A stretch of 63,992 nucleotides of DNA, filler included, from Reticulomyxa filosa (Eukaryota; Protista; Foraminifera): assembly GCA_000512085.1 (NCBI GenBank). It is 9 parts of 9 records of this genome, joined end to end, with 100 filler letters (N's around TTAATTAATTAA, not from the genome) between each part and the next. Parts side by side here need not be neighbours in the genome. Positions count along the whole stretch, not along the records: positions 11,936 to 43,054 come from ASPP01006412.1; 8 more parts are not named here. One strand, given 5' to 3'. Made by a program: the position numbers and the translations under genes. Below are positions 1 through 63,992 of the stretch, in pieces. The notes beneath the pieces are model-generated. The model searched no databases. It saw only the letters and a list, made by a program, of their open reading frames with translations, and was not told the DNA's origin. Position 1 is the stretch's first letter. Every line of letters starts with the position of its first letter.

Positions 1-272
1 TTGTTGGATAAAAAAGACAACATTTGATGATATTTTTGATTTTTCAAAAAAATCGAATGCCATTTGTTTGATACAAATAAAAAGACAATCTTCGCAACTT
101 ATAGGAGTAAGTTCAATTCGCATTTAAAAGAAAATTAGGCTTGAAATTGTTATATTTTATTAGTCATAATTTTTTCTTTAATAAAATTGTTTCAAAATGC
201 TAAAGTTAAGCGAATTTTTGTTGGATTTCGATTTTATATTAGCATTGAGATTTGAGGACCATGTGTATCTGA

Positions 273-1760
273 TTAGCCATTACTTCCAGCATAGCAGCAT
301 TTTTTTATGTTCGTATTTGCATTTGTATTTGTATTTATATTTTGCAATGGTTTCGCCGTTTTTACTTTGGTTTTCAATGCAAACGCTACAATTGATTCAA
401 AGTATATCTTATCTTCCACCTCTTTTCTTGGCTTTACAAATGTTGTTTCCATTGCCTCTTCCAATGCTCGTTGATTCATTTTGTGCTCTTCTTTTTGCTC
501 GCTGTAACTTATCTCTTGCACTTGTCTATCCTTTCGCTTTGCGTCCGTTTCTTCGTTCGACTTCACATAAGCATTGTGTTGAGAGGCCAGGAATTTCTAA
601 TATACCTTCGCCAAGTCATTAAAAAATTGCCATGGTGAGTCTGTTTTCCATGGCAATATTTGTTTTTTTGGAAAATGATGTCGAACTTTAGAACTGAGTT
701 TTTTCTTTGTCACTATTTTTGAAGACAGATTGAAGTGGGATTGAACAAGATATTTTCTTTAAAGCTACGCCAAAAAGAAAATTGCACAATGTCAAACAAA
801 GCTCTTCAAAGACGCGAATTCCAAACATAAAGAAGCACACAAAATACTTCGGAAAAAAAGCTAGACGATAGCAATATAAAAGACGGAGTATTGATATGTT
901 TCGAAAAAATACCAAACTTGTCCAAATTTTCAATTACTTGAGATCAATGGACAAATGCTCCTCTATTGGAATTTACATCTTTTGAATATCCCGACCATAG
1001 CATTGACATCCCACTCGTCCAGTTTCACTCCAAGAGAGTTTTTGTTGATCCTTTCTTCTATTTTTCGTCTCATTTGTTGAGTTCCATGCCAACAAACTTT
1101 TCACCTTTGCTAAAGTCAGGAGTGTCAGAGTATCTGACAGTCTAAAATCCAAACCAGTTCAATCCAAAATGTTTTTACAAAATAATGTGTCTCCAAAAAA
1201 AGATTGCAACTCCTTCAAATCCATGCTTCAACAAAATAATGCTGTCCACAACAATAACTCGTTTTGATTCAACTTTTTTTCAATCTCTTTGCTGATGACG
1301 GTAGACTGATGATTCAATTCAAATTCGTCTTGCGTATTTTTGTCTTCGATAATTACTATCCGTCGACTGATAATTTGCAGAGGTTCCATTTCCAGCTATT
1401 TCTCCATCCACACTTTTGCACGTGTTTTCACTATTAAGTCCACATCACCGACACATGCAAAGTATCTTTTTTTCATTCAATCATTAAATAAGAATGTCTT
1501 GTCAATACATCCTACGTTCACATTTCTCTTCTCTTTTCTTCTCTTAAAGCTGAGAAAATGTTTAGATAAAAAGAAAAAGCTGAGACTGACCAATGGTTTT
1601 GTCTTTAAGCAAGACACAGTCGCTCACTTCGAATAAGACTTCTTCATTGTGGCTGCCGTTCTCCAGTTGTTTGATAATTGTTTTCCTTGTGATAAACAAG
1701 CCATAGGGCCCTCTTTGGTGGTAGAGTAGTTGTTACCATTGTGATCTTTCATATTGAATT
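273..1760 (-). pseudogene. Decayed coding sequence, family unidentified
   Basis: Protein-like fragments (RRKIEERINKNSLGVKLDEWDVNAMVGIFK; ORF 273-566) are broken by many stops and frameshifts. Confidence 0.35.
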
Positions 1761-2639
1761 TGGCTAATCGTCTTTATTTGATCACATCTGCAAAAAGTCA
1801 ACAGATTGTTTTTTTTTAAGCTGTTAAAAATCGACATGCAATTCAACAAATTAAAAAAGGATTACAATACAACATAGGTATGTGTTTGTGTACATTATGT
1901 ATACATAATATGCAAGTATATTTTAAAAAACACCTTTTCTATTATAGTCAATTCAACTTGATTATTGACGGATAGTCACAAATACTTGAGTAGTGTGCAT
2001 AATTATAGTGATTTATTGTACGGTCTTGCATTGTTAGATCATCGACTGCTTCTATTCTTTCTTGTACATTTTTGCTGAGGAATACATTATTGAAGGAACT
2101 CTCCATGTTGGATATGGTTGAATTGTAGATTGTTTAAAGAAAGAAGAGCCAAAACTATATTCGTAATGTCGAAGAGAACTTTTTCTGAAAAGGGAAAACT
2201 TTCTCTCTAGAGAAAAATCATTACTCAAGAAAAAGTGATGATTCATTCAAAAAAAACAATTTTAATTTCAATTATCTGTAATTAATCAATTTTTTATAAC
2301 CAAAAATGAAATACTATACAAAATTTTTAACAATTTTTTTTCAATTTGTTGTTAAAAATGACAAAATATTACAAAAAATTGCAAATTTACATTTTTTTTA
2401 ATAGACATTTGTGAATTGTGTCTACGTCTTGTTTAAGAAAAAAAGGTCTTTTTTTTTCTTTGGTTGTAATCTATCTTTAGTACCAGTTCATAATTAAGGC
2501 TCCAATCGTCTTCTTCGCAATACTAGTATGTCTCTTTTCTTTTTTCAAGTTATTTTGCAACTAAAAAGTTGTTTTGTTTTGCTTTGTTTGAACAGTTCGC
2601 AAACTCCAAAAAAAATAAAAAAAAGATGTCATTTTTGTT

Positions 2640-5290
2640 TGGATGCCGTGCATCCTTCTGCAAGAGAAAAAAAATAATTGATTATGGGGTAAGGCCCCCC
2701 GTCTCCGCAAGGAGTACTAATGGTTTGATATATATTTATATATATTTTTTTTACTTAATTAACTTTGTTGTTTTTTGATTAACAGCCTCAACCCGTCTGT
2801 CCCAAAAAAAAAATTGTATACATCCACATCCACACCACATCCAAAGAAAAACTTCGGGGTTGAAGCCACCCAACATTCAAAAAAAAATAAAAGAGTTTAT
2901 ATTTTCTGTTTTTTTTATTTTTTTTTTTTTATCAAACGTTTGTATATTTGTGAACAGGCATGCCCCCATCAAAAAAAATGTATTTACCCCCTCCCCGTTG
3001 CAAAAAAAAAAAGATATAGGTGATTAGAATGTGAGCTTTTAGCTCGACAGCGAAAGTATGTTTTTGTTTATTTTTGTTAAAAATAAACAAAATTTTCAAT
3101 TTTTATTTATTTATAGGGTTCAAGAATCAAAAAAAAAAGATTGTAAAGTTTTATTTTTTATATATTTTTTATTTGTGTTTGAGATGAGAGGGATAGGAAC
3201 AATTTGGGGGGAAAGAAAATATGATGGAAAAATTAGGGAAAAAAATTGGGAAAATTTAGGGGAAAATAAAATAAATGGAAAATGAAAAATGGGAAAAATT
3301 TATTTAAGAAAATTGAAAAAAAAAATGAAGAATGAAAAATAAAAAAGAAGGGAAAAAAATTGGAAAATGAAAAAGAAAAAAAAAAAGAAGACAATGTGAA
3401 AAAATAATAAAAAAGAAAAAAAGATTAAAAATATATCAAAATAAAAAAGATAGAAATATATAAAAAGAAAAAAGAAAAAAAGAAAATGAAAAAAAGATAA
3501 AAAAAAAAAATTGTGACAATGAGGAGCGTAGACTGATCGCTCATATAAATGGATTGTGTACGTGCGCGTTTTCGCACTTTGTATTTTAGATTGTAAGTTG
3601 TTGTAGGGGGGGAGATTTGGAAAGAACTTGTCGCATCAATGAAGGCGCACAAGTCTATGCGAACAAAGTTGGTGTGGCAAATCACCAAGAAGGAGCCGAA
3701 CTTCAATATATAGTCACCAACAAACAATGGAGGCTAATTGTTATCGAAATGGCGCTAACTTCGTGAACATAGAACAATAATCGAATCTCGTCGTATGCAT
3801 GCGCGCAATACTTTATATTCGTCTCAATTGGTGAACAATGGAGCGTTGGTTGCCAATTTGCATTCGTCTGAATTGGATTTGTGTCTGGAGAATCGTCCCA
3901 TGTGAAAATGTCCTAGTTCGTGAAGGAGTTTTGCAAAACTCTACCAAGACACCAGGAAGCAAAAGATGGAGATGATAGGATGATGAATAGAAGAAAAAGA
4001 AATTGGAGCCATATCGCGTTTGGTAAGTTTTTAAAAAAAATAAACAGAATGAAAAAAAAGAAAACTGTTATATTGCGCAAAGTAAGAACGACATCAACAT
4101 TATGATGTAGCAACGGCGGCAGTGGCTGGATTGACGAAGAAGTTGAGAACGGTGAAGAAAAAGAAAACATTAGCTTGTGATCGAGCAAACTACACTACAT
4201 TGGACAAATCATCTCATGAAAGAGTGGTTCAATTAGTTCGAGACGCACAAGACACCGGCAAGCAAGAAGAAAAAGAGTAGAAAGAGGATGATTTGTTTAA
4301 AAGAGAAAAAAACAACCAATCGACCGACTTTATTAACTTTGGTTTGGAATTACTTCATACGCAAAGTCGCCACTCGCAGGGCAGACCAACTTCCCATATT
4401 GCGCCCCAATGAAAAATGTTAAAAAAATATTTCAACATCTAGCAGTGGTACCCGAAGTGTTTGAAAGAACCTGTTTGCCATCAGCGTATACGATACAAGT
4501 CTCTGGCGCTGTGCCATGCAAACAATTATCCGCAAATATAATGTCCAACTGCGATCTACCGGTGCCAATGGCCAAGGGAAGCTCTGTCGTTATGGAAATA
4601 CTTACTTTTATAAACACAGCACAACAGTCGAAACGCATAGATTGTGTACTCATGTCGAAACTGGTCGTGAACGTGCGCACATGCGCAAATTTGGACTTTG
4701 GATCATGGACGTGCTGATTGGAGAAATCGTAAGTCGCAGGCAATATTGAGAATCGACAATTCTTGAATAAATAGAGTTTGTTGTATTTTCCGGTTCCATC
4801 GTTGCAATAGTGGTTTGCTTTGCGTTTGTCGAACAAACGCACATAATCTTTGCCGAACTGCCTCCACGATCGACAATTAACTACGGACGACATGTTGGAT
4901 GGCACTCAAGAAAACTGGAAAGAAGAATAGCAACAAATACGTCCAAAAAAAAAATGCAAATGGTACCATTTCTCATCGGATTGCCGATCCAAAAATTGTT
5001 GAATAAATGCATTAGTGATAGATCGAGAATTTCCAGTAACGACAACCGCCAAGGCCAAAGCGTGTTTTTTATCACAAGGGCGATTAGAGTGAATGAATTT
5101 GTTAGTTAGAAAATATCAATTTTATAACTGCATTGGAACAGTGGAAAAAAAGTATACAGTTCAATCGTCGACGGTCTGGATCTTGGCGCTGTCAAGAACA
5201 AAGAAAAAAAAAAGACGTGATGATATCGCTCAAAATGGAAACGATATCGATATTGCTATATCGCAACAACAGCAGCGACTGAAGAAATGA
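2640..5290 (+). repeat. Degenerate multi-kb repeated cassette, copy A
   Basis: Collinear with 45350-47880 (-): GGGGT..CCCCGTCTCCGNAAGGAG motif, then a long purine tract, then about 2.3 kb later an IG..IQ...CIS..RI.SN coding remnant. Confidence 0.5.
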
Positions 5291-6626
5291 AGAAAAAAAT
5301 AAGAGGATGCGGACGTTGTAGGAAATAAATAATCGCATATGACCTGTCGATTAAGACACTATCACATGAAACTCTTCTTCCGATATCGTGACTCAATTTG
5401 GTGGGGAAACTCAAGCCGACATCACCAGCAGGCAAGAAGAGGAAAACAGAAGGAGGAAGATGCGATGATGAATAGAAAAAAATTCGAGAATATTGCGTTG
5501 AATTTGTTTTAAATAGAAAAAAGATCATCTGCAACTTCAGTTATGAAATCGCCTTTCACGCCCACGAGTGGCGGCTTTGCGCACTTGTGCATGGACTAAT
5601 GCGCCTACAATGGCAGCTTCTTGTCAAGTGTGAAAATGTCAAGTGCAGCGCCAGTGATGATTATAATGACGACAACAAAATGCAGTCCATGTCATCTTTT
5701 ACTCTGTTGTCAATTGTTTTAACACGTTGGACTGGTGTTGTTCGCCCCAATATTTGGGTACCGCTGCTGTATTTTACGATTTAATTTGTGTACGGAAGAG
5801 AATGTTGTAAACATGTATTAAAAAAGGAACAACGTCTTGCCAGTCGATAATTGGATCGACGATTCAAAAACCAGTCCATCATTTATCAAATCAAGAAAAA
5901 GCTTGGATATTGGCAATGTCGGTGGCACTGGGCTCTTTTCACATGGGTTTGCTGTTATTTTGATTGGCCATTTATGTGCGTCTGTCCAAGTTCCTGGTAC
6001 CTGTTGTTAAATCTTATTTGGGTCCATTGCTTGAAAAAGTCTTTGTATGTACATATTCAATAACTAATCGCAACACAGAATTTTTATACGTATATTGATT
6101 ATTTATTTGTGTGTATGTGATATTTGTTGCTTCAAATTTTTGTAATAGATATTTCAAGGTGTATCAATAAAATGTTGTGATTTGGATGGATACGTTTTTG
6201 CTGTTTGCATTGCCATTTGTGCTGCAGTGAGTTCCCAGTGACAATGGAAATTGTGACAGCAATCGCAACAATATCGATGGTTGTATACATGAATGCAAAA
6301 GTGGCAACCTCATGGTCGAATTGTTGCTGAGGAAACACAATATGTTATCGAATCATTGAAGTCGCACTACAACGCATGCGCCTGTCGTTTCTCCAATACA
6401 TTTATTTGTTCATTATTGAACAAGTATCTAATTGACGATGTGCATCAAGTATGGATCATTGTCTGCGTTTTGAATGACGTAGAATTTGGGAAAAAAAATT
6501 GGAGGTCCATAGCGTGTAATGTGGCTCATGATGGTTTAAAAGTGGTGAGCTGGCTGTTGTCGTGATTATATGCGCAACCCACATCCAAGTTAATTTTTTT
6601 TTATAATGTGATTGAAATATTTATGA

Positions 6627-6726
6627 NNNNNNNNNNNNNNNNNNNNNNNNNNNNNNNNNNNNNNNNNNNNTTAATTAATTAANNNNNNNNNNNNNNNNNN
6701 NNNNNNNNNNNNNNNNNNNNNNNNNN
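6627..6726. other. Artificial contig spacer (N44-TTAATTAATTAA-N44)
   Basis: Identical 100-nt unit with stops in all six frames, recurring eight times in the window. Confidence 0.98.
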
Positions 6727-7759
6727 TCTCTGTCTCTTTCCCTATCTCTGTCTCTATTTCTATCGCGATCCCCTCGATGATAGTAATTTCTTTTTTTTTT
6801 CATTCCAAAAGCGGCCCCTTCGACGTCTCCCGATTCTTCATTTTTATGTTGAAACACATCATTGTCGGCCATCATCTCGCCACTGTCTTCATTTTCAAAT
6901 CGCTTTCCAAAGCGTGACTTTTTGGAATTACTTATTTTGTTACTATTGTTTCGAGAATGCGATCGCGATCTTGATCTCGAGTTTGATTTTGATTTTGATT
7001 TTGATTTCGATGATTTTGGTCGTGATCTTGACCGCGATTGTGAATGTGAATACGAGTGCGACCGCGAACGCGGGCGTGGATGTGAGTGTGAGCGCGATCG
7101 CAATTTGGGCTGAGAGCTGTGTTTTCGGGATTTCGAGGAAGAGCGTGAACGAGTAACAGATCTTCGTTTTGTTGCGGGTGGAGACTTTGAATGTCGTCCA
7201 CTGCCACGCTGATCTCTTTCGCGACCGCCACTTTGGCTGCTCTTTCGACCCGATGTATTGCTTTCTGGTTTGCTCCCTTCGTTGTCTCTATTGTCAACAA
7301 ACATTGTATTCAAAAACTTGATTTCGCAAAATCGATAGTTGCACTTTTTTTTTTTTTTTTAAACAAAATTATTTTATTTATTAATTCATTTTGGCAATGT
7401 CAAAAAAAAAAAAAAAAAAAAAAAGACTCAACGAATCAGGACGCAAAACTCTTCCAAACTCGTCGACATTTAATTTGTCCTATTTCCACGTAGGGGGAGG
7501 GGACAAGGGAAGATTCGATGTGGAATTTTTTTTGTGAGTTCTCCTTTCCCGTCAGGGGAGGGGCGAGAAAGGGGAAATACGACATATGTCGGCGAACAAG
7601 ATGGACTAAGCATTTTTGCAAACCTGGAGATGAGATCGAGACTTTGTTCGGTCATTTCTATCTCTATCTCTGTGTCAGTACAACCATTGCAAAGCCATTT
7701 GTGTTGGAAAGTGGACACTTTGTGTTTCAAGACCTTGTCTTGTGTCTTGAATGATCCAT
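6727..7759 (-). CDS. Arg/Ser-rich (RS-domain) protein, 5' part, truncated at contig end
   Basis: Spliceable in frame: MDHSRHKTR|DRDRNDRTKSRSHLQ|DKLNVDEFGRVLRPDS|DNEG..., then RS/SK/RD dipeptide tracts (ORF 6675-7313). The GT-AG introns keep phase. Confidence 0.65.
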
Positions 7760-8269
7760 GTCGAACTTTAGGACGAAATGGAAATGAACAACTTAATAAA
7801 AAAATTTCAACGCTTTCTTATGCAAAAACAAGGTTATATTACAAATCGATATCGCATATGCAACTATTTTCGTCTAGGGTCTTTTTCGTTTGCTGAATTA
7901 CAAGTTTCCTGCTGAGATTTACAAAATTTTTAAAAAATTTGTAAGCAATATTTAATTGAATATTTTTATCTATTTGTAAGTAAGAAGAGATCTATGTGTA
8001 CAATAAACAATAATGAAGTTAAACATTTAATGAGAATTTGATGTGTAAAATTTTAATTGTTTAAACGACTAACTTTTTTCAATTTTTTTTTAGATTTCAT
8101 AGTCAGTCTTTCGTCATTTTGAATTTCATGTTTTTTGTTTTTTCTTGTAAATAATGAAATGTTTAGTTGTGTGAAAAAATATCTCATGACAAGAAAAACT
8201 TTTTTGTCTTCCGAAGCAGAAAAAACCATAATAATTTTAAAAACAAAAAAAAGAAAAAACAAAAAACAA

Positions 8270-10119
8270 ACTAAATCTTTCGCTTGGTCAAGATTTCTAT
8301 GTATTCTCGTAAATTTTGGGCAATAACTGCTGCACAATATTCCCAGCCCGTCATACATTGATCTGATATTTGTTCATTGTTTCAAAAAACAGGACAATGT
8401 CGATAATTGTTTGCTGTGACTGAAGAGATGGATATTGACTTACCTAAGTAGTAATGTGATTGCACAAATGGACAATCCGATTTGTGCTGTTGAATGATAT
8501 TCAATTCATTGCTTGAGTTAATATCAGTTGTGGCAATGCGCGGTCGTTTGGCACTTGGTCCAATATTGGCATTGCCATTTTGTTGGGATTCGTTGGTGTC
8601 GTGGGACCCTTCCATTTCTTCACGTTTTCGCTTGAGTCGTTTGGTGGGCGCTATTGAATTGTTTTGAGCATTGCTGTTTTCTTTTGTTTCGGTGTTTTCT
8701 TCAGGGATTGGTTCAAAGATTGCTTCTAATTTATATTTGTGTCCTGTGATATCAATCGTTGTTTCTTTTGCTGTGGTTCTGTTATGTCACCTATCACACA
8801 TCCATATCGTTTAATTGTGTTTCTTTTCAAACGGAAAAACAAACAAAATTTTCTTTTTTTTTTAAAAAAAAAAAATAAAGGGAACGAACAAGAAAGAAGA
8901 GAGGAAAAAAAAAAGTGAAATAATTTTTTTGGTTATGACAACAAAAAAGCACCCAACTAATTTCTTCATCATTATACTTTTCATTGTCATTGTCATTGTC
9001 ATTGTCATGATTCGTTTGATCTGCGATAAATTTGGTATATGGGCGTTTCCGAGGATTAATTGATGAGTTTATGGTTGAAGATTTTTTCATTTTTTTATTT
9101 TTTGTCATGGTCACTTCATCATTGCCTAGTTTCGGTTGATTTTCATCCAAGAGATCAACCCATATACACATATATGTAATATATTGTATTTTTTCACTTG
9201 TAGCAAAGAAAAAGAAATAAATCAACTAGGACAGATCGAAAGTGTATGTAATGTACACAAAAAAAAAAAAGGGGAAAATGGAGGGAAAAAAAAAAAAGAA
9301 ATCTTTTTGGAAAAGATTAAACCATTGGTAGGTTGTCGAATCTCTGTGCTGTTGAGTTGAGACAACGATCTTTTTTTATTTTGAGTGGATGGGTTGGAGC
9401 GATTGAATGAATGGTCAAGATCGGTAGACTCCATGGGTTCGGCAAGTTCTTCAGACGGCCGATTCGTGTTCAACAAATAACATCTGCGAGGCCATTGGCA
9501 GTTGGTTTCGGTGCTTTCCAAAGATGTAGTTTTGCGTTGGTAGTTGATTGTTCGACTCGTGATATCGCCAAAGTCAGCAGGTGATTGTAGTGTTGAGGTC
9601 GGATAAATGTCCAAGTCCACTTGGCGATTCATTGGGGACTTTAATGTCAAACCCAACTCCGACAATTGATTTGTGATCAAATGAGCTTCGTGTTTGTACA
9701 TTTCGTTATTTATTGCAAATGTCGCTTGTGTGTTACTCTATTTGTGTGTTCACCCCACCCCACCCCACCCCACCTCATTTACAGTGACTGTTGGATTCTA
9801 TGGCTAATTGTGTTTGTATATGTGTGTATATTTAAAAAGAGAGGAGATAAATCAATACAAATATGACACCACTTACATTGGTCTTGAATGGGTTTGTGTT
9901 GGCTAATGGACTCGGATCTTGTAGCTCTGCAGCGGCGGCGGGATGAACATCTGAAGGAGCAAAGGTTTGTTCCATGGCCAATTCAAAGGGACTTAAGGAG
10001 ACGCAGGTATTGCAATATTTGCACTCCATCGTGAGTACATTGGGGTTGCCATGACACGTTGTCGAATCTCTTTGATTCCCTGCCCTTAAAGACCATCCGC
10101 AGCTGACCAACAATAAGAT

Positions 10120-10120
<1 letters not shown>
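8270..10120 (-). CDS. NIPA/Rsm1 (ZC3HC1)-like zinc-finger protein, 3' part, multi-exon
   Basis: LVSCGW...MECKYCNTCVSL (9832-10113) and a distal IIQQHKSDCPF (about 8465-8500) are separated by a long disordered insert, as in the split C2...HC finger of NIPA/Rsm1. The 5' end is missing. Confidence 0.5.
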
Positions 10121-10160
<40 letters not shown>

Positions 10161-10260
10161 NNNNNNNNNNNNNNNNNNNNNNNNNNNNNNNNNNNNNNNN
10201 NNNNTTAATTAATTAANNNNNNNNNNNNNNNNNNNNNNNNNNNNNNNNNNNNNNNNNNNN
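10161..10260. other. Artificial contig spacer
   Basis: Same N44-TTAATTAATTAA-N44 unit. Confidence 0.98.
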
Positions 10261-10357
10261 CTAGATGGTTGCTCAAGCACCGGAACCACCAAATTGTGCG
10301 GATTGCATCAACTTCTGCGTCCCGACGGGCTGCACGTTTCTTGATTTTCTCTGACAT
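10261..10357 (-). CDS. Bacterial hypothetical protein, N-terminus only (MSEKIKKRAARRDAEVDAIRTIWWF...)
   Basis: ATG at 10357, divergent from the AlpA-like gene; open to the contig end. Confidence 0.5.
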
Positions 10358-10519
10358 GAAAGTATTAAACAAAATCGGCATATATCATTGAATTCAATCG
10401 ACTACCTTACAGCCGCACAAGCAAAAAGAGCAACTTTAAGCGTAAAGGTATAGGTTTCGCGCCAAGTGAACGGTTGATAGCATCCAGTCATTACCAGCGT
10501 GACTGCACGTAACTGAGAA

Positions 10520-10810
10520 ATGACCAAATCCAAAAGTGAAGAGCAGCTAGCGGCGTTGCTTGAGCAAGATCTGTTGAGTAAGCATGGCCCGATGATGACT
10601 GGTGAGGATCTGTGTGCCGCGCTGGGCTATCCGTCCCAAGAAGCGTTTCGGCAGGCAGTCGCACGCAAGACGATACCCATTCCGATTTTCGGCATTGAGA
10701 AACGACGCGGGAAGTTTGCGCTGACCAAAGATGTGGCGGCGTGGCTTGCTGCACAGCACGCACGTGCTATTGAACCATCGTCCCCGTCAAAGGAAGGAGA
10801 AACCCCATGA
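10520..10810 (+). CDS. AlpA/excisionase-like small DNA-binding protein of a proteobacterial genomic island
   Basis: 96 aa with GPMMTGEDLCAALGYPSQEAFRQA...IPIF...RRGKFALTKDVAAWL, a wHTH pattern; GC-rich and intronless. Confidence 0.75.
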   Translation: MTKSKSEEQLAALLEQDLLSKHGPMMTGEDLCAALGYPSQEAFRQAVARKTIPIPIFGIEKRRGKFALTKDVAAWLAAQHARAIEPSSPSKEGETP

Positions 10811-10831
10811 GTTAACGTCAGCGGAGGGCAG

Positions 10832-10869
10832 AAAGTGAAAAGGGCCTGCGAGTTCCCGCTCGCAAGCCC
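10832..10869 (-). terminator. Intrinsic terminator
   Basis: Minus strand GGGCUUGCGAG-cgggaa-CUCGCAGGCCC-UUUUCACUUUC: an 11-bp stem that is fully paired only on the minus strand (G-U there, C-A on plus), followed by a U tract. Confidence 0.65.
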
Positions 10870-10895
10870 CTGTACAGCTTTGAATAACCATTCAG
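10832..10895 (-). ncRNA. Candidate counter-transcribed antisense RNA (about 65 nt)
   Basis: Lies between a minus-strand sigma70-like promoter and a minus-strand intrinsic terminator; no ORF. Confidence 0.5.
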
Positions 10896-10900
10896 CGCTG

Positions 10901-10930
10901 AGTATCTTTTACCCCTCTTCCCCCTGTCAA
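10901..10930 (-). promoter_or_regulatory. Sigma70-like promoter TTGACA-N18-GATACT
   Basis: Perfect -35 (10925-10930) and a lambda PL-type -10 (10901-10906) on the minus strand. Confidence 0.55.
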
Positions 10931-11022
10931 TACTGAACCCGCCTTGGGAGGCTTCGTCACGTCTGTTTGATGTGCGAAGCCCCCAAGGTGTCGAGCCTGT
11001 TGTTTCTCAAAAGGCTGACCAT

Positions 11023-11835
11023 ATGGCTAACAGGAGGATCGACATGCGGCATATCCGCGATGTCCTCATCTATCTTTTTGACCGAAGACTTTCCAAGCTA
11101 CAAGCCGCTGCCGTTGCCGGTATCCATCGCTCTACCGTCACGGAATACCTGGAGCGCTTCACGAAGGCCGGCTTGACCTGGCCGCTGCCGGCCGACCTGG
11201 ACGACAGCACGCTGGAGCATCTGCTGTTCCCGGCACTGAATGCCCGAAAACGAGCTGCCGTCGCCATCGACTTTGCCAGCATCCATGCGGAAATGCGGAA
11301 GCGTGGGGCCACGCTCTCCATATTGCATGCAGAGTGGTTGGAGCAAGCGCCAGCTGATCAACAGCTTGGGTATTCGCAATTTTGCAGACAATACGGCGCT
11401 TACAAGCGATCACTGCGTATCTCGATGCGACGTGCCGAAGTGTATGGCGAAACCGCCTATGTTGATTACTCGGGCATGACGATTGGCATTACTAATCCGG
11501 TCACTGGAGAAATCCGCACGGCACAGGTGTTTATCGGCGTTCTGGGGGGCTCGAACTACACCTATTGTGAAGTCACCTGGACGCAACGTTCTCGCGACTG
11601 GATCTCCTCACACATCAGGATGTTCGAGTATTTTGGCGGCGCTTCTCGCATCATCGTACCGGACAATTTGAAAGCCGCTGTTACCAAGGCGGATCGGATT
11701 TCCCCAGTGCTGAACGAAACCTATAACGCCATGTGCCGGTACTATGGTGTAGTGCCATTCCCTGCGCGCTCTCGTCGTCCGCAGGACAAGGCCCGTGCAG
11801 AGGGTGGGGTTCTACTGCAATCCACCCAAGCTAAG
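11023..11835 (+). mobile_element. istA: IS21-family transposase IstA, 3'-truncated
   Basis: N-terminal HTH (IHRSTVTEYL..F..AGLTWPLP), GYSQFC, SMR...GE.AYVDYSG, FIGVLGGSNYTY, FEYFGG...IVPDNLKAAV, PAR.RRPQDKARAEGGV; DDE residues present. Confidence 0.93.
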
Positions 11836-11935
11836 NNNNNNNNNNNNNNNNNNNNNNNNNNNNNNNNNNNNNNNNNNNNTTAATTAATTAANNNNNNNNN
11901 NNNNNNNNNNNNNNNNNNNNNNNNNNNNNNNNNNN
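11836..11935. other. Artificial contig spacer
   Basis: Same unit. Confidence 0.98.
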
Positions 11936-13190
11936 GGTACAATTGGTTTGTTATTGAATGTTAATACTCCTATTTTGTTGACTTCAATTTTTCCTTTGGC
12001 GAAAGAGTTCCTCCATTTGATAGGTATATCGTCAATGGAGTGTTGATTTGTTTTGTTTCTTTCTTCCAATAATTTTATAATTATTTCAATATCTTTGTCT
12101 GTTCGTTGTGCTTCGCAAAATTTACTTGTTTCAAATAGTCCGTCGTAATCGAATATTTCAATGCGATTACTGAATGCTTTTTCAATTTGATACGTAATAT
12201 TACCACTACTCGAATTTTGCTTCTGATTTTGATATGCGACTTTCCTATTCTTATCCGAATGAGATCTCGTTATAACAAGCAACCTTTCGGCTGATTCCAA
12301 ACTTTTGTGATTTCTAGACAAAAAATCAGCGATAAAATTTTCGTTTCCAGGAAAATATTTCGCTTCGAAAGAAAATTCGCTTAATTGTATCGCCCAAACA
12401 TTTTGCATAACCACATCATCAATTCGTTGAATGTTTTATGGTGTTCAGTTGAAACAATCTACTGTACTTCTAATGACAAGCACTGCTACATTATGTATCT
12501 CATACAAAACTTATCTGGTAACTGGTACATTGATTTACATGCCAAAAATTATCTTCTCCATCTAGGGAAGTCAAATCTGCTTCCATTGAAACTGTGTCTG
12601 AACCTATTTGACGAATCCATTGCCAACTTCATTACAATATCATCCGCACCGTCCCTCAAATCATGTATATTATCATTACTACTTGACTTCACCACGTGTG
12701 GTCTTTCGCTTAGTATTGCAGCACAAGTGTTGTTTGCCCCCAGCTTGGGGTTAATGTCGCCATTGTCACCTTGATACATCTGGCTAACATTAGACTTCGA
12801 CTCCTGCAGCTGCAACCTCTATGATAATATTTTAATCTGTTCTTGGAGCGTATAAATTTGTTTATTTAATGAAGCTTCATCAGTATCGTCCTTACAAACT
12901 GATTCCCTGGTAAAATTTTCTTTTGAGTTAGCATCACATTTTTCTAACATAAAACTTTTGTCAAGTGCTTGTTCTTTATCCTCAGTCGACAATATGTCGT
13001 GAATGTCTGTGGTTCCTGCACTAAAGCTAACCTCTTACACTTAACAGATAATCGCAACCTTGATGATACAATTAGTTCGTTTTCTTTGATTTGTTCTCCT
13101 AAATCTACCAACCTTTGCACCAATACTTTCGGACTCATCTTTAATATCTTTTCGTCACTAGGTAGTAACCTTACTCATTTTTTTATTTTA
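11936..13190 (-). mobile_element. Internally deleted, decayed Ty3/gypsy-type LTR retrotransposon remnant
   Basis: Gag-like FNGSRFDFPRW...CLS...TFNELMMWLCKMF with stops, joined to the RNase H C-terminal motif WAIQLSEFSFEAKYFPGNENFIADFLSR and the pre-integrase segment AQRTD...GVLTFNNKPIVP (RH-IN order of gypsy). Confidence 0.8.
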
Positions 13191-14287
13191 TTTTATTATG
13201 TTGGCCTGCTGTTGCTCCAAGGTTCCCTTAGAACTTTGGCACTCGTAACAGTGACTTACCCTACAGCAAAAATCGAGCATTTGCGTCGTAAAATTTTAAA
13301 TTTTGTTTTTTTTTTGGACTCTTTAAGTCATGTAAATACTTCTTTAAAAAATTAGTTTAAATCTCTGCAATATACTGTATTAGTCAGTATATTAGATAAT
13401 ATCAAGATTACCTTTCAATAAGTTATCATAACTCATTTAAGATAGTGTAGATTAGTCTGAAAAAACTATACTATTAGATAATCATTAAAGAGTGAACGTA
13501 TAAGTTATTCACAATTTACCTTCCTACAGTTATGCTGTTGGATTAAAAGGTAGCTCTGTTATAATATCATGTCTTCTGCAATAGGAGAATACTTCCTTTG
13601 GACACGTTCGTATGATACTCTTAATTATGTCAATTGCGTAATTGCAGACAAGACTGAAATTGTACTTTCCTTTCATTTTTTAAAAATAATTTGATAAAAT
13701 GAAATGGTGAAAATATTGTTAACGAGTAGACTCACAAATTGAAATGCATTGATGTTGTGCGATCTTCAAAAACGTAAATAATTTTAACTTTTTACAGATT
13801 TTTGAATCAAAGAAATTAATGCTTTCAGTTTTTTGTCAAATAAATGGATATACGCTATTGCGAGAATCCATTGTGCTTTGATGAATTATTTTTGAAAAAT
13901 GTACTTCAAAAAAACTAATTCGAATACAAAGCTCTGTTCATGAAAATTATCATTGTTGTATTGTTACATTCTTTAATTTGGATGAAAGCAGTTACATTTT
14001 TAAAGTGTTTACAAATATTTACTGTATTCAAAAAGTTTATTTTTATTTTTCCACGAGAATGAATTATCAATTGTGTAATTTTTTTTGCGAAACACTCAGG
14101 AATTTACATGGCATGTTGCATGTCCAATAAAAAAACAATGTACAATGCTTTCCTTCCTTCTCTTTCATTCTTTTTATTTAGAAACACAAATCGTTTTCGA
14201 TTCCCTCCAGTTGTGGCTCGTTTGTTCGTTCCATTTTCCCCTTATATGCTTTATTTTTTTTGTTGACAAGTAGAAGTAGTGAATAGA

Positions 14288-17200
14288 TTATGGTCCTCTT
14301 TGGCTGCCATATTGTAGCGATCGTTGCTTTAGTTGAAATCTTTTTACAGTGGCAGACGTGGCGTCAGAGCGCTTACCAGTGGATCTAGCAGAGGAACCTA
14401 AGAAGGACTGACTCGAAGAGACAGCATGCAAGCTTGGACCAACAGTCTGTCTGAATGTGCCAGAGAAAGGTGCAACATCAGTGGTGTCGGGTAGAGTTAT
14501 ATCGTCAGCGCCTTCGGGTTGTTGGGGAAAACGACCACGTTCACTTTTTTCATGACTAAGAGTGTATTGACGATTGAACTTGTAAATGGTGTTTTTGGGG
14601 TTGTAATTTTTGAAATTGGATTTGCCATTGAGATGAAGCTGCAAAGCTGACTGATTGGACAAGTCACTGACATTGACACTGTCTGTGCTGTTGTCACCAG
14701 GGAAGGAAGGAGGAACGAGTAGATCTTTGTCTGAATCCGATACGCTCCTCTCTTTTTCTATTTCGTCGACGACAGACAATACCAAGCCAAAGAATAAATT
14801 GGTGAAGATCAAAGTGACAATAAACATGAACGACATGAAATAAAAAGCCCAGGCGAAGTTATTTGTGGCAATGATGGTTTCGTTCATGATGTTGTTCCAG
14901 CCCTCGCTGACAAGCATTTGGAATAATGACAGCCATGCTTGTGAGACGGAAGAGAAGCCGAAGTAGACAAACGACGAAGAGGTCAATGTCAAATACTCGA
15001 TCTGATTGCCAACCAACGCCGTTCCGAATACTGCATACACGTAGAAGACCAACAACATGAGTATGAGTAAGCTGGAGAATCTTGGAATGACTTTGAACAC
15101 CGTGTACACGGCGGCGCGGGTGGTGCGAATCAACGTAAACATGCGAAGAAGCGGGAAGATCATGGGAATGCGAACCCAAGAGTAGTTTTGCAAGAAGAAG
15201 TTGGAGCCAAAGATTGTCCTGGTCAGAATGAACAGAGTCACGGACACGCACACGATTACCAAATCCAAACGGTGTGCAAACTCGCGATGCAACAGTTCCA
15301 GAGGGTCATCCTTGCGAGGAGGGCCATTCATCATGGTGGGACTATTACTTCCGATATCGGTGCCTGACACCATAAAGCTCGAAAAACTTCGTATCATCAC
15401 TGGATCCGTGGGTGCCTTTGGACTTTGATTTCCAGTTGCCATTGGTATTGTTGTCGTTATGGCTGCTGTTGTTGTCAATGCTATTGGTGCTGGTGTAACT
15501 GGTGCTGCTGGTGTTGTTGCCGTGCTTTGAACCGGTGAGGTGAATTGTGATGTCCCCTGGAGATTCCGCAATGTCTGATTGGCGTCGACGACAGGAATCA
15601 ATGGGATGACACGACACTGACTAATGTTCCAGTAGTACTCCCAGCCATAGACGATCAGTTTGATGAACACATCGAACCCGTTCAGTAACACGCAAATGCC
15701 CAGCATCACATCCAACATCTTCAGCGACAAGAGTCCAGGATATGTCCCGTACATCATCAGCAACATGACTTCGGTGAAAATGATGACCAACACGGCCTGG
15801 TTGAACGATTCCTTTTCGATAATCGACGTGCGCAGCCAAGTGCGGAGGGAGTCGTCTTCGATAATGTCTGTCAATGTCGGTTTGTTGTAGATCTTCTCCA
15901 AATGCAACACGAACTCGTTAATTTCGATTTGGTCGTCTCCATCGTCATCAAAACTTTCAAAGCCCTGTAATCCTCGCACTAATTCTTTCGCCTCTTTCCC
16001 AGGGATGCGTTTCAAGTAGCTAATGAATGCCTCAAACTCGGTTCGAGACACTACATTGTCATTGTCCAAGTTCACCAAGCAAAATGCCGCAATGAACCCT
16101 GTGCGCTTAAAAAATTTCCTTCGCTCTCGTTCGTTACTGTGGATCGAGCTAAATGCTGATTTTGCCAAGCAAACATACGCAAACCGTAACATTTACACAA
16201 AAAAATGAAACGTACATATTTGCAAATACGTATACACGCACACAAAATGTGTGCACGTATAAAATTATACCTTCTTGAAATTTGGACACGACCAATGGAA
16301 TGACAATGAAGGTACCAGCAATGGTAAGTAAAATAAAATAGAGCATGAGAATCTTGGACTCGTCGAGGGACGCATAGACAACGGCTTCATAGTTTTCACC
16401 TGACACCATGAAGATGAAACTTTGCATCATGGAGCGGATAAAGTTGTAAAACGACTCGAGATTGGAATAGTGCAAGAAGATGCCAAAGCGAAAAGTAAGC
16501 GTGCCCGCCACAGCGGCAATGCCCCACACAATGAGATACAGCAACATACCGTCAATGGCCTCGTACATGGTCATGACAAAGGCGTACAGGGCGCCCAAGA
16601 GGTTATCATTGGCCAAAATCAAAATCAAAGGTCTCACATCGAGATATCCGGAGAGAACGACATAGGACACTTGAGCGACGAGTATATCGACAATGACGGC
16701 AATAGTCACAAGCACACGCATGATGAAGATGCGCCTTTGATTTTCCGGAGACACCAATGGATTGGCGTCGTTATCTTGCCATCGGAATTGAATTAGTCCA
16801 GTCATCCAAATATCGAGTATTTCTACAAACACACACAAGCACTCGGTAGTAAGCACTCCTTTACTGTATCCATGGCTGTCACGCAATGTATTTTTGTTGT
16901 ACGATTTCCAAAATGATAATAACAAATGAGCGGTCATGACACAGTGCAAAAACGAAAACCAAATGTTACTGGAATGGAACGAGTACAAACTTAAGCGATA
17001 CCATAAATTCTTTTCAATTTGTTCCATTTGCACCACGGTGATAATGTTCAGTCCTTGCTTTGCTTGCTTAATATGATTCAATGCCCTTCGATGATAATGG
17101 TCTAACATATCTTGCCTCGACGTCGGCCTTTGTCCGACACTCTCGTTTTCGCGCAGCCAACTTTGTAAACATGCATCACGCACCGATTGACGAATGTTTT

Positions 17201-20116
17201 CGGAAATAAACTCCAACACGTTGATATCCGAGTTGATTGCCCATCCACCGTCATTCTTCGACTCCTTTTCTTTGTCCGTCTCACCACCCATAACATTGGC
17301 TAGATCGTTGACATTGCTCTGTGTTTTGAAATGATCACTGCGACCCTTTGCATGTGTCGGCGACTCGACGCTAGGCGGTGGAGGCGACGTTCCTCTCAGC
17401 GCCCTCATCGACTGCGATCTGCCGTTGTTGTTGTTTCTTTCTTTTTCTTGCTTCTCTTCGTATAACACCTTTAGCAACTGCTGTTCCTCCTGCGCAAACA
17501 GCTGAGATTCGTCTAGTCCGTAATGCTTCGTGGGGTAGCCGCTCACGTCATTCCATCCGAGTCGCTTGTTCAGCATTGACAAGTACTCATCCTCCCAGCG
17601 CGTCGTCACTGAGTCAAAGTTACGACGTCCTACGCTGTAGATGTATGACAGTATCTGGTTTAGGTAAACATTTTATCCGTTGTGATTACAAGCAAACCAA
17701 CAAAATAGTTTTGCACAAGTTAAATTGATATGTAATTATAAACATATGCATATATAAATATACACATATATAAACATATATATGTATATATATATTTATA
17801 TTTATATGTAATGTAATAAATACGAGAAAACAAACAACACAAAGCACAAAACAATCAAAGCTCCGCCCACACAAATAATGGCCAAGGCCGCGTATTGCTC
17901 AAAGTCCCCTGTAAACACCTGCAGGGACACACTAAGGACAAAGATCCAGTCCAATTTGGCCCAGTTTTCGTTTTCGGGAATTGTAATGGGGTCTTTGAAG
18001 GAATAGACGCCGATGGCCGGATATCCAAAGATCTGCTTCAGGACGACGAGCTGATACGAGGTTGGAATTTGATCAGGCGACGGCTGGATCAAGTAGTCTG
18101 TGACAGAAGACACGGTGAGATCATCCGTTGTGTCGGCGTGCGTGACGGAATACATTTTCTGTCCGTAAGGGGACTTGGTTTGAGTGATCAAATTGTTTGC
18201 CGTGGACGCGATCAGATACCACTCCGAATCGGATTCGGAGTCGGAACTGGAGTTGGAGCCAGAGGCATTGTCATAGCGCAGATTATATCTGGCATTGGTA
18301 ATTGCAAACATGGAGAAATTCAATTGCGCCATTGTCGACGGCGCCCCATGCGAATGTTTCAAGTACGGCAATCGACTGGCTTGCCAAATTTGATCGATGC
18401 CGATGGCCGAAACTTTTTGAAAGGAAATGAGAACGCCCAAGTAAATAAGTGAGTCGCTACTGTCTTTGTCGAAATGAAGAGTTTGATACAGGCCCAAATA
18501 GCATACAGTTTGGCCATCGAAACACGCGTAGGGTTTGGACCAGGCAATGGTTCCGTTGTGGGATCTCAAATATGATGTCAACTCGTCCGCGGCCGAGACG
18601 ACGGCACAGTCGCGAACATATTTGATGTTGCTGTAGCTATTGTCTACGCTCCAATTGATGCAATCGTCGGTGGTATTGGTATTTAATGACAGTTGGGTGC
18701 CATTGACAGAGGCAAAGGCCGAGGTGATTTGAAGGGTGGAACTGTCGTCGTTTGCATACAATGTATTTTCGACAGTAACAACACCAACGATCTCGTATGA
18801 AGGCCAATACGACGATAAGGAGGACTCAAACTGTGTGGAATTGTGATACAATTGTTGCATGGTGTCTTTGTAGTTTTGCAAAAATAGACGTCCTTTGAAA
18901 TACTCAAACTCCATTCCCAACTCTCCAATTCTCGCGGATATGGAAATAAAGTTTTGCTTAATGTCATCAATGGCATGCGAGGATAAGGTGCGACATCCCA
19001 GATAACTAAAGCCGATGCACAACAACACTAATATAGCCAAAATGGTCTGTACACGTGATGCCATTAATCCCCACTTGGTTTGCCATTGTGATGACTCGCG
19101 ATTGAATATACTTCGCATTAATTGTCTTTTGATATTCGATTGCATTTGCTTTTTTTCCTCTTCTTTTTTCCAATTCTTTATTTCTTTCCGTGCTTGTTTC
19201 AACGATAACTTCCCAACGTCTGCCTTGTCGTCTAATGTCTGTGCACGTTTCGAACGTGCGGGCGGAATGCTGGTCAACTCGAGTGTGTCTTTCGCGTCAT
19301 TGTTTGCAATGTTGTTGTTGTTGTTGTTGTTGTTGATGTTGTCGTTGCCAGTTATCAGATTTCTTGCAGAGTCAGCTGCGTTTACATTGAACTGTACGTC
19401 GTAAATTTCCGTTTTTTTTTGTCCAATTCCAAGGGATGCGCACTTCCCAATGAGTGTCTTCGTTTGCTGGCATTTGGACTCTGGTTGTTATGATTATTAC
19501 TGAAGCCGGGAGTGGTGTTGGTTTCATCTCTTTTGGGGCTGTTGGGAGCATGTCCATTACCAGTGATAGGTGAGGAAGTGGTTGTTTCGATGGTTTTGGG
19601 GTGTTGGTTGAGCTGAGCCAGTTCCATTTCTTGTCCTTGTGCAGACTGTTCATTGGTCATCTTTCGGAACAAATTCACTTTGCTTGCTTCGTTGTTCTTG
19701 TCATCATCGCGATGTATTTCGCGAATTTCGCTTAGCAAATACTCTTTCTGCACTTTGGCCTTGGCTATAGCCTGTTTGCTGTGTGGCTGATGGTCTTCGT
19801 CATCGTCATCCTCCTTGTCAGCGATCGTAAGGAATGGATGTAAGCGATAGCGTTCGTCTCTGGGGATGACAGGCACGGCCTGACTGATAAAGCCTGTGGC
19901 AGCGGCAAACACGCATGCGAAGCAAGTCAAGGCGACGACGACGTTGAACGCGTTGTTGGCATTGCGATGCACTTCCTCGATGGGATACACGACCACACAC
20001 CAAAAGCGCATGAACGACGTGGAAGAAGTGGCAAAGTTGATGCGACGAGTATATACAAAGTACTTGCCAGCACTTTCATACAAATGACCATTGGCATATC
20101 CCACATTATTATTATT

Positions 20117-20153
<37 letters not shown>

Positions 20154-21376
20154 CGTCGTTTCTCCATTTCTTCAAATCTTTGACAGTGTCGACGATCAAT
20201 TTCGACTGAGCCGTTGCCTTACGTCCTTGGCCTGTGCCGAGAGTGCTTGCAGCGCTGCTCAAGGCGATGTTGCTGCCATTACTAACGTGTTCGGTAATTT
20301 GATAGCCCTCATCGCCCATGGAACTCACAAACACGTCGCCGTTGTCGTCGTCGCTAACCCAATACACGACTGCATTGAAACGCAAGTCGAGAGACTTGTA
20401 TTTCATCGAGATTTGCGATGATCGCACAATGACGGCAACCATTTGGTCTCTGTCCGCGTTGTATCGAAGCTGCATCATCCACACGCTCGACGTCGTGCCG
20501 TTTAATGTCTTGTCGTTGAACCAATACAAACGCTGTAAGTCGGCTTCTGCGGCCTCGTTACGATATGCCCACGTATCGTTCAACACTCCGTCCAATGCAT
20601 CCGTTTGGAAAGCCTTACCGACTTGCTGCAATTGCATGCCGGGTGTGTACTTGCGACACGTCAAATTCCCAATAAATCCTTGACACGCTGTCAAATTTCC
20701 CTCTTCCAACATCATCCCTTCTGCATAAGGGACGTTATTGTTTCCATGTTTGATGAATCCAAACACGCCATCGATCGTCGGCTCTACTATCGTTGGCTTG
20801 AAGTAGTTGTTATACAAAATCTCCAACGACGACAAGTTGTTTACTGGCAGCAGTATCGATGTCGAAAAATCGAGAAAACGATGACTCGCAAACAATGACT
20901 GACTTGCGATTGATGCCGTCGAATTCCCTAACACAGCATTGCCCATATTCATTACTCCTTTTACCGTTGCGTATAATGGAAGACTCCTATTCATTTTTTA
21001 AATAATATTAATATTAATAATAATAACAATAATAATAATAATAAAATAAATAAATAACGTAACAACACTTTCCAAGAAATATAACCACTGCTTGCCACAA
21101 CACCAGATAACAAAATAGCCAATGCCAACATGGCAAATGTTAACTCACATTTGTAGCAACAAACCATGTGTCCCTGCTTTGCCGGCTCTTTGGTTGAAGA
21201 CGGCTTTACAGTGTGCTTTTTCATATCCTCGGTCATATCTCCCTCATTCCCTGAGGCTTTGTCTGCTTTCAGCTCCACTTCTTCTTTTTCTGGCTTTGAT
21301 TTGGGTTCAGGTTCGGGTTCGCCTTCAGGTTGCATCAATTCAAACAAAAAGCGCGGTTGCAATCGTTTGACTAACT
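14288..21376 (-). CDS. Two-pore-type cation channel (6TM-EF-hand pair-6TM) preceded by two TM-flanked Cache-like extracytoplasmic modules; multi-exon
   Basis: Channel part: pore loops SFIFMVSGENY and SLFQMLVSEGWNNIM, S6 segments LYFILLTIAGTFIVIPLVV and FYFMSFMFIVTLIFTNLFFGLVL, EF-hands NLDNDNVVSRTEF and DDDGDDQIEINEF. Upstream are two TM-(about 330-350 aa)-TM modules ending FWCVVVYP-TM and LDWIFVLSV-TM, with IAWSKPY in the second. Segments join via short introns and two apparent frameshifts in repeats (about 19415 and 20118). Confidence 0.75.
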
Positions 21377-21484
21377 GACCTAATTGAAAGACCTTTTTTT
21401 TTTTTTTAATTGTTAAAAAAAAAAAATTATTTTTTTTTAATGATAAACATATTAAAATTATTTTTTTAAAAAAAAATACGAAAC

Positions 21485-24366
21485 CATGGATCGTTCAATA
21501 ATTTTGGAAACATATTGCTCAGTGTCCAATAACAACTCCTCCTCTTGGAACGCTCTGGAAAACTCTCGCTTGATGTCAACAGTGCTGAAGAAGCCATAGG
21601 AGGCCACGTTAGACGTGGACGAAGGAGAGAACTCGTTGTTGGCTGTGGTCATATTGCGGAAGAAATCGGCGGGGTTGGCAGTGGTCTGCGTTCTCGTACG
21701 CGGCACAAAGGAGGAGACGTAGTCCGGATACGGGAAGGCCTCCAACTCACTCGGCTTCACGTCCAGCAGTCGACATCCGACCGGCTTGCCACGGACGTGT
21801 CGTTGGAACATGGGCAAGAACGATCTACGGTCCAGGATGTGTCGAGACAATGCAAAGGCAATGTGTTGGAACACTAATTGCGGCTTGTAGCGATACACGA
21901 GCTGCGTGTCATCGACGCGAATGCCAAAGGTTAAATGCACCAACGTTGGCGTGTTGCAAAATCCCAAGTCGTACCACTTGCGCAACGCTGTCTTCTTTCG
22001 TAGTATTATATCATTGCAATTGATATCGGGAATGTGATCTTCCTCGGTCAATGACGGGATTCCTTTGTACCCTTTGATTATCGCTTCTTTCATTATATAC
22101 AATGCATTGCGATTTTCCAAGTCTTTTAGGGTTTTCCCGTTCTCTAGTTGGACTGTTAATGACAGCTGCAATTCTTTTTTTAATTATAGAGAATATTCAA
22201 ATAAATTTATTTATACATATATGAACATAGGAACATAATCAAACCTCCCAGCAAATTGGTTTTGTGAAAACAATGGTAATCTCGATACAACAAAATACAC
22301 AACAAGTTATCAATGGTAAAAATCCATCCACGATTGTCATGTGCGATTGCATTGTCCTCTTTTCGTAAGAATGACATGGCATCAAAGAAATGCGTCATCC
22401 CACCCATTTGCACCGTGTTCCGCGTGTCGCGTTCGTCGTATACAATATTCATCAACTCGCGATAGCAGTGCATTTCGTCTTCGCTCGGGGTCAACTGAAA
22501 CAGCTCTTGAAACACTGTTGGGTTGTTCCAATAGTGCACCACTTCGTAGTAGGACATGCTCAGTGTCGACACACGTTCCTGGATTGCTAGTGACTCCATT
22601 GGCTCATTCTCGCGTGATGTATCACTCCTAATCGATGGGTTGCGTGCGTTCGATTGAGCTCGAGGCATTGGTGTGGCTATATTTCGATCTCGTTGCGGCT
22701 GCATTTTTTTTTTTTTGCAAGACGTGCATGTTGCGTATGTATAAAAAGAGTGACGCATGTACATAGGCTTTGCATCTTGTGTAACTCAAAACACACAAGT
22801 CGAGCAAACTTAACAATGTGACTGAGCTCTTTTTCAATAAGTTGAGATATGCGCATTTTGTTCCATTGGTGCATTCCTTTGGTGCCATATTTGTCCACCC
22901 TTGCAAAAGTTTTTTTTTTATCAAAGAAAAGAATGCCAAAAAAATTTTTAATGACCCTTTTTTTTTTTTTTTAGTTAGTTTTTTTTGTTATGACACAAAG
23001 CAAAGAACATACAAGCGTTTCAATTCAGCTTCAGATGGTTGATTTTTTCTCACTACCTATACAATAGGTAAGCAAATATTGCATATGCACGTGTATATAA
23101 ACAAATGGATCAAATGATTCAATAAAATGGACAAAATATTTGATAAAGAAAAAAAGTTTGCTTAAGGACATTCTCTCGACTGCCAAGTTGTACAAATTTG
23201 CGATACAAAAATTGAATATGTGACGTATGGATAATGGCTTCTCTACGCTTGGGGTCGTTCCATGGATACATAGTCGGGGTTTTTCGTATCTCTTTTTCTA
23301 GTTCATTTTTGACAGCGAATGAGGGAGACAATTGTCCTGCCTTTCCCAAACTCCGTGCTTGATGGTACAAATAATCGGGCAATGTCTCAAAGATATTGTA
23401 CACTTCGCCCCCCCCCCATATACACCAAAAAAAAAAACATTACAGACAATGAGCCCCAATTGTTAATTTTTTTGGTTCTTTGTGTTTTGCAAATAAAAAA
23501 ATAAAAAATGCATATCTAACCTTCTTGTAAATAGTGCAAAGTACAAAATAATCGTCGAATCTCATGCATAACTTCACTAATTTCTACTTCTTGCGACCGC
23601 TTTTCCATAAACACGTTATTAAACACAGGCTTAGTAACATATTTGGCTGCGTACTCATATTGTTCAAAGGTCGGATCGAACGTGGATATGGTTCGATCGC
23701 TCTCGTTAAATTTATTAAACAGTTGAGAGGAAGGAACGGTGTCCACGATCTTTGGTTGCTCTGAACTCGATGGGGGCAATGACAACCCTGCTTCATTATA
23801 TTTGGATTCCATTTCTATTCCAGTGCTCTCATTTTTATTTTCTTGTGTTTCTTTGTCCTGCATGCTGTCTTTCTCGTTCTTATTGTTGTTGCCATTAGCA
23901 TCATCAATTCCATTTTCTTTGACGTCTCCGATATCAAATGAGACCATTTTTTTTTGTAACTTTGATTTGGGATCGCTCTGCTTTCACACAAATATACAAA
24001 CAAAAACTCTTCATTGCTTTCGTGTGTATATTCTACTCAATATTCCTTCCCTATACACACTTCAAAACATGCCATTGCAAGCTGGAGGTCTCCAATTGAT
24101 ACACTTTTCGCCAACTCTTGCAATCTGCTCTGTACCTCCACGCTCGAATTTCTTGCTTCTACATTGGTCATTCGTGGTGCTACGTTGTCCCCACTTGTAT
24201 TAATATTGGCTTCTGTGGTTTCGGTTTTTTCCTCTTTGCTTTGAGTGCTAACATTAGAGACCACTTCGGTTGTTATTTCATTCTTATTGTCAGAGTTTTC
24301 AATTATATCTGTATTATGTTCCTTTGGCGCTTCTGGAACATAACCTGGATCATGCTCTGTTGACAT
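21485..24366 (-). CDS. Upstream exons of unknown function; probably the N-terminal cytosolic part of the same channel gene (ATG 24366), possibly a separate gene
   Basis: Chain of same-strand ORFs (24037-24366, 23516-23947, 23119-23403, 22677-22898, 22207-22764, 21458-22171) separated by roughly 80-130 nt AT-rich gaps. A phase-0 join ERSM|gt...cag|LVKRLQPR into the next exon is possible. Confidence 0.6.
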
Positions 24367-24524
24367 TTTGTTTTTTTTTTACTTAAAAAAATATTTTTAC
24401 TTGGATAATAAAAAAATTACAACAAAAATTATTCTTTCATTTTCATCACACCACCATCGTAGCAAAAATAAAAAGAATGTAATTGAAATAAATATTTGTA
24501 GCCATAAATAGATATGCACAGAAA

Positions 24525-25416
24525 AATGTTGGTCAAGTTTTCAAACCTGTATTGCGTAGGGTGATTTCCAAAGTTCGATTGAAAATTGGACATGTCATCT
24601 TACCATCATCTTCAATTCTTGCCTGTGAATACAACGAAAGGTGCATCACAAGAAGAGGACGGCAATCAGTCGACAAGTGATGATGAAAGTACTCCGAGAC
24701 AAGAGCCGGCTCAAACCACAGCCGTGCGGCCTGGAACAACCTTAGTCTTCGCTCCAATAAGCGCATCATCAGAGGCAATACCGTCTCCAGGAGTGATGTT
24801 CGTTGCAAACGTGAACAGCGTAGCGCCCGAAAAACCAGAGCAAAGGAAACGACAATCTTCTAAAAAGCGTCACAGTAGTAAATTTCTCGAGCAAAGCGCC
24901 ACTGATCCCGCACAAATGGCCTCCAGTGAGAGAGATTCCCTAAGTGAGCACATTGAAAATGGCCATAGCACTTCGTCGGAAAGCACTCAAAAAAAAAGGT
25001 AACGTATACAGACACAAATAGAATAGGGAAAAAAGGGGGGGGACAGGAAGATAGAATTTTTTTTTTTATAAAAAGAAAAAAACATGTTTGTTTTTACATT
25101 GCGTTTAGTATCCCTTAAAGATTTTATTTTTTTTTCTTGCCACAGCGTAAAGCATACTAACACACCTCAGGGATTCCATCCTGCAAACGATGACAGATGA
25201 GCCCGGAAAGCAAACAACGAACAGTGGCAATGAAAAAGTGAACGAAAACAGAGACGCAATGGACGAGGGGGATCATGGCATGACTAACACCCACGATGAG
25301 GTTGACGAATTGTTCAATATAACCGACAGTGATAACGAAGTAGAAAGCAAAAAGTACTCCAAATCCAAGGGTTACGAAAAAGTGTTACCACGACAAAAAA
25401 TAGTAACAGCAATGAT

Positions 25417-25455
<39 letters not shown>

Positions 25456-28400
25456 AATAATAATAACAACAATTATGACAATGGCCCTCCTACCGTACGT
25501 CCATCGGATCAACTCAACAGTCGCCATTCAAATGAACACTCGGCGAAAAACCAGAGCCAACACACAAAACGCAAAAGTGGTGAAGACCGCCGACACACTG
25601 AGCATGAAAGGCCAACAAAAAGCGTGGAAAGTGTTCACAGCAGTCATAGTGGAACAAGCAGTGCTTCCTATCCATTTCTCAACGATCTCAGGCCGGGAGA
25701 AACCTCCGATATGGTTTTTGCACCTATAACTGCGGAGGAAAATAAAAGGCACTCTTGGATTGAAACTATGAAGAATAGTTTATTTTTCCAAAAAAAAAAG
25801 CTCATTGTTGCATAAATAGTATACGTTTTTTTTAATGTTTTGGGAACAAAAAAAAAAAAAAGAAATGAAATTCGAGAGTGATGATGAAGAAAAAGGTGAA
25901 GCAGAAGACAGCATAGATTATGGTGACAACGAAGATGAAGAGCAAGACGAGAAACGCGAAAAAAAAAGTCGTATTAACAAAAAGAAGAATGATCATAGTA
26001 ACAGTAATGCCAATGTTTTAACGGGTAATAACAGCAACAACAATAACAGTAATAATAACAATAATAATAATAATAGTATTAATAACAGCAATAATAACAG
26101 TAATAATAATAACATTCCTCCAAAAAAGCAAAGTTTGACAAACAATCCCAAAACTCATCCAAAAAAGGGAAGTGACACTGGGACAACACCGATCACGCAC
26201 AGCCAACAAAATCAAGGCTGGACTGGTGAGGTTGGCTTGAGCAACAATGGAAGCGGGAAGACGGGTGCACACAACGTGATATCACTGGCCGCGCTGTCGA
26301 ACGCGAAAGGCAAAGACTCGAAAGAGGAGCAAGGGGAAAAGGAGAATAGCGAAGGGATGGTGCGCTACGACATTGTGTACTTCACGTCCTCGCCGTTGGT
26401 CACAACAACGGTGAATGGCTGGAGTCCATTGACGCAGGTGAATATCAAAGAAGACTGGCAAAAGCTATTTGACACATTGCGCAGTTACGACGTCAAACTC
26501 TGTGTGAAGCATGTGATTGCTACATTTAGTGCAATGATGACTGCCTTTACCAGTGGTTGTCGTGTCATGCACTACTGCGGACATGGGATGTCGCAATCGT
26601 TGATTTTTGAAAATCCAAAAAACATTGGCACCGATCATTCGGTCAGTTGTGACGTCATTCGACGCGCTTGTCGAGATGCCAAGCACGGACCCGAGCTCGT
26701 CTTTGTATGTTCCAATCATAGTGAGATTGTGGGTATGTTTTTTTGTTTTTTGTTTTTTGTTTTTTTTGGAAGAATGGGCTTGCATTTAAAAAAAAAAAAA
26801 AAAGCCAAATTTAAAAAAAAAACATAACATAAATGAGATAAATGATAATTATATGCATATAAACAAAAGGTAAGACATTTGTCGACGCTGGCATAAAACA
26901 CGTGGTTGCAGTCGAAACCGACTTTGAAACTGCCGACGACGCAGCGACAGAATTTACAAATCACTTTTATCACAGTCTATTGAATGGATATGAAATCATT
27001 GACGCTTTCAAACAAGCGAAGAATGCGGTGGTGGGCTTGGCCGGCTCGAGCAAACAGGACGAAAAGAAGTTTGTGTTGTTGCCATTAGACCCAAGTGGTC
27101 GATTGCATCGTGTCAAAGTGTTTCGACACGATCAACTGGTATCGGGACAACTGGTCGACGACAGTCTGCCTCTCCCTCCCAATAATCTGCCACCTCCTAT
27201 CTCGCACTTTATCAATCGAAATGTGGACATGGCGCGTGTGATTGAACACCTGTTGGACAGCGGAGTGAAAATTGTGGATTTGACCGGAGGAGAAGGCATT
27301 GGAAAATCGGCCGTCGCAGTGATGACGGCGAGATACTTGTGCTATCGAGGAGTGTTCAAAGGTGGAGTATTTTATATTGACGTGGCGAAGCTGATGAAGA
27401 CGCACACCACACTCAAATCAATGTTTGTGCACACGCTCAAGTCGAGTGAGAGATATCGCAATATTTCCGAGGCTGAGTTCTTTGGCAAAGTCCACGACTT
27501 TGATCGAATGTTGTTGGTATTCGACAATTTGGAAAATTTTTCGATTCATTACGATGACAATGAAACGGATCAAAAACTGCACAGCTTGCACGAGGGACAA
27601 GAAGACGCAATGTTGACCGTCGAAGGGGAAGACGATCACATGTATTCGCGCTATCATCACAACAATGGTAATGGGAACAATAACAATGCGAATAATGCGA
27701 GCAATGTCAACAATAATAACAACAACGACTATGACAATGACAGCGATGGAGAAGAGAATGATCCGAATGATGACGGCAATGACAATGAGTATCGCAAAAA
27801 ATTTGGTAATAAAAAACTTCGAAAAAACTCGCACAAAACCAAAGAGGCTATTGACAGTTTCTTAAATGCTCTCTTTGATCTGACCAGAAATGAAATTAAA
27901 GTACTCATTACTTCCGACAAACGCAATGACAAAAATATCCGTGGCATCACTCGAATGTATCAACTGCCGCTATTAACGCCCGAAGACTCAGCCAAACTGT
28001 TCACACGCTTGGCCAATCAGTTCCAATGGAAAAAGGTGCTCGAAAACAACGAGTTGATGGCCTTATTTCAAAATAACCCCGGCAACATCGACAAAATCGC
28101 CCGTCTGAAACATATGTTCGACTGTGATGATCTGGAGAAATTGATCCACACATACAATCACAAGAAAATGCTGGAAATTCGATTTGGTAAGTCTGGCAGC
28201 GTGCATCGTCGACACAAACCCAAACCTCCTTCCAAATCCCCGTCTTTGGCAGATGAACACATCCTCGATCCCGAAGCGCGCAAAGTGTGGATTAAAGCCA
28301 ATGGAGGGAAAACAGCATCTTTCAAAGCCTTGTTCGAACAAATGCGGAAAAAGTTTGAACAAGTCTCGTCTTTACGTCCTTTGAAAGAAAGTGACATTTT

Positions 28401-28982
28401 AGAAGTTTGCAAGAATCAACTCGACAGTCAAAATAATCTCAGCATCGAAAAGTTCGAAAATCTGTATATTTGGTTTGCGGGAATATGCGAGTTGGTCAAA
28501 GCGTTGAAAGATTTGTGGGTTGATACCAATCCAGTTAAAATTCATGGTTTCATTGGTCGAACCGAAGCCGAGCAAAAACTACAAGTTAATTTTTTTTCAA
28601 TCTTTTTTTTTTTGTAAGTGCGTCGAAGAAAGTAAACATCTGTTCTTTTTCTCTTATAACATACACTTGCATCATGTCTGCACCGCATTGAAATGTTTTG
28701 CAAACGACAACGTCGGCAAAACCTGGCACGTTTTTAATAAGATTCAGTACTACCCAAGAACGCTCAATTGCAATTTCGTACAGAGAAGATAATAGTCACA
28801 ATAGCATGCCAGTGCAACATATCAGTGCATATTTGACAGGCGAGAAAACTTTCCTATTTAAAGGGCATGACTACCCTTTCAAGTTATCTCAGTTCATTAC
28901 TCACTATGCCACATTCAAATATTTGTACTGCGAAAATCAAGTCATTCCTAAAGTTGAGGTTTTTTGGGGATCATCAATGTAG
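24525..28982 (+). CDS. NLR-like protein: low-complexity N-terminus + CHAT (caspase-fold) domain + STAND/NB-ARC-like NTPase + STAT-type linker-SH2; multi-exon
   Basis: CHAT: VMHYCGHG, LIFE, ELVFVCSNHSEIVG|KTFVDAGIKHVVAV...AATEFTNHFYHSLLNG...AFKQAK (intron 26733-26869). STAND: NNLP...FINR, Walker A GGEGIGKS, GGVFYID, Walker B LLVFDNLE, KVLITS, LPLLTPEDSAKLF, NNP. SH2: LW...IHGFIGRTEAEQKL...PGTFLIRFS...IAISY. Start is approximate, and no clean AG acceptor is visible for the last intron. Confidence 0.85.
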
Positions 28983-30492
28983 GCGCGGTTGATGATTGTT
29001 TCACCACCTTTTTTGTTTTATGTGTCTTCTTGTTTGTTCTTGTGTAGCTTTTCTACTCTCTCCCTTTCTTTTTGTCAAAAAAAAAAAAAAACATAAAAAT
29101 TAAAAACGAATGTATCAATCAACATCTCGGCGTTTTGTGAACTTTGATTTTTTCAAGAAAAAACGAAAATGCATTTGATTGCTCATTTGTTTAAATCTCA
29201 TAAAACAAATCGGAACTTTGCTTTTGCAGTCATCACCACAAGTGAAATTCTACAACCAAAAAAAACTACTCAGACATTATTCGTTTTTCTTGGATTTGGC
29301 TTTTGCCACTTCTCCAGCAGTCTGATTATTTTTATCCGGTTCACTTTCGTCTACTGATTTTAACATTGCGTGTATCATATAATTTACAACAAAAAATATT
29401 GTGGGATTCATTTCTATATAATTTATTCACATTAGCCGCAAAGAAAACATATTGGATGTAGTGACGTTTTTTGCTGATGAATCTAAAAAGAAACATAAAT
29501 TAGATATTACTCAAAACAAGAGCAGCTATTCATGAAAAGTTTTTGAGTCAATTAGTATCACAATCTGACTCATTTATATGTAGGTATTTCCTACAAAATA
29601 AATCTTAGATTGCATTATTCAAAAAACTTACTAAATTTCTACTCAATTTGCGCTTTTATATATCTTATTTGTATATTTTATTTTATGTATTTATTTTTAT
29701 TGAAATTTTTCGAAGAATAAATTTGTCGTATTAAAATTCGTATTCTTCGCAAGTATTCAACACGATATTTATTTTGTATTCTTTTCCAAATGGTACTGTA
29801 GTGATATAATACGTCAGAATGGAGTCAATGACTCAAATTTTCTTTTTCTTTAAATCTCATTTAAATATTGTATTATTTTCAATAACACTTACTTTTTCAA
29901 TCATATTTCCTACATGCAAAAAAGTTGTAAAAGATGAAATAATACAACATTACATCAAAATTGCCTACCACTATTACTTCAAATGAAAGTAAAATAAAAA
30001 AAATTGATACTTCTTCGATATCTTTCCAAATGTTTACAATTTTTAAATTGTATATTCTTAGTGGAATACTCACTCCATAACACGAGTTAAAGTTTGTTTA
30101 ATATGGTTTTTGCTAAGTTTTAAAAGAGAGCATTTGAAACTATAGCTGTGCAAATATACTTTTTAAATTAGTTTTAGAACAAATCAAAGTATCCAACATC
30201 AGATATAAAACTGAGGCGTTGTCAGCAAAAAAGAAAGAACAAATTTTGGATAAAAGGTTTTTAACTTACATTGCGAGTTCATTGTTTTTTTATTGTTGAT
30301 TATTGAGATTTTGAAAGTTTCGTTGTTTCCAGGTAATATTTGATTTTGCAAAACAATGTGGAAGAATTTTTGAGGATAAGATTACAATGGTTTGCAAAGA
30401 CCGTAAAACAAAAAAGGGGTACTAAATACTTGTTAAGCATGAAATTATATACATGCATCTAGGTTCGAAGAGGCTAAACTTTTCAGCAGGAT

Positions 30493-32126
30493 ATGGCTTC
30501 ATTGTGGAATAGTGCAGAGGTTACATCTGGAAGTGGTAAACAAGGAAAGGAGCAGAACTTCAATCACAATGGCAAGGTACCTGACAAAGATACTTCTAAC
30601 CATTTATCACAAAAACGGCCCGAGCATGTATCTTTTTAAAACCTTTTTTTTTTTTTGCTTCTTTTCATAAAATTATACGTCATTGTCATAGATTTTTTTT
30701 TGTCTGACCGCCCTCCTCAAAAAAAAATTTTTTAAGTATTGATGGCTTCACTTTGCAAACGTTGCACATTGTAACCTTTAAAAATATCGATAAAAAATGA
30801 CACAGGAAAGTCGAAGTCAGCAAAATTTGACAATAGAAGAACCAAACTCGAAACCGACGAAAATAACGGCGCGGTCGCTATTCGATCTGACACAGTTTCG
30901 CGATGTTGACGCAGGAATTCGTTTGACTAACAGTTGGGCGATTATCACAGAGCCAAGTGTAGATGAAGTATTTGTGAGAGGAAAAGATTACATGGAAACC
31001 TCACAAAAAATTAATGTCAGTTTTTTTTTTTTTGGTCACCTCCTCCCCTCCCCTTTTTTTTTCCCCCTCTCCCCCCCCACTCTCTTGCTCCTGTCCAAAT
31101 GTTTGAGTAAAAAAAAAGAAAAAAAAATAGTCAGAAAGTATATTGTTTCCATTGGTGGCAGCAGAGTGTCTGCGCACCCCTGTACGCATTGACCATTTGG
31201 CGCAAAGCAAATATCACACTTGGTTTCATGACCACATTGACCCCGATGACAAGAACATATTTGTGTTGATAATTCAATTGCAAGTGCAATCGGTGAATGC
31301 CACTTTTGTACATTACCATGTTTGGGAAGGGGGATTGCCCATCAAAACAGATAGTACACAGTTCAATCAACTGTTCTCGGAAATATTGGACGGCGGTGAC
31401 GATTTTCGAAACGCGCGACTTAAGTTGATACCACGTATCGTCAATGGACCATTTGCTGTGCAAGCGATGGTAAAAAATAGTCCCGTTTTGTTGGGAACAA
31501 AAGTCAAGCATCGTTATTTCCGAGGAAAAAATTATTTTGAAATCGACAGCGAAGTGGACGAATCATATATTTCTGCTGGTTATTTACATTACATATATAC
31601 ATATATGTATGTATGTTAATTTATACACTGTTCGGAAAATAATTTTTTTTTTTGAAATGATGTTGTTACAATAGGGGTGTTGAAACTCTGCCATCGCTTC
31701 AGTCGCAGCATTGTGGTCGATATGTGCTGGGTGATTGAGGGACAAAAGGAAGAAGAATTACCAGAACGGGTAATGTGCGGTATCACCATACACAACCTCG
31801 ACTTTAGTAAGATCACGGATATCCCTTCTTTAAATCAAAATAAACTGTCTTGGAAGCAAAAAAAAGAAGATCATGAAAGCAAACAAAACAGTAGTGATAT
31901 CTCCACGGCTCAAAATTTGCGTAGCAACAGTCCACATGATGTGGAGGAAAACAGCAACAGTCCACATGATGTGGAGGAAAACAGCACCACTGCTGAGACC
32001 TACGAGTTAATGAAAAGCCACACCTTAACTGATTCACGCTCGCAATCCACCCATCCTTTTCAAAGAATGTATTCAGCCAATCAAACTGAAGAGACAGAGG
32101 AAAAGGCAGAACGAGAGGGAGATTGA
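30493..32126 (+). CDS. EDR2 C-terminal (DUF1336) domain protein, multi-exon
   Basis: FVRGKDYM, GDDFRNARLKLIPRIVNGPF.V, PVLLG, YFRGKNYFEID, VVDMCWVIEGQKEEELPERVM. Start tentative. Confidence 0.85.
31923..31985 (+). repeat. 30-bp coding tandem duplication (SNSPHDVEEN x2)
   Basis: agcaacagtccacatgatgtggaggaaaac occurs twice in tandem. Confidence 0.9.
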
Positions 32127-32778
32127 CCTGATAATACTAATTTGCTGAGGTGCCATTCGCTCATCTCTTTTTTTTTTTCTTTTCCCCTTTTTCCCTTTCC
32201 TTTCCTTTCAATTTTACTTTGGTGTATAATAAGAGGTGCATGTGAATCATTTACCCTTCATTTCATTTAAAATGAAAAGGGACCTGTTGGAATCGATGTG
32301 TGAAGCGCCATTCGTTTGCTTTTTTTTTCCCTCGTTTGGAGAATACTGAATATGTCCTTAATCTTTTGAATCTGTAGCAATGCAGTGATGGTTTATGCAA
32401 ATGATGTTTATAAAAAAAATAATGCATATTTTGATTAACAATTTGATTCTAACTTTCCATTCGTTTAAATTTAAAACTTTCGCATTATAATTTCGCAAGA
32501 TGAACATACTTTTTTGTGTTTGAAGCGCATGAATTACCACGAAGCTTTCAATAATTTTTTTCAAAGAGTCTCTTGAAGGAAAACTCTAAAAGAACAATAC
32601 ATATTGTGTAAACTGCGATATTCAGTCAACTTAGCAAATTCCTTGTCTTTTGGAATGACTTGATATGTATCACAAGATGTAAGCAGTACCGTTAAATCAT
32701 ATCAGGTGAAGTGTTCGGTTTTTACGTCCCCCTTGTTAAAAAAAACATTAGCATATCAAATCATAAATCGAGAAAGAC

Positions 32779-35291
32779 ATGTCAGTTGGTATAGATTTGG
32801 GAACTCAATTCTCAAAGGTAGCTGTTGGGTGCCATAAAAAAATATCGATGGTTTCAAATGAGCAATCAAAATTCGAGACAGCGACAATGGTGGGCTACAC
32901 AGACAAGCAGCGTGACATAGGAGAGGCAGCAGAGACAGTGCTCAGCCGCAACTATAAGAATACAGTTTGCCAAGTGAAGCGATATTTGGGAAGACAAGCA
33001 GATGACCCACTACTAGCAGAGGAGTTGGCCAAATGGAACTATTGCAAAGTGAGCCACAGCAATGAAGGAGCCATATCATTTTGTGTGGCAACCTCTAAAG
33101 GAAAGAGAGAGGTGTTACCAGAGCAAGTGTTGTGTACATACCTGAGACAATTGAAAGAGGTATTTGTTTGTTTTTGTTATGATAAGAAGAGAACTTTTTT
33201 TTTTTTTTCCCTACGAAAAACCGCAAAGATAGATTATTTGCGAATGCAATTTAAAAATACATATATATGCATATATATATGTGTATATATATTTACAAAA
33301 CAAAAGTTTATGCTCTTTTTCTTTAATCGAAACTTTTTTTTTTCCTTCCCTTTTTTTTTTTTTTTTTTTTTTTGGTAATTAAAACAATGATAAACCAGTT
33401 TGCAGCGAAGCAAGCAGAAGGAGCAGCAATAAAAGACTGCGTAATAACATGTCCGGTGTATTACACAGACGCACAGCGAAGGTCGTTGATGGCAGCAGCG
33501 ACAATAGCGGAGCTGAACGTGCTACGCATACTGAACGAGCCAACGGCCACGGCACTGTCGTACGGGATGAACCGGCAATTGAAAGAACCTCGACGAGTGA
33601 TGTTTGTGGACATTGGATACAGCAATACGCAAGTGAGTATTGTGGATTTTGGGAGCAACTCGCTGGTGATGTACGCAAGCAGCAGCGACGCGTATTTGGG
33701 TGCGAGGGATTTCGACTACGCATTATTCGAGCATTTCCGCAAGCAGTTGGAAGGCATGCATCCGTCGATCGAACTGAAGAACGAGCCACGAGCGAGACTG
33801 CGACTAATGATTGGAGTGGAACGGCTGAAGAAAATGTTAAGCGGCAACAAAGATGCCGTGGTGGTGTTGGAGTGTTTGGTGGACGATAAAGACTTTACGT
33901 TGCGAATGACTCGAGAGGAATTTGACGATTTGTGTGTGTCGCTGATCGTTCAATTGTCTCAATGTGTGACTCGAGCAGTGACCGATATGAGACAACGAGA
34001 CACTGGCGGCTCTTTCTACTCCTCTCTCCCCCATTTGCAATTCGCGTCACCGTACACGTCTCACCCCTCACCGCTGACTATTCACAGCGTCGAAATCACC
34101 GGTGGAGGCAGTCGCATCCGCTGTGTCCAAGACGGACTGCTCACCATCTTGCAAGAATGCATCCCCGAAGCCTCCATCGACAAACTCTGCACCACTTTGA
34201 ATGGAGATGAATGCGTGGCTCGTGGGGCCTCCTTGATGTGTGCCATGTTGTCCCCGTCCTTCCAAGTCAGAGACTTTCAAGTCTACGAACATGTTGTCTG
34301 GCCCATTGCCATTGCCTATCCTTCTTTACTCGCTTTGTCGTCGACCTCTCCATCCTCCTTCCATGTCGTCTTCCCTCGATACACTCTGTTTCCGTGCGTC
34401 GCCAAAATCGCTTTTTATAAACAACAAACCTTTGAAGTCTCTTTCCAATACTCGTCGCATTATGACAATGTCTGTCAAAAGGATAATCAAGAAGCCGATG
34501 AAAAGATAGATTGTAATAACAATGACAATAACAATGACAATAACAATGGTAATAATCATCATTATGATAACAATAACAACAACAATATTAATAATAATAA
34601 CCCAGTCCAACTACCAATGAAATGTCTTTCTCAAATTGCAAAATGCAAAATTGAAGTACCTACGCTGTCACCCAACGCAGTTGAAGAGCCTCAAGTCAAA
34701 CTCATTGTATCTGTCAATAGACACGGCTTGTTGGAATTGCCACAAGCACAATTGATCGAATTCGTTGAGACACCGCAAACTGTCGCTTCTGGTGGTGCAA
34801 CTGCATCCTCAAGTTTTTTTTTTTTTTTTTTTTTTGTCTTCGATCTGATTATATTGCGTGTGTTGTGACTCGAGAGCAGACAACAAGTCGGGAGACATGA
34901 ATGGCACGGATACATCACCGGAAGAAAAGAACGCAAACGGGCCGACACAAGGAACGGAGAATGAAGAGAAGCAGACGGAGGCAGGTGTGGACACGTCAAG
35001 CAAACCAAAGAGCAAAGAAAAAATCGTGCGCAGTTTATCGGTGAGCGGAAGCTTTGATGCAGAGATTCCCAAGGACAAACTAAGAGAGTGGAAGGAATTG
35101 GAAAATGAATTAGCAACAATCGACAATCTCATCAAAGAAACAAATGAAAAGAGAAATGAGTTGGAAACCTATATTTACGACATGCGAAACAAATTGGAAG
35201 GCACACACAAGGATTTCATGAGCGAAGAAGACAAAGAAAAATACCTCGCGCAACTTGATCAAGTTGGCCAGTGGTTGGATGAAAGTTACAT

Positions 35292-35329
<38 letters not shown>

Positions 35330-36011
35330 TTATATTGTTATGCATATCTTGGTTTTAATTTCCACGAAATGATGACTCGTAATAATTGCAAAACACAGCC
35401 GAGTATGCCAATAAGGACGAATGCATCAAGAAACTGCAGGAATTAAAAGTGGTGGGACAGTCAATGTTAAGTCGGCATTGGGAAGCAGAACATCGACCAC
35501 AGAGAGTCCAAAAATTGCAGCAGTTGATCATGGAATATCAACAAATTGCTGACAATGAGAATGATTATTCCCATCTCACTTCACAAGAACGTAGCATGCT
35601 TCGTCAAGCGATTGACGAGGCAGATGCGTGGCTATTACATCAAATCACACTCCAACAACAATGCGAATTGTATCAATCTCCTGTTGTATTGTGCTCCGAC
35701 TTTGACGCTAAATACGTTTCGCTTCTTTTTATTGATCTATATACATACGTCTGTGTTCTTGCTTCATTTCCTTGTTGCTTAAAAAAAAAAATTAAAAAAT
35801 TTTATGGTAGTACGAATTAATGACTAAATGCCAGCCGATTGTGACAAAACCAAAGCCACAAATTGATAATCCCAATGATATAATTCAAAGTAATGATGGC
35901 AATGAGAACCAAATCAATCCAAATCAAGAACAGGTTGCGGTCATTGAGAATAATGAAATTATCGACCAACCCCTTCCGCAACATGCCTCGTCAGATGATA
36001 CCACGAAATGA
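32779..36011 (+). CDS. HSP110: Hsp110/SSE-subfamily Hsp70 chaperone (nucleotide exchange factor), multi-exon
   Basis: VGIDLG, DCVITCPVYYTDAQRR, NEPTATALSYG, LGARDFD, VEITGGGSRI, TTLNGDECVARGASLMCAMLSPSFQVRDF, acidic loop, EKRNELETYIYDMR. Confidence 0.93.
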
Positions 36012-36732
36012 CTCACATACTCTTTCTTTTAGTTTTTATTTCTCTTCACTTGCTTCTCTCTATTTCTAACAAATAATACATTTTCAGCCTTTGATCTCAT
36101 GAAATTACAAAAGACATTTTCCATTACAAATAAAAAATCTTACACCTGCCCTAAAGGTTTTTTGTTGTACTCTTCCTTTTCTTTTCGTCATGTTTGGGCG
36201 TATTGTGCTTTGCCTTACTTTTTTCTTGCTTTTTCTATTCCTTATCTTTGATTTTGTTCTTCGATTATATGCTTTATTGTGAAAAACGCTTCGAGTAGTT
36301 TTTTGTCGCTGGTAGGCCTTTCCTCTGCTATCAAATTTAAGATAAAAAGCAACAGAGAAAAAAACGACTTCTGATAAAAATTAAGAAAGCATTTTGCAAT
36401 CCCAATGAAATCATTTGATTGTGAACTTTTTTTGTTGAGGTTAAAAGATACTCACCACCTTTGAAAGGGGTAAACATGAAAAAAGTTATTTATATGTTGA
36501 ATTGATGAGTTTTCCCACGTCTCACTGGTCGGAACATTAAACAAGCAATAATAATATTAGTATAATAATAAGTAACAACAATAAAACAAAAAACACAAGC
36601 AAATTCCTTTGTTTTGAAAAATGAGTGAAAAAGAGGGGTATTGTGACGAGCCATTTTTTTGTGGTCAAGAAAAGAAGAGTGTTGCTTTGCACTATTTTTG
36701 AAAGCGTATGAAAATGCTGTATATTGATAGTC

Positions 36733-38622
36733 ATGGAAAAGACGGAAACGACTCAAAAGACGAGTTTTGGATTGCAAGCGCCGAACAAGCGCCGGGGAGC
36801 GAATGTAAAGAAAAAAGGGATGACAATCAAGCCATTTAAAGGTAGGCAGAAAATAAGAGGAGCAGAGAGTTGTGGTGTGTAAGAATGATTAACAAAGATT
36901 ACCAAAAAAAAAAATGTTTTGTGAGAACAGAACAGCCAAAGCTCGACGCAAACTTTGAAAAAGACACAGTAACGAAGTTGATCGAAGCAGTGGAAGCAGT
37001 TTTTGAAAAGAAAGCTGCGAATTGTAGTTTTGAAGAATTATACAAAGTTAGAAAAAAAAATAAATAAATATATGTATTATATATATGTATATATATAATA
37101 CATATATTTATTTACTTTTGGTTGTTTGAACAAAAAAAAAACAAAACAAAACAAAACAAGGCCTGTCAATCCTTATGCACATTGAAAAAAGGCAAGCAAG
37201 TGTATGACGGGTTGTATGAAGTATGTGACAAGCACATAAAAAAAAGCATTGAGAAATACATCGACACGAGCATAAGCCACTCGCAGTCGTACTTGGAGCC
37301 CTTTAAGAATATCTGGATGCGCCATTGCGAAGAGATGAACGCGATCCGACAAATCTTTCTGTTGTTGGATAAGACGTATGTGAAGACATCGACGGACATG
37401 AAGTCGTTGTGGAACATGGGTATCCATTTGTTGAAGAAGCACATCTTAGCCAAAGAAAATGCATGTTCGAATCTGGTTGTTCACTTGTTGCAGTTGATCG
37501 AAAACGAAAGGAACGGCGAGCAAATCGACCAAGACTTGTTGAAGCCCATCATTCAAATGGTTTCGTACTTGGACCTTTATCAATCCACTTTCGAGCCTCG
37601 TTGTGTTATTTCTTTACTACTCGCATTTTTTTTTTTTTTTTTTGTCAGTAGATTTTTTTCTTCTTACTACTTTACACATTGAATTCAATTGAATTGAATG
37701 GATAGAATTAATCAAGGCTTCCACCAAATACTATGAAAACGAAGGGAACAATTTCGTTGCAACAATGAGCATTCCCGATTACTTGTTGCATGTCCGAAAA
37801 AGGCTAAAAGAAGAGGTGATTTTTTTTTTTTTTTCCCAATGTGTATATTATATTTATATAATATGATAGGTACATTATTATTTACATATATACATATACA
37901 TATATACATATATATACATATATATATTATATGTGTATTAAACATAGGAAAAACGAGTGAAAAACTATTTGGAAGCACAAACGCAACGTCCGATAACACT
38001 GCTGATAGAACACGAAATGATAAAGAAACATGTGGAAGACTTATTGACGAAAGGCTTCGATTCGATGATGGACGAGTCCAAGTTTGCCAACTTGCGGCAT
38101 TTGTACGAACTGCTGTTCAGCGTGCAGGAAGTCGACGCCTTGCAACAACACTTCAGTGAGTATGGCAAGAAGCGCGGAGTGGACATAATCTCGGACCCTT
38201 CTCTCGACGCGCAGAATGAAATGGTCGCGTCGCTGCTGAAGTTTAAAGCCAAATTGGACCGCGTCGTCAACGAGTCCTTCCACAACCATCGCACCTTTCA
38301 TCACACGATCCGCAACTCATGGGAGTACTTTTTGAACATCAAACCCGATAAACCTGCCGAACTCATTGCCAAAGTTTCTTTTGAAATTTTTTTTGACAAA
38401 GCAATTATTCCAATATGCATATGTGTGTATCTACGTATCTTAACACACAGTTCATAGATCATCAGCTGCGCACAGGAGCTCGCGGGACCAGCGAACAAGA
38501 GCTTGAAGAGTCCTTGGATCGAGTAATGGATATTTTTCGCTTTATTCATGCCAAAGATGTGTTCCAAGCGTTTTACAAAAAGGACTTGGCTAAAGTTTTG
38601 TTTGAAGAGTATACCGTATATA

Positions 38623-38653
<31 letters not shown>

Positions 38654-40118
38654 CGTATATGTATTTATATGTATGTATGTGTGTGGAATGGGTTTATTTG
38701 AGTCAATACGCCCCACTACACCGTGTGCGCGTGTGGGGGAAATGTTTGTGTACTTTTGCATTTCCCAAACGCAGTACAATCAATTTTTGAATAGAGATTA
38801 CTGCTGAACACGTCCGCATCCGAAGACGCCGAAAAAAACATGATCAATCGCATCCGAAAGGAATGCGGCCAATCTTTTGCCTCCAATTTGGAAAACATGT
38901 TCCAAGATATGGGCTTGTCTCGAGATTTGCAAGGCAAATTCAAAACTCATTTGGAAAATTCAAATCCCTCAGTTTTTTTTTTTTTTTTTTATTTAGTTTC
39001 CAAATAAGTTGCATTATCTCATATATGTACGTATGTTGGATAGCTTTTCGAGCAAATGTCAAAAATCGATTTTCAAATTGATGTATTGACCACTGGTTGT
39101 TGGCCAACGTATGATACGGAACCTATCGATTTGCCCCCACAAGTCCAATCTGTACTGGTAATGCGTGTTCACATCTATCTATCTATCTATCTATCTATAT
39201 ATCTAGTCACACCACACACATTTCTTCGAATGTGGTACAGGATTCGTATCGCACGTTTTACTGTGATATCAACTCAGGACGTCAACTGAAATGGACCATT
39301 TCTCTTAGCCATTGCGTTGTGGCCGCTCATTTTCCAAAGGTTCTTTGTTTCCTGTTTTTCTTGCGACAATACGATGCACTGTCTTGTTTAAAAATAGGGA
39401 AGAAAGGAGCTCGTGGTATCTGCATTTCAAGGAGCTGTGCTATTGCTGTTCAACCAAAAGATTTGCTGGCTATTCAAAGAAATCGAAAGTGCTACCAAAA
39501 TCAGTTTATTTATTACAATTGCTTTTAAAAGAAATGTTGGTGGGGGGGGTCATTCGAAGGGAGGAGAAAGGGAAGAGGAACAAAAGAAAAAAAAATGTGT
39601 TATATCTTGTATATGATGAAACTAGAAACGGATGAATTAAAACGGACGATGCTTTCATTGGTGAAAAGCAAAATACTGTTACATCGGGTATGTGCAAAAG
39701 ATTCCAAAGAGACTGAGTACAAACTGAATGCCGCGTATACAAACCGTTTTATACGTGTCAAAGTGAATCAACTACAGATTGTCGAAACCAAGGAAGAACA
39801 TCGTTGCACATCCGAAAAGATCTTTCATGATCGCCAATATCAAGTCTTTCTTATCTTTTTTTTTTTTGCAAAAAAAAGATAGAAAATTACTTTTTTTTGC
39901 TAACACAAAAAATATAACTATAGATTGACGCATGTGTAGTGCGAATATTAAAAGCCCGAAAAACGATGACCCACCAACAACTGATGGCCGAAGTGTATTC
40001 ACAATTACGCTTCGACGCAGATCCAAAACAAGTCAAAAAGAGGATAGCCTCACTAATTGAAAATGAATACATGGAAAGAGATGCCGATAATAGTAATGTC
40101 TATCACTACAAAACTTAA
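36733..40118 (+). CDS. CUL4: Cullin, CUL4-like, multi-exon
   Basis: IKPFK..PKL N-terminus, FEELYKACQSLC, IRQIFLLLDKTYV, KPAELIAK|FID, FRFIHAKDVFQAFYKKDLAK|RLL, MFQDM, VLTTGCWP, and neddylation domain DRQYQ|IDACVVRILKARKTMTH...KKRIASLIENEYMERD. Confidence 0.88.
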
Positions 40119-42360
40119 AAAGAATTGACAAATGGTTTGTTTTTTGTATTTTTTTCGTCAAACAATTTATCTCAATCTTTGCTCTGTTTTTTTTTTGTAA
40201 TCTCATCAATCAGACTTATTTCTGTGGTGAGGCTTTAAAAATACGATTGCAAACACATCACTTTTTTTGACAGTCCTGTCAATTCTCTTTTAATATTCAA
40301 AACTGAAATTTTGATGTTTGTCAATCGATGGATGCCTTTTTTCCTTTTTTTTATCATTGTTTTGATAAGATTTCAATTACAACTGGTTTAGTAACCTTTA
40401 GCAACAAACTCGCCAATTTCAGCAGATAAAATCGCGATTCATCTTGTTGATATTACTTGATTCTATACTGTTTAAAGTTCTAAAGAGAAGCAATCCCTTT
40501 ATTTGTGAAAAATTACGAATGCTTGTAATAAAGTAAATGTTTCATTATCGGTTTCCCGAAAAGTGAGTTTTTATACATTGTGGTGCAGTTTTTTCTTTTA
40601 CCCCTTCAAAATTTTTAAAAGAAATTTGATATTAAAAAATTTGCGACCAAGAATGCTAAAGGTTTTCAATTCATCAAACCCACATCGTTTCACAAATGAA
40701 TTAGTGACCAATTTTGTTCAAAAAATAACAACGTAATGTTAATCTGAAAGGATACATTTTAGTGTAAAAAATTTTTCATTCGCTTTTTTTCATCGAAACA
40801 GCGCATAATGTCCGCATACTGAATAGTAATGTAAGCAAAAACAAATTATTTGATTAATTTTTATACAAACTTATTCGAACGAAGAATCGCTCAGCCAGTT
40901 TCATTATCTAGAACAATTAAAAGTTTACTCTTTCGAACATAAGCCATATATAACAGAAAAAAATAAAAAAAATAGAACTAGCCCCTTTTGAGCTACTTTC
41001 GTTCAACACAATTTTCGTTTGTTTGAGTAAAGAAGATGGTCAATTACCATTTAAAAAAATTTCTATAATAAATTCGAGGAGATAACAAGATATATAACAG
41101 ATAACATACAAAATCAAAAAACTCTATGAAATATCTTATTTCTCAAAAGTTATTATTATCACTTATAGCACCTTTCGAAGGTGATCACTGTTAAATCCTG
41201 GAGTGTAATGTTTGCGACATTGGTTTATCGTTATGGTTTTCACTAAAATATTATCAACAAATGAGTGACATCAATATTGAAATCAAATCAATACTGACAT
41301 CAAACATCATTGACAAAAGAGATCACAATTTGTCCATATTGAAACTGATTTTACATAATGCACAAGCACTTTTGGAGAGTAAGTGTCCATACAATAACCG
41401 AAACTCGTTTCTTTAATATGAGTTTTCCAAGTCAAAGGCCGAACATGGCAATCAAAAACATACTCCTATTTCAACATTTGTTTCATTGCGATTTATGACA
41501 TTGAATTAAAATTTGAGGAAAAAGGTCCAAATAATTGGTCACTGCAAATGAAAACCTGTTTAGACAAGATGAGATACCAAACAATGCACATCCGTGGCAT
41601 GTTGAGCTAGTGTTCAAATATTCAAAACGTTACAATTATATCTCAAAAAAGTAAAGAATGCAACAATATTAAAATACTCAAGATAGTATCTTTGTGTCTT
41701 GAGTTTTAGCTTTTTTCTCAGTTATTTTTGAAAGCATTTTTTCAATTCTTTTCTATTTTCACTTTTTCTTTTTCTACTGCAGTTTATTGTTTGTACTTTG
41801 CTACAACAAGCGTTACATGAAAGAAAAGAAAAAAAAAAAATGGAAAAAGCCCCTTTTAACAGTCTTTTCAAAACATTCTTTTTCTTTCGTTTGCGATTTG
41901 CAGATTTAATGCGACAACAATTCAATTTATTTTTTTTCCAAAAATGTCATTTCACAGAGAATGCAATTTCAATACAACAAAGGTTTATAAATAATGTGGA
42001 GACATGAAGAAATAAACACAAAGACGTCAAGTAAAAGTGAGTCCAACATATGATATTCTCTTTGGCAGCAGAATATTTAATTTTTGTATTGCGTTTGATT
42101 GTTAACTTTTCGAACTTTCTATTAAAATGATCTGCTTGCTGTTATGTACATATCAACATTAAATTGAGAATCTAAGTATGTAATCGATATTGCGCAGATG
42201 TGAAAAACAGTTGGAGGTAAACATGTTGTGATTTGTTTCAGTTAAGATTGATTCAATTTAAATATTTATATGAGATGTTTTTGATTTGATTGGGGAACAA
42301 ATTTACTTCATTAATTTAATTCATTAAAAAAAAACAAACAAATATGTCAAATCGATAAAA

Positions 42361-43054
42361 TTACTGTCCCCAAATACGGATAAAACCATTGGATGAGCCA
42401 TAACATAGTTTAATACAATCACTAGTATCACTTTTTTGTTTAATTTTATTTTTTAATTGAAAAAATTTAATACACAATATTTTGTCTTCTCCTTTATTAT
42501 CACCTTTAATAACGTGTAATCTCTTTTTATTTGTTCGAATATCCCAAAAACGAACTATACCATCATCTGCTCCAGAACATATCACATTATAATTATTTCT
42601 TGTTACAAGTGGTGAATATTCGACAACATTTACACTTTTTATATGTCCATTAAATATTTGAACTTGTTTACCAGAACGAAGATCCCATAAACGAATACTT
42701 TTATCTGATGATGAAGAAAATATTAAATTTTCATGTAATCCATATTTTACGCAAGTTATTTTTTCTTCATGTCCTTTCAATACACTACATTGTTTAGTTG
42801 TTTCAATATCCCAAATACTAATAGTTTTATCAGCTGATCCAGAACAAATAGTATATCCATTACCACCAATTAAACCAATACTGTTGCTTTTATTATTATC
42901 ATCATTAAAACTATAACTTTGTAATGGTGAAATATCAACACACCAAACACTATCTTTATGTTCATTAAAAGTATGTAATAATTTTGATGTTTCCATATCC
43001 CATAAACGGACGGTTTTGTCATCAGATCCAGAACACAAATATCTACCACCATTA
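42361..43054 (-). CDS. WD40-repeat protein, 3' part
   Basis: Repeats CSGSDDKTVRLWD, CSGSADKTISIWD, SSSSDKSIRLWD, CSGADDGIVRFWD, plus the lineage-type insert SNSIGLIGGNGYTICSGS. Confidence 0.95.
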
Positions 43055-43154
43055 NNNNNNNNNNNNNNNNNNNNNNNNNNNNNNNNNNNNNNNNNNNNTT
43101 AATTAATTAANNNNNNNNNNNNNNNNNNNNNNNNNNNNNNNNNNNNNNNNNNNN
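43055..43154. other. Artificial contig spacer
   Basis: Same unit. Confidence 0.98.
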
Positions 43155-44449
43155 TCCATTTGGTTTGATCTTTTCCGAGATTGATATTTTTCTTTTTTTT
43201 TTGTTTTTCTTTTGTCGTTCACTCTTGAAGCTTCAGTAAGAAGATCTTCTTCTTCATTCTGGTTACTCATTGTTAATTTCCGCCCAATGTTGAAAAGATT
43301 AGAATGGGGGTTTGTTTAAAGTTTTTTAGAGTATTTTTTTTAGAACCTTTTTTTTTGAAAGTAAAAACACTGTCAACAAAATTCAATGTCTTCTACCAAC
43401 TCGCTCATATGCCCGTCTGTCAATGATGACTTGTACTTTGATAACAATTACATGCCTCTTTACTCACCGAACCTCGACATTGTGTTTGGTAATATTCCCA
43501 TAACTTCAGAATTTTTTGGTGTATCCGTTGAAAACAAGTTCCAAAAAACACTTTGCAAATCACTAAAGAGATATACTGTTAATTCAGGTATTAAAGTACT
43601 TGATCTTCTTAAATAAAATTGTTTGGACACAAGGACAGCTTCTTTCTCTCAAAAACACGGTAAATTGGAGTGTCTTACTTATAATCAAAAACTTATGAAA
43701 TATCCAAGCAAATCTGGTCTATATGAAACATAACATGTTTTTCACATATTCTTTTCTTCTAAATGCCTATTGTAAATTAAAATGATATGAATCAAATCAT
43801 ACAAATTTTCAAGTCCTTTGAAACCGGTTGCAGAATATTGAAATTATACAAATAATTCAATTTATAATCGGTTTAAAATAAATTTTAAAAAAGAAAAATG
43901 ATCCCCCAAAGATTACTCTATAAATTTTGAACGCTCCTTTTTTAAATTTTTCACAATATTCGAGCGGAAGAAATCATGGGCGATTGAACAGTAAGAGAAG
44001 AAAGACTTTCTGAAATTTCAGAAATAAAAACAAAGTGACAAAGAGAAAACAGTAAAGAAAAATAAAAAAAAACAGACATGCGCATGTTCTATATCATCTC
44101 AACTGTTTTCAGCTGTTTTGTTTTGTATTAATCAATGTAATGCTGGCATAGCATATAAAAAAAAAAAAAAATAAAGAGTATATATAACACACATTACTTA
44201 ACATCAAATCTCAACACTTTGAAAAAATAAATATTGACATTAACCAGCGATTGACATAAAGCATTGTCCAATATTTACAGTTGATATAAATAGTTGGATA
44301 TTGCTTGTTTCACTTGTGCATATCGAATCGCATTTGATCTTACTAAAAATACGAACATGCAATACTTTCTTTGTAATAATTTGTAGATTCCTTGAGCATA
44401 TCAAATCTTCTCATTAGACAAGAATTCCACCACTTACATCACCTGTGTC

Positions 44450-45280
44450 CTAGTTGTTGTAAAAACAAAAATAACAAACAATAAATTAATTCAAATTGTT
44501 TAGAAAGAAAGACAAAAATAATCAATTTCTTTTAACTGCAATCTCCTTTCAAAGGCATTCGAGTTAATGAGATCAATCATTTCTTGCCAATCTTGCTTGA
44601 CAAATACTCCAATTACCAATTAAACTGCAATATGCTACAAATTTTAATATTTCCACCAAATCAATACGAAGGCCATACCAATTATATCTTGGAAGTGTTT
44701 CCATACACCACTGGTATATTGACATTGGGAGGCACATATAGCATAGTCATAAAATACATGCAAAAGATGGCGATTGATATTTAACCAAGTTATGCGCGTT
44801 GATGAATTGGAGTACATTGAATGAAGATGGTGCGTGCTAATTTGAGTATTGTTGTGTGATTTTAAGCACATAACAATTCATTGTCGCTTGCGTTTCGTTT
44901 CATAAATGTCCATACCCATTTGTAGGCTTGATGAAACGCAGTCAATACCTTTTAGAGATTTCCTCTTTATTCATATTGTCTCTCGAAGAGTTCATACTTC
45001 CTACGCGGTTCATTATCAGTTGTCATATTTCTTGATAATAATCCACTAACACTGTTGACATGTACGTTTGCTTCTTTCTTTTCTTCTTCTTTCAAACCTA
45101 AGGTAAATCATTCTACAATTAAATGATCCATGTTCACATTGTTTTGGTCAAGACATTTTACAACAACTGAAAATGTTATAAAAATAACACATACTTTCAA
45201 ATAAAGCTGTTATCCTTCGCGTTCGGTTGATATTTGCCATTTGCATGCGTTGTCTTGATGTCAGTGATATGCATTTTCTG
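44450..45280. repeat. Diverged direct repeat, copy 1 (pseudogene-like)
   Basis: Aligns by eye with 52370-53214 (acaaacaataaattaattca..ttgtttagaa; atttccaccaaatcaa; aaatgatccatgttcacattgtttt; acaacaactgaaaat). Confidence 0.8.
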
Positions 45281-45349
45281 TCTTAAACTCGAATAATGGC
45301 AGGATTACATGCCACGAGGGAATTCTCCACAGAATATGCATTTACTTGA

Positions 45350-47880
45350 ACATTTCCTCTTTTCTTTGTCAATCGCATGTACATTTATTACAACTCTGAT
45401 AAAGCTATTTTTTCTGGATTGTATGCATCACATTAATTGACTTGGAGCTTACAGGCAATCCACTTTTGAGATTTAATTGCAATTGCGATAGACCAAGAAA
45501 ACACCAACTGGACAATGATACAATCGCGTTACATTCTGTCCATAGATTGGATTTTGTTATTTTTGATAGTAGTTACTCGTGATACGAGTAATATTTTAAG
45601 ATTAGAAATGCAATTGAAAATTGCTTCTTGGATGCCAATTATCAATTCATTGAGTCAATTCCAAGATTACTGAATATGATCACAATTCACTTGTCTTGCT
45701 GGCCGTGTTAATATGTTGACTGGATATGCCCAATATTTGACTATCAGCATCAACACAATTTGGAAAGGAAGCAATTCGGCAGCTCTATTATCGAAAGGAA
45801 CTCATGTGGCTCACAAATTAGTATCAATACCATTTGCAACTGATGATATGATGTTCAATATTTCCAATGCAATATTCAGATCTTGAGGATTCGTCCAAGA
45901 CAGAGTCAGCAATGTATACGTGTTATATTTCGACTCTGCTCTGGACAAATTGTTAATATCACCACTGTTCACCTGGACAACATCTTTTTGTTGTTTCAAA
46001 TTGATATCCGCAGGACTAACGTGTCAATTGAAAATTATTTAAGAATGATGAATGTATTCACTCCCGTACATACTTCTTCCAAACTCACTTCAATTGGTTG
46101 ACCTTTTCCTTTTGATTGCGAGATTTGAACTTGTGGCTTGGCTTTGTATTGTTTTGATATTTCATCTTAGAGGCACATTCAATTCGTAAGCACGTAAATA
46201 TTGATGGTGTGGAAAACTTATTCGAGTTGAAGACAAAAGTATCAAACGTTTTGATACTTGTTCGAGCTGTGCGAGTCGTCGATGTTCGAGAATATATACA
46301 ACTAAACTCCTTGGACAGATTTGATATAATTGATTGTCAATTTGAGGGTGGCTTCAAAATGGATTGGAAGCGCAAGTTGTTATTCATCTTGAATTTTTGC
46401 TTGACAGTGAATGCACAAAGCAATTTTTGGACCAATGAAATGATAGCGTGGCTGTTGTCACTGGGGTCCATTGGTTTTTTAGCGATATTTGAGATAATGA
46501 AGCAGCAACTGGATTGAACGCAAATAATAAAAATAATAACATTGTATCCATTGACTCCATTTCATTGCCCATTTCTTGCAATCCACTTCAATATCTTTGA
46601 CATTAAACCATATAATAAAAGATAAATACCAAATTGAATAGTAAATTGTTGTACTCAAGCTCTTCGCAATGAAGAATTTGGCACATTCAAGATGGTTCAT
46701 TTTCTGATGTTTCCCCGTTCTCGTGGTTTTGTTGTTGTATATGCATTATTAGAATTGCCATTGAGATTGCCATTGAAACTGCATTTGAAATAATTGATCA
46801 TATCATTATTGCCGTTGTTCTTGATGCTGTGGATGTATGATCTTCTGCACTATTCAACTCGCCACAATACTATTTCCAATTATATAAACGACGCTTTCGA
46901 ACCCTTGATCATTGATAATGTTCTGTATTGGCAAGTAAGCCACAATTTCTATTTTTTTATTTCATATGTTTTTTTGTGATTTTTTTAAAAAACACATAAA
47001 GAAAAAAATTTACTTAACTGATTGCCATCCCGTGTGGGGCATCATCATTTCTTCAAATATTTAAAAAAATTAAAATTTCAAAAATAATTTCTTATTCTTT
47101 TCTTTTTTTTTCTTTCCTTATAAATATCATTTTTTTCTTTTTCCATTCTTTTTTCTTTTTTTTTCCCATTTTCCTTTTTCTTTTTTTATCACTTTTTTTT
47201 TCTTATTTACTTTTACATTTTTTTTTATTAATATCTTCACCCTTTTTTTACTTTTGTTATTCCCTTTTTTTTATTCACTTTTTTCATATCCCCCTTAATA
47301 ATTATTTTCCACCTTTTTCTCCAAATCCCATTTTAAAAAGATATATACCATATGGAACTTTTCTTGCTGACTGGACATCTATACATACAAACAAATAAAG
47401 TTATATTTATAATTTTTTAAAGCAAAAAAATATACTTATACCTATGATAAGATGGACACAATATCCAACCTGTTGGAAAGCACTTCAAATTTTTTTTTTA
47501 GATTGATGAGGGGTGGATGGTACAAATAAATAGAAATATATATATATATACTTTGATGGGAATTCCTATTGCTTCACAAACACAATAACATTATATAACA
47601 AAAGAATATATATAAAAATAAATATAAACATCTAAACTGTTCTTCCCCCTCCGTGGAGACAAGTTGGATTTCAACCATTATTTTTCTTTTGTGTGTGTGT
47701 AGGGGAAGGGAATAAATATTTTGACAATATTTGGTAGGCGGGGGAACCTATGTTACACAACATAACACAACACTTAAACATATTTTAAAAAAGATAAATA
47801 AGACAAACCTTTGTTTCTCCTTTCGGAGACGGGGTGGTTTCTACCCCGTATTCTTTTTTTCTTTTCATGGCAGTGGGGGA
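45350..47880 (-). repeat. Degenerate multi-kb repeated cassette, copy B
   Basis: Collinear homologue of 2640-5290 (+). Confidence 0.5.
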
Positions 47881-50800
47881 CTATATTGTAAACAACGCAA
47901 GCTATAGTTATAATTAATCAAACAAAAAACTAAAAATTTTACCTTGTCTTCGTGCTCGTTATTGCAATGAACGCTCGCATCGCATTACCACAACAGCAAG
48001 TGGTGATATGTCAAGTCATTTGTTGCTGCTCCTCTTCCTCCAACCATTTGCGCCACCTTCATCGCTGAGCTCCATAAACATCTACTATACACAATCAACA
48101 GTCAAAAAAAATAATGTGTATTATTGCAACGACAATGAAAAAAAATAAAATAAAAATAACTTGGCGACATCACAATAGATAACTGACGTTTGTATTTGTA
48201 TTGCCACTTTGAACTGTTTGTGTATTAGTAGTGGAGCTATCACAGCGTTGCTATTGTTATAGAAGGATTTGCGCAGAGTATATACATTTTCGGATATGAT
48301 GAAGAGGACATTGTGTGAATGAGCGAGTTTTTGAATGCGATAATGTTTGTGCAAATATTGCGAGATAAATGTGTTGGCAGCATAATTGTCATTGAGCACT
48401 ACGCCTAGGAGAAAGGAGCGCTGCTTTGTATAAAGAGGATGGACAATCACGACTGACTTGCGATTAAATTGCTCGTCGTGTACGTTTTCGTCCAATGTCC
48501 TCATATGCACCAACAGCGCTTCTGTCGCCTTAAAGGCATTTACTAAGCCATTTGGCCATGACGACTGACTTTTCGTCACACTTTCTACCAGCAATAGCTG
48601 CTGGTTTGATCATGTGTCAAAGTCTCCATCGCAATCGGCTCATTCTCTACTTAGAAACGCCACCACATACTCGCAAACTCTTGGGACATGCTTTATCATA
48701 CGATCTATCCAAATTTTTTTTGTTTGTCTGCTTTAAAAAAAAAAGGAAGTAAAAAAAAAACAAAACTTAACATTGCAGTCTTGGACAACAATTGCAAAAT
48801 AGCGGGCGAAGTTTTACGTGTCGACAATAAGTGTTTGTACTGACGTTGGACTTTGCGCGAATGTGCAATTGAACATCTCTTGGATTTGACAGCGAGATGT
48901 TGGAACGGCATAATTGTTGCGATTGCGTATATCATTTGTAGTTGATTTCTACGTTCACGCCAACGTGGTACTTGCAATATTTAATTGTAAAAAATGTCGC
49001 CGGTCCTACATTTGCTCCTGATCGTTTGCACAATTTGCGCGCTTCATTCGACGGTGTCGTGCTTACAATCACCTCTACTTCACCATTTGCCAATCTATTA
49101 CCGTTTGTTTTTTTTTAGAAAAATACTTTTAAAGCAATTCATCATATACACAATCCATCATGCCCTTACAATTTCTTGATATACGTAAACCTCCCTTTTT
49201 TTTTTATTAAATCTTTATACAACTGTTCTGTACCTGTACATTAATGATTTGAATGTCGATACATAAAATGTCAATGATATACTCGAAGTTGGGAACATAT
49301 TCGTGGCCTTCGTTTTGGTATATGAATTCTCCTTGGACTGCATTGTGTTGAACATAGACTTGCCTTGGAGAAGACGTATACGTTCTTTTTCTGATTGTAC
49401 TGGCTCCTTGTTTGAAATTTGCACCACTGATATAGCTGTTATGTTGTTGTAAACTTTTGCACATTGCACACATTTCCATATTTTCAGTTTCCCCACGTTG
49501 TTGAAATAGTGATTCCATGATGTCATCAATATGATCATATTGTGATTGTCCAAATATGTTTGTCCGTTTGTTACGTTCCCACTTGAATTTCTTGTATTCA
49601 CGTTTGACACCACCACGACCGCATTTAATACATGCAATGTCATCAATACAATTCCATATACCAACGATAAGTTCATATTGCTGTTGAAGTTTAAGAGTTT
49701 TCCACCCAATCTTTTCTCTCCGTTTGCCCCTCTCTTACCGGGTACATTGAAACTGAAGGACACCAAATCGGTAATAAAAGCCACTTTAAGAAAAAACAAA
49801 TAATTTTTGTGACAAACGAATATATTTATAAATTTAAATGGATCTCAAATGATTAATAGAAATACGAGTTTGTGTGAAAGTGCAATTTGTTCTATGTGCA
49901 TTTACAATAGCTCAAGACAGAAAAAGAATTGAGCTTTTTCTCATTTCAAAATTCTTTTCACTTAAAAGATTAATCATTAATCTCCAATAAAAAAAAACCA
50001 AAAAAAGCACTATCAGTGAACACTCAGCAAAGTAAAAACAAGTGTTCGGAGCTGCCGGGTATGCAAAAATGCTTACTGGCCATCGCTCGTTTATTTTCAA
50101 CGCACAAAATTTTCGTCATCGGTTAGCATTGTTGCACTCAGCCAAACATCCTAACATTATTGAGTTTTGTGTGTTTGTATATTGTGTACGTCGCAATCGT
50201 TTTACACTTTGTTTCATTTTTTAATTAAGTGAGAAAAGAAATAATCTCAAAAAAATTGATTGGTTGACTTTTTATAGAAAAGCAACAAGATGTGAAACCT
50301 CTCCAAAAAAGATACCTACACAACTCTGATTCCTTGTAAATCTGCTTATTGTATTTCCGCGCATTTTAACAGGACTACCATTTGATGTCGTTTTTTTGTA
50401 AAGGCAGATAAATCCAATCGAGGAGTAAGTGTGGTATTGCAGCTGGGCCACGGCGAAAGGGTCGAACATGTTGGAGCGCAGGTACATATCAAGTAAATGA
50501 GGGAGCTGTTTGCCAAACGAGTTGGTCCACTCGCATATACTCACGTCTCAGTCCGCTTTGATGTCTGCACGCTTGCTCGTTGATCATTTCAATGCTTTGG
50601 AAGAAAGACTTGTTCGACGTTTTCGTTAGCAAATGTATAGCCTTTTGTGAAAGAAGATCTCTGTTCATGATTTGATAATGTTCTCAAAACGGCTGATAGC
50701 ATCAATTTGTTCTTGAAATAAACAGAAGGCATCATGATCTTAGTTTTTTTTTATTTTAGAAGCACTGAAACTTCGCACTTATTTAAGTTGAAAAAAAATT

Positions 50801-52369
50801 TTAATAAAATTTTTATTATAAAATAATGTCTTCAAAAAAGATTATAAAGTTTACTTTAGGAATAACTGTATTTACTTTATTCTAAATATCAACGAGCGTG
50901 TTTCTAAAAAGGGCGTAATTTCAACTGTTTTGTTTGATTCTAATCGCCTTTTATCAACACAAATTTGTTCGTTCCAGTTTTAAGTTTTTTTCATATTTTT
51001 GTTCAAGCTTTTCCATAAGAAAGACATTACACAATGAAACTTGCCGATAATGGAAATAATAATAGCATTGACGAAATTATCTTATTGTCTTCTGTACAGA
51101 GGGATTTACAAATCACACATTGACAATAAAATATGTAAGTGGAATCAATCATCATTTACCATTTACCACTTCTTCTATTGGCAATATTTATGTATTTCAA
51201 TTAGATCAATTTCAATTTATTAAACACGTCATTTTGTCAGTCTGTGGTATACATTTTTCTGATTTGCATTCAAATCAGAAATATAGCAAAAGAGATTATT
51301 GAAAAAAAAGAGAATGAATAATTCTATTCATAACAATAAATTTTATATTGAATTTAATGAAACAAATAATGCGTTTAAATTAGCTGGATACAAAACATAA
51401 TAAAAAAAAAGAGACGCACATAACAACGTGAAAATAAAAACAACATAGCCCCAATATAATCTTATTTTTTTGCACACAATACCTAAAACTGTTTTTTTTT
51501 AATATCTGAAATTGTATGCATTTTGTAACATTCCAAGGTCGCTGTATATGCGTTTGCTTCTGCTGGTGCGGCAATAGCAGGCTTTGCAATAAGATCGAGA
51601 TTCGACGATGCTGCAATCAAAGCGTCTTTGGCAACCAATGCAAGCAGCGAAGAAGAAATAGAAGATACGCTGATACAACAGTGGCTCCAAGACTAGACCA
51701 TGGCATCGACATCATCTCAAGTGCTCAATAACGATAATGGCGACGAAATAGAGCCAATAGCAATGGAAATCGATTGAAAGGCAGCATTCGTTACCTTGTT
51801 TTTATTTGTATTTAATACAATGACTTTGTCGTTGTTTAATGTTGAGCTGCCGTTTTGTCTCAAGTACGCATGAAGACAAGAGGACCAACATTGCTTCGAT
51901 AAAGAATGAAGGATCGTGCTTGTGTCTATGATGACGACTTGATGTATTTTGCAAGATGGAATAATCCTTGGAAATACAAGTCATCATTTATTTGCTATTA
52001 CTGCAAGGACGAGACGTATATTGATAGTTTGCACGGATTGTGGGAAGATGAACATCATTTCATTGACTCAGATGCCGCCTTGGAAAAGATTCACCAATTT
52101 GCGTTTGATTGATTGGAGATTGTACTCCCGATATTGTAGACTGACTGATATTGTATCACGATCTAACTTCTTCATGTGTCTTTCACATTGACAGTACTCG
52201 CTGTTGCACATTTTATTTTCTGGATATCGTTTGCGCTCCAAATTTTTAAAATAATTTTTATAATGCCTCCATTCTCGCCAAGACAGCAATATTTGCTTCA
52301 ACATTTCTGTGCATCATCTTCTTCTCTATTTGCAGTTCCACTATCTGCACCACATGTGGACTTAGCGTA

Positions 52370-53214
52370 TTTAGTTCTTGTAAAAACAACAAACAATAAA
52401 TTAATTCAGATTGTTTAGAAAAAAAGACAAAAAATAATCAATGTTCTTTTAACTTTAATGTTCTTTCAAAGGTATTCGAAAAAATAAAGCAAATCATTTC
52501 ATGTCAATCACACTTGACGATAACAACAGTTTTTTACATCGAAAAAACAATCCAATCACCAATCAAATTGCAGTAATATTTTCCACCAAATCAACACGAA
52601 AGTCATATCAATTGTATCTTGGAAATGCTCCCATGCATCTTTGGTATGTCAATATCTGGAGTCACATACGCATTATCATAAATGCATGTAAAAAGATGTG
52701 ACCGAAATATGTGCATTGATGAGTTGGAGTGAATAGTGAAAGTGATGCGTGCCAATCTGAGTATTATTGTATGATTGTGAACACATAATAATTCATTGTC
52801 AATTGTGTTTCCTTTCCACATGTATCACCCATGAACGCTCAAAGTCTTGATGAAACGGATTTATTGTGTCAATTTCCTTTAGTCGCATTTTCTTTGGCTC
52901 GATAATTTACACTTCATTGTCAGTTATTATCTTTCTTGATATAATCCATATATCACAATACTATGACCCACATTTTTGCTTCTTTTTTTTCCCTTAATGT
53001 ATTCTTCATCATCTTCCTTTTTCTTTCATTACAAACCTACGATTAAATGATCCATGTTCACATTGTTTTAATCAAAACATTTCACAACAACTGAAAATAT
53101 GATAAAAAATAACATATACCTTCAAATGAAGCTGCTGTTCTTCGTGCTTGGTTGATATTTGTTCTTTTGCGTGCCTTTCTTGATTGTTCTGGTATTGATG
53201 ATATGCATTTTCCG
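52370..53214. repeat. Diverged direct repeat, copy 2
   Basis: Paralogue of 44450-45280; both encode a broken DNELLC..NHT.IL.LAR..F on the minus strand. Confidence 0.8.
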
Positions 53215-53314
53215 NNNNNNNNNNNNNNNNNNNNNNNNNNNNNNNNNNNNNNNNNNNNTTAATTAATTAANNNNNNNNNNNNNNNNNNNNNNNNNNNNNN
53301 NNNNNNNNNNNNNN
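53215..53314. other. Artificial contig spacer
   Basis: Same unit. Confidence 0.98.
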
Positions 53315-55906
53315 AAAAAAAAAAAAAAAAAAAATTAAAAAAATAAAATAAAATAAGACTAAAATAAAATTAACTTCTACCACCAACTCATCATTGTACT
53401 GCGTTTTTAAAGAGTCAATGCACAGAATTTGCGTTCTATCATGAAGTAATAACTTCGTTTTTGTTGCTTGACTGTGCATTTTTATGGCTTGCCCCTTTTT
53501 TTGTTCATTTCAAACGTTTTTTGTTGGTGATGGTGTGGGAATAAATGGAGTTGCTGTGAAGTTAGAACACTTTTGGTGCGTTCGTTATTCAACAACAAAC
53601 TTCAATTTTACATCCAAAAACGATCACCTAAATCATTTTACCCTTTTGCACTGGATTGGCTCAGTGTTTTCAGATGCACTTCTCGGAAATAAGTGTATTT
53701 CATCTTTTATTGTTGCGCAGTGAAAAGAAAAAATTCTTCTCACACTCCAATCACAAAAGATTTGACCAATTTCCTAAATTTGCAGTACAAAAAGTTGGCT
53801 GTGTCTATACCGTGAAAAATTAGGTAACAAGGCAACGTTTTATTAAAAGAAAAAAAATAATGAATCCTGATACAGTTACCAATACTCCTTTCAATCTATA
53901 TTTTCCAAACATGTAGTCAAGGATAATACAATAAATGGTAATATTGGAGTAGTGTTTAAAAGATTAGCATGTGTAGACGTGTTCAAATTTACGTATCTTT
54001 TTTCTTGATCATTGTTCGATGTATGTATTGAACTGTTGCTGAGCCTATATTCGTGATATGGAGATAGCTTGTCCAGTGCTTTCACTTGTATTTCTTAGTC
54101 TGATTTGATCAGTTGACTATTGTTGTATTACGTTAACTGCTTTGTCAGCGATATACTGACATGTTGATAACATTTATTGCAACATCGTCATACTTTATAT
54201 GCATTTGATTAAATATTACCTTTTTGTTAATTCGGTCACATGCACAACATTTGTATATTATTGTCTTAACATGTACTAGAGCGACGAACAGCTTTTGAAT
54301 GCAAGGAAAAAATCAGGTCAAGAATTGTCAATGAAAATAATGAAATTATTGGCAATGCAAAGAACTGCGCAAAAAGAAACTACCATGCCAAAAAAATTAA
54401 CCAAAAATAATTCAAAATAAAAGAATAATTTTGGGTTTCACAAAAATTTTGTGAAATCAAATTTGCTGTTTAAGGCTCAGATTTGACCTATTTCAACAAT
54501 TCACTTTCAGATGTCCCTACTCTACAAATGTAGAGTAGTAATCTTCATAGCCTTAAGCTTCCCGGGAAGCTTCAAATTGATAAATAAGGAATATATACTT
54601 AGTCGATTTGTTGAAATCACTATAATAAACAAAATGTTCACATTTGCGAAACGTTAGCACTTTCCTTCAACGTCTTATGCTGCAACTTCCATGGTTCTAA
54701 TTTTGTAAATACGGAAGTGAACCTCCAGAAATAGTACAGCTTCTGCAAAGAGGAAGATATACCAAAATTGAAATTAGATTCTGCAACAGAACAAAACTTT
54801 TATTAAGTATACAACCAAAAAATCTTATGAAGCAAACTCTGGAACATTTACATTCTCCATGAAAAGTTAGTATTCATTGATTTTTTGATGATATTTATCG
54901 CATAACAACGCTTTATCTTACGCAAGTATTATAAAAATGTTATCTTTTTATTATTGATAAATCAAAGTTTCATTTATAATATTCAAGCTGAATATTATCT
55001 GTGGGAATGTAGTGATAGTTATTTAATGTTTTTTTCGAGTTTGTTATTGTAGCAGTTGCACTTTTAAAACAATTTAAAAAGTGATTACCATAAACATAGT
55101 TGATTTCAAAATCGTTTTTCAGAACTGTTACACTGTAAAAGATCTATTTTTCGTTGAAACCAAAACCCTCAAAACTTGGTTATAAAGTAAAACGAGAAGC
55201 TAAGCTTCCCAGAAAGCTGTTGCACTGAACCCGTTTTTGGAAATTTTGCTTTTAATTTTACAAAAAAAGAAAAGGTATATATGTTAATTCATAATTGAAT
55301 TTAATTGTAAGAATGAAGCCTCATTATAAACTAATACGACCACAATACTTCGTACAGCAAACTTGAACAGTAAATATAATATATATGCAAATTAAGTTTT
55401 TACAGAGATACGATAGTCATTGTAAACCAATATCTGATAGATTAATTGAATGTTTTGAGCATTCACTAGTTTTATTTTGTTATTTCTATATTGTTGAAAT
55501 AATTACTTTTTAGATTGTGTTTAATAAATAAACAAAAAATTTTTGATTTCTCAATGTGATAACTAAATCTTTTGTATGTTTTAACATAACAATACCCCAG
55601 ATCCCTATTCCTTGTATATAATAAAATTGCATTGCATACTTCTTTCTTGAAGTGTTACCGTGGAAACTCGCTTCAGCTTGTTGTTGTCATTGCCATTGAA
55701 AAGATTAATTATCTTTTTTTTTTTTTACAGAAAAGAAATGGATGTATTATTACGATTTATTTACGTGTGCCTTTTTTTTTCGTAAATTGTTGGAAACAAG
55801 TTTGGTTGACATAAAAATGTTCCTAAACAATTTTTGTAAACAAAAGAGTGAAAAAGTTTTAAGCTGCCAAAAACTTGAAAGAAAAAAAAGGTTTAGGGCA
55901 AACATT

Positions 55907-56780
55907 TTAATTGTTTTTTTTATGGGAGAGCCATTGTCTAAAATATTTGATACCAACAGTAACACAAGCTCCAAGTACAACACTTTTGACAACGACAGAG
56001 GGGCTAATTCCAAAGTTGTATGTTACCTGCCAATATAGCTCTTCAGACCAATTTCGTGGTTTTCCAACAAGTAATTGTTGATCTTCATTTAACTCAAAAT
56101 TATGTTCGACATATCCGGAGCCGAGACGGTACAGATAATAATGTGGCCAATGTGTGCTCGTGTTATGAAGATGGAATGCTTGTAATCGACTCTTCAATAT
56201 GGCGTTGGTTGCTTTATAGCGAGGGGTCATGCAAACATAATACACCATTCGAATCAGACCCCAGCCTTCATCTGGCTTTTTCCTTGTGTGATCATTTGTT
56301 CATCAAAGTGGTTGTGTCTTTCAAACACTCAGCAATCACATACAAACAAAACAAAAACAAAAACAAAAAACAAGCGCAAAAACTTTTTGTTTGTTTGTTT
56401 GTTTACCAGGCTTGTTTCGTGAGAGGATCAGTGTCAGGCAAGGTCGATGCTTGATTGGCGTGGATTGTCCTTGAGTCCCACAAACACATATCCCCGGCCT
56501 TGCACTGCACCAGCACTCCGCCATCGGGGAACGCTCTAAACACAGGGTCACTTTCTGTCATTTTTGCGCACACACAGTGTTATGGAAAAAGAAAGCGACA
56601 AAAAAAAAAAATAATAATAAAAGAAACTTGTTACAAACTCGGTATTCTGACAAAGTCGCCATCAGGCCTACCAATCCGATGACACACTTCGTTGTGATAA
56701 TGATGAGACTTGGGGATGACAACTAAGCCTCCACTTTCAGGTGAGCAATCCATCAGTGAAACCAATGCTTGAACGGACTA
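55907..56780 (-). CDS. Phytanoyl-CoA dioxygenase (PhyH)-family 2OG-Fe(II) dioxygenase, 3' part
   Basis: VQALVSLMDCSPESGGLVVIPKSH, CKAGDMCLWDSRTIHAN, YVCMTPR...RLQAF...STHWP across three exons. The 5' end is lost at the contig end and the 3' end is uncertain. Confidence 0.8.
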
Positions 56781-56831
56781 CATTTTATCCAATTTTTTTT
56801 TTTACAATTTTTTTTTTACAATTTTTTTTTT

Positions 56832-56931
56832 NNNNNNNNNNNNNNNNNNNNNNNNNNNNNNNNNNNNNNNNNNNNTTAATTAATTAANNNNNNNNNNNNN
56901 NNNNNNNNNNNNNNNNNNNNNNNNNNNNNNN
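56832..56931. other. Artificial contig spacer
   Basis: Same unit. Confidence 0.98.
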
Positions 56932-59412
56932 TACTCTTTCATTTGTTCTGTTACTTTCTTCAACTCAATCCAAGAATGGAGTTGCTCTTTCAAACTAATC
57001 GCTTTTCTCATATTTACTTCCACATCATTTACAATTTTCTGTCGTTGTTCATCGTTATAATCTTGGAATAAATACTGCATCTCATTCATCAAACACTTTA
57101 TTATTCCATCTGTATCATTTGAATGTTCGGTAAATACCCACTCCAAATCTTGATACTTGAGTGTTTGATTTTGAAGATTCTATGTATTTCATTCAAATAA
57201 GACATTCATATACCAATTGATATGAAAACACAATAGTTGAATGCTTCTTTCCTTTCCTTTTTAGATTTTTTTTTTTTTTAAAAAAAAAAAAAGAGAGATA
57301 CTGCAAACCTGCTTAAAATTTTCCCACACGTGACTCATATTATCAAATATTTTGTCAAAAATAGAAAGAGGTTTTTGAGACTGGATCGATTCATATTGTG
57401 GATGAAAGTGCCTCCAAATTTTCTGAAACATTACGCTTTTTTTCCGTTCCAGTATTATTTCCATTTTTTGTTGATACAATTTCAATAGTTGGAGCTCATC
57501 TTTATAATTTTCTTTCACATTTGCAAATCCTTGAGCTTCCCAATTATCATTCTGTTGTCCAAGCTCTTTCAATCGATCCGACAAATCATTTTTAAATAAA
57601 TAATCTTGCATCTGTCTGAATGTATGAATCAATTTAGAGAATTGATTATAATCATTCATGATTTCATCCATTGTTTGTAATAATGACTGCAAATCCATTG
57701 AACAATTAGAAGAAATATTTTCAATGTCTTTCCGATGTTTCATTAAATACTTATGAGCATTAATAGAAAGAAGTTTTCGATTTGCAACTAACTCTGTCAA
57801 TACTTGACTAAAAAAAGTGAATAATTTTGTTTGCATTGGATTTTCTTGTTTAAACCACAATTGGCAGTCAAAACAATAATCTAAATTTGAACAAACTCTG
57901 CTATTTATAGACTCCATATTTTTTTCGTCCAAGCCTTCAATATCTGGAATATTGTCGATATTCTTAATTACCTGTGGCCATAACTCCCATTTGACTTTTG
58001 CACATATGTTAATTTCCTCCGAGGTCCATTTTTTATTACTCAGCCACAATTCTCTATAATTTTCATTCGCAATTTCTATCAAATACCGATGATATAATTT
58101 TGCATTTTCAAATGTATTTGAGGACACCAACTCAAGTACTTTGGAGTGAAGTGGTATTCTTTCAATGACTTTATTTTCATCTCCCCTTTCATACAGCCAG
58201 TCATTTAGTGAATCTTGAAGCGATTTCAAGAAGTTGTTGTGAGTACTTATTGTATCTGAAGTTGCCAATAATGTAATCCAAAATGTACGATTTTCTTTAT
58301 CTTTTAAGAAGAGTTGCAATATCTTATTAGTCAATGTTAACCTTTCATTCATATTTTCGTTATCTGCAATCCGCTTTTGTTATTGTTGTTATGATTGAAT
58401 ATTGCATATGTTTACAAGACATCCACATGTACACATATACATATATAAATATGTATGGAAAAAACAACGAAACAGTCCATAGCAGCTCTATCATTACAAC
58501 CAATCCTTGATTCTCCACTTTGTTATTGTCACAAAACAGTTCAATTGTGCTTATTATACTAGCTTTGTCCTTCCATCTATTCATACAAAAAGATACTCCT
58601 TTTTTTTTTTGTTGTTTGTTGACCCTTGTTTAGAACAATGAAAAAACGTACATGGATGATTGTCTCTTCACAAAGCGAAAGAATTCAAGTACGTTTGGAG
58701 GTGAATTCATAACCATAGATATAAAGCCGTTGGATGTAAAGCCTTCCAAAAGTCTCTCAGAGATATTGGCAAAATCTTCAACACACTGTTGCATTTCAGC
58801 AATGAGCGTATCCCATTTGTGAAAGCGTAGTTCATATGAAGACTGAAAAATGGGCCAACACTTTTCGAAATTCCACAAGCGCTCCCACAGATTGGTTTTT
58901 GTTGTTGTATCGAAATTGGTGTTGTCAAGCAACAATTTAACAACGGCATCAGCAAGATAAAGATTATATTGTAATAAGTTAATCAAATGCTTTTCAATAT
59001 GGATTTTTGGAGAAGATTGATTATTCCTTCGCAAATGCAAATCTAAGATAAGCACCTCCTTCAAGGTCATTTCATTGATGGAACATTTTTCTCCACTTCC
59101 AAAGTCAATCTTCTGGACAGACTGACTGAATGAGAGTTCTTTGTGTCCTATCAATACCAAGTAATTGAAACACGGAATTAGCATCAGCTTTTCGAATGGA
59201 GTGCAACGAGACCTTTTTTCGATTTTCTGCGACACAGGCGCATTGGTGGTATCAAAGATACTAAGATTATGCTCTAGGACTTCAACTACAGACAATGGAG
59301 GCAGTTTCTCTTTGGCAAGAATTTTGATAGCAACAAGCAATTGTTTTACAGATAGATATTGCTTCATGTCCCATTCTTTCCAAAGTGTGCATACAAATAA
59401 TGCTTGATACAC
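56932..59412 (-). CDS. Internal fragment of a large helical hypothetical protein, multi-exon
   Basis: Long ORFs 58630-59412, 57261-58352 and short exons between them; no recognisable motif; both ends missing. Confidence 0.7.
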
Positions 59413-59476
59413 CTGAATTCATTATTGTTCATTTTTTTATTATTTGTTTTTTTTTGTCATATTCACACTATATATA

Positions 59477-59576
59477 NNNNNNNNNNNNNNNNNNNNNNNN
59501 NNNNNNNNNNNNNNNNNNNNTTAATTAATTAANNNNNNNNNNNNNNNNNNNNNNNNNNNNNNNNNNNNNNNNNNNN
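59477..59576. other. Artificial contig spacer
   Basis: Same unit. Confidence 0.98.
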
Positions 59577-59615
<39 letters not shown>

Positions 59616-59654
59616 GAATGTCCGCTGAACGCAAATGGAAAACAATTTGGAAAG

Positions 59655-60349
59655 GCTCCTCTCGCAGCGCCAGTATCATAATAGCATATCAAATGTATAA
59701 ACATAAGAAAACATTCAAACAGTTGCTGTTGAAAATGTATCGCCAAAGGAAGATTGTTTTACCAAATATTGGTTAACTTTTTGTGTACGTATACGTTACA
59801 GTGTCCTTGCTTTTCCGCGTCACACGCAGTTTCTTTGAGAGGACGAGGGGAGGAGGGGAGGAGGGGAGGGAGGGAGAAAGGGAAAGGGAAAGGGAAGGAG
59901 ATGCAAAAAGATAAAGGAGAGAGAACAAGCAGAGGAGAGAGAGGAGAGGAGAGAAAAGAAAAGAGTGCAGAAACAAACAAATAAACAAACGAAAAAGGGT
60001 TCAAAGTTCAATTGCTATTCTTTTATGAAAACAACTGCGATCTACGAATATGCCACGACGTGTCATTTTTAAAGGCGAAATTGAACATTTGGAAATATGT
60101 GAGCGATCGCCTATTGCCGGCGTATCACAAGAAACTGCACGGGAGCTACTATCCCTTGTTTGTGAAGCGCGAAATGTCAAAGATCGACGAGTCGAAGCTC
60201 ATCATCATCACTCGCTATTTGGCGCAAATTTACCGCTATCGCCGTTATTTACATCAAAACAATGACGAGTTGTTTTCGTCGAATTTGCGAACGGGAATTG
60301 GGTATAAGGGTCACGACGATAGTGATGATGACAATAGCAATAACAATGA

Positions 60350-60410
<61 letters not shown>

Positions 60411-61178
60411 TTTAACATTAACAGTAATGCCAATGATAATACGAATAATAATAACAATACTATTATTAATAATATTATTAATAATAATATTATTAATAAT
60501 AATATTATTAATAATAATACTATTATTAATAATAATACTATTAATAATAATATAAATACACCTATTCCTGAAACGACAACCACGGACGCTACTACTCCAA
60601 AGGGTGTCAATACCAGTGCCAATGCATTGGATCTGTTGTACCAATGCATCGATGTTTTAAAGGAAATCCAGATCAAATACGTGCAAAATGAAGCCTCGTT
60701 GAAACGGTTTCAGAAAATGTTTGAGTTGAATGATCAGTACGAAATTATGCACCGCGGCAGTGCGACTCCTCCACGTCCAACACCAATCGCAAAGGTCGAT
60801 GGCAAAATTCGCCCCTTTTGAAAAGCTTCGAAGATGCATCCCAATTCGGGTCGCGGGCTTCCCTCTTTTCTCCCCAGGACAAGCGACGCAACTCTGGTCA
60901 AGGCATTGAATCGCATCAACGTCTGTCCCATCACACGTTGATTGTGTCCACGTATCGACATATTCCAACCCCTATCCTTGTCCCGCCAATTCGAAGCGAA
61001 AACTCTCCATTGACTCCTATTAAGTCGCATTTGAACTTGGGTCAGCCCAACAGCAGTCCGAGTCGCGATGATGTCACGGCTGTTGATGGCAACAGCAACA
61101 GTGACAGAGATGTTAATGTGCTGCATGCGGCAAGCACGCTGGAAAATGAAAGCAAGAATAATAATAATAATAATAATG

Positions 61179-61237
<59 letters not shown>

Positions 61238-61744
61238 GATAATAACAATAACAATAACAATAACAATAACAATAACATCCAGTCGGACATTGATACTATG
61301 ATTGCGAATGGTAATGGTGATGTCATTGGCACGACAACCGATCTCGTAGATGGCGCCGAACCTCAGCCACAAATGCTAGTGATCAGCAAATCCAAGAGCG
61401 ACATCTTACAGGATGTTCGAGAGCTGTGCGAAGACACGGGCCAAGAGTTTCGATTGGACGCCGGGCTAGAAGCCAATACCAATGGAATCACCAAACTATT
61501 TTGGATCAATTCCGCCGAACCACGCGCCGATATTGAGCCTGATGCAGATTCACCTCCGCTTGAAAAGACTGCACATTTAAATGATCGCGTCTTCCTCCAT
61601 AATGAGGATATGCTCTCTATACATCATGGCTGGAGTAGTGAAAGTCCGAGCAGGAGCGCTCCGCAGGGACCCGAACTCGAACATTACCATGAATTAGAAC
61701 CACAACAATCACACCCATCCCAAGAAAAGCAGGAACATAAATAA
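59655..61744 (+). CDS. Dual-specificity phosphatase, 3' part, with long Asn-rich tail
   Basis: GSSRSASIIIAYQM...AVENVSPRKIVLPNIG|FKVQLLFFYE; intron 59772-59997 splices in frame to ORF 60012. The HCxx exon is missing, and there are single-base shifts at about 59718 and 60818. Confidence 0.75.
60337..60553 (+). repeat. (AAT)n / NNNII coding microsatellite
   Basis: Poly-Asn and (ATTATTAATAATAAT)n units; a second (AAT)n tract lies at 61157-61276. Confidence 0.9.
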
Positions 61745-62892
61745 TTCGAACAATCACTGCAAAGAGGGAGGGGTAGCGCCATTTTTCGTATCTTTCTTTT
61801 TTCCCATCTTTCTTTTCTTCGCGAAATTTTGTTTATTTTTTGTACCAATTGCATTGGAGTTTTTGGTGTAGTGAATTGTTCCAATCAACATTAAACATTG
61901 ATGTTTTTATACTGAATAAACAATTGTTTTGTATTCAATGTTGTTTCTCTGCACGCTATTGTCCAACTGCTTTTTTTTTTTCTTTATTGTTTATCAATTG
62001 TGAAATAAATCACAAAATTGTCGTGTCTCCAATACATGTGGCTACAAAAAGACGCCATTTTTATTACATAATCCTTCAAGAACGTGCACTCAGGAGTGTG
62101 ATGTTATTTCAGATCGTGGCATCAAAATGACATCAGATTAACAAATATAACTCCCTCTAGATAAATATTTTAATTGTTTCAAATATTTTTATTTACATTT
62201 TAAAATTGAGTATTTTGTAGAGATACTCCTACGTCAGAACGAAGCCGTGATGATTACAATATTTGAATATATGCTCTAAAATCAATATTTAATAATAGTA
62301 TTATTTTTTCGTTAAAATATGACCAATGGTACTTAGCCCTCGATACTGACTTTGCGTTTGGTCATGTGGAAGTTGTGATTTATCATCTGTTGCTTTGGCA
62401 TCTTGAATGCTTTATGATATTGTATACAATGTGTACATGCACGTTGTTTTATTCAAATAGTATAACAATTGAAGAAAATTTGTAGATGTAATAATTATAT
62501 AAAAATTTATATTTAAGCTAAATATTATAATTAGTGAGATCTTAGAAAATTTAAAAGAATATTTACAAAATTCAATAATATAGTATTGTAAATAATTATA
62601 GTTTTTGCATATTAATACATTTAAAAAAATACATACTAGTGACTATAGCTGAAACATTATAAATGGAATTATTATTCCAAAAAAGATCGAAAATGAAATT
62701 AGTATTGATTGTGTAAGTAAAAAATTACAAATTGGAAATTCGCAAGTTGTACATTTACAATGCAAAATTGTACAAGATACAAATGTAAACACAATAATGA
62801 TGAAAAAAAGATCAATGAAAGATATTAAGTAAAATGTAAAATTAGAATAAGTATTAAATTTTAAGTATATGATAACAATAATAATATAATGT

Positions 62893-62992
62893 NNNNNNNN
62901 NNNNNNNNNNNNNNNNNNNNNNNNNNNNNNNNNNNNTTAATTAATTAANNNNNNNNNNNNNNNNNNNNNNNNNNNNNNNNNNNNNNNNNNNN
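62893..62992. other. Artificial contig spacer
   Basis: Same unit. Confidence 0.98.
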
Positions 62993-63699
62993 ACGATCAA
63001 AAGAGCAAATGCAATATTTGAATGAATCAGAAAATGATCGACTTTTTATTTCTACGTTTTAAAATTGTCTAAACAAATTAAAAAATTTTCACAATGTTGT
63101 TCTACAAGTAATTTACATTCTTCCAAATACATTTTCCATATGGCCATTTTTATTATTACTGCGTAATTTGTTTATCTTCTGAATATGATCGATTTTAGGG
63201 TTAGTATCCATTGTACATTTGCTAATAATAGATTCATTATGCCTATTTGAAACATAAGCTTTTATTTTTTATTCAACAATCCTTTTATGAGTTTGTACAG
63301 ATGAAAATAATTTTAACATATTCGAAAGAGAAATTTAAGGTATATTTTTCCTCTGGTTCATGTGTAAATAATAAGAGTAATAAATACAAAGTATATTTTT
63401 GCAGTGAAGCAAAACATAGCAATTGAATAGTAGTGTTTGATTATTTGTGATGTCACAGTTTGTTTTGTTTCACATTTTGTTGATGTTTGTAAAAGTTGTT
63501 GAAAACCTTTCACATTGAACTGACTTTTGAACAATTGATTTCTTCTCATTGAAAGGAAGTTCAACTTGTATTACCAAATTCTTTTGACAACCCCCTCATT
63601 GATTTTGAGAAAAAAGATCAAACAGTTTTTCATCTTATGTCATCGTCTAAGAAGATCTCAGAGAAAAAACAAAAGAAATGTCAATGCAACTATCATTGG

Positions 63700-63876
63700 T
63701 TTTGAGATATTCGATTAAATAAGATTGAATTATATGTGATCAATGGAAGTAATGAATGTGATGGAATAAGATGTCTTAAATTTCTACAATTAAAAAAGAA
63801 TAGAAAAAGTAATAATGATAGTTTTATTTGTTTGTGTTATGGCTCAAACAAGGGTCTGATTCAAATTTGTGGATAG
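63700..63876 (+). pseudogene. WD40 pseudogene fragment of the same family as 42361-43054
   Basis: F*DIRLNKIELYVINGSNECDGIRCLKFLQLK...CLCYGSNKGLIQICG* matches FWDIRTNKKRLHVIKG...ILCIKFFQLK...LCYGSSNGFIRIWGQ; Trp is replaced by TGA and upstream repeats are absent. Confidence 0.8.
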
Positions 63877-63992
63877 TGCCATTTTCGCAGTAAAAAATTT
63901 GTTCAAGTTGTTTGATTCTTTTTGATTAAATTGAACGAAACAAGCTTCTTTCATTAAACTTTCGGTTTGCAATTGTCCAGAAGTTATTGCCA

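What the first reader, a model, noticed from the sequence alone, without database searches (positions are those of the whole stretch)
14288..21376. Apparent fusion of two Cache-like sensor modules to a two-pore-type ion channel
Seen: one minus-strand exon chain reading TM, about 350 aa Cys/N-glycosylation-site-rich region, FWCVVVYP-TM, cytosolic linker, TM, about 350 aa with WSKPY, LDWIFVLSV-TM, linker, then 6TM-EF-EF-6TM. No intergenic-size gap interrupts it. Established: W..PY and W.hhhh.P-before-TM are dCache hallmarks, and Cache domains partner Cav channels as separate alpha2-delta/CACHD1 subunits. Canonical TPCs have short N-termini. Inference: a single-chain receptor-channel that could be gated by extracellular or luminal small molecules. 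I do not know this architecture from characterised proteins.
Basis: partly seen in the sequence, partly recalled or inferred. Interest (0 to 1): 0.85.

Follow-up and report, generated by a model that had tools for sequence, protein, structure and literature searches.

The report
Double-Cache sensor fused to two-pore-like channel
In the foraminifer Reticulomyxa filosa, two sensor domains of the bacterial chemoreceptor type (dCache) are built into the same roughly 2,600-residue protein as a two-pore-like cation channel, a layout not described before and split into two genes in the public annotation.

Summary
The window piece is contig C6412 of a Reticulomyxa filosa assembly. On the minus strand, six exons (22704 to 14291) with five GT-AG introns of 71-189 nt encode about 2,620 residues. 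In order these are:
- a conserved cytosolic N-domain of unknown fold;
- TM1, ectodomain 1, TM2;
- a cytosolic linker;
- TM3, ectodomain 2, TM4;
- a 2x6TM channel with an EF-hand pair.

Every junction is covered by an uninterrupted reading frame in at least one of four or more paralogous loci of the same genome. A 2,886-aa Nonionella stella protein and a 1,609-aa Bolivina argentea protein are collinear with it.

GenBank splits the locus at the 189-nt intron into RFI_08245 and a 'cation transporter'.

Both ectodomains model as double-Cache folds (VIA Z about 15, 3.4-3.9 A over about 235-245 residues). Pfam finds nothing in them.

Channel repeat I matches only human TPC2 in the PDB. Repeat II is closest to T-type CaV channels.

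The window copy has two one-base frame breaks, in an (AAT)n run and in its only long exonic homopolymer. These are probably assembly errors, but a pseudogene is possible.

Ligand gating is inferred, not shown.

The parts
22245..22704 (-). Exon 1: start ATG (22702-22704) and the first part of the conserved cytosolic N-terminal domain (unknown fold)
   Evidence: Conserved in paralogs and in the Nonionella protein P0006. Junction checked. No Pfam or PDB sequence match.
22174..22244 (-). Intron 1, 71 nt, GT..AG, 83% AT
   Evidence: The junction peptide ..TNLLGELQLSL.. matches the intronless paralog L011.
21485..22173 (-). Exon 2: second part of the N-terminal cytosolic domain
21393..21484 (-). Intron 2, 92 nt, GT..AG, 92% AT
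   Evidence: The exon 3 peptide V.QL..LV..LQP.F.FE upstream of any Met is conserved in L011 and L012.
21064..21392 (-). Exon 3: acidic cytosolic stretch, CCxKC motif (21147-21161), TM1 (about 21072-21140)
20987..21063 (-). Intron 3, 77 nt, GT..AG
   Evidence: The junction ..SWKVLSLPLYATVKG.. equals the continuous sequence of paralogs L011 and L012.
19952..20986 (-). dCache module 1 (extracytosolic), with a one-base frame break at about 20117-20118 inside (AAT)10-AC-(AAT)4
   Evidence: The fold was modelled on the intact paralog L011:2199-3401. 7 N-x-S/T sequons. Break mapped.
19880..19951 (-). TM2, directly after FWCVVVYP
19059..19879 (-). Cytosolic linker, mostly low complexity. Conserved AVPVIPxDERYRLHPF after TM2, RRHSLGS at about 19442-19462, and a conserved basic helix before TM3. 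One-base frame break at the A9 run 19412-19420.
18993..19058 (-). TM3
17898..18992 (-). dCache module 2 (extracytosolic): AWSKPYxCFxG motif, 4 cysteines, 8 sequons
   Evidence: AF2 pLDDT 75. Foldseek E 8e-6, all top hits dCache. VIA Z 15.7. Atlas TM 0.55-0.66 to TM-dCache-TM receptors. Sequon and Cys counts.
17826..17897 (-). TM4
17635..17823 (-). Intron 4, 189 nt, GT..AG, 78% AT. This is where GenBank splits the locus into two genes.
   Evidence: Absent in paralog C10848, where the frame runs straight through.
16271..17634 (-). Exon 5: conserved post-TM4 peptide SVGRRNFDSVTTRWEDEYL, cytosolic pre-channel region, channel repeat I (about 16281-16967, filter SGEN at 16392-16403)
16156..16270 (-). 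Intron 5, 115 nt, GT..AG
   Evidence: Absent in paralog C7367, which has a 1000-aa frame.
14291..16155 (-). Exon 6: EF-hand pair (about 15893-16090), channel repeat II (about 14738-15802, filter SEGW) with a Thr/Pro/Ala-rich insert in the S2-S3 loop (about 15293-15625), C-terminal tail. Stop at 14288-14290.
   Evidence: Pfam Ion_trans 8e-23 and EF-hand 5e-4..

Best explanation
One gene (window 22704 to 14288, minus strand, six exons) encodes a foraminifer-specific giant membrane protein of about 2,620 residues.

Shown:
- The order is: cytosolic N-domain of unknown fold; TM1, dCache 1, TM2; cytosolic linker; TM3, dCache 2, TM4; about 230 cytosolic residues; 6TM repeat I; EF-hand pair; 6TM repeat II.
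- The architecture is conserved in at least five R. filosa loci and in Nonionella and Bolivina.
- Both ectodomains model as dCache folds inside TM-dCache-TM cassettes like those of bacterial transmembrane receptors.
- Repeat I resembles TPC repeat I. The repeat II filter Glu aligns with the acidic selectivity residues of CaV3.

Inferred:
- The protein dimerises like TPCs, giving one pore with four dCache modules on the extracellular or luminal face.
- The pore conducts Ca2+ (Glu in both filters, SGEN and SEGW).
- Occupancy of the membrane-distal dCache pockets by small molecules is passed through TM2/TM4 and the conserved post-TM4 peptide (RRNF..WEDEY) to the channel. Gating would then combine a chemical cue with cytosolic Ca2+ (EF-hands) and perhaps voltage.

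My odds: single gene 0.9; dCache fold 0.9; TPC-related channel 0.75; ligand gating 0.35-0.4.
For: - Collinear paralogs.
- Continuous frames across junctions: D/E in C10848. A-B-C-D in the 1257-aa frame of C12705. E/F in the 1000-aa frame of C7367.
- Five GT-AG introns whose spliced junction peptides equal the intronless paralogs.
- Other species: Nonionella P0006 (2886 aa) is collinear with all eight window pieces, and Bolivina P0007 with B through F. Both carry Ion_trans.
- Fold. Protein language-model neighbours are Cache clusters.
- Channel: Pfam. Repeat I hits only TPC2 in the PDB, E 0.0018 over 240 columns. Repeat II: CaV3 2e-30, AtTPC1 3e-13. Filter alignment.
- Topology: 7 and 8 sequons in the two ectodomains against 0-1 in the N-terminal cytosolic segments and 3 in the TM2-TM3 linker.
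Against: - No RNA run of R. filosa was listed, so splicing in this species is inferred.
- The window copy has two frame breaks.
- Pfam Cache models give no hit even at E<=1.
- The fold rests on AF2 models of moderate confidence (pLDDT 75 and 66.5) from shallow alignments of 12 and 8 rows.
- By eye, the amino-acid-binding motif of dCache_1AA is not kept.
- No ligand, conductance or localisation data exist.
- Repeat II is closer to CaV3 than to TPCs.
Confidence: 0.65

Rival explanations
1. The dCache modules are a built-in auxiliary part like alpha2-delta/CACHD1. They would serve folding, trafficking, surface anchoring or extracellular contacts of the channel and would not gate it with a ligand.
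For: In animals, dCache domains accompany CaV channels as alpha2-delta subunits that mainly control trafficking and gating kinetics (PMC8915833, PMC9901441). The amino-acid-binding motif is not evident in the foraminiferal modules. Conserved cysteines and many sequons fit a structural ectodomain.
Against: Each module is a TM-dCache-TM cassette, the layout of signalling receptors. It is not a VWA-containing alpha2-delta, and there is no VWA hit. The peptide just after TM4 is conserved across foraminifera, as expected for a coupling element.
Confidence: 0.3
2. The family is real, but the window's own copy is a pseudogene. The two frame breaks would be true mutations rather than assembly errors.
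For: Two breaks in one exon. No reads could be laid on the window to check them.
Against: There are no in-frame stops in about 2,620 codons apart from the two shifts. Both shifts sit in slippage-prone or error-prone runs, and the second is the only exonic homopolymer of 8 or more bases. The paralogs show similar isolated breaks next to short homopolymers, which points to assembly error.
Confidence: 0.2
3. Two adjacent genes, as in GenBank: RFI_08245 ending at 17805 and a 'cation transporter' starting at 17576.
For: The public annotation. A stop follows TM4 in frame D, and a Met lies downstream in frame E.
Against: The 58 nt of exon 5 that GenBank leaves out encode SVGRRNFDSVTTRWEDEYLS, which is conserved and in frame with TM4 in C10848. 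C7367 and C5331 begin with the same peptide. It is also present in three other foraminiferal proteins. The 189-nt gap has GT..AG ends and the correct phase. One 2886-aa Nonionella protein spans everything.
Confidence: 0.05

Closest known systems
Two-pore channels (TPC1/TPC2; plant TPC1)
   Same: Two 6TM Ion_trans repeats in one chain. The repeat I profile matches only human TPC2 repeat I in the PDB. There is an EF-hand pair between the repeats, as in plant TPC1. AtTPC1 repeat II is matched at 3e-13.
   Different: About 1,600 extra N-terminal residues with four TM helices and two dCache ectodomains. Filters are SGEN/SEGW (Glu) instead of TPC-type Asn-rich filters. Repeat II is closer to CaV3 repeat IV (2e-30).
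CaV alpha2-delta / CACHD1 (dCache_1 proteins that partner voltage-gated Ca2+ channels)
   Same: dCache fold on the extracytosolic face, associated with a voltage-gated-type cation channel.
   Different: Alpha2-delta is a separate subunit with a VWA insertion and nested dCache domains (PMC8915833). Here there are two independent TM-hairpin cassettes, no VWA, and they are covalently part of the channel chain. No sequence similarity is detectable.
Bacterial and archaeal TM-dCache-TM receptors (MCPs such as PctA/TlpQ/Mlp24, histidine kinases, diguanylate cyclases)
   Same: Whole-cassette structural match including both TM helices.
   Different: The output is an ion channel in the same chain rather than a HAMP/kinase/cyclase module. 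Two cassettes are in tandem. The host is eukaryotic.
Prokaryotic Cys-loop (ART-LGIC) channels fused to MCP-N/Cache domains (Tasneem et al. 2004, PMC549065)
   Same: A precedent for a Cache sensor covalently fused to an ion channel.
   Different: A pentameric Cys-loop channel, unrelated to the voltage-gated superfamily, and prokaryotic.

Membership tests
dCache (Cache superfamily, Pfam CL0165) | Two tandem PAS-like alpha/beta modules carried on a long N-terminal stalk helix | tested here: met
   Ectodomain 2: Z 15.7 with 9kp3_B (238 aa, 3.9 A) and Z 14.7 with 6ioq (234 of 236 aa, 3.4 A). Ectodomain 1 (paralog): Z 15.6 with 3lie_B (243 of 262 aa, 3.5 A). Foldseek top hits are dCache LBDs: all 50 for ectodomain 2, nearly all for ectodomain 1.
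dCache (Cache superfamily, Pfam CL0165) | Extracytosolic position between two TM helices | tested here: met
   Hydropathy. Model helices flank the domain. Sequon enrichment. Atlas matches cover both TM helices.
dCache (Cache superfamily, Pfam CL0165) | Match to a Pfam Cache HMM at the gathering score | tested here: not met
   No Cache family even at E<=1 for B, C, D or the 1183-aa paralog module. Membership rests on fold only.
dCache_1AA (amino-acid sensor subfamily) | The AA_motif of PMC8915833, whose C-terminal part is Y[x~27-34]D, in the distal module | not tested
   Compared by eye only, using the PctA-type motif (Y..R.WY..Y..D) as I recall it. The Arg position is variable among the foraminiferal sequences (R/Q/T), and the Trp position is a conserved Cys. 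No residue-level structural alignment was made.
Two-pore channel (TPC) | Two 6TM voltage-gated-type repeats in one polypeptide | tested here: met
   Ion_trans with 2 stretches in L013 and P0006. Hydropathy shows two sets of six segments.
Two-pore channel (TPC) | Specific sequence kinship with TPCs rather than other voltage-gated-type channels | tested here: inconclusive
   Repeat I hits only TPC2 (E 0.0018). Repeat II scores best with CaV3 (2e-30), with AtTPC1 at 3e-13. No phylogeny was made.
Two-pore channel (TPC) | EF-hand pair in the inter-repeat linker (plant TPC1 type) | tested here: inconclusive
   EF-hand_6 E 5e-4 at 20 bits, below the 25-bit cutoff. EF-hand_7 E 2.4e-3. The second loop DDDGDDQIEINE looks canonical by eye.
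Two-pore channel (TPC) | Homodimer forming one pore | not testable with these tools
   Not attempted.
CaV alpha2-delta / CACHD1 | VWA domain inserted in a dCache_1 domain; separate subunit | tested here: not met
   No VWA hit. The modules are 330-365 aa and lie in the channel's own chain.

The most novel reading that the evidence does not exclude
This is a natural chemoreceptor-channel: a Cache sensor directly gating a voltage-gated-superfamily (TPC-like, Ca2+-permeable) pore within one chain. Foraminifera would use it to turn extracellular or vacuolar chemical cues into Ca2+ signals, for example to steer reticulopodial motility or feeding. The Cache-channel partnership would have arisen independently of animal alpha2-delta.
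Probability: 0.3. Interest if true: 0.9.

Novelty: new variant of a known kind. Interest (0 to 1): 0.75.

Why it matters
- It corrects the public gene models. RFI_08245 and the neighbouring 'cation transporter' are one gene, and the paralogs are likewise fragmented or misnamed.
- It defines a foraminifer-restricted family. A profile search of 1.84 billion protein representatives found only 9 proteins, all from named foraminifera or unnamed metagenome contigs.
- It is, as far as my literature searches show, the first case of Cache sensors covalently joined to a channel of the voltage-gated superfamily.
- It parallels the non-covalent alpha2-delta/CaV pairing of animals.
- It offers a single-chain system to ask how Cache domains talk to such channels, and a possible scaffold for ligand-controlled Ca2+ channels.

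Tried and rejected
Searches that gave nothing:
- RNA evidence: no run was listed, so read laying could not be used.
- The look-up of encoding contigs found nothing for the two R. filosa hits.
- Pfam on the loops and on the N-domain: nothing.
- PDB profile search of the N-domain: nothing.
- Word-based homologue searches reached only R. filosa.

Negative comparisons:
- Ectodomain 1 against ectodomain 2 shows no detectable sequence similarity (BLASTP E 3.3; hhalign probability 0.2%). They are not a recent duplication.

Ideas I dropped:
- A 32-nt intron at about 20090-20120. It would delete GYANGHLYES, which is homologous to coding sequence in all paralogs.
- 17- to 22-nt micro-introns at about 19400. 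Paralog alignment places the shift inside the A9 run.
Full report
**Where the window comes from.** The usable piece (11936-43054) is contig C6412 (31,119 bp) of a 102-Mb, 50,809-contig assembly. Its proteins are listed in public databases as Reticulomyxa filosa, a naked freshwater foraminifer. Neighbouring ORFs are ordinary eukaryotic genes.

**The observation.** Only the last one has a significant Pfam match: Ion_trans at E 8e-23, plus weak EF-hand hits. The two large loops and repeat I get no Pfam hit, even at E<=1.

**One gene or several.** No RNA run was listed for this stretch, so I used comparative evidence.
- Searching the same genome with four of the pieces (B, D, E, F), and then tblastn of all six on the fetched loci, showed the same order and strand on contigs C10848, C22100, C12705 and C20344. 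The last two hold the N-terminal half and end at the contig edge.
- Contigs C7367 and C5331 hold the channel half and begin at the end of TM4.
- Identities to the window are 47-85%.
- Some paralogs lack the introns of the window copy.
  - C12705 has one 1257-aa frame from before TM1 through TM4.
  - C7367 has one 1000-aa frame from the end of TM4 through both channel repeats.
  - C10848 has a 397-aa frame that reads ...KLDWIFVLSVSEQVFSGDFDQYAALGVICVGGALIILAYIYSVGRRNFDFVITQWEDEYL.... That runs from ectodomain 2 through TM4 straight into the N-terminus of the channel half.
- In the window, a 189-nt GT..AG intron (17635-17823) in the correct phase joins ...CFVLFVF-S-VGRRNFDSVTTRWEDEYL.
- The other four introns also have GT..AG ends, are 67-92% AT, and give junction peptides equal to the intronless paralogs. 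They are 22174-22244, 21393-21484, 20987-21063 and 16156-16270.

**Independent species.**
- A profile of ectodomain 2 was searched against 1.84 billion representative proteins. It returned nine proteins.
- Five of them are the fragmentary R. filosa gene models.
- One is a 2,886-aa Nonionella stella protein and one is a 1,609-aa Bolivina argentea protein, both from EukProt. The other two are metagenome proteins, and a third metagenome protein (P0010) turned up as a cluster member.
- The Nonionella protein is collinear with all eight window pieces (N1, N2, A-F). The Bolivina protein is collinear with B through F.
- Both carry Ion_trans.
- To my knowledge these two EukProt sets derive from the transcriptomes of Gomaa et al. 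2021 (PMC8153729, found). I did not verify that link.
- The peptide after TM4 (RRF..NI..WE.LY) is conserved in all of them.

**Gene extent and the public annotation.**
- The gene starts at the ATG at 22704, not at 21376.
- Two upstream exons encode a roughly 380-residue domain that is conserved in the paralogs and in Nonionella. It has no Pfam or PDB sequence match.
- GenBank's RFI_08245 (1479 aa) covers 22557-17805. A separate 'cation transporter' (1066 aa) covers 17576-14107.
- The split falls exactly at intron 4.

**Frame breaks.**
- Exon 4 (17824-20986) changes frame twice.
- The first break is at about 20117-20118, inside (AAT)10-AC-(AAT)4.
- The second is at the A9 run 19412-19420, the only exonic homopolymer of 8 or more bases in the gene.
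- On each side of both breaks, the homologous paralog sequence continues in the other frame.
- The exon length is consistent with one missing base at each site.
- The paralogs show single breaks beside short homopolymers.
- I read these as assembly errors. From memory the assembly used 454 reads, but I could not check reads. A pseudogene remains possible, at about 0.2.

**The loops.**
- Protein language-model features place both loops next to Cache clusters, with scores of 0.95-0.96. I treated this as a lead only.
- AlphaFold2 was run without templates on the foraminiferal alignments.
  - Ectodomain 2 (window 17826-19157): pLDDT 75, pTM 0.69.
  - Ectodomain 1 (intact paralog L011:2199-3401): pLDDT 66.5, pTM 0.60.
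- Foldseek's best 50 PDB hits for ectodomain 2 are all dCache ligand-binding domains, and nearly all of those for ectodomain 1 are too (a few FixL PAS chains and one unrelated low-probability row aside). Best E-values are 8e-6 and 7e-6.
- VIA-align gives Z 15.7 (9kp3_B, 238 residues, 3.9 A), Z 14.7 (6ioq, 234 of 236 residues, 3.4 A) and Z 15.6 (3lie_B, 243 of 262 residues, 3.5 A).
- The ESM Atlas shape search aligns 300-350 residues, including both TM helices, to TM-dCache-TM receptors. These include a heterolobosean guanylate-cyclase cluster.
- The two modules share no detectable sequence similarity with each other.
- They carry 7 and 8 N-glycosylation sequons, against 0-1 in the N-terminal cytosolic segments and 3 in the TM2-TM3 linker.

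**The channel.**
- Hydropathy and Pfam show two 6TM repeats.
- A repeat I profile matches only human TPC2 repeat I in the whole PDB sequence set, at E 0.0018 over 240 columns including the pore helix and S6.
- Repeat II is closest to CaV3 repeat IV (2e-30). AtTPC1 repeat II scores 3e-13.
- Its SEGW Glu aligns with the E/E/D/D selectivity residues of CaV3.3.
- Repeat I has SGEN where TPC2 has TANN.
- A Ca2+-permeable, TPC-related two-repeat channel is the best reading.
- Strict TPC membership is unresolved.

**Mechanism.**
- Four TM helices before the channel keep the channel's N-terminus cytosolic, so the topology is consistent.
- The cassettes look like receptor input modules.
- The segment linking TM4 to the channel is conserved.
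- I therefore favour sensor-to-channel coupling, at about 0.35-0.4.
- The main rival is a built-in alpha2-delta-like structural role, at about 0.3.
- Nothing here tests ligand binding.

**Novelty.**
- Four literature searches on Reticulomyxa or foraminifera with calcium, ion or two-pore channels, on Cache domain with ion channel and fusion, and on dCache with two-pore channel found no description of this architecture.
- Known eukaryotic dCache_1AA proteins are mainly alpha2-delta-like, with a VWA insertion (PMC8915833).
- Cache-channel fusions are known only for prokaryotic Cys-loop channels (PMC549065).

**Method note.** The joined spliced protein was not submitted to any search or fold tool. 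Pieces and intronless paralogs were used by reference.

Noticed in passing
window 21485-22704 (minus): A conserved cytosolic N-terminal domain of about 380 residues (motifs TPxEDEMxCY, LRKEDNAIAHxNRGWIFxIDN, KGYxGIPSL). It is shared with Nonionella but has no Pfam or PDB sequence match. Its fold is unknown.
   Followed up: partly
window 19442-19462 (minus): An RRHSLGS motif, a basophilic-kinase-type site, is conserved in the otherwise low-complexity TM2-TM3 linker of three paralogs.
   Followed up: no
window 21147-21161 (minus): A CCxKC cysteine cluster just before TM1 is conserved from R. filosa to Nonionella (GHxxCCxxC). It may be an acylation or metal-binding site.
   Followed up: no
window 15293-15625 (minus): A Thr/Pro/Ala-rich insert of about 110 residues in the S2-S3 loop of channel repeat II, variable among the paralogs.
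   Followed up: no
L011 (C12705) start, L012 (C20344) start, L013 (C7367) start, L014 (C5331) start: Four contigs end or begin at the AT-rich intron after TM4. C12705+C7367 and C20344+C5331 may each be two halves of one gene that the assembly broke there.
   Followed up: partly
P0005 = ETO11738.1 on C22100 (L009): This protein is named 'HECT domain-containing family protein' in GenBank. It is the dCache1-linker-dCache2 part of a paralog, and Pfam finds no HECT domain in it.
   Followed up: partly
window 14107-14336 (minus): GenBank's channel model splices past the stop at 14288 to an extra 45-aa exon (14107-14241). All paralogs end shortly after ..SLQYGSQRG, as the plain ORF does, so that extra exon is doubtful.
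   Followed up: partly
window 26902-28614 (+), 31143-31616 (+), 32779-35355 (+), 37122-38454 (+), 42364-43038 (-): Neighbouring ORFs: NB-ARC-like (E 4e-5, just under the cutoff), EDR2_C, an HSP70 split over three ORFs, cullin in two ORFs, and a WD40 repeat protein cut by the contig end.
   Followed up: no
P0008, P0009, P0010 (metagenome proteins): Environmental contigs (JGI, ENA) encode the same dCache2-TM4-channel junction at about 24% identity. They are presumably from uncultured foraminifera.
   Followed up: no
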